Made by a program: the position numbers and the translations under genes. Positions 1 to 64,000 of a DNA stretch of 64,000 bases are shown piece by piece (the first letter of the stretch is position 1; the number at the start of each line of letters is the position of its first letter). The DNA comes from Eledone cirrhosa (lineage: Eukaryota), in assembly GCA_964016885.1 (NCBI GenBank), contig OZ024743.1, positions 323,144,001-323,208,000 on the forward strand, in the 5' to 3' direction. Below the pieces are notes generated by a model. It searched no databases and was not told the DNA's origin. It saw only the letters and a program-made list of their open reading frames with translations.

Positions 1-14669: not shown

Positions 14670-14895
14670 TATTTCACATTGCTCCAGTTTACTCAGCTGT
14701 AGAAATGAGATGATAGGGACTGGGGTCCCTATCATTCCACTGCAAAGTGGTCGTGGAGGTGCCACGGCAAAAAAGCACCCAGCACTCACTGTAAATGATG
14801 TTGGTGTTAGGAAGGGCATCCAGCTGTAGAAATCAAGCCAGAATCAGTTCCCGTCCCACCCTTGCAAGCAGGGAAAAGCGGACGTAAAATGATGA
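14670..14895 (+). mobile_element. Same SINE, 5'-truncated
   Basis: Matches 14047-14280. Confidence 0.85.
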
Positions 14896-15012
14896 ATATG
14901 TATGTGTGTGTATATGTGTATGTGTGTGTGTGTGTGTATATTTGTGTATGTGTGTGTGTATGTGTGTGTATATATGTGTATATGTGTGTGTGTGTGTATA
15001 TATATATATATA

Positions 15013-16296
15013 CAGGGTGCGGCTGATATTTGTTCGCAAGATTAGTCTAGGAAAATAATCACACAGTAGTTTTATTTTTTAAGATATATTTATTAAACTT
15101 GGGTCAGTTTGTCTTGATGACTTGTTCTTTTGATCTCGATAAACCTGCCATTGGCTTTGATGATGGCCTCAAGACTGCCTTGGAACCGGCTACAGGCCTA
15201 CGTCACTGTCCCCCGACTTAGGCCCCTAAAGGCACTTGTGATCCTGGCCTTCAGATCGTCTTTCGTATTGCAGCTAGATCTGTTGGTGTCTCGTTCCACT
15301 GCACCCCATACAAAGAAGTCGAAGGGGTTGCAGTTAGGTGAGCTGGGAGGCCAGATGTCAGGTGAAGTGTGGTCGATGAAGTTCTCTGACAGCCAGGCTT
15401 GGGTCTTTCGGCTGGTATGGCAGGGCGCTGAGTCTTGCTGCCACACGTACGGTCTACCTGCAGTTACCTGGTCTATCCAGGGCTTTACTACCTCGCTCAG
15501 AACGCGGATGTAGCCATCGGTGTTCAGCTTGAGGCCCTCAGGGAAGAAGTGAGGTGGCATGACGTCACCTTGACTGCTGACGACATCTAAGACCAATGTT
15601 GTAGCTGGAAACTTAGTTTGCATGACTCTGGGATGAGACATCGAGCCACCTGTTGTCCTGGGAGTTGATCTTCTGGTCTTGGCAGAAGTTTTTCTCATTG
15701 GAGAAAAACTATGTCTGGCTCCAGTGGGTGTTTCAACTCGTTGATCAGCTTTTTTGCGTGCTTCAGTCGCTTTTCTTGCATTGCCTTTGACAGAAATTGT
15801 CCTTTCCTCATCTTGTATGAAACGTAGCGAATGTCTTCATGTACCACCAGCCTAATGAACTTTTCATCCACGCCTTTCTCGCTTGCAATGGCATGCATCA
15901 ACTTGCTAGGTTCATTGTTGATGATATCCTGAACTTCAGCGACGAACTCGGGCGTTCTGAAGGCGTCAGATCATCGATCATGTGTTTTCCTCTCTGATAT
16001 TGCTTTGTAATCGAATCCTGAATCTTCCAATTCCTTTCTGACCTTTTCCACCATTCTCCTGCTGATGCTGAGAAAGTCTGAAATTTCCTTATTTGCCCTC
16101 TCGGCGCGGATTCCAAGAAGAACTGTGTCTCTTCCACAAATTTGGAGGTTCAAAATTATTCATAATCAATTATTCTGAAAATAAATAATGGAAATATAGT
16201 CACTGTTTTTATGAAGACAAGAGTGACAACGGAAGTAAAAAAAATTTGCATAAAATTAGCAGTTGAAAATTGCGAACAAATATCGTCCACACCCTG
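15013..16296 (-). mobile_element. Tc1/mariner-superfamily DD37D (maT-type) transposon, full length, transposase frameshifted
   Basis: 27-bp TIRs CAGGGTG(C/T)GG..GATATTTGTTCGCAA (15013-15039, 16270-16296), TA on both sides; QQD-x37-D in WQQDSAPCH...WPPSSPNCNPFD. Confidence 0.92.
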
Positions 16297-16473
16297 TATA
16301 TGTGTATGTGTGTATATGTGTGTGTGTGTATATATATATATATGTATGTGTATATATATATATATATACATCATCGTTTTCAAATCCGTTTTTCCACACT
16401 TGCATATATATATACACGTGTGTATGTACAAACACACGTATGTGTATATGTATGCATATATATATATATATAT

Positions 16474-16858
16474 ATGGAGGCACATGGCTTAGTGGTAAGA
16501 GCATTGGCCTTGTAATCAAAAGGTTGTGAGTTCAATTCTCAGACCAGGTGATGTGTTGTTTCCTTGAGCAAGACACTTTATTTCACATTGCTCCAGTTTA
16601 CCCGGCTGTAGAAATGAGATGATAGGGACTGGGGTCCCTTTATTCCACTGCAAAAGTGGTTGTAGAGGTGCCACGGCAAAAAAGCACCCAGCCCACACTG
16701 TAAAGTGGTCGTGTAGGCGCCACGGAAAAAAAAGCACCCAGCACTCACTGTAAATGAAGTTGGTGTTAGGAAGGGCATCCAGCTGTAGAAATCAAGCCAG
16801 AATCAGTTCCCGTCCCACCCTTGCAAGCAGGGAAAAGCGGATGTAAAATGATGATGAT
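16474..16858 (+). mobile_element. tRNA-derived SINE, full length, with duplicated AAAAGCACCCAGC tail unit
   Basis: Same head/body as 13942 copy; longer RTE-C-like tail. Confidence 0.87.
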
Positions 16859-17398
16859 ATATATATATTATTTTATCTTAAATATTTGGTTGTGTTTGAA
16901 AGAAGACACCGTATTTAATAATGTTCATCAAATACAATTTCTTGCGTTATAAAAAGACTGGGATATATTGAGTAATCATCAAATATCAGAATTGTTGAAA
17001 CAGTCTTTGTAAAAATAGAAAATAAACCCATCTGGTCATGACTCAAGTAAAATGTAAACATAAAACAAATTTTATTAATTTGTTTTGTTTTGTTTCTATT
17101 TGTTCTTCTGTTGTTATTAAATTTATATTTATTTTTTCGAAGAGGTGTTTGAAGAGAAATTAAGACTTTGTTTAATTTTCCTTCTCCATTAATGGTTTGA
17201 TTGTAGGATTATAAGGAGTGAGAAATATATCATATATATGTTATTGCTATTGTTGCTTTTTCAATCTTTCCTTGATCAAAGAATATCCCTGAAATAGCAT
17301 GTCTTCTTTATTGTGGGTAAAGTTACACACCTCCTAATCATCTGGGGGTGTTGGAATCTTGATAATTGCAACATTCATCTATATTTCATGAGTACACC

Positions 17399-17698
17399 CA
17401 GAGGCGTAACGAGGGACAATAGCACTGATGACAAGCAGTGAAATTGCGTCCCTGCCCAGCACTGTATTTTTAACTATAGGCCTAATAATTTATATAAATG
17501 GTTTAATGATCCAGCCACCATAGTGTTTCTCACCCATGATAATCAAAGATGGATCATACAGCTGAAGGAGTTTCTTTTTTTACTCTCCGTCGATAGCTTA
17601 TCTGACTTTAATAGAAACGGCTCCTAGTCTATGTGGCACCCTCTTGATGTGACGCCCATAGCGCATACCATGCTTGCCATAGCCTAGTTACGCCTCTG
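17399..17698. mobile_element. hAT-type MITE (300 bp)
   Basis: Perfect 12-bp TIR CAGAGGCGTAAC/GTTACGCCTCTG; 8-bp TSD AGTACACC at 17391 and 17699. Confidence 0.88.
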
Positions 17699-18368
17699 AG
17701 TACACCAATCCCTAACTAATGATGCTGGTGCTTTCTTCCATCTGTATCTTATACTACATTATGCCACATTATTCCTTCTATAGTTTGAACTAAGTATTAA
17801 GAAGTCTCTCTCTCTATACCAATGAGGCAAACACCTTTTGCTTGTCTACTTTTTATATATTATTACAATGATAATATTCATATGAATTAAAAGTGGATAA
17901 CACTAGACATTTTATTAAAATGCATTACTTTTTATATACCTTTATTTCTTTTTATATACACACGCCATTATATGTTCAACATCTTGCCCCAAACATATGG
18001 TGTTATCATTTACTTGTTCCTTTTTCTTTCCTCCTGTTAGCAAATATACTGTAATAAATATACTTTTTTATAAAATAACTACTTTTCTCTTTTTCTCATT
18101 CTGTTTCATCCTTCTCCAAAACATCCCCTCTCCTTTCAATTAAAGACTAGATTCCAAAACTATAAAACTCTTTCCTAATTTTTTATAAGCATTAAACTAA
18201 TATACCATCATTGTAATGTGTAATTTCCTTCTGTTAACGGGGTTACTTTATGTTTGTTTTTCTTCGGTAGTAGAGTTAACTAATGTTGAAAGTGAGTAAA
18301 GATTAAGTTGAAATTAAGTATTCTTCTATATTGTGCCTAATGCAGATGTATTTTCATATATATGCATG

Positions 18369-18400
<32 letters not shown>

Positions 18401-18875
18401 CTTCGTTTTTGAATTTGTTTTGCAAGATTTCTTATCTGAAAACGTGTGTTGAAACAGATATTGTTAAACTTTGGGAGGGTCATGTTGCCAATAAAAACAC
18501 AGGCACCTGTTTGTTTTCACTTCAATTTATTATGGATTTCTGGCTGGCTGGTTGGTTCGATACTGGATAATGCGTGTGTTTTTATTGGCAGCATGACCCT
18601 TCCAAAGTATAACAATATGTATATATAAATTCAAGAACGAATGACATATATAGAAATATACAAAGGAGATAATTTGCAATCATACTAATTATAAATGAGC
18701 AGTATAGGCAGTTTAACATGGGATCAAACAGTACATACCAAACACCAAATAATTATTTTACTCTCTCATACATAATTCCTTAATGGAATTTTACTACAGT
18801 AAAATATATATATATTTATTCTTCAGGACTAGAACTGTTTGAGTCATATGAAATCATCAGGAACCTACAGATATA

Positions 18876-20055
18876 TCATCATCATCATCATCATCACCGT
18901 TTTACGTCCGTTCTTCCACGCTAGCATGGGTTAGACGGGTTGTCCTGTTGTGGGCAGTGTCTGGTCGGCTGACCATGCCTTGCTCATACAGGAACTGATC
19001 TGGCTTGATTTCTACAGCTGGATGCCCTTCCTAACACCAACCTCATTTACAGTGAGTGCTGGGTGCTTTTTCGTGGCGCCTACACGTCCACTTTACAGTG
19101 TGGGCTGGGTGCTTTTTTGCCGTGGCACCTCCACGACCACCTTGCGGTGGGGGGAGTGGGGGCATATTGTTTATATGCTTCAGCATGTACCCATGGGAGG
19201 TCGGGTACCCTGTATTACTGCGTGACGCCAGAAGTCACGGTCGTGTGTCATTGACTTTGAGAGGTGTAGTTGGGTAAGGTCGGCTTTTATCACCTCATCC
19301 CAAGTCATCTTGGGTCTCCCCACTCCGCGGTTTCCATCAACTTCTAGTGCTCTGCACCTTTTTATGCAGCTGTCATCCTTCATACGCATCACATGTCCAT
19401 ACCAGCGTAACCGCCTCTCCTGCACGCAGCATTTGATTCCTCTTATGCTCAGTCTCTCTCTCAATTCCTTTATGCTTTGTCGTTCACGTATATTACTGTT
19501 ACACATCCATCGGAGCATGCAGGCTTCGTTTCTCTCTAATCTACGTAAGTCTTCCACCTTCAGCGCCCAGGTCTCACTACCATGCAACATCGCTGTTCGG
19601 ATACACGCATCATACAGTCTGCCTTTCATTCTGAGGGAGAAGCCTTTTGCAGCTAGCAGTGGTAGTAGTTCCCTAAACTTCTTCCATCCCGTTCTTACCC
19701 TAGTTATTGTACTTTCTGAGCACCCACCTCCGTTGCTAATTCGGTCACCTAGGTAGCAGAAGCTGTCTACTATTTCTACAGGGCCCTCCCAGAGATTGGT
19801 GGTACTTGTTTCCTGTGGCTGTTTGCTTGCTGTTTCAGCGCAGCTGCTGCATGTGAATCCTACATTCTTAATTAAGCTTCCTGAGATCCCGCTACATCTC
19901 TTGTGTACCCATTGTTTGCATTTGGGGCAGAGAATGGAGTTCCTACCTACACCTTTCCTACATACTGAGCAAGGCCATTTCCCTGAGGGGATCTGGGTTC
20001 TGTTTTCTCGTCTACTTATAAGGACCTTAGTCTTTGTCATGTTGACTTTGAGGCC
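18876..20055 (-). mobile_element. RTE LINE family C, 5'-truncated
   Basis: ORF 19180..20073 nearly identical to 5775-6655; 3'UTR and ATG tail. Confidence 0.93.
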
Positions 20056-21718
20056 TATGGCATATGTGGACAATATAAAGAACTTATTAAATATTCATAT
20101 TTCCTTTGTGATTAAAAAGATGATAATTCTATAATAATTTGATTTGAATTAGTGAATTCTCTTCATTTTTATTGGTGGACATTAACAAAACAAGAAACTT
20201 AATTTAAAATTGCACTCATTCTTTGTCGTCAATTTTAATGAAAAATAGAAAATATATTCATAATATCCAGTATATTCCAAAAAGAAAAGTGTGTGTATTG
20301 TTATTTTTGTTAAGCTAAATGTATTTTTTAAATCTCACTGCAGATGATTAAAAAGATACTTTATAAACAATGTCTAAATGGAATGGAATTTTTCTTTCTG
20401 ATAAAACACCACATTTTATCTTTCTTCTATTTTCCAAATATTTTTATTTACATGGTTTGAATTAAAGTTTATATTTTAACCCATGCTATTTTTCAGACAT
20501 AGTATACGTCGTCTGATGTATTCTTTTTAAAGTCAGTAATGTTTTGGGGTAGGGACAAGGGGCTTTGTCAGGAGAAAGTGGAGTACCATTTACAGGCTCT
20601 CAGACTGTTGATATCAGTACAGTTTAAGAAATTTCGCCGTTATTTCTAGGAGATTGAGTTATATAGATGCTAATAAAGTTGTAACCATTTCTGCTAAAAC
20701 TACAGAATCTTGTTACATAACTGAATTTATCATCTATCTATGTTATCTTAAATTATTGACAATGTGAAACCAGTTTAAACATTTGTCTAGTGTTGTATCT
20801 TTTGGATCAATTTCCTAGTTTAAATGAATAAGACAATTGTATTGCTAGTTAAAATTTTTGATAATAGCCCACCCAAAACCAACCCTGGATCTATGAAAAA
20901 GAAAACAAGCATTTTAAAATGTTCCTATTTAAATTAAAATCGTCAAAAATGTTTTTATAGGAGAACTATATATTAAGTCACTATCTTAGTCATGAAATAA
21001 TCAATAATTTTAATAAATCCCTCAAAGTTTTCATTAATTAATTGAATAGAGTGTATTTAATGAAAGGTTTAAATAAATCATTTTTACAAAAGATATGTTC
21101 TTTTAAGTTTTTAACAAGTAAATTCCATAAACTACCTGGCACCCAAGAAAAAAAAATGTGAACTCTGAAAAATCATTTAGTTTCTCTTGGTTGGAATTCA
21201 TTGTCATCTCTGTATTATAATATTTTTCTTCAATAAAACAATATATTAGTTGTGATTAGGATACTATTAGTATGGAAAATTACTATTTTTCCTCAAAATT
21301 CAAGTAAATCATAATTGCTAGCTCTGATTTGCAAAGTTAGCCTGAGACCTATTTTAGAAATGTGGTAATTACTACTTTTGGTGGCAGATATTTTGTTGTG
21401 TGTGATCAGTATATATATACATACATACATACATATATATAGTTAATACAATGCATTGTGAGATATGTAATAAAAGACTGGTAAGTTTCAAAAAGCAGTA
21501 CAGTGTGGTAGAAAAATATAAAGGGCAAATAGTAATGTTTTACCCAGTGTATTTCAACATATTTTTGGGCTATTACCCTCATTTCAAATGTGGAGCTGAA
21601 ACAGTTCAGAACAAAACACAATTATTATGTTCTTCTTCAAGTGGCCTACATGTCAGAAATATGCATGTGTGAAGTTATAGTAACCAGTCTGCTTCATGCA
21701 TTTCTAATCTATCATTTA

Positions 21719-22400
21719 TCAGTAATTTTTTTTCCCCCGGTTGATGATAATGGCTGCTTTGATTCTTAAATTGCTTATATTCCTTTCCATTAGCTCTATG
21801 GTAACATCAATGTCTTGGCTCTCAAGATGTTTTTTAACAGAAGAAGCTCTCGTCGTCATGTGCACTTTGATCTGTATGTGCAGCATCTGGACAGTATTTC
21901 CAATATATGAGGAGCTATATTTTTTACATGTGCCCTTGTAGACCACATACACTCTCTTGCACACTTCTGTGTTGTTGATGGGACAATTAGGAAGTGTGCA
22001 CATGCCGTTATATGTGGGTTGATGTCAGTGGTGCAGTCTCCTCAATGAGGATCTAAAATTAGGATTAGAATTAGTGTTAGTATAATTGTTAGAATAATTA
22101 CCATGAACAGTTATATGGCTACAGTCTACTAGCCTTGTTGCTGGGTTAGTATTGTTCACTTGATAGTGAGTGCTTACAGATTTTATAATCCTTCTTCAGA
22201 CAATGTTAATCTAATTCCTGTCTTGGCAAATCTATTACCTGTCGGAGAACGTGTAAAGGTGTTTTCATTATCTGGGTCATTCCAGTGGTTTAGGGTATGT
22301 ACCTCTGCTATTCTTAGGTCAACTGCATCTTTTAACTCCACAAGAATTTTTGTTGTTATTCTTCCTCCACATATTTCTTTGCATTGAAATACGGCTCTCG
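21719..22400 (-). mobile_element. Decayed Penelope-like retroelement (GIY-YIG endonuclease and upstream linker)
   Basis: CTLPNCPI..C..VYVVYKGTCKKYSSSYIGNT..LHIQIKVH..SSVKKH fits the PLE GIY-YIG pattern VVY..C..C...YIG.T...L..R..EH. Confidence 0.7.
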
Positions 22401-22403
22401 AAA

Positions 22404-22584
22404 TGTTGATTATTTTAAGGCATAGGTGTTGGAAGGGCATCCAGCTGCAGAAAACCTGCCAGATACAGTCCTATACGAGCGAGACACAGTCACCCGATCA
22501 ATCTTGCCTCAAGTGGGACAATCCCCATCCAACCCATGCCAGCGTGGAAGACAGACGCTAAACGATGACGATGATGATGATGAT
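22404..22584 (+). mobile_element. RTE family B-like 3' tail fragment
   Basis: GGTGTTGGAAGGGCATCCAGC...CCCATGCCAGCGTGGAAG..(ATG)n. Confidence 0.75.
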
Positions 22585-23387
22585 AATTTAGTTATGAAGT
22601 TGGTGTTTTGTGGAACCAATGTAGTTTGGGCCACATGTGCAATTTGACTTATACACTACATGGTCTTTTAGGCATATTGGTCTTGTATTGCTGCTGTTGC
22701 CAATTCCTGTGTATTCCCCAACAGAGCAACTCCAAACGCAGCAAACATTTTGGTGCTCTGTAAAAGGTGTTGCCTCAATGTCCTTCCATGCCTCGTTACA
22801 TGCTGGATGTCTTTTTGATCACCAGCCACATTACACCAGTACTGGGTACGTTTATTGTGTAGATCACCAAACACTAGAGAGGCTGTCATATCCTTATACA
22901 AGAATTGTTACTGGGATGTTGTTCTGATAGTTGATATAAGTGACTAAGTGTGATTTGTGTAGAAGGTGTTATTTCTGTGTGTGTGTAAATATTTGCATGA
23001 ATTAGTCACTGAAAACCTGAAAAGTTAATAAGCTTATAACTTTTGTTATATTAATTGCATTGTTACTCATATTTAACAGACAATTGCTTGTAATAATTAT
23101 CTCACTCACAAGCTTATTATATAGTCTGCATATGTCGAGATACCTGTGATATTTGCATTTAAAATTGTGAACAATTTTTTTATAACATGACCTTATATGG
23201 CTCAAACAAAATACACCTAATACCAAACCTTACATGCTTTTAAGTAAGGTACTTGTTACATTAATCCTCACTTGTCAAACCACTGAACTGTGGGACATAA
23301 ACAAACCACTCACTATTGTGGTATCAGTGTGAAGACATGCAGGAATACACATTCACACATTCACACACATTCACACACATTCACACA

Positions 23388-23424
<37 letters not shown>

Positions 23425-23472
23425 TCACACACACACACTCACACACACTCACACACACACATATATGTAAGT

Positions 23473-25077
23473 ATCATCATCATCATCATCAGGTTCAGCG
23501 TCCGTGTTCCACGCCCGCATGGGTTCGGACGGGGGTTTTCCCACCTGAGGCAAGAGTGGTTGTCTTGCTCGCATAGGACTGTCTGGCGGGTCTTCTACAG
23601 TCGGATGCCCTTCCTAACACCAACCACATTTACAGTGTGGGGCTGGGAGGTTTTTACCGTGTTGCCTACACGGCCACATTACAGCGTGGACTGTCTGGCG
23701 GGTTTTCTACAGCTGGATGCCCTTCCTAACACCAACCACATTTACAGTGTGGGGCTGGGAGGTTTTTACCGTGTTGCCTACACGGCCACATTTACAGCGT
23801 GGACTGTGTGTTTTTTGTCGTGACACCTACACGATCTCATTTGTTTCGGCCTGGATGTTGTGGGACCAACATAACTTTACATTGAAAGGGGCGGTGTGGG
23901 TGGGGTGGAGGTGGTGGGACGGGGGTGTGTTTTGATAGAGGTGCCTACTGACTGTAGTAGGTTTTTACTTTGTATTTAGGTAAGGCGGGTCTTCTCTATT
24001 ACTGAGTACCGCCAAAGGTCTCGGTCCAGTGACATTGTCTTGGAGAGGTGTAAGCGTGTGAGGTCGGAATTTATCAGCTCGTCCCATGTTTTTCTGGGTC
24101 TGCCTACTCCGTGGCTACCGTCTATCTTTATTGCCCTGCACTTTGTTATACAGCTGTCGTCTTTCATGCGCATCACGTGACCGTACCAACGTAGCCTTCT
24201 CTCGAGTAAACATCTGATCCCTCTTATTTCTAATTTTTTCCTTAGTTCGTTTATGCTTTGCCGTTCACGTATATTACTATTGCACATCCAGCGGAGCATG
24301 CAAGCTTCGTTCCTCTCTAGTCTGCGTATATCCTCTGCACACAATGCCCAGGTCTCACTGCCATGCAGCATTGCTGTTCGTATGCAGGCATCGTATAACC
24401 TGCCTTTCATTTTTAGGGAGAACCCTCTAGCGGCTAATAGTGGTATAAGCTCTCTGAACTTTTTCCATCCAGTTCTGACTCTAGCTACTGTACTTTCAGA
24501 GCACCCTCCCCCACTGCTGATTTTGTCACCCAGATAACGGAAGCTGTCCACTATTTCTATAGAACCCTCTGCGCAGTTGAAGGAGCTAGTATTTTGTGGG
24601 CACTTGCTGCTACTTATTGCACCAGAGCACCGGCCACATGTAAAATCTATGTTCTTAGTTAGCTTACCTGTGATCCCACTACATCTTTTATGCACCCATA
24701 CTTTGCATTTGGGACATAAAATGGAGTTTCTACCTACGCCTTTCCTACACACTGAGCATGGCCATTTCCCCGATGGGACCGCCGCCTTATTTTCTTTCCT
24801 ACAAACTAGAACTTTAGTCTTAGCCAGGTTAATTTTAAGGCCTTTTGATTCTAGGCCGTGCTTCCACGTTTGGAATTTCTTCTCTAGTTCGGTCATTGAT
24901 TCAGCTATGAGCGTTAGATCATCTGCGTATAGGAGTTCCCATGGGCAGCCGGTCTTGAACTCCTCTGTTATAGCCTGAAGGGCAATAATAAATAGTAGGG
25001 GGCTAAGTACAGAGCCCTGATGGACACCAACTTTTACGCTAAACTCTTCACTATATTCGTTGTTAATTCTAACCTTA
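23473..25077 (-). mobile_element. RTE LINE family B, 5'-truncated, ~115-bp duplication in 3'UTR
   Basis: ORF 23976..25115 matches 9470-10585; 23575-23690 repeated at 23688-23805. Confidence 0.93.
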
Positions 25078-25349
25078 CATATATATATTATCATCATCGC
25101 TATTTTTATGTCCACTTTTCTGTATTATTAAAATTCAAAGCCAACTGATTAGTGTACACATACATTGAGTGAGGATGTCAACTTTGTGTGTGTAGGAAAT
25201 GCACCACTTTCTACAATTCCAATTTGCAGGTGGTAGTCCAAGTGGAACCACCATGTGCAGAAATAAGTTGGCCAAACAAATCTTATGCAAAAACTAGTAT
25301 TTATAAATAGGAATGAAGATAAAACCCTGACCCTATCAAGGAAGTGGCC

Positions 25350-25640
25350 ATACATAAGAAAACTCCTTTGTATTTCCTATTTGGGACGTAAAACCAATAC
25401 TTACGTGTGGATTAAGGTTAAAAGTTTTGTGGGTTACCAGGAACCTCTCCTCGCCACTGTCAAGAGGAGGAAACTGGTGTGGTTTGGCCACGTCACACGA
25501 CATGACAGTCTGACCAAGACCATCATGCAAGGCACCATTGAAGGTGGACATAGGAGGGGACGCCAACACAAAAACTGGTTGGACTGTCAAAGAATGGACA
25601 CAAATGACACCACCAGATTTGCTAATAGCCGCTGTTCATA
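25350..25640 (+). mobile_element. Old RTE/BovB-like LINE C-terminal fragment
   Basis: KRRKLVWFGHVTRHDSLTKTIMQGTIEGGHRRGRQ. Confidence 0.7.
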
Positions 25641-26122
25641 GACTATTTTGAGTGTGTATGTTTTGAGGGAACAACACCAATAACCCCCTCCCCTCCCATT
25701 TTGAGCTGTTACTAAATGGGGTGAATCTACCCAAGGTAAACTCTTTCATATCATTTAAAAAAATTTTGCTGTGCCAGAAAATGAAGGCAATTTTTTCAAA
25801 CATTGTTAAAAACAAAATACTATGGGAATTGAATCTGAGACTATGTACAACTGGTAACATAACACTTTCTGTGCATTTGATTGCTGTTCTTCTGCAACAT
25901 TTCTATATCAAACTTTGTCACAATAAAATCACATTCTGATTTGCTAACAATAACAACTAATACCCATATTTAGGTTCTGTCTGCATCTTTATTTCATTGT
26001 CACTATTAATACATACATATATACATATATACACAAGCAAACACACATGTATGCATATGTTCACACATGCAGTCATTTTCCTCTTTTCTCTTCATTCTCC
26101 TGCCTCACTCTCTCTATCGACA

Positions 26123-26169
<47 letters not shown>

Positions 26170-27129
26170 GCGCACGCGCACACACACTTCTCTGTCTATA
26201 TATACACTATCTCTAGCAGAGGCCAATCACACACACACATTAGTCCACTCTCTCACTACTCACCTTTCTCTTTTGCTCTCTGATTGTATTCACATCCACA
26301 ACCTACCACTTTCTATACACATGCATACATACACATATACACACACATTAACATACACAAACATACACATATACACACACACACATTAACATACACATGC
26401 AGAATTCAGGTCTAGTGGGGGTAGACTTGATGGGTGGTGGTGTAGACATAATTTGGAGAGGAGGGCGTAGAATTGATTAGTTACCCAGTTTAACAACACC
26501 ACATGGATTTAGCTGCTTTTAGTGGAGTTGGTAGCTTTTGATGCTAGGTCGTCCCTGGTTTTAAGATACCTTCCTCCCTCCTTCCTATCAATCTCAGAGG
26601 CCTTAAAAAGGGCCATAGGACCAAGTCAGTACTGAAGTGAGGGAATTGGGTGGAGGGAGCGATAGAAGGGAGATAAGTATGAAATTATGGCAAGTGTTTT
26701 ATAATTTGACAGGGTTATATGTGTGGAAGGGGAGGGGTGACTTTGATAGCATAGTGGGAGGGGGTGATGTGGGGAGAACACTAAAGTGGAGATAGTGGGC
26801 ATGGTATGGGGGTCAATAACCCTAGAAAAGGGAGGTGTAGTGATGGAGAAAATAGCTAGAGTGGAAGGGGAATGGGTGGGGTGCATAGGGGTGAAGAGAG
26901 TAGTTACGGTGAAGGGTGCAATACTGGGGCATTTAAGGGCTTTAGAGGAGGTTGCAGCTAAGGCAGGGGTGGGGATAGGTGTTAGGGCATGTTAGTGGAA
27001 AGGGGAGGGGGACATGGTGATAAGCCAGGTCACATTGTTTGCTGTTGGCAGGTGGGGAGAGGGGTCTTCACCAGAACAGCATAGCTCCTGCGCCTCTACA
27101 GTCCATCGTCCGTTATCTACATTGTGACA

Positions 27130-28760
27130 ACCTCATTTTAAGTCCTCCTAGACTGCCTCTTTCATAGATCCCAACCACTGGGGTTTCATTGCATTTTTTT
27201 TATGCAGCTTTTATCTTCCATGCATATCACATGTCCATACCAGCATAGTCTTCTCTCTTGCACACTACATCCAATTCTTCTTGTGCCAAGTTTTTCTCTC
27301 AGTTTGCTTATGCAATGTTAATGCATACTAACGTTACACATTCACTGAAACATATTTGATTCATTTCTTTCAAGCCTCCACAGATCTTCTGTGGTGAAGG
27401 CCTATGTATACCCTTCACTCTCAGAGAAAAGCCCTTTATTGTCAGCAGAGGTAACAGCTCTCTAAACTTCTTCCAGACTGTTCTTTTCTTATTACACTTT
27501 CAGAACATCTTCTCTCACTGCTTATTTCATCACCTAGGTAACAAAAACTGTCAACCACTTCTAAAGAGCCTCCTTGGAAACTGAACATGTTTCAAATGTG
27601 CTCTTTGTGCTCACTTTTCCTGTGCATCTGCCACATACAAAGTCTATTTTTTCCATTAACCTGCCTGCTATCCCTATCCATCTCTTGTGCATCCATAAAT
27701 TACTCTGTGCACCATATAGAATTTCTATTCACTCCCTATTTACATATTGAACAAGGCCATTTCTCTGATGGCATCACTCTCCTGTTTTCTTTCCTATTTA
27801 ATAAGACTTTTGTCTTTTCTAAGTTTACTTTTAGGCCTTTTAACTGTAGGTTCTTGTTCCATTCTTGACATTTTACCTCTAACTCTCCTATGGATACAGT
27901 TATGAGGATCAGGTCATCATCATATAGGAGCTTCCATGAAGTACCAATTTTAAACTCCTTAATGATGGTCTGAAGTGAAATGATAAATGGGAGGGGGACT
28001 GAAGATTGGCCCTAATACTGTCCCTAATTAGTTGTGCTATAACCCTTTCAGAAATGTTCATGATCTGGTCCATCAACTTAGTGCCTCTACAGTTACTTCT
28101 CTCTAGTGCATCTCCTTTGCCCTTGTAACAATTTACAATGATATTGCTGCGCCAGTCATTGGGTATGGCACCATCCTGTGCTACTTGATTAACCAGGTGT
28201 CTGACTAGCTCATATCCTACCATACCAGATGCTTTTATCATCTCAGCAACTATACCACATGGTCCAGCTGCCTTTCCTACCTTCATGTCCTTAATTCCTT
28301 TATCATATTGCTGTCAACTTTTATGGCTGGTCCTTCAGTAGATTGTGCATGGGGTAGACCCTCACTGTCACATTTATTTTCCTTGTTCAGCAACCTCTCA
28401 TAGTAAGTTTTCAATGCCTCCTTCTTTTTGGCGAGGGACAGGGTAAGTGCTCCTGTCATTTCGGACACACTTTCCCCAAGCATATCACAATTTTTCCTAT
28501 GATACTGTCTCACAATCCTGACCACTTCATGCCTCTGATCTCCATGGCACAGAACATGTGCACACTTTTTCTTTCCTGTCTCTCCCATCACTAGATATCT
28601 TGATGCCTGGCCTCTCTTCTAGCAGCCTGGTATTGCTTTCTCTTTCCTCCATTCTTTCAGTCTCTCCATGCTTGTCTTTTTGTTTTAATGGCTCTTCTTA
28701 TCTTATCATTCCACTACCACACCACTTTCCATCTTGGTGGGACCTTGCTGCAGTACATGC
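27130..28760 (-). mobile_element. Decayed RTE (PHD-type) LINE
   Basis: [39 protein letters not shown]; many stops and frameshifts. Confidence 0.8.
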
Positions 28761-29074
28761 ACTCAAACATGTAAAAAAAACACATATTCTAATCCATATG
28801 CAAATTTCCTATTCTACTCTCTTATAGCCACCATTACAAAACTCTTGCTCCATTTTCTATCAGTTAAAAACAATTTTGGAGACGTCTTGGTTAGAAAGGA
28901 TTAAATGACTCTAGCAACAGCTTGTTTCAACCTACATGTACCTGTACACTAATTGTAAATGTACACAACCTACCTGTACACTCATTATAAAGTACACAAA
29001 CTCTACTGTTTGTCTGCTTGACATCTCTAATTAATTAATATCCAAGATTTTCTTATTCTTTTAAACTTAACTTG

Positions 29075-30155
29075 AAACCATACAGGTGAAAATATTGTTC
29101 ATGTCACACACAAACTATCAAGTTCTATATACAGGTTGATGCAGGTAAAATAGCATTCATGTCACACACAAACTATAAAATTATATACACAGGTATATAC
29201 AAGTAGAAATATTCATGACACACAAACCAAGTAGAAATATTAATGTTACACAGGTAGAAATATTGTCACACACACAAACCAAGTTAGACACATGTAGAAA
29301 TATCATTCATGTCACACCCCAAGTTATATACACAGCAGGGGCGAAGGGTCCGTGCATGCAGTGCATGCGTTATAGAATCTTGAGTTGATCAATTGCGTCT
29401 GTTGAAGCAAGCAGAATTTTGGCTGCTTACTAAAACGTATAGACACAAAAAAAGATAACACACACGCACGCACGCACGCACGCGCACACACACACACACA
29501 CACAGCTTTGGGGCAAGCAGAATTTGACTGCTTACTAAATCGTAGACACATAAAAAGATAACACACACACTAGATAACACTACATGCGGCTTTGACCGGG
29601 AGGGTCATTTAGAGGGAATTCGAGGGGGGGGGGGGTAAGGCTGCACAGCCCCACTTTCCACCATGGCGATTGGACTGCATGCCCTGCTTTCCAGGTTACC
29701 CTTCGGCACTGATACACAGGTATATACAGGTAGAAATATCATTAATGCCACAAACCAAGTTATATACACAGGTATATACAGGTAGAAATATCATTAATGC
29801 CACAAACCAAGTTATATACACAGGTATATACAGGTAGAAATATCATTAATGCCACAAACCAAGTTATATACACAGGTATATACAGGTAGAAATATCATTA
29901 ATGCCACAAACCAAGTTATATACACAGGTATATACAGGTAGAAATATCATTGTCACACACCAAGTTATATACACAGGTATATACAGGTAGAAATATCATT
30001 AATGCCACAAACCAAGTTATATACACAGGTATATACAGGTAGAAATATCATTAATGCCACAAACCAAGTTATATACACAGGTATATACAGGTAGAAATAT
30101 CATTGTCACACACCAAGTTATATACACAGGTATATACAGGTAGAAATATTGTCAC
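29075..30155. repeat. 52-bp minisatellite (ACACAGGTATATACAGGTAGAAATATCATTAATGCCACAAACCAAGTTATAT), degenerate on left, homogeneous 29714-30150
   Basis: Unit starts at 29714 and 29766; about 8 well-conserved copies. Confidence 0.9.
29336..29711. mobile_element. hAT-type MITE inserted in the minisatellite
   Basis: TIRs CAGGGGCGAAGGGT / ACCCTTCGGCACTG; 8-bp TSD ATACACAG at 29328 and 29712. Confidence 0.82.
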
Positions 30156-30235
30156 ACTGTAGTTTCACTCATGTTAACTTTGACATTCACAAAGAGAAAG
30201 CTTTTATTCTTAGTTTTATTTATTTTTACTCACTT

Positions 30236-30275
<40 letters not shown>

Positions 30276-30960
30276 GGTGCTTGTATGTGTGGGGTCCCTA
30301 TGTATGTCTGTGTAGAGGTGTCTGTATGTCTGGGAAGGGGGTTACATGTCTGTGTATATGTATGTCTGCCTGTGTGTTGGTGTGTATGTATGTATGTATG
30401 TATGTGTGTGTGTGTGGGGGGGGGGTTATGAGGGGTTCTAAAATAGAGGAGAAAAAAGAGTGAAAAAAATGTTTGTTGTGTGTATTATGAGAGTATAGAA
30501 AGCGGTGTGTGTTTGTGTGTGAAAAAGTCTCTGATATTTAAAAAGTTCTACATTTTGTTAAAACTGTTGAGCCAATGAAAGAGCTTTACCTGCAAGAAAT
30601 AGCAGCCAAATTTCATTCAAATAGCTTCAAAGGGAATAAGATGGGAAGGGCACATAGAATAATGTAGTTCTAGATATCCCTAAATAGTTGTGATTGCCAG
30701 GGCTAAACAAGAACATCAATAATTAACCTGCAAGAAATAGCCAAATTTCCTCAAATACCACCCTACTATCTTAAGTAAATGAAGGCCACATTCAACTATG
30801 TAGTCTTATATACCACTAAAAAGATAAGATGGTTACAGCTGAAATGACTTTTATCATAGATCTGGGAAACATGAGTGGAGGAACCACTATATAGTTGATT
30901 AATAATTAAACTACTAAAATAGCTGCCAAATTTCCCTGAAATGATATATTACTATCTTAA

Positions 30961-32379
30961 CCCTTTAGCATTGAAACCAGCCGTATCTGGCCAGAATTTT
31001 CTCTCCACTTCCTATTCAAACTGGCTGTAACCAGCTGCTCATACTTATGTTGAGGTATTGTTCTCAAAATAAATATCAAAAATCTCTTAGATTCAATATT
31101 ATGTGAGATAATTATGTGAATAGTGTTTATTGTGAAAATACAATAGGAAATATAGGGTAATCATCATTACCGTTTTACGTCCGTTCTTCCACGCTAGTAT
31201 GGGTTAGACGGGTTGTCCTGTTGTGGGTAGTGTCTGGTCGGCTGACCATGCCTTGCTCATACAGGAACTGAGTTGGCTTGATTTCTACAGCTGGATGCCC
31301 TTCCTAACACCAACCTCATTTACAGTGAGTGCTGGGTGCATTTTCGTGGCGCCTACACGTCCACTTTACAGTGTGGGCTGGGTGCTTTTTTGCCGTGGCA
31401 CCTCCACGACCACCTTGCGGTGGGGTGTGTGGGGGCGTATTGTCTATATGCTTCAGCTTGTACCCATGGGAGGTCGGGTACTCTGTATTACTGCGTGACG
31501 CCAGAGGTCACGGTCGTGTGTCATTGCCTTTGAGAGGTGTAATTGGGTAAGGTCGGCTTTTATCACCTCATCCCAGGTCATCTTGGGTCTCCCCCACTCC
31601 GCGGTTTCCATCGACTTCTAGTGTTGTGCACCTTTTTATGCAGCTGTCATCCTTCATACGCATCACATGTCCATACCAATGCAACCGCCTCTCCTGCACA
31701 CAGCATTTGATTCCTCTTATGCTCAGTCTCTCTCTCAATTCATTTATGCTTTGCCGTTCGCCTATATTACTGTTACACATCCATCAGAGCATGCAGGCTT
31801 CGTTTCTCTCTAATCTACGTAAGTCTTCCACCTTCAGCGCCCAGGTCTCACAACCATGCAACATCGCTGTTCGGATGCACGCATCATACAGTCTGCCTTT
31901 CATTCTGAGGGAGAAGCCTTTTGCAGCTAGCAGTGGTAGTAGTTCCCTAAACTTTTTCCATCCCGTTCTTACCCTAGTTATTGTACTTTCTGAACACCCA
32001 CCTCCGCTGCTAATTCGGTCACCTAGGTAGCAGAAGCTGTCTACTGTTTCTACAGAGCCCTCCCAGAGATTGGTGGTACTTGTTTCCTGTGGCTGCTTGC
32101 TGTCTCAGCACAGCTGCTGCATGTGAAGCCTACATTCTTAATTAAGCTTCCTGAGATCCCGCTACATCTCTTGTGTACCCATTGTTTGCATTTGGGGCAG
32201 AGCATGGAGTTCCTACCAACACCTTTCCTACATACTGAGCAAGGCCATTTCCCTGAGGGGATCTGGGTTCTGTTTTCTCGTCTACTTACAAGGACCTGAG
32301 TCTTTGTCATGTTGACTTTGAGACCCTTTCTTTCTAGTCCCTGCTTCCAAGTTTGGAATTTATTGTAAATGCTAAAGGG
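30961..32379. mobile_element. piggyBac-type MITE split by an RTE insertion
   Basis: TTAA-CCCTTTAGCATT left end, AATGCTAAAGGG right end; body matches 52614 and 58972 copies. Confidence 0.8.
31160..32364 (-). mobile_element. RTE LINE family C, 5'-truncated
   Basis: NKFQTWKQG..WPCSVCRK..; 3'UTR matches 6656-6940. Confidence 0.92.
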
Positions 32380-32877
32380 TTTAAATGGGAAGTACACATT
32401 GGATAATGTGGTCCTGAATAAATGATGCTATGGTCACAGTTGGTGATAGGTGGCTCAATCAAGCTGTCTTGGAGTTAAACAAAAATAACATGTTAGTGTG
32501 TTTAAAAACATCTCTGCACACTCATCACCACATCAACATTATGTTTCGTTAGAGATATGGTAATGAAAGGATTGATTATATAATATTTTCTTGCGTTTAG
32601 TATGTCTTTAATAGCTCTGCAGTTATTCAAAACATTTTTCTGTGTTCATTTTTCATAATTTCACCTGTGAGACCCAAGATTCTCAAAATTATTTCATTAA
32701 GTCATTATATTTCATCTAATATTTATCATCAAATCACATTGTATGTCCTTATCAATACGACCGTGTCTTTGAGGAATGTGGCTCTTTGAATTATTGGAGG
32801 GTAGAAAATCATAATATCTACTCTACTTTCTGAAGAATTGAGTACTAACAGGATCTTAAAAGTCTTAACTAGTAACT

Positions 32878-32923
<46 letters not shown>

Positions 32924-32951
32924 AAAATCCGAAGGCAAGGTAAAATTCCAA

Positions 32952-33039
32952 TCATTTAATCACGACACATGTTTCAATAAGAGATAGATCGATTGTGAAG
33001 CCATGATCGATTATCACTGATCTCATCAGGTGAAAATGA
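32952..33039 (-). ncRNA. Type-I hammerhead ribozyme with long stem II
   Basis: ucauuu-UCAC CUGAUGA [G..gauaaucgau../aucgaucuauc..U] GAAA CA ug UG UC | GUGA-uu-aaauga; GUC cleavage triplet; palindromic ACAUGU in stem III. Confidence 0.75.
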
Positions 33040-34051
33040 ATTGTCTTCAAATTTTTGATATGAGGGAGAAAAAATAACGATGTTCTCTCACAGAATTCAT
33101 TCCCTCATATGGAGACACGGCGACTGCTATTAGCTTCAGTTGAGGTCATAAGTTTTCAGATTTCTATCGGTGCAAAAGACGCTGGACATCAATCAAATCT
33201 GTAGAGATACAGTCAGTCACAGTTAAAAGTGAGTGGGTACACACACACTCCACACCCACATACATCAGCTCGAGGTCAAAGAAAAATATATACATATATA
33301 TACACGCATCAACACAGTATTAAACCCGTAGAGTTAGTGTGGGTGGGTACACACACACTTTCACACACACCGAAGCGATGTCCGAGAAAAAAACAAATAT
33401 AATAAAACAAATATAAGAATGTACCAACACAGCAATCACCGAAAGTTAGTTCACAAAGCAACAGAAGCTATGTTGGTCAAATCTCAATTTGACGATGTAA
33501 ATTGGAAATATTGGGTTAACCAACGCCCCACGCACGCACGCACGCACGCACACACGCAAGTAAGTTCAGTTCAGTGTTCTGCTATACGTGTATAGATCGA
33601 ATTGTAACATCCATATCTTCAAGTGTATGTTATGGTATATACACATCCGAATCGTCCAAAAAAGGGTATGTCCGGGTATATACACATCCATGTGAAGAGC
33701 AAGCAATCAGCTCATGTCGAACTCCTTGTGTACTGCTGTCCCATTGAGAATCCGTGTCACCAAATCCGTGCATGCAAGCAACCGTAATGTAGGCCGGCAA
33801 AGGGCTCCCTGAAGGGTTGGGTATTGGGTAAATGTGTCCGCAAGTGCGATTTCACGTCATATGGGCCAATGAGCTTTTAAGATAATTGTTTGAGTGGTGG
33901 AGGTGTGTTATCCAACACAGAAGGTGAAGTAAGAAAACACAGGACAGTAAAATCCAAAGGATGTGTGTAGGCCCATTATATATATAATGTCCCAAGGCTC
34001 TGATACCATCGACACCAAAAACACAGAGTTGGCATATCTAAGAACTGACTA

Positions 34052-34107
34052 ACTGCCTGATGAGGTCATAGCCATTCAATGGTTATCATCGAAATATATA
34101 TAGCAGT
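34052..34107 (+). ncRNA. Minimal type-I hammerhead ribozyme
   Basis: ACUGC CUGAUGA [GGUcAUAGCCAU uca AUGGUUAUcAUC] GAAA UAUAUA UA | GCAGU; predicted cut after 34102. Confidence 0.82.
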
Positions 34108-34177
34108 AAATAAAGGATTATGATTTCATGCAATTGACTTATGTTTCGTCACTATATATATATATATATATATATTA

Positions 34178-34519
34178 TCATCATCATCATCATTTTACGT
34201 CCGCTTTTCCCTGCTTGCAAGGGTGGGATGGGAACTGATTCTGGCTTGATTTCTACAGATGGATGCCCTTCCTAACACCAACCTCATTTTTAGTGAGTGC
34301 TGGGTGCTTTTTTTTGCCGTGGCACCTCCACGACCACTTTGTAGTGGAATGATAGGGACCCCAGTCCCTATCATCTCATTTCTACACCTGAGTAAACTGG
34401 AGCAATGTGAAATAAAGTGTCTTGCTCAAGGAAACAACACATCACCCGGTCTGAGAATTGAACTCACAACCTTTCAATTGCAAGGCCAATGCCCTAACCA
34501 CTAAGCCATGTGCCTCCAT
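34178..34519 (-). mobile_element. tRNA-derived SINE
   Basis: Reverse complement of the 13942 family. Confidence 0.87.
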
Positions 34520-34572
34520 CCATATATATATAATTATATAGTAACTCCCTATATATATATAAATATATATAT

Positions 34573-35781
34573 AATTCCAAACTTGGAAGCAGGGACTAGA
34601 AAGAAAGGGTCTCAAAGTCAACCTGACAAAGACTAAGGTCCTTGTAAGTAGACGAGAAAACAGAACCCAGATCCCCCTCAGGGAAATAGCCTTGCTCAGT
34701 ATATAGGAAAGGTGTAGGTAGGAACTCCATTCTCTGCCCCAAATGCAAACAATGGGTACACAAGAGATGTAGCAGGATCTCGGGAAGCTTAACTAAGAAT
34801 GTAGGCTTTACATGTAGCAGCTGTGCTGGGACAGCAAGCAGCAAACAGCCACAGGAAACAAGTACCACCAATCTCTGGGAGGGCTCTGTAGAAACAGTAG
34901 ACAGCTTCTGCTACCTAGGTGACCGAATTAACAGTGGAGGTGGCTGTTCAGAAAGTACAATAACTAGGGTATGAACGGGATGGAAGAAGTTCAGGGAGCT
35001 ACTGCCACTGCTAGCTGCAAAAGGCTTTTCCCTCAAAATGAAAGGCAGACTGTATGATGCGTGTATACAAACAGCAATGTTACATGGTAGTGAGACCTGG
35101 GCACTGTCTGTGGAAGACTTGCATAGATTAGAAAGAAATGAAACCTGCATGCTCCGATGGATGTGTAATAGTAATATAGGCGAACGGCAAAGCATAAATG
35201 AATTGAGAGAGAGACTGAGCATAAGGAGAATCAAATGCTGTGTGCAGGCAAGGCGGTTGCGTTGGTATGGACATGTGATGCGTATGAAGGATGACAGCTG
35301 CATAAAAAGGTGCACAACACTAGAAGTCGATGGAAACCGCGGAGTGGGGAGACCCAAGAAGACCTGGGATGAGGTGATAAAAGCCGACCTTACCCAATTA
35401 CACCTCTCAAAGGCGATGACACACGACCGTGACCTCTGGCCTCGCGCAGTAATACAGAAGACCTGACTCCCCACGGGTACAAACCGAAGCTGAAGCATAT
35501 AGACAATATGTCCCCACACTGCAGAGTGGTCGTGGAGGTGCCACGGCAAAAAAGCACCCAGCCCACACTGTAAAGTGGACGTGTAGGCGCCACGGAAAAA
35601 AAGCACCCAGCACTCAATGTAAATGAGGTTGGTGTGAGGAAGGGCATCCAGCTGTAGAAATCAAGCCAGAATCAGTTCCTGTATGAACAAGACAAGGTCA
35701 GCCGACCGGACACTGCCCACAACAGGACAACCTGTCTAACCCATGCTAGCGTAGAAGAACGGACGTAAAACGATGATGATG

Positions 35782-35783
<2 letters not shown>
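34573..35783 (+). mobile_element. RTE LINE family C, 5'-truncated
   Basis: ORF 35038..35466 plus upstream PHD region with stops; 3'UTR; ATG tail. Confidence 0.92.
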
Positions 35784-35814
<31 letters not shown>

Positions 35815-37189
35815 AAAAAGAAGTTGGAAATGCAATTGAAGTCTTTAAAGGGGGTTTATTTACACTAACTTAGCACATTACTGGTTTCATGTTTTGTGAT
35901 TTTCAAAAGTTTAGAGAGATGGAGAGATGTGTGGCTATGCCGACTTTTAACTTGCATCTAACTGATGTTGGGAATTTCTTTCAGTTTTATGCAAAAAAGT
36001 GACTCAGATTGCTATGTTTAGCCCCAAATCATCCCCTTTGAAGCAGACCTATGATCAAATCTATCCTAGTAAGGACCATTCAATCATTTTGTATATCTAG
36101 GACTATATTATCTTATGTCTTTGTTTAATGGTAAGGTTTGATTTAAATGAATTTGGCTGCTTTTTCTAGCAGATCAAGTGACTGCATTATAATCCTTTCC
36201 AGATCATCTTTCAACCTTACAACACAATACATATAAACCCACTTTATGATAGTGTGAGGTATTGATTGCAGACCAGGTGAAAGCATGACATATTTGAGAT
36301 AAGTTCTTGATCTAATGTTTGACATGATTGAGATAAGGTCTTGGCAGGTACTACTCTTAAGTACTTCTATGGTCTGGTTTTAGCTAAAGCAGATATGACT
36401 GATATATTAAAGCACATCAAAGATAATAAAACCAGTTTATTTATTCAACTAATACCATTTCTTACTTAGCTGTTACATATAAGCCAATGAGAGAACCTCT
36501 ATATAGCAGCTCAAGCTATTTGAAATAGTAGCCAAATATCCCTCAAATCACTCCTCACCATCTTATCTCTTTTGATATCAAGCTGCCCCAAACCACTCCT
36601 GGTTTTATGATAGAAAGCTGTTTGTTTTAAAGATTTTTATGAAACCTTCCATCATAATTTTATGTTAGAACATTTGTTAAAACATACAGTATAAAAATGA
36701 GAAAGATACTTATATTGTTGTTAAATCCCTCCAAATTTTTGATTATTTTCAAAATTATTTGAAATCCATGGGAAGTATTATTCATGAGAATTATGGTAAT
36801 TACGGTTAGTGTAAATCCTGTATACAATGTGCCTGAAAGAAAAATGTGGACCGACTATGGCTGGGATGTTTTTGATTTTATATCTGCTGGATCAGAACAA
36901 ACTTCAGGTTAAACAAACAGTAAAAATATAGCTATAAAACTATGATTCAGGAATCACATAGTTTCAACCTTAAATCAACTGACCTTTTCATTGACCTCTT
37001 GCATAGGTATAAGGCCTCATATTTATGAGGAGAGGTGTTGTTCATGCCATGATTGGTACATTAGCAAGATAATTGAAGGAAAGTGAAATTGTTCCAGCCA
37101 GATATTGAGAGAAGTCTGTTGATTCAGCTCAATAGGAGCTTGATACCTTTTATTCTAACGGTCATCAATCTATAATTTGAAAACATTAT

Positions 37190-37330
37190 TGGATTGGCAG
37201 TATCAGTAGAGGGTTGGACGCCATACTTTGCAGCATAGTTACGTCCCTTTACGGTCTGAGTTCATATCCCGCTAGTGTTAACTTTGCCTTTCATCCTTAT
37301 GGGGTCAATAAAATAAAGTACCAGTTATGC
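37190..37330 (+). mobile_element. Second SINE family (Meta-domain-like)
   Basis: GAGTTCA.ATCCCG..GTTAACTTTGCCTTTCATCC..GGGGTCAATAAAATAAAGTACCAG; fragments also near 38732, 42515, 52035, 58780. Confidence 0.65.
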
Positions 37331-37931
37331 ACTGAGTAATTGCTGGTATTGTGACAAAAGTAGAAACAATTATTATTAATACAAACAAAAGAATGTGGTT
37401 ACTAAACTTGCTAGTAAGAACAGTCAAATCTCCCTCAAATCACACCCAACTGTACTACAAAGAAAGAGGGAAAAAAGAAAACATACATAAGATAATGTAG
37501 GCCTGAATATAGTGTCTGAAAATATGGTGTGATGGTCATGGATGGAAAACATGATAGATCTACTTGTTCAGTTAAACAATAACAATTATAATTCATAAAG
37601 GGTTGGGAAGACACTTCAGTTGTGTCAAAGACATGACAACCTTCCTAGTGTTGGGGACCTACATGATAAACACACCCAGTACATGCTGTATAGTGGTTGG
37701 TGATAGGACAGGATCCAGTTTTCCAAACAAATAGTTGGAAGGAGCCTCCAGTTGAGTGGTGTCAAAGACATGACAGCCTCTCTGGTGCTGGTGCTACAAT
37801 AAAATGCCCTTTGTAGAATGTGGGACCATATGTGACTTAAAGGGCTGTAAACTAATAATAATAGTGTGTCTATTGATGTTTGTTTTAGCTTCATTGTGTT
37901 TCTATTACAATTGTTTGTTTTTCTATTACAG

Positions 37932-38036
37932 ATAGGAGAATTAACACACAAATATCTGTTTCAACACTCTGGAATAGCAAAACGTTCTTTATCACCAAGT
38001 CATACACACCTAGAAAGATTATCAAAGGACCAAAAT
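37932..38036 (+). CDS. Furin-like proprotein convertase, prodomain exon
   Basis: ttacag|IGELTHKYLFQHSGIAKRSLSPSHTHLERLSKDQN|gtaagt; aligns with furin IFGDYYHFWHRGVTKRSLSPH..; phase 0/0. Confidence 0.88.
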
Positions 38037-38296
38037 GTAAGTGATCTTCAGTTTTCTATTCTCTATTCATTCTTACAAGCAACAACAAAAATATAGCTAT
38101 TTATTTTGTTATTATTTTACCTGTTTGGTATGAATTTATTTTTAGCTTCGCTTCTTCAAAACAAATTACAGACCTTTCTATGCATTACTTGTTTTCATCT
38201 TGTTAACAACCTAATCTGTTAGGGGCAGCGGATGGCAGAATTAGTGCAGTCTTGAATAAAATACCTAGTGGTGTTTGTTTCTTTGCATTCCTTTCT

Positions 38297-38730
38297 GGAC
38301 CGAGATCTTTGGCGCTACGCAGTAATACAGAAGACCCGCCTTGCCTAAGTACAAAGTGAAACCTACAGTCAGTAGGCACCTCCTAACCAAAAATACACCC
38401 CCATCCCACTACTCATACCCCCACCCCCATCTACACCACCCCTTTCTCTGTAAAGTTATGTTGGTGCCACAACATCCAGTCCTAAATAAATGAGGTCGTG
38501 TAGGTGTCACGACAAAAAATGTGGCAGTGTAGGTAACACGGTAAAAATCTCCCAGTCCACACTGTAAACGTAGTTGGTGTTAGGAAAGGCATCCAGCCGT
38601 AGAAAACCCGCCAGACAGTCCTATACGAGCAAGACAACCAATCTTGCCTCACGTGGGACAATCCCCATCTAAACCCATGCTAGCGTGGAAGATAGACGTT
38701 AAACAATGATAATGATGATGATGATGATGA
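38297..38730 (+). mobile_element. RTE family B 3' end
   Basis: Matches 63545-63970. Confidence 0.85.
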
Positions 38731-39916
38731 TCAAATCCTGCCAGTCAACTTTGCCCTTCATCCTTTTGAGGTCAATAAAATAAAGTACCAGACTTCAAGT
38801 ATTTTTTGAGTTCAATATAATATGCATCCCAGAATGGCCACTGTCCAATGACTGAAGCCAATAAAAAAAATATATATAAAAGAATAATGAATTAACATTA
38901 CATCAGTTAGCTTGAAAGGGAGTGCTCCAGTATGGCCTTGACTGTGATTGCTAAAACAAACTTAAGAACTGACTCAACCTCAGCTTGGTGTTACCTCATT
39001 AAACTTATGCTAGCATGGAAAATAGAAATTAAATGGTGATGATGATGATCTCTTCCTGATAAAATCTAAGGTCCAGAGAAACTAGCATTGGTTTCTGTGA
39101 TTTTAGTTGGGTGATGTAATCTGTTATCTGATTTGACACAACTGCCTGGCCTATAAGTTTCTTTACCAGACCAGATGCTGTTGCAAGTATTGGAGCCAGT
39201 TATGTATGGGAAATAGCTTCCTCCATTTCACCCACCAGTAACTTGGAAGCTCTGGGATAGTTCATTGGTGTTACTCTTCCAACTCTGAGTAAATCTTGTT
39301 GAAACAAAAACAAAAAAACAGGGGTAGCTATTATTTATTTACAACTAATCAGTTTACATGTCCATATAGAGCTAGTAAACCATGACAGACTAGGGGAGGT
39401 ATGCCTCCCCTAGTCTGTCATAAAGTTAAGAAACAAAATAGACAGGGGGATAAAAGAGGTGAGAGGAGACTGACAGGTAGTAAAGGAAGCATAAAAATTA
39501 ATAAGATAAATAAAAAATGGAATACAAGGACAGCTGTAAAACAGCTAAAAGTTTCTGTTGTTGAATCTATTCTGTATCCTGTATGTACTGAAAGATCTTG
39601 TTTATAGTTGGTAGATCATTGACAATATATTCTATCTTGGTAGTGTTTTTAATGATCAGCTTCAAGATGTCCTCTTTCTCAGACTGATAGTTTCTACATT
39701 GGAAAATATAGTGCCATAGAGTTTCTGGGAAGCTATATTCTCAGTACTACCATAAACATTTAAAAAATTCTCTGTGATAAAAGGCTTGGCTCAAAAGATG
39801 AGGATTCTTTTCTCTTCATAGCTTAAACTTATCAAATTTTCTGGACTTATTTATTTATCTAATACCCTTTACAGCAGCTACTTCTTGTTACCCTATTAAC
39901 TTCATATCTATTTTAA

Positions 39917-40146
39917 CCCTTTTGTTACCTATCCGGCCAAAACCAGTTCTGGTTCTATAAAATAAAACCACCCATTTTAAAAGTTTCTAATTTAAATTAA
40001 AATCTTTCAACATAATTTTATATAAGAACCTTACATTAAGTTACTGTCTTAGCAATGAAATAATTAATAATTTTAGTAAATCCCTAAAAATGTTTCATTA
40101 ATTAATTGAAACAGTGTATTTTATGAGAAATGTTGTCATGAAAGGG
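39917..40146. mobile_element. piggyBac-type MITE (second subfamily)
   Basis: TTAA-CCCTTT...AAAGGG-TTAA; related partial copies near 20860-21070 and 36570-36800. Confidence 0.65.
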
Positions 40147-40713
40147 TTAAATTAATTATACACAATGAAAGCTTCTTATTGAAATCAATTTGGGATGAAG
40201 CTTTTTCAATAACAATAATTTGCTGATAACATTAAACAAATTAAAAAGCTTGGGACTCACTAATTTTAATAACAATAAGCATTTGGTAACACTGTCTATG
40301 ATTATAAGCAGCTTTCACTGTATTTATATAATTTTGATATTGCAACCGGTAGATAGCATCAACAATGGAAATATTGTTTCCTTGGTCCAATTTGATGAGT
40401 TCCGTCACACTCTAAACGAATGAGGTCGATCAAATAATTAAAAAAAATATAAACCTTTCTAAGTTTATATTTCCTTAATTTTACATTGGATTTTAATAGC
40501 AGCCCTCTTCTTAATATTATATTTAGTATTTAGTATTGTATTTGGTGGTAGTAGTTGCTGTTGTTGTTTAGGTGCAGGTCAGCCATGACAAAGCTTTAAC
40601 TATAATCAAAATCTTCCAACCATGACCATCCCATCTTTTGTTAGACATAATATATTTAGGCTTACATTAGTTAATATGTCCTTTTTAAAGACAGTAGGGT
40701 GTGAAGTAAATGT

Positions 40714-41050
40714 GAAGGCATGTGGCTCAATGGTTAGAGGGTTGGATTGACGGTCATTACGTTGTGTTTGATCGCTGAACCAGGCATTGTGTCCTTGAGC
40801 AAGACGCTTTGATTTCACATTGATCCAGTTCACTCAGCTGTAGAAATGACCTATGACATCAATTGTGCCAAGCTGTATCAGCCTTTCCCTTGGACTACAT
40901 CAGTGGTGTGGTGTGGTGTGGAGAGGGGAGACTGGTATGCATGGGTGATTGCTGGTCTTGCACAAAATCTCCTTGCTTGGACTTGTCTCGGAGGGGAGCC
41001 TTCTAGGTCCAAAAACCCTTGGTTATTCATGATCAAAATGAGTCTTATGG
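40714..41050 (+). mobile_element. Older tRNA-derived SINE with Deu/Nin-like domain and different tail
   Basis: TGGCTCAATGGTTAGA head; GTGTCCTTGAGCAAGACGCTTT..CTCAGCTGTAGAAATG. Confidence 0.65.
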
Positions 41051-41792
41051 CTGTCGATCACCGAGAAAAAGGGCCATTTTAGGGTGTGATTTAGTTATAT
41101 CTAGCAGATTGAGCAACTGCTTCAATGTCTTTTCGGCTAACAATAGTAATTAGTATTGAGTCTGAGATCAGCCCTGACTAAGTAGACCTACTATTGTTTC
41201 AATGCTCTTTCAGCTAATGATAGTAGTATTTGTTGAGTCCCAGGTCAGCCCTGACTAAGTAGACTTACCATCAAAGGCATTCCAACAAATCCATCTTGTC
41301 ACTTTAGGGTTATCTAGGACCACATTAGCCAGTGTGTCCTTTTTCATGACATCATGGCATAATTCAAGGAAAATTAGGCTGCTGTTTCTAGCAGGCTAAG
41401 TTACTATATAAAGGTTTCTTGAGGTCTGGATGCAAGTAGCTCAAATAATTGTTTAATCAACATTTTGACCATTGTTAATTTATTTTTATGTTGTCCTATA
41501 ATTTAAGACAGAAACTATCATGTATAAAAAGGAAGTGTATATTTATGAGGTAGATAGATATAGCAGCTATAATGAGAAGATTAAACTGGTACACTGGGTT
41601 ATGATTAGATATATTTTTATGTGCAGTCACTGACAACAATCACTGACAACATTTTTATGCAAGGAAAACTTGCTATAACCATTATATTACATATTTAGGC
41701 AAGGCATGTAATCTCACTTGACACTGGCTATTACTCTCACTTGATGGTTAATTGCTTGCTTATAAGCAAATATTTTATTTTATTGCTTTAAA

Positions 41793-42403
41793 TCATCATC
41801 ATCATCATCATCATCACTGTTTTACGTCCGTTCTTCCACGCTAGCATGGGTTAGACGGGTTGTCCTGTTGTGGGCAGTGTCTGGTCGGCTGACCATGCCT
41901 TGCTCATACAGGAACTGATTTGGCTTGATTTCTACAGCTGGATGCCCTTCCTAACACCAACCTCATTTACAGTGAGTGCTGGGTGCTTTTCTGTGGCGCC
42001 TACACGTCCACTTTACAGTGTGGGCTGGGTGCTTTTTTGCCGTGGCACCTCCACGACCACCTTGCAGTGGGGGTGTGGGGGCATATTGTCTATATGCTTC
42101 AGCTTGTACCCATGGGAGGTCGGGTACTCTGTATTACTGCGTGACACCAGAGGTCACGGTCGTGTGTCATCGCCTTTGAGAGGTGTAATTGGGTAAGGTC
42201 GACTTTTATCACCTCATCCCAGGTCTTCTTGGGTCTCAGCACTCCGTGGTTTACATCGACTTCTAATGCTCTGCACCTTTTTATGCAGCTGTCATCCTTC
42301 ATACGCATCACATGTCCATACCAACGCAACCACCTCTCCTGCACACAGCATTTGATTCCTCTTATGCTCAGTCTCTCTCTCAATTCATTTATGCTTTGTC
42401 GTT
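41793..42403 (-). mobile_element. RTE family C 3' end
   Basis: RQSINELRERLSIRG..; 3'UTR; ATG tail. Confidence 0.9.
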
Positions 42404-42549
42404 TAAATATATTTTTATTTACCTTTAAAGCAGTTGAATAAGAGATACAGTAAAGTACAGGAGCAAGTGCCATATAGTGTTTTGTTTCTGTCTGTATTCT
42501 GAATTTTAACCCTGTCAAAGTCAGCTTTACTTACATTCTTCCAGGGATG

Positions 42550-42840
42550 ATAAAAGTACCAGTAATGTACTGAGATTGATTCAATCCCCTATGTAAAGTA
42601 CTAGTAATGTATTAATGTTGATCCAATCCCCTATATAAAGTACCAATAATATATTGATGTTGATTCAATCTCTTAAAGTACCAGTAATGTACTGAGGTTG
42701 ATTCAATCCCCTGTATAAAGTACCAGTAATATATTGGTGTTGATTTAATCCCCTATATAAGTACCAGTATGTACTGGGGTTGATTCAATCCCTTATTTAA
42801 AGTACCAGTAATGTACTGATGTTCATTCAGTCCTCTATAT
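42550..42840. repeat. ~42-bp minisatellite (TAAAGTACCAGTAATGTACTGAGGTTGATTCAATCCCCTAT..), about 7 copies
   Basis: Unit starts at 42594 and 42636; continues from a SINE fragment. Confidence 0.8.
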
Positions 42841-43719
42841 TCCTACCTACAAATATGTAACACTGAGCTAATATAAGAAGTGTTTTGTGGTGTTTTTGTA
42901 ATATATATTGTTATAGTATCCTGTGAATTATGGACAATAGCCACAGGAAGTGTGTTCTACTAAAGAACCAGCATTAGCTAAAATTTCCCTGACCTAAATA
43001 CACAAACTAAACTTTTCTTTCCTTAAATCCTTCATACTGTACTAAACAACCCCTATTAGCCAAAACTTCCTCTGACCTCCTAAATACACAGAGACTAACC
43101 TTGTCTTTCCTTAAATCCCTCATACCTACCAAAAATGTAATGTTTAGTGGAGACAAACTCTGTAAGCCACATCATGTGTTATCTATCATAAAAACTGATA
43201 TAAGATAGTATGTGCTGGTGGTATGATAAAATACTGCTGTAAAGTTGTTTGTAATAAGAACATCCAGCCGTAGAAAACATACAAAAAAATGGAATGTACA
43301 AGTGAGATGTGGACTCCATAAGTTACAATGCAGGCTATCTATTTAGGAGGGTAATAACTCAGAATAAAAGAAAATGATAAAAACTAGAGAAAATTATTTA
43401 GTCCTCCTACATGTAGTAGCAATGCTATAGTAAAATTCACTGTTAATGCTGTAAGACATGCACAACAGTATTGGCCAGTTTTCTCTGTTGCTGTTTAAGC
43501 CAACCTAAAAAAATGAGTGTAAAAGGACAATTATAATAATGCACTGTCCAATATAAGCATCAGGACTTTATTGGCGAGGGGCACTGGATTACTGGATGCG
43601 ATCTTCTTGCTGCAATTAGAAATTGGGAATTAGAACTTTGTGCATGCTTCACCTTTGATGGAGGGGTGACTCAGGAATGGACAAAAAGATTTATTTTACA
43701 GGTAGTATGGTGGCCCTGC

Positions 43720-44295
43720 TCCATATGTAGGAAATAAGATAGGACCTTGATTCCCTCAGGGAAATTGCCCTGCTCAATATGTAAAGGAGTAGGCATAAAC
43801 TCTATATGATGTACATAATGTAAATCTTGGGAACACAAGTTGTAGTGGGATAACTGGTTGACTAACAGGAAGGGAAAATTGAGGAGAAGAGTGCCAGTGA
43901 TATAAACATTTTCCAACCACATGAAGGATCCATAGAAGTGGTTGATAGCTTCTGCTATTTAGGTGATTTAATTAGCAGTGGAGGAGAGTGCTCTGAGAGC
44001 ATAATAGTTAACATAAGGATAGAATGGAAAAAGTTGAGAAAACTACTCACACTGTTGACTATAAAAGGTTTCTCCCTATGTACAAAAAAGAAGACTGTAT
44101 GACGCCTGCAAGCGAAGTGAGATGCTTTATGGTAGTGAAACATGGGTTGTGACTGCAGAGCACATGCATAGGCTGGAGAGAAATGAAGCAACCATGCTTC
44201 ATTGGATTTGCAATGTGAGAGAAAAGCAGAGCTTGGATGGACTGAAGGAGAAACAGGGTTTAAGAGGAATCTGAAATGGTGTGCAAGAGAGATAG
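43720..44295 (+). mobile_element. Decayed RTE (PHD-type) fragment
   Basis: IPSGKLPCSICKG.., VVDSFCYLGD, GSETW recognisable in DNA. Confidence 0.75.
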
Positions 44296-44701
44296 CATGT
44301 GGGTCCTAGAAACTTTTAAGGGGACATCAGCTAAGAGTGTGTGCTTGGGATAGCATGGGAGTGAGGGTGGTGTAGTGATGTTAAAAATAGCTGTTAGTGA
44401 GTGCTAGCTGAAGGTGGGTACGGGGATAGGTCAGGCCACATTGTATGCTGTAGGTTGGATCTTCTTCAGCACAACATAGCACCAGTCTGTGTGGTCTTTA
44501 GTCATTTTTGTTCTAAGGTTTAGTTTTTATGGTCAGTCTTCAGTCTCATCCCCTGTCTTTCTGGATTTGCCTCTTCCATGGGTCCCAGCCACCGAGGTTT
44601 CACTGCATTTCTTTATATAGCTGACATCTTTCATGCATATCCATATTTTACTATAAACACTTTAAGATACATAATTAAATATAATTTCATTTATTTTACA
44701 G

Positions 44702-44800
44702 GTAGTATGGTTCGAACAACAATATGCCAAACGACGAACGAAACGAGATATTGCACCAAAAAATATTAATGATCCCTTGTACCCGAAACAGTGGTACTTT
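44702..44800 (+). CDS. Furin-like convertase exon with propeptide cleavage site
   Basis: ttacag|VVWFEQQYAKRRTKR-DIAPKNINDPLYPKQWYF|gtaagt; furin VQWLEQQVAKRRTKRD..DPKFPQQWYL. Confidence 0.93.
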
Positions 44801-46429
44801 GTAAGTAAATAACCTTTTCCTATAATACTTACCCTCAAAAGGTAGGTAAGCTGCTGTAAACTTATATAACGGTCATAAAAACCAAATTTAAAAGATAGCA
44901 AAGAAATAGTTTGATTTGAAAACATTTATTGACAAATACTATTTCTCTCTCTCATCTCGTTGACGTCACAGATGACCTGGCAACCAGCTCTTTCCATTCC
45001 TCTCACCTATCCGCCCTCCTCATGGTTGCACCGTGGATGTTGTCCTCCTATCTCTTTTTCTGTCTGCTCTCCTCCTTCCTCCTACTGTTCCAGGATAGTC
45101 TTCGCAAGCCCTGAATACTATTTACAGGACTTTAAGTAACAAAGTACTCTCGGGTCTCGAATAATTGTGTGTGTGTGTGTCCTCCGCTTACTGATTTTTC
45201 AGATTTTTTCCAACTCCCACCGCTTATTAAATTTTGTTAATCTATCTCTGGCGAAATTTTTATTTTCTTTATAAATTAAAAAACATTATATGACAAAAAA
45301 AAGTACATTACTAGAAACCTCATTCATTATGATATAAATAGGATGGGCTGGGGTCTCAATATGTAAACTACACAACTAATTCTGGTTTTTAAAAAAATTC
45401 AACAGAAATAAGCTAGTAAAATTACCAATTTTCTAGCTTATTTTCATGGAACCCATGAGTAGAATATAATTTAATTTCAAATGTATTTACAAAATATAAT
45501 AATGTGATAAAAAATTACAGCTGTATCAAGCTACATTGACTAGTTTATACCAAAAATAAAAAGAAAAGCTATATTTCATGACTTGATGAAAGGAAAAGAA
45601 AATGTCTTTTATAATGTATGTTGGTATTATTGCAGAAACAGATTTAACGAGAGATATCTGAATAGACTTCCTGACATTTTTACAAAACCAACTACCTCCT
45701 TTTCTATACAGTAATGGCAGTAAGATCTACCTATAATGTTAGTGACAGTGGTGGTTTTTAACCCCAGGTTAGCGCTGATTCAGTAAATATATGATCAAAA
45801 TCATTCCAGATATAACCATCTATCCTACTATTATCATTTTTTTTTTTTTTACCATAATATTCCCTGAACGATATAAGCCAAGTGTGTCTTTCATTTTTTA
45901 AAACTGTTTGAGGGAGATTTAGCTGTTACTTCTAGCAAGTTGACAGACCACAGAGAGACTCTCACATTGTCTCATTTTCAAAATCCAAAATCTTCTCTCC
46001 TGTTGGAGGAACCCTTTCCTGGTTGATCGCCATCACTTCATATTTCTGGCCATATTGGGTCATGTGGGGCCAAGCTATCATTTTAGTTGTGTAGAAATTC
46101 ATAATGAGAAACTGCATATATTTATCTCCATTGGTTACTGTTCTCATTAGCTATGACAGAGAAAATTGTGATCCTTATAATATTTCTTTCAATCTTACAT
46201 TTACATTTGTCTTACAGAAAACTAACTCCTTTGCTTCTATATAAAATTCCTTGATTTTCTTGCTTTAATCAGTTGAAAGCAATTTATTTGATTTATTATT
46301 AAATGTTGTTGTTGTTAACTTCAGATTGCCACTGAACTAACATACATTATGTCTAAATGAAATATATGACGGTCACAGTTGCCTATAATCATAGGTCTGC
46401 ATGATCAATGGGCTAAATAATAAAAAAAT

Positions 46430-47310
46430 CTTCTTCGCCCTCTTATTCCTGAGAGGGTTGTTGGGGCAGAGTCCTGAAATAGTCCTTCCAGCAGGTCCTG
46501 TCAGAAGCAACCATCTCTAACTGATCCAGCTGGATCCCCAAATGAGACCAGCCAAGCTCATGGATGTTATCCAACCATCTTGCTCAGGGTCTGCCTCTGG
46601 GTCTCTGCCAGTTGGTTTTGCCCATAATATCTGTCCAGTGATTCTTTCCTGAGACATCTAACCACATACCTATAGTATCAGAGCTGTGATCTCTCAATTT
46701 TGAGAAGTAGCAGCTCTACCTGGAGTGACTATCTGATCTCTGAGCTATCCACTCTATCAAATAACGTTACTGTAAAGACCCTTCGAAGTAATGCCATTTC
46801 AGCCGTTTGTGTTCGCTATCATATTCTTTCAGTCATTACCCATGATTCACGACCATAGGATTGGCATTTATACCGAATTGAAGATAGTGAGTTTGGCTTT
46901 TATACCTAGCTCCTTTCTTCTGATTACTGAATGTTGAAGCTGGCACATTACTGCACCAGCTCCTGTAATTCTTGTGCTTAATTCAGCCTCCTGCCTTCCA
47001 TCACTCGTGAACATGGTCCTGAGATACTTGAACTTCTCTATCTGCTTCAGTGGAACTCCATATAGAGTGCACTCTGCAGGCTTCCTTGAGAGGATTAGTG
47101 TCTCAGTTTTCACAGCACTGATTTTCATTCTAGCCATGCAGCACTTGGCATCAAACCTATTGAGTGCAAGTCAGAGATCATCTTCTGTCAAGTTAAGTAA
47201 CACCATGTTGTCTGTAAATTCCAGTTGACTGATTTTACACCCACCAGTCATGATACCACTTCCAACCTGGCTGTGCATGTCAATCCTGTTTGTGTAAATA
47301 ATGAACAGCT
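46430..47310 (-). mobile_element. Decayed RTE LINE of another family (no PHD insert); related + fragments at 57590-57920 and 60040-60240
   Basis: MKISAVKTETL..LKQIEKFKYL..FTSDGRQEAELSTRI. Confidence 0.75.
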
Positions 47311-47487
47311 CTACTAAGAAACAATAAATTATATGAAAAAGAAAACTGAATGCTTCTCTTAATGGGGATATTGACAACTTAACCTTCTTCTTTTGAATTA
47401 AATCAACTTTCAGAACAAACAAAAATCATAAAAATCCACTTTTATCTTGTTAAACAGAAGGACTAGAACTGTAACAATGCTAGAAAT

Positions 47488-47716
47488 AGACCTGTGGTTA
47501 AACAGGAGGAGCAGACCTGTGGTTAAACAGGAGGAGCAGACCTGTGGTTAAACAGGAGGAAGAGGCCTGTGGTTAAATAGGAGTAGACCTCTGGTTAAAC
47601 AGGAGGAGTAGACCTCTGGTTAAACAGGAGGAGTAGACCTCTGGTTAAACAGGAGGAGTAGACCTCTGGTTAAACAGGAGTAGACCTGTGGTTAAACAGG
47701 AAGAATAGACCAGTGG
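47488..47716. repeat. 25-bp minisatellite (AGACCTSTGGTTAAACAGGAGGAGT), about 9 copies
   Basis: Units at 47585, 47610, 47635. Confidence 0.9.
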
Positions 47717-48248
47717 CAATAGTTGAAATAGATAAGAATCAATCACTCAATCAATAACACAGTAAAATATACTGCAACTAGAAGAATAGTTTAGAGGGGA
47801 GGGTGTTATTGATGCTTTAGATTAATACATGAAATTGAGTTAATTGTTAAAAATAAGATAATAGGTATTAATACTTTGGCTGTTCCAGTAATGAACTGTA
47901 AGATATAATTTGGTCAATTGGAAATTAAGTACATTAAGAGAAATAATATATTTGGTGCCTTTAATCTTTACAAAGCCATTTGTACTATTTCCAAAATTTG
48001 TCTGATTATGTTGTGGTAGTTGTAATTGCAGAATAAATATTGTTGCTTTAGTATTAATGAAGTGTGCCCAGCCACTTTTCTGTCATTATTATCTACTTAG
48101 TGCATATCTTTCTTTTTATCTTGGTTAATCTGAGAAGAAAGATGAACTAGGGTAGGTGAATAACAAATGCGAGTGAATTTTTCACTTTCAATTAGTGCAG
48201 AGGAAATAATAAGCAGGGCAAAGGAAAAATCTTTAGAGAGATAATATA

Positions 48249-48780
48249 CCGTTTATACTCATATATAAGCTGAGAAATATGTGACAAAAAAAAAATTTAT
48301 GGTAAAAATGGGGATTCAGCTTATATATGAGGTGAATAACATACCAATTTTCACCTACTTCAAAATTCTACATAAATGAGGTATAAAATATTTTCCCTTT
48401 AGAGGTGAATATTACACCAGTTTCTCTTTGGAGGTGAATATTACCCTGGTTTCACTTTCAATTTAAAAGTCCTAATGTTTTTGATATGTTTTGAATGAAT
48501 ATAGCTTTCGAAATTGTCAGAAATTGGTAAATAGTCATTATGTAATGGAGTTGTGAAACAAAACCTAAACTCTAAATGACACTTATAATATTTTGGTATT
48601 TAAAATGTTTTAACTTCATAAATATATTCTCCACTCATGAGAATTTCAAAACTGCACCATCTAAACACAATGTGTCGATTAATTGTCTTGGCTTATAAAT
48701 GGAGTTTGGATTTTTGCCTATTTCTCAGACATGAAATAGAGGGTTGAATTATATTTGAATTGGATTGGGAGTATATATGG
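48249..48780. mobile_element. Possible pogo/Tigger-like MITE
   Basis: TA-CCGTTTATACTC ... GAGTATATATGG-TA imperfect TIRs. Confidence 0.45.
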
Positions 48781-48981
48781 TAAATCTAGAGAAGAAAGAT
48801 TGGGAAAAATCATTGAATACAGGTTCATTGAAAATCATTGAATATCATTGAATACAAGACATAACAAATAACACTGGTTGTTAAGCTGTATTCACAGAAA
48901 CACAGACAAAAAAATACATATACATGCAAGTGCATACACACTCACACACAAACATATATCATCATCATATATATATATATA

Positions 48982-49027
<46 letters not shown>

Positions 49028-49031
<4 letters not shown>

Positions 49032-49319
49032 AGGCACATGGCTTAGTGGTTAGAGCATTGGCCTTGCAATCGAAAGGTTGTGAGTTCAATTCTCAGACCG
49101 GGTGATGTATTGTTTCCTTGAGCAAGACACTTTATTTCACATTGCTCCAGTTTACTCAGCTGCAAAGTGGTCGTGGAGGTGCCACGGAAAAAAAGCACCC
49201 AGCACTCACTGTAAATGAGGTTGGTGTTAGGAAGGGCATCCAGCTGTAGAAATCAAGCCAGAATCAGTTGCCGTCCCACCCTTGCAAGCAGGGAAAAGTG
49301 GACGTAAAATGATGATGAT

Positions 49320-49320
<1 letters not shown>
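49028..49320 (+). mobile_element. tRNA-derived SINE with internal deletion
   Basis: Same family as 13942; sits between (TA)n tracts. Confidence 0.87.
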
Positions 49321-49376
<56 letters not shown>

Positions 49377-49609
49377 TCATTTTACATCCATTTTTCCACA
49401 CTAGCATAGGTTAATTCTAGGTAAGGTGAGCATATCTTGCTTACACAGAACTCATTTTGGCTTGGTTTCTAAAGGTGGATGCCTTTCCTAATGTCAACCA
49501 CATTTACTTTTTATCGTGGCACCCACACAACCACTTTACAGTGTGGGCTAGAGGCTTCACTGGATGTATATATACATCACCATCATTTTATGTCTGCTTT
49601 TCCCTGCTT

Positions 49610-50312
49610 GCAATTACTGTGCTCAAAAGGGCCCTTCCATCCTCAGGGACCAAATGTGAGATGAGGAGGGGGGGGGGGCATGATTTCCTCTAATTATAAT
49701 GCTAATCTGCAATACAGCTGATAGGTTACTATTTATTATTTTCATATCATATATTATAATGGGCTTAGACAAGTATATTACAGAGTTATAATGGCCAAGT
49801 AGTTAGATTATTAGTCTATGGACTGAAGAGTTTGGGATTTGTATCCTATCATTTGTAGTAGTGTGGTGAGATTATTATGATGGTGACAGTTGTGATATGT
49901 TGTTTGTATTTACCATAGTGATGTGTAAAGAGCAAGTGATTTACTGCTAGCCACTTTCACTAGAACTGTTACATTTTCTGAGCAACACCTGTCCAAATTT
50001 ACATGACACAATAACAGATAGACATTGTGTTGTAGTAATGTGATAGTAGCTACAGTATAATGGCAGTGAATCTACAGTTATTAAAGTGTTCAAATCAGCA
50101 GGTCTTTATTTTGACTATAACTATATCTCACTTCCATTAAGTCTTGAAGGCCCTGATTAAGCAGTAAAAAACAATTACTGTGCTCAAAAGGGCCCTTACG
50201 TCCTCAGGGATCAAATGTGAGATGAGGAGGGGGGGGGGGGGCATGATTTCCTCTAATTATAATGCTAATCTGCACTACAGCTGATAGGTTACTATTTATT
50301 ATTTTCACATCA
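49610..50312. repeat. ~140-bp direct repeat (49610-49750, 50172-50312)
   Basis: CAATTACTGTGCTCAAAAGGGCCCTT...TTATTATTTTCA present twice. Confidence 0.85.
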
Positions 50313-50414
50313 AAATGAATACACATATGATAGTGGGATATGTGAATTAGTACAAAATGTAGGGGGTGAAATTTTCAATTTCAAATTTTCCTTAATTTTT
50401 TTTTATATCTTATA

Positions 50415-51957
50415 ATAATAATAATGAAATTGTGTACAGTTCTCAGGTGCACTACAACTCGTCAAAGCTGTTTGTATAGTACATAGAATAATGTACAAAT
50501 TTCAGGGAAGTGAATAGTGTATGAGTCATGATATACATGTGTGTGTGTATGGAGGAGGAATATTAGGTGTAGTGTTGACGAATCTCAGGAAGCATGGAGG
50601 TTTTAAAGGATGCAGTGTCTCGACAGCTAACAACTGACGCAGGCAGTTTGTTCCATCCTTCAGCAACTCTGAGCATGAAAAAATGTTTCCGAAAGTCATG
50701 GGAGCTGTGCTGTTTTCTGACTTTGTTGGCATGTCTACGTGTGTTAGACACATGGAAATCAAAAAGGTACTCAGGGTTGTTGTTGGCAAGATGGTTAATA
50801 ATTTTGTGGGTGTTTACCAAGTCAGTTGCCAGCCATCGGAGCTTCAATGTATCCATGCACAGGGAAGCAAGGCGCTCAGAGTATGGTAGATGCCTGATAT
50901 TCGCTTGGTTGCATGTCTCTGAACAGTTTCCAGGCGGTCAATGTTCTGAGCAAGATGGGGTTCCAAACTGGTGATGCAAATTCTAAGTGTGGCTGCACCA
51001 TAGCTATATACAACTTTAAATAGATAGCTGAAGAGCGGCTGACAAAGGTCTTGCTGAAGCATGGTAAGACACCCTCGGCTTTCTTGACAATTTTAGAGAC
51101 GTGCTTCGTCCAACACAAATCATTGCTGACAGTAATGCCCAGGTCACGTTCACAAGACTTTGTGATATTAGTGTTGTGGTGGGAGTATGTGGACAGCTTG
51201 AGTTGCCAGTCCGTGATCCATTGTTGCATTGTCCAGGTCAGATTGCAGGCAAGATCTATTGTCAGGATCTGTCCTTTTAATCTCAAGGTACAGCTTGATG
51301 TCATCTGCATATTTCAGTACTGTGACATTCTTTAAGTTGGCATCTATGTCATTAATATATGCCACAAACAAAAGGGGGCCAAGAACAGATCCCTGTGGTA
51401 CACCAGATGACATCTCATACGGTGAGGAATGCTGTCCTAGAACCATGACTACCTCTCTTCGACTGAGAATGAAGGACTTCAACCAGTTAAAAAGATCATC
51501 CTTCACACCCATTGCAGAGAGTTTTGCCATAAGTCTTTTGTGTGGCACAGAATTGAAAGCTTTAGCAAAGTCAAGGTAAACAACATCCACCCATGAGCCG
51601 CCATCAGTGATCCGGGTGATGTCTTCAAGAAACTCACAGCAGCTGGAGTTAGGGATAAATCCAAATTGCAAGGGCCGGATAAGACTGTAAGAGTTCCAGA
51701 AGTTCCAAAGTGTTTCTCTGATACAGGATTCCATCAGTTTGGCAATGCAGCTAGTAAGACTGACTGGACGATAGTTCACAGGTGATGTGCAGTCACCCTT
51801 TTTGAACAGAGGAATGACACTGGCAGTTTTCCACTGTTCTGGAGTAGCACCGTTGTTCAGACAGAATTGGAAGAAGCGTGATAGCTGGTGCAGAAGGAAG
51901 TACCCACAACGTTTGAGAAGCAGGTACGTAACACCATCAAGACCAGGAGAAGCATCT
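50415..51957 (-). mobile_element. CR1-clade LINE, 5'-truncated, decayed; extra 3'-tip copy at 52255-52328
   Basis: NYRPVSLTS, VVYLDFAKAFNSVPH, SGVPQGSVLGPLLF, KYADD, ERDLGI, RKHFF.LRV..WNKLP. Confidence 0.88.
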
Positions 51958-52613
51958 TATTACTGAATGAGACTAATTTTGTTAGAATGTTGAATAGAAT
52001 GGTTTGTGGTATTCTTTCTGTCTCTCTACACTGAAGTCAAATCCCTCTGAGGTTAGCTTTGCCGTTCATCCTTTCGAGGTTGATAAAAAAAGTACCAGTT
52101 TAGTACTAGGTTGATTCTCCCTCAGTATCTCATACTTACTTCCTTTCTCTTTCTCTCTCCCTCTCTCACTTGCATTCAGACCTGAAGAAGTATGGGCTAC
52201 ACCAGGTTTAAAATGCCCAAGGTATGCTGTATACCACAGCGGCACCACTACGATAAAAATTGTGTACAGTGCTCGGGTGCACTACAACTCATCAAAGGTG
52301 CATGTATAGTACATAGAATAATGTACATGTAGATATCAACTATTTAATTGTTGTTTTGGATGGATTCAGCTACTATGTTGAGCAGATCATGTTACTACCT
52401 CTCTTGCTGCTTTGATTGGATTTGAAACTATTGAACAGTTGAATAATTTTACAACACTGCAAACTGTTGTTTTTGTTTTTAATGAAAATAAAATTGAAAA
52501 ATTGGACATATAAGCACTGGATTAATTTTTGGTGCCGTGTCACATTGATAAACCATTTTAGTATAAATTACTTCGGTTTTTTTTTAAGAAGAGATGGGCT
52601 CTGTCAGCTTTAA

Positions 52614-52833
52614 CCCTTTAGCATTTAAATAGGCCATATCCAGCCAGAATTCTCTCACCTCTTTCTGTTCAAACCGGCCATAACTAGCCACTCATACTGA
52701 TGTTAAGGTATTGTTCTCAAAATAAATAACATCAAACATTGTAGATTCAATATTATGTGTGATAATTATGTAAGATAAAGCCTTTACTGTGAAAATACAA
52801 CAGTAAATAATAGAGTTATGTAATGCTAAAGGG
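52614..52833. mobile_element. piggyBac-type MITE (220 bp)
   Basis: TTAA TSD; TIR CCCTTTAGCATT/AATGCTAAAGGG. Confidence 0.88.
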
Positions 52834-53022
52834 TTAAAAAATGTCAAAGAAATGCTGTATGTCACTACACTTCCATCATGAGTTACTGGCACATACATGC
52901 ACATGATGCTTTACAAGTGATTATTGATGGGGATAAACATAAAGAAACAAAACTAAAATATTAATTACTTTTTCTGTGTTTTGTAGTTTCATAAGTGGTT
53001 TCCTTGTTTCTTATATTTTCAG

Positions 53023-53157
53023 CAAGGTGGTGGACAAGGAGGGTATGATATGAATGTAAAACCTGCTTGGAAAATGGGATATACTGGTAAAGGAATTGTA
53101 ATTTCTATCCTGGATGATGGAATTGAAAAGGACCACCCAGACCTGAAAAAGAATTAT
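53023..53157 (+). CDS. Furin-like convertase exon with catalytic Asp
   Basis: tttcag|QGGGQGGYDMNVKPAWKMGYTGKGIVISILDDGIEKDHPDLKKNY|gtaaga. Confidence 0.96.
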
Positions 53158-53759
53158 GTAAGAATAATTGTCTTAATTAAATCCACATAGATCTTAAAAT
53201 ATCTCTTCAAAATATTTTATGCCTCAATTTTTGTGTAGTTTCATGTTTGATCCTAGTTAGGGTTAAAGTGAGTAGATGGAAGACAGTAGCATTCTCTTTC
53301 ATAATCATAATCATCATCGTCACTGTTTGTCTATTTTCCATGCTTGCACGGGTTATGTTATGAGACTAGCCAGGTCAGGTGACCACATCTTGCTTATATG
53401 GAACTGTTTGTGGCTTAGTTTATACAGCTAGATGCTCTTCCTAATGCCAACCATGTTACAGTATGGACTGTGTGCTTTTTATTGTGGCACCAGTATGACC
53501 ATTTGACAATGTGGACTGGGTGCTTTTTATCAGGGCCCCAATATAACTACCTAACAAGGTTGACTGGCTGCGTTTTGTCATGTCACTATACTGGGTGGTG
53601 CATTCTTCTCCAGAGAAAGAGTTAGCATTTACAACCATCTGCCTATCTCAGAAGATAATGTAATTTCATATTGGAAATATGGGCTAATGGCTTATATGGT
53701 TTTATGTGTTAAAACCTGGGACTATACTCCAAGAACTTGGCTTAATGATACATATATCA

Positions 53760-53952
53760 TAATTGTTTCTACGTTAGGCACAAGGCCAGCAATTACACCA
53801 GTGTATTACTGGTATTTTATTTTATCGACCCCGTAAGGATGAAAGGCAAAGTTAACCTCGGCGGGATTTGAACTCAGATCATAAAGGGACGTAACTCTAT
53901 GCTTCAAAGCATGGTGTCCGACTCTCTAACGATTCTGCCAATCCACCGCCCT
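53760..53952 (-). mobile_element. Meta-domain-like SINE
   Basis: Reverse complement of the 37190 family, better preserved. Confidence 0.7.
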
Positions 53953-54287
53953 CACATATATCATAATGACCTCAAGTTCTTGTTCATTAAAAATGATTTA
54001 GCTTCTGTTAGTGTAGTCATCCTACTATAAACCATTTTATCCAGGAGAAACTAGCTTTACCAAGACTAACCATCCTTGGACTATATATACATTAATGGGA
54101 TAGAGTTAAACATAGCTAATAAAGCACTTGGGTTTTTTGGCTGCTAATTCTAGCTAGTTGAACAAGCATGTAGTGGCTCCCTCATAAGCTTGTGACATAG
54201 TAATGACTGGATGGGGAAAGTCCATAGCTAAATTGCCTTTTCTTACTCTGTAATTTATAATTTTGTGTCTCTTCCATCTGCTTTCAG

Positions 54288-54364
54288 GATCCTGAAGCAA
54301 GTTATGATGTGAATGCACATGACCCGGATCCTACACCACGTTATGATCCCTCAGATGAGAACAG
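54288..54364 (+). CDS. Furin-like convertase exon (77 nt)
   Basis: tttcag|DPEASYDVNAHDPDPTPRYDPSDEN(R)|gtatgt; ends in phase 2. Confidence 0.96.
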
Positions 54365-54612
54365 GTATGTTTGGTTCTATTGAACAAGTAAGGATTCATA
54401 GCAGATATAACATTTGCCACCGGCAAATGCGAGGAAGTTCTCCAGGAATCTTTAAAAATCTTCCCACCGAAGTTAACAAAGAACTTACTAGATCTACCAA
54501 CTCATAATATTATAATATTATAAAATTAAATCAAATTGTTTGGAACTACAAGTGAAGTCATTCTTTGCCTTTTTTCAAATATACCTATCTGTACCAAGGA
54601 TTTCACACATTT

Positions 54613-54669
<57 letters not shown>

Positions 54670-54719
54670 GGTTTGAGGTTCACCACTGGATAGAGCTGGT
54701 CTATTCCGTATATATATAG

Positions 54720-56344
54720 ATGGATCAATAAGAGAATAGAGGTAGTTGGAGTTAATAATCAAATAATTAAGCTTAGATTAGTTGTAGGCAGGAGACTACT
54801 GACAATCATCTCTGCCTATGCTCCCCAAGCAGGCCTAGGCAAAGAAGAGAAAGACTGCTTTTATGAGCAAATTTTACAAACAGCTGCAATGACAGAGGAC
54901 GGAGACCTTGTTATGCTAGCAGGGGACTTCAATGGTCATGTTGGACAGCTACAGGATGGTTACACTGGGGTACATGGTGGGCACGGTTACGGCTCAAGAA
55001 ATGAAGAAGGAGTGAGACTTCTTGAATTTTGTGGTGCAAGTACATTGACTATTTGCAACACTAACTTCCAGAAACCTGTCAACCACCTAATAACGAGCAC
55101 ATAAGCCAGATTGACTTCTTACTAGTTAGGCGGCGAGACCCAAGGCATACCCTGGGGAAGAATGTACCCCACAGCATAGGTTAGTTTTTAGTGATATCTC
55201 AGTAAGAAAGAGATGGAATGAGGTGTGGAGAAGAAAGGTCTGAAAGCTAAAAGACCTTTCACTAAAATACAAATTTAGGAAAGCTCTTCAAGATGTATAT
55301 GATGAAAAAGAAGACGATTTAGAGTCGTATGACATAGATAACTGGAATTTCTTACGTGACAACTTAGTGCAGGCTACTGATGAAACTTGTGGCTGGAGCA
55401 GAGCTCCAACCAGACAGAGAGTGGCCTGGTGGTCGAACAGCACAGTAGATAGGGCCATTAGAGACAAAAGATTAGCATGGAAGGCTTGGAAAAAGGGTGG
55501 GAGTAGGGAAGGATATACAGCCGCTAAGAAAGAAGCTAGACGTCAGGTGTACTTAGCAAGCAGGGAGGCTGAGAGGAGGAGGTTTGCCAATGTTCTGCGA
55601 TGGGAAGATCAGAGGCGTGCGGTGTTCCACATTGCAAGGCAGTGTGTCAATGCAAATCAGGATGTTGGAGATAAATGTGTCCGGAATGATGCCAGTGTAC
55701 TTAGTGTCACGAATGATCAGAAAAAGGAGGCCTGGAAATGTCATTATGAGAGACTGATGAATGTGGAGAATGAATGGGAGAGAGAGAAATTACCCTCAGC
55801 AGATCTGACAGAGGGACCAGCTATTGAGATTGACAAATATAGGGTCCAAGAGGCGATTTAGGAAATGAAAAATGGTAAGGCTGCTGAACCGTCGGGGTTA
55901 GTTGCTGAGATGCTGAAGGCATCAGGGGATATAGGCACGAAACTGGTTGCACGCATCGTCAATCGGGCTATATATGGTGGTGTCATACCCAAAGACTGGT
56001 CAGCAGTATTCTCATAAATTGCTACAAAAGTAAAGGGGGATACTCTGGAGAGGAGCAATTATAGGGGCATAAAGCTGATGAATCAGGTTATAAAAATGGC
56101 AGAGAGAATATTAGCGCAACCGATTAGAGAAAGGGTAAAATTAGATGAGATGCAGTTTGGTTTTGTGCCTGGGAAAAGTACAACAGAAGCCCTCTTCTTA
56201 GTGAGACAACTACAAGAGAGGTTCTTAGAGAAGAATAAGCCACTATACTTAGCCTTTGTTGACCTAGAGAAGGCTTTTGATAGGGTACCCCGATCTGTCA
56301 TCTGGTGGTCCCTAAGGAAACTAGGTGTTGAGGAATGGCTTGTG
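54720..56344 (+). mobile_element. RTE family A internal fragment (APE to first half of RT), both ends missing
   Basis: [31 protein letters not shown]; overlaps 1880-2265 at high identity. Confidence 0.88.
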
Positions 56345-56367
56345 GTTACTCCTGATTGAACCCAGGA

Positions 56368-56421
<54 letters not shown>

Positions 56422-57412
56422 ACAGTTTTAAGTCAGTCAGAATCTTGTGTTGAAATTTTCACACAAAAATGTCACAAAATATCAAGCGATTAAATTTTAA
56501 TGCAACTGTATCTTGTTTATTTTTCATTATTTATTAGTCATTAATCATTAAACATTATCAGTTATTTGTCTTTTCATTATTCTTAATCACCATTCATTAA
56601 TTATGGCCTTGGTTACTGACAAGTGGTTAATGAATAATGATGATGTCACAATCTTATGATTACATCATGATATGTGGTGATGATGTCAGTTTTGTGACGT
56701 CATGCTGTTGCGACAAAGCAGGATGTGACGAAACTTTCACACAAAAATGTCACAAAAATCAATCAACCAATAAAATTTGAATGTTTCTTTTGTTTAATTA
56801 TTTTTCATTAGTTATTAATCATTATTGATTAGTCATTGATCATCAGTCATTAGTCAAATCCCAGCAAAAACAAGGCTTTGCTATGAGCAAGGTATAGCAG
56901 GGCCACCTGGCCTCACCCTCCTAACGGAACCACCCAGTTCAACATGGTAAATGTGGTTGGTATAAACATGGCCAAGGTTTAGGGAGGGCATCCAGCTGTC
57001 GTATAAACCCATCCAAAACACTGTTATACTCTAAACAAGGTCCGGCGTATCCAACTGGCTAGACATGTCCCATAATAGTAGCAGCCAGTTCCACACTGTA
57101 AACATGGTTGGTTTTAGGAAGGGCTTCCAGCACCATAGAAACCCAGCCAAATTACTGTTCCATTTGGTACAGCATGGCCAACTGGCCAGACTTGTCTAAT
57201 AACATTGATAATAATCTTGATATTAGTTATAATATTGGTGGTGGTTTAAGTTACAATAGTGGTGGTGGTGATGATATGAGATAAGGTGGTGGTGGTGGTA
57301 TGAGTTTCAATAGTGGTGCTGGTGATGGTGGTATAGGGTGTGGTGGTTGTGGTATGGTGATGATAAATGACTAAATGACACTACCAATTGCTATTTCTTA
57401 TTTCATTTTCAG

Positions 57413-57501
57413 ACATGGAACACGATGTGCTGGAGAAGTAGCTGCTGAAGCAGACAACGACATCTGTGGAGTTGGTGTGGCTTATAATGCACGTATAGGA
57501 G
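57413..57501 (+). CDS. Furin-like convertase exon with catalytic His (89 nt)
   Basis: tttcag|(R)[29 protein letters not shown](G)|gttaga; phases 2/1 fit neighbours. Confidence 0.96.
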
Positions 57502-58971
57502 GTTAGATTATTTGATTTCACTATTTTTCTGTTTATCATCACACTAATTAATGACTGAAAGAATATGATCACAAATACAAGCAACTGAAATGGGGTTCCT
57601 CCAAAGGATCTTTGGAGTAATGTTACTTGATAGAGTGCGTAGTTCAGAGATCAGAGAGTCACTCCAGGTAGAGCTGCTACTTCTCTGAATTGAGAGATCA
57701 CAGCTCTGATATTACAGGCATGTTGTTAGAATGTCTCAGGAAAGAATCGCTGGACAGATTTTACAGGCTAAACCAATTAGCAAGAGACCCAGGGGCAGAC
57801 CCCAAACAAGATCGTTGGATAACATCCATGAACTCTGTTAGTCTCGCCTGGGGATCCAGTCGGATCAATTAGTTGCTTCTGACAGGACTCACTGGAAAGA
57901 GTGTTTGAGGACTCAGCTTCAATAACAATTTAATGCCTCTGTCTTTATAACTGTTGACAATGATATTGTTATACTAATCATTGAGTATGGCACCTTCCTC
58001 TGCTACTTGATTAACTATGCAGGTGATTAGCCTGTGTCATACTCCAAATAATTTAATCATCTCAGTGACAATACTTAATGAGCCAGCTGCCTTCTCTATT
58101 TTCATATCCTTAATAATACTTAATGTAATGCCCCAGCACAGCCTAAGCCCATCAACTGGAACTGATAAAGGAAAAGATAAGAATGCATAGAGAAGTGGAA
58201 TGTATTGCATAAATTTGTCATGACGTATGGTGTAATATTGTTATATAAATATGTAGTGTTGTATTGTTATATATATATGTGTACTGAAGTGTGGTTTAGT
58301 GTTATATAAATATGTAGTGTGGTATGGTGTAGTGTTGTATTGTTATATATATGTACTGAAGTGTGGTGTAGTGTTGTATAATATGATGTAATAACTAATT
58401 AGAGTACTTTCAATATTTCCATGTTTCTAAAAGATACCTCAAGGCCATAACATATTCCAGCATTCCAATATCTTTGTTGTGAATCATATTGGTGTTTTTT
58501 GTTATTGTTGATAATTTTGCTCTTGCTGTTGTAGTTTGTATTGTCTAATTGTTTGTGTTGGCATATTTCAACAAACTAATGTCGAACTTGATAAACAAAG
58601 GTATTTGGAAGTATTTTGATAAAACAATATATGCTTGATGCTGTAATGGTGTGATAAATTCCTGTATTTACTGTGATTTTGGAAACTTAGTAAAGTTTCA
58701 AAAGACAATGAATTGGCAGTGCCTTGAAGCACATGACTAAATGCTTGGTGTTATTTGTTCCAGCTCAATGCACACTAGGTATAAATCCCACCGAGGTTAA
58801 CAATTCCTTTCATCTTTTGTGGTGTTAATAAAACAGACTGACTGAATTGTTTGGGCATTGGATGAGATTGTCTTGCCATATTTGTTCCATCTGAGTTCAA
58901 ATCTTAATTTGGCTTATTTAAGTGGTAGACTTAATCTGTCACCTGGTTTAACACTACCACCGGCTCCTTAA

Positions 58972-59166
58972 CCCTTTAGCATTTAAACTGGCTGTACCCA
59001 GCCAGAATTCTTTCACTTTTTTTGTTCAAACTGGATGTAACTAGCCACTCATACTTCTGTTAAGGTATTGTTCTCAAAATAAATAACATCAAAATCTCAT
59101 AGATTTAATATTGTGAGATAAAGCAAAATACAATAGTATATATTGAGTAATGTAAATGCTAAAGGG
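58972..59166. mobile_element. piggyBac-type MITE; partial copy at 59665-59840
   Basis: TTAA TSD; same TIRs as 52614. Confidence 0.88.
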
Positions 59167-60619
59167 TTAAGTGGTAGACATAACCTGTCACCTAGTTTAA
59201 CACCACCACTTGATCATTGAGTTCTTTTAGCAGAATCCACTGTATTGCAAGCATTTGGACCTCATCTCACCAAACTCAGATAGCAGTTGTAGTTTAGTTC
59301 CAGGTAAGCACTTATAAATTAGACATGATCCAAAGCATTTCTGCCATGGCCATCCTATCTTATTTTAGAGCTATATAGGATAAGATATCTGGAAGTATTG
59401 CTGTTATTTCTAGCAATTTGAGTGACCACTTAGAGGTTCCCTCGTTGGCTCATGGTGAGAAAAGACAGGTGGGTTATAGGAATAATATACAGTCAACAAG
59501 TTTGAAGGTTCAGAAAATATTTTATCTATGAAAAAAAAGATGATTGTTTAGGATAGAAGGGTAGTCCCCAACTTGTGATATACTGAACCCTTGGGCTTTG
59601 TACTGACCTTGTGAGCTTGTTGAGTAGACAAACCTTTCAAAATCTGGGATTCATGAGAAAATTTATTTAAACCGTCCGTATCCAGCCAGAATTCTCTCAC
59701 CACTTTGTGTTCAAACTGGCTGAAACCAGTTGATCATACAGTATCGTTCTCAAAATAAATATCAAAATCTCGTAGATGCCATATTATGTGAGATAATTAC
59801 ATGAGATAAAGCCTTTACCGTGAAAATACAGTAGTAAATATAATGTAAATGCTAATGGGTTAAATAAATGGAGTCCTTGGTAACATGAACTTCTCCACTA
59901 ATTGCTGGAGCTAGTGCAATAATGCAACAACTTCAGCAATCAACCATCAAAAGAAGGTAGGTATAAAAGCCAAACTTGCTATCTTCATTTTGGTATTTGT
60001 GCCTACTTTTACCTTTGGTCATGACTCTTAGATGGTAACCAATCGCAAATACAAGCGGCTGAAAAGGGATTTCTCCAAAACGTTTTGGGAATAACGTTAC
60101 TTGATAGAGTGCATAGCTTAGAGATCAGGTAGCCCCTGAGCAAGATGGTTGGATAACATCTCTGAGTTTGATTGGGCTCAGTTGTAAACAGTTGCTTCTG
60201 ATATGACCCTCTGGAAAGTTTGTCTGAGGACTCTGCCCACATAACCCCCCCCCCCACTTCCTAGGAATAAGTGAGCAAAGAAGAAGGTTCCTTTGTAGTC
60301 CTATAAAATAGACATTTAGTGGCAGCTGTACACAGTTGGCAGTAAGAGAACCAGTGAAATTATCTTTTTTCAGTCGAGGGAAGATATCACAGAAGTTGAT
60401 AGATTCTGTTACTTAGGTGACCTAATAAGTAGTGGAGAAGGTTGCTCTGATAGTAGCAAGAATAAGAAGTTGGAAAAAGCTCAGGGAGCTACTGCCACTG
60501 TTGACAAAAAAGGGATTTTGTCTCCAAACAAAGGGTAGATTATATGATGCCTGCTCAAGAAGTACAATATTGCAAAGATGTGGAAAGAATGAAACTAATA
60601 AAATTATAAAAGAATATAT

Positions 60620-60775
60620 ATGCTAATTGACACACACACATCTCCACTATCTCTCTCCCACTCTCTCTCCTCTCTATCTCTCCCCCTCTCTCTCCATCTC
60701 TCCCCCTCTCTCTCCATCTCACCCCCCCCCCCTCTCACCCTCTCTCTCTCTCCCTCTCTCTCTCTATATATATAT
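60620..60775. repeat. (CA)/(CT)-rich tract upstream of the splice acceptor
   Basis: Read directly. Confidence 0.85.
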
Positions 60776-60810
60776 TTTTTTTCAACAAAGTTTCTTCTGT
60801 TATTTTGTAG

Positions 60811-60983
60811 GCGTGCGCATGCTGGACGGATTTGTAACTGATGCTGTGGAGGCATCATCACTAAATTTGAAACCTCAATATATCGATATATATTCTGCCA
60901 GTTGGGGTCCTGATGACAATGGTGAAGTTGTTGATGGACCAGGTCCTCTCACTAGAACAGCATTTGCTAGTGGGATTGAAAAG
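60811..60983 (+). CDS. Furin-like convertase exon (173 nt, substrate-binding region)
   Basis: ttgtag|(G)VRMLDGFVTDAVEASSLNLKPQYIDIYSASWGPDDNGEVVDGPGPLTRTAFASGIEK|gttggt. Confidence 0.96.
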
Positions 60984-61053
60984 GTTGGTCATTATAATTT
61001 AAAATATTTCAGGGTTTTTTTGTTTATTAGTTTTGAAATATTTCCTGTTTTAA

Positions 61054-62647
61054 CCTTTTAGCATTTAAACTGGTTGTATCCGACCAGAATTGCTATCCTA
61101 AATCTCTTGTGATACTTGCAAAGAGATAAAAGGATCAACAATATCTTTTTTTTAGTGAAGAAATTAAGCAGATAATGAAAGACCAATATCTCTCAATGCT
61201 TTTTTATTAACTATACTTACTTTATTAAGCAGGCGTTTAGAAAATAACTTAAAAGATTCTTACATAAAATTATGAGGGGTGGTTTAATTTAAATGTTATC
61301 TCACTTCACCTCAGAGAGAGGGAGAGAAGGAGAAAGAAGTTAGATCAGATGACCATTTCTTGCTCATACAGAACTGTTTCTAGCTTGGATTTGAGGATAA
61401 ATCACTAATAGACATTTGAAGATAAATCACTAATATTATCTTTTGTTTTTTGTTCATTCTGAATGTCGTTGTGTGTAAAACCTTCAAAGTTGGTATCGCT
61501 ACTTTCATAAGCCATATTGATACACAAAAAATCTGTTCTACTTTCAACGTTAAAAAAACATCTTGTTTTAAGTTGTTTCACTATATTAAGTGTTAATTTT
61601 TGTGGTAAGGGCCGTATCTCGCAGTAATCTCGAATTGAGATTTTGATGATGGTTTGTTTATTTTTAGAACGATATTTTAGTGTGGGTGTTACCTGCCGGT
61701 TTCGGGCGGTTTGAACACTAAAGGGTTAAAGCACCCAGTCCTCCCTGTAAAGTGATAAACTGTAAAGATGATGTTTTAGTGCCATGATAAAAGGCACCTA
61801 GTCTACACTGTCAGTGTAGACTGTTGTGAAAGTAGCGATACTAACTTTGAAGGTTTTACACACGACATTCAGAATGAACAAGAAACAAAAGATAATATTA
61901 GTGATTTATCTTCAAATGAATCTGATGTTTACATTTCTGAAATTTCATCTGACGATGATTGTTGTTTTGAAAGTGAAAACGAAGGAGATCTCCAGGACGT
62001 CATTGAAAATATTACAGCAACGTGGTTGAAAAATACCACACCAATATATGTTCCCGATTTTATTAAAAATACTGGTCCACAACACACATTAGCTCCTGAT
62101 GCTAAAGCACTGGATTATTTCTTTTTGTTTTTACCACAAACTTTCTTCGAAGTTATGGCAGAAGAGATTAATCGATATGCCAAACAACAGATTTCAAATC
62201 GAGGAAAACCCAATCTGTTTGGCGACCGACAGATGCTGTGGAAATGCAAGCATTTTTTACCATAAATATAATGTTCGGTATAAAACAATTTCCAAGACTG
62301 TGGATTACTGGAGCACTGATATAAGGTTTAGTGATCCCTATATATCAAGTATTATGCCGAAAACAACGTATTTAAAATTAAACCAGTATTTGCACCTGGT
62401 TGATACTTCAAATGCCCCTATTAATTAATTTCACCTGCCCATAAATGTCAAATTTAACCAAAAAAAATCAGGTAAAATTATATAATTGTAAATTATTGAT
62501 ATTTAAACATCTACTGACAAAATTTCAAGCCTCCACATAGAAAATTAAGAAAATTACAAACAAATAAAATTGATATGAGTATGATTAACTCAAAATAATG
62601 TGAACAGATAAGCATGACATTTGAAAATTAATGCGAATGCTAAAAGG
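61054..62647 (+). mobile_element. piggyBac-derived region with transposase remnant (about 61830-62430)
   Basis: TTAA-CCTTTTAGCATT ... AATGCTAAAAGG-TTAA; ALDYFFLFLP..MAEEINRYAKQ and DYWST..ISSIMP..LHLVD resemble PGBD transposase N-terminus; extra right end near 61725. Confidence 0.75.
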
Positions 62648-62983
62648 TTAAACAAAAATATCATAAATAGCCATGAAGTATATAATTCAATTTCTAAGTA
62701 AATGGTTTGTGTAATTAATTGAATCATCCAATTAATTTGTTGTCCAAAGAGTTTTGTACTTGGAACTTGCTGGAACTTATATCATACTAACAGCTGAGAG
62801 AAGTGTAATTAGTTTTGATTTATAAATATTACACAATGTTGTTCTATTATCTATAATCAATGTCACTTTGATGTCTTGTGACTGACAGATGATTCAACAT
62901 TGATCACCTATTATCTACATGTAATGCCACAATAATTTTTTATTTATATTGATGTTAACTATGTATGTGTGTACATGTTTGTA

Positions 62984-63028
<45 letters not shown>

Positions 63029-63312
63029 TTTTACGTCCGCTTTTCTCTGCTTGTGTGTGTGTGTGTTTGTATGTAATGTCTGTGACACTTAAGGATCCAT
63101 AAGGATCTTCCAATTGAGAGGACTAACCATCAGGTTATAAATATAGATTCGGATTAAGTTTGTAGACTTTGTGGCAAACTCTGTAAGTCTCTCGTTGGCT
63201 TCAAAAAATCTCAGGTTCATAGGAACAACCAGCTGTGAGTCAATCTGTTAGTGATGGCCGTGCTCATCTGATGAGTAGACAGCCATCATGTATGTATGTA
63301 CATGTGTGAATA

Positions 63313-63970
63313 TATAAACGAACTAAGGGAAAAATTAGAAATAAGAGGGATCAGATGTTGTTTACTCGAGAGAAGACTACGTTGGTACGGTCACGTGATG
63401 CGCATGAAAGATGACAGCTGTATAAAAAAGTGCAGGGCAATAAAAATCGACGGTAGCCACGGAGTAGGCAGACCCAGAAAGACCTGGGACGACTTGATAA
63501 ATTCTGACCTTACACACTTACACCTCTTCAAGACAATGTCACTAGACTGAGATCTTTGGCGCTACACAGTAATACAGAAGATCCGCCTTGCCTAAGTACA
63601 AAGTGAAACCTACTACAGTCAGTAGGCACCTCTAACAAATACACCCCCGTCCCACTACCCCCACCCCATCCACACCACCCCTTTCAATGTAAAGTTATGT
63701 TGGTACCACAACATTCAGTCCGAAACAAATGAGGTCTGTAGGTGTCACGACAAAAAAACACAGTCCACGCTGTAATGTGGCCGTGTAGGTAACACGGTAA
63801 AACCTCCCAGTCCACACTGTAAATGTGGTTGGTGTTAGGAAGGGCATCCAGCCGTAGAAAACCCGCCAGACAGTCCTATGCGAGCAAGACAACGACCCTT
63901 GCCTCAAGTGGGAAAATTCCCGTCCAAACCCATGCAAGCGTGGAAGATGGACGTTAAACGATGATGATGA
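63313..63970 (+). mobile_element. RTE family B 3' end
   Basis: INELREKLEIRGIRCC..; 3'UTR; ATG tail. Confidence 0.9.
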
Positions 63971-64000
63971 TATTTATTTGATGGATCTGTAACTCCTGAG

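Follow-up and report, generated by a model that had tools for sequence, protein, structure and literature searches.

Outward-facing hammerhead motifs in a TA-flanked segment of Eledone cirrhosa DNA probably belong to two Penelope-like repeat families

A non-coding segment of about 1.2 kb in Eledone cirrhosa DNA carries a hammerhead motif at each end, one on either strand and both facing outward. Does such a segment descend from one RNA with a ribozyme in each polarity, or from two repeats that came to lie side by side? The first-pass annotation of the window (the whole 64,000-nucleotide stretch analyzed here) left both answers standing, proposing either the head-to-head fusion of two pLTR or retrozyme families at one site or a single family with ribozymes in both polarities. 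In our analysis the segment is most probably composed of fragments of two repeat families, likely the 5′-truncated pLTR ends of two Penelope-like elements (PLEs) that were probably inserted sequentially into a (TA)n tract. The observations that carry this reading are the two ribozyme cores, the join between the modules, the separate abundance and sequence partners of the two halves, and a third unrelated insert at the same site.

The segment is free of open reading frames, as initially described, with a longest stop-to-stop frame of 85 codons, and it is bounded by (TA)19 and (TA)11 tracts (Table 1). The 5′ boundary of the left copy at 33976 is set by the adjoining TA tract and not by a direct observation of the family's own 5′ end. 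A Pfam search in six frames of 33030-33976 gave nothing at the cut-off, and a lone sub-threshold row (E 0.13) was rejected as a coding remnant in the middle of the segment. Neither Penelope RT nor GIY-YIG sequence was found at the locus, which a truncated copy need not carry, and neither module has a further copy within the 64-kb window. The left family contains a 21-nt repeat (33229-33249 and 33339-33359, 110-bp spacing), and reads of the set termed X6 below show other arrangements between 33250 and 33422.

Table 1 Features of the segment and its flanks, in positions of the window.
Feature	Position	Strand	Basis or remark
Left TSD copy	32870..32892	none	11 unique bases and TA repeats, running into (TA)19
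(TA)19 tract, left flank	32881-32918
Left family copy, ~1.06 kb, non-coding	32919..33976	-	Read and contig depth, pieces, loose ends
Left type I hammerhead motif, GUC	32960..33033	-	Descriptor scan, folding
(TA)5 join of the two families	33977..33986	none	Loose ends at 33987/33988 in X4, X5 and X6
Right family copy, 166 bp, 5′-truncated	33987..34152	+	Depth and loose ends; most abundant part of the segment
Right type I hammerhead motif, AUA	34052..34107	+	Descriptor scan, folding
(TA)11 tract, right flank	34153..34174
SINE-like repeat, tRNA-like head	34177..34530	-	Third insert in the same TA site
Right TSD copy	34539..34561	none	23-nt match

A descriptor scan finds both type I cores with all conserved core letters intact, which bears out the original description of a left GUC hammerhead with a long stem II and a different right hammerhead with an AUA site. 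The left motif, on the minus strand, combines a 4-bp stem I, CUGAUGA starting at 33029, a 47-nt stem II with a closing G-U pair, GAAA, and a stem III of one C-G and one A-U pair, with a predicted cut after 32964. The right motif, on the plus strand, has a 5-bp stem I, CUGAUGA starting at 34057, a 27-nt stem II with a closing G-C pair, GAAA and UAUAUA, with a predicted cut after 34102. Chance is a poor source of such a pattern: dinucleotide shuffles of the segment produced any hit in 1 of 2000 cases and hits on both strands in 0 of 2000. At position 34083 most other copies of the right module have a C (304,617 of 306,617 depth units in X1 and 1330 of 1581 reads in X6), which replaces one G-U pair in stem II by G-C. 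A contig from a second organism (X5) matches the left module without a single difference over 113 bases (32918-33030).

The palindromic nature of stem III, also noted at first pass, has consequences for folding. The left stem III measures 2 bp in the monomer and can be extended to 8 bp in a homodimer, and the right stem III is an in-register 8-bp palindrome; the in-register 8-bp homodimer stems of the two motifs have computed energies of -5.2 and -7.4 kcal/mol. In the monomers, the fold constrained to the active shape lies above the free minimum by 3.8 kcal/mol (right) and 7.6 kcal/mol (left), so neither would adopt the active shape by default. The modeled homodimer stem III fits the dimer-dependent PLE hammerheads described in the available part of PMC4209133.

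Across the whole window the scan returns four intact type I cores, at 11522 (minus), 13436 (plus), 33029 (minus) and 34057 (plus), which form two outward-facing pairs with no solo core in the 64 kb. A relaxed scan adds a single motif at 56677, which has a mismatch in its core and falls within the background of 0-6 hits across 20 block shuffles. Rfam gave no match in the window at the gathering score, and none of its 8 matches down to E 10 was a hammerhead. Short-motif matches in viral contigs (2, 2 and 0), metagenomes (11) and prokaryote genomes (0) were discarded as chance hits, all 15 spanning 19-25 nt. The other outward pair belongs to a palindrome at 11437-13521 that is 94.6% self-complementary over ~2.1 kb and bears identical GUU hammerheads; it disrupts a LINE that carries an RT and has, next to its left TA tract, a tandem duplication of 19 bp (11369-11407). 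The two arms of our segment are unlike each other, with a longest match of 13 nt (E 0.25), and share only short A/T-rich matches with this palindrome, in agreement with the earlier comparison.

Whether the two halves belong together elsewhere can be read from public data. Four of the eight listed runs, from three studies and two organism labels, were aligned to 32907-34164 at 85% likeness: three contig sets (X1, X4 and X5) and one set of reduced-representation reads (X6) that is shaped by cut sites. Contig depth is not copy number and serves here solely to define relative tiers. The comparison draws on 24 of the 292 loose ends, 24 of the 2030 pieces and 40 of the 158 differences, the X1 pieces among them being at most 165 nt long. 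Many X6 reads start or end at GCATGC and AATT sites, from which we infer the enzymes and treat such ends as library cuts; on this basis we also set aside three loose ends of X6 (32944, 33042 and 34135, with an agreement of 0.34-0.45).

All four data sets show three depth tiers. The medians for the left core, the middle and the right module are 82,928, 5,189 and 329,363 in X1; 174, 3.1 and 553 in X4; 12.3, 0 and 33.8 in X5; and 700, 68 and 1449 in X6. The left core is thus 10-56 times deeper than the middle in X1, X4 and X6, and the 3′ ~160 bp of the left copy (32918 to about 33075) are far more abundant than its remainder. Overlapping pieces at 32987-33115 and 33112-33266 connect the left ribozyme to the middle, as does an indel allele to which X1 loose ends at 33112 and 33118 (5 and 7 contigs) correspond, and therefore the tiers represent two families, not three. 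We gave little weight to an X1 joint at 32978-33171 that occurs in one contig with a side of 24.

The halves also have different partners. At 33987, copies of the right module elsewhere continue into a different upstream sequence common to X4, X5 and X6, supported by 560 X6 reads and by single contigs of X5 and of X4, in which the switch lies at 33988. The last letter of this upstream sequence also predominates at the join base itself (33986), where it is carried by 32 of 33 reads in X6 and by 185 of 232 depth units in X1. The other 47 X1 units have the letter of the window; they amount to 2.9% of the depth recorded at 33933 and to 0.05% of the depth at 34011. None of the pieces or joints listed bridges 33986, though a rare low-copy joined form could be hidden. 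At the other end, left-family copies elsewhere extend beyond 32918 into shared non-TA sequence (190 X6 reads, one X4 and one X5 contig), and in one X4 contig the left module gives way at 33108 to a TA/TG microsatellite, forming a solo short copy.

These data locate the junction that the first-pass annotation had asked for in the (TA)5 tract, within a 16-bp palindrome at 33974-33989, and, as far as the listed pieces reach, speak against a co-occurrence of the halves at other loci: their depths differ, their partners are others, and no listed piece spans the join. Separate depths and partners support the proposal of two different pLTR-type families placed head-to-head at one site. The word "fused" is too strong, as a TA tract lies between the two parts. 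The proposed end signals ATTAAA (32960-32955) and AATAAA (34109-34114) are present, but a poly(A) signal with a TA tail was rejected for the left module because its copies elsewhere run on in non-TA sequence at 32918. As the template of the left family continues past this point, its end would mark the start of copying inside a longer RNA, with the TA representing target DNA and not a tail.

Two further patterns concern the right module. Over 34098-34131, which begins 4 nt before the right cut, contigs of X1, X4 and X5 join a different shared upstream sequence and the 5′ part of the ribozyme is missing; X1 depth rises beyond the cut site. This pattern possibly reflects a ribozyme-less family with the same 3′ end. 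Single X4 contigs retain the right ribozyme but switch to other sequence immediately ahead of it (34055) or directly past stem I (34106); the right core thus seems to be common to several subfamilies.

One intact core per strand within 1.2 kb of non-coding DNA is what could be expected of a single viroid-like or HDV-like unit that replicates as a circular RNA with one ribozyme per polarity. The depth data are at odds with such a unit, as the depths of the two halves differ by a factor of 2 to 4, each half is set apart from the middle by a factor of 10 or more, and both have other partners. Moreover, the segment has no terminal repeat, and with one ribozyme per strand two cuts would release neither a unit-length monomer nor a circle. 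Circular folds show no rod-like character and no gain in stability over shuffled sequences, with z values of -1.35 and -0.31 and 57% and 61% of bases paired (15 shuffles for each strand). Both motifs are type I, while the animal HDV-like hammerhead circles described in the accessible part of PMC7936874 use type III. We regard this reading, the second of the two offered initially, as largely refuted and its truth as very improbable.

The flanks bear on how the two families met. The sequences at 32870-32892 and 34539-34561 match exactly over 23 nt, and 34 of 35 positions agree over 32870-32904. This one target-site duplication (TSD), which like the internal (TA)5 join was absent from the earlier description, encloses the left module, the right module and the SINE-like repeat together. 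The SINE-like repeat, which has a weak tRNA match (20.3 bits, under the gathering score), occurs in three further near-full copies in the window with 82-95% identity, all flanked by TA-rich tracts and all devoid of hammerhead modules. Since a single duplication brackets all three inserts and the other SINE copies have no modules, one TA site has received three unrelated insertions.

The common duplication could also be expected if the stacked pair had arisen once and had then been copied as a low-copy unit, possibly with the SINE, making this locus a secondary copy. The 47 X1 depth units that retain the letter of the window at the join are compatible with such copies, but they can also be left-family contigs that end in TA. 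The join is unbridged by any listed piece or joint, and the three near-full SINE copies in the window without modules likewise speak against a mobile composite. We consider this origin quite improbable.

A different possibility is the arrival of both modules in a single event: a Penelope-type protein would have cleaved the TA target on its two strands and used each end to prime on a different RNA. The pair would then be a mixed-family twin of the palindrome near 11430 and the footprint of one two-ended priming event. Its outward geometry is the same as that of the palindrome, both modules begin with ATG directly after the join, which creates the 16-bp palindrome there, and, according to the part of PMC11167929 available to us, a purified PLE protein, itself a predicted dimer, can cut as well as extend both strands in vitro. 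The occurrence of all four intact cores in outward pairs, with none alone in the window, also counts against our preferred reading, as it is not favored by pure chance. In a crude equal-chance model with three events among the 27 TA loci of the window, the probability of a shared locus is ~0.11 for at least one pair of them and ~0.04 for a specified pair. However, the (TA)5 at the join is what is expected of target DNA left between two insertions, and because the center of the palindrome has no such TA, it argues against a single event with two templates. The third unrelated insert further indicates that the site was hit repeatedly. We therefore judge a single event to be unlikely, if less so than the copying of a ready-made pair. 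If it were true, the inverted structures typical of Penelope elements would result from two templates and not from the fold-back of one.

Under the preferred reading of sequential insertion, a Penelope-type RT and endonuclease supplied in trans would cut the TA tract, and reverse transcription would start inside each RNA downstream of the cut site, at 45 nt in the left family and 50 nt in the right. Copying would proceed back over ~1060 nt (left) and 166 nt (right) and then stop. The two families would have inserted in turn at one target, each insertion leaving TA on both sides, so that the site stayed a target. With its 2-bp stem III, each ribozyme would depend on another member of its family for good cleavage; given one ribozyme per strand, the locus itself is probably a passive fossil.

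Several properties of the modules correspond to those of PLE ends. The available part of PMC4209133 (Cervera and de la Pena 2014) describes hammerheads in the pLTRs of metazoan PLEs, dispersed truncated copies, and Schistosoma hammerhead pairs on opposite strands about 100-700 bp apart. Our motifs share with these the type I fold, a 4-5 bp helix I, a long helix II and a small palindromic helix III suited to dimers, and they too occur as dispersed single motifs and in opposite-strand pairs. Compared with the Schistosoma pairs, the two motifs of our segment lie farther apart (~1030 bp); they come from two unrelated families. They further differ from the hammerheads of that source in having no extra base between positions 9 and 10.1 and, in the left motif, a stem II closed by G-U.

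The mode of insertion is comparable as well. From what is accessible of PMC11167929 (Frangieh et al. 2024), a purified PLE protein cuts AT-rich DNA and initiates reverse transcription at an internal RNA position that lies downstream of the hammerhead. As for PAc (Poseidon, Anolis) in that work, copies here terminate at a fixed internal position of the RNA, beyond the ribozyme in the downstream direction, and occupy AT-rich targets, with TA flanking each module; an end within a longer template is seen for the left family only. In PAc, copying begins 111-118 nt into the ORF and the ribozyme cuts at +26, whereas the ends here lie 45 and 50 nt past the cut. PLE insertions are commonly 5′-truncated, inverted and biased toward microsatellites, according to the consulted portion of PMC8557442. 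Truncation at the 5′ side, with the ribozyme end as the commonest part, is likewise found here, the right module being cut off at 33987. That the modules work like PLE ends is well supported, and their membership of PLE families is likely.

Three unrelated hammerhead families in the window end at similar distances past the cut, 45, 50 and 50 nt (32919-32963, 34103-34152 and 11435-11484, the last being the left arm of the palindrome), with TA following and an ATG within 20 nt after each cut site. These common 45-50 nt ends suggest that reverse transcription starts with the same geometry in all three families; in PAc it starts further away.

Other ribozyme-bearing RNAs show partial resemblance. 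Animal non-LTR retrozymes, as far as the available parts of PMC7229834 and bioRxiv 10.64898/2026.07.22.740005 describe them, are also non-coding, type I, high in copy number and PLE-related, and solo monomers occur. They are, however, built of head-to-tail repeats with a ribozyme per unit, and the tandem array is absent from our locus, so the label "retrozyme" does not apply in its strict sense. The HDV- and viroid-like circles of PMC7936874 and PMC7761336, again in the parts at hand, likewise have one ribozyme per strand, but each of them is one circular replicon of rod-like shape that uses type III hammerheads or HDV ribozymes, in contrast to the two independent genomic repeats found here. 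In the literature searched, by titles and the beginnings of abstracts, we found neither mixed-family hammerhead pairs nor the present families.

The arrangement is thus an ordinary one and not a viroid-like RNA; it adds two further hammerhead-bearing repeat families and a TA hot spot that was hit three times. It calls for caution in scans of animal DNA for ribozymes in both polarities, because stacked Penelope-type ends produce the same pattern. Mixed-family outward pairs would matter more if they were enriched genome-wide, because they would then bear on how Penelope elements make inverted insertions, a mechanism treated as unresolved in the available parts of the papers cited.

Elsewhere in the window, plus-strand exons at ~44700, 53100, 57400 and 60900 belong to what we take, by their motifs, to be a furin-type proprotein convertase. 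The exon at ~60900 gives a weak subtilase match (E 0.054).
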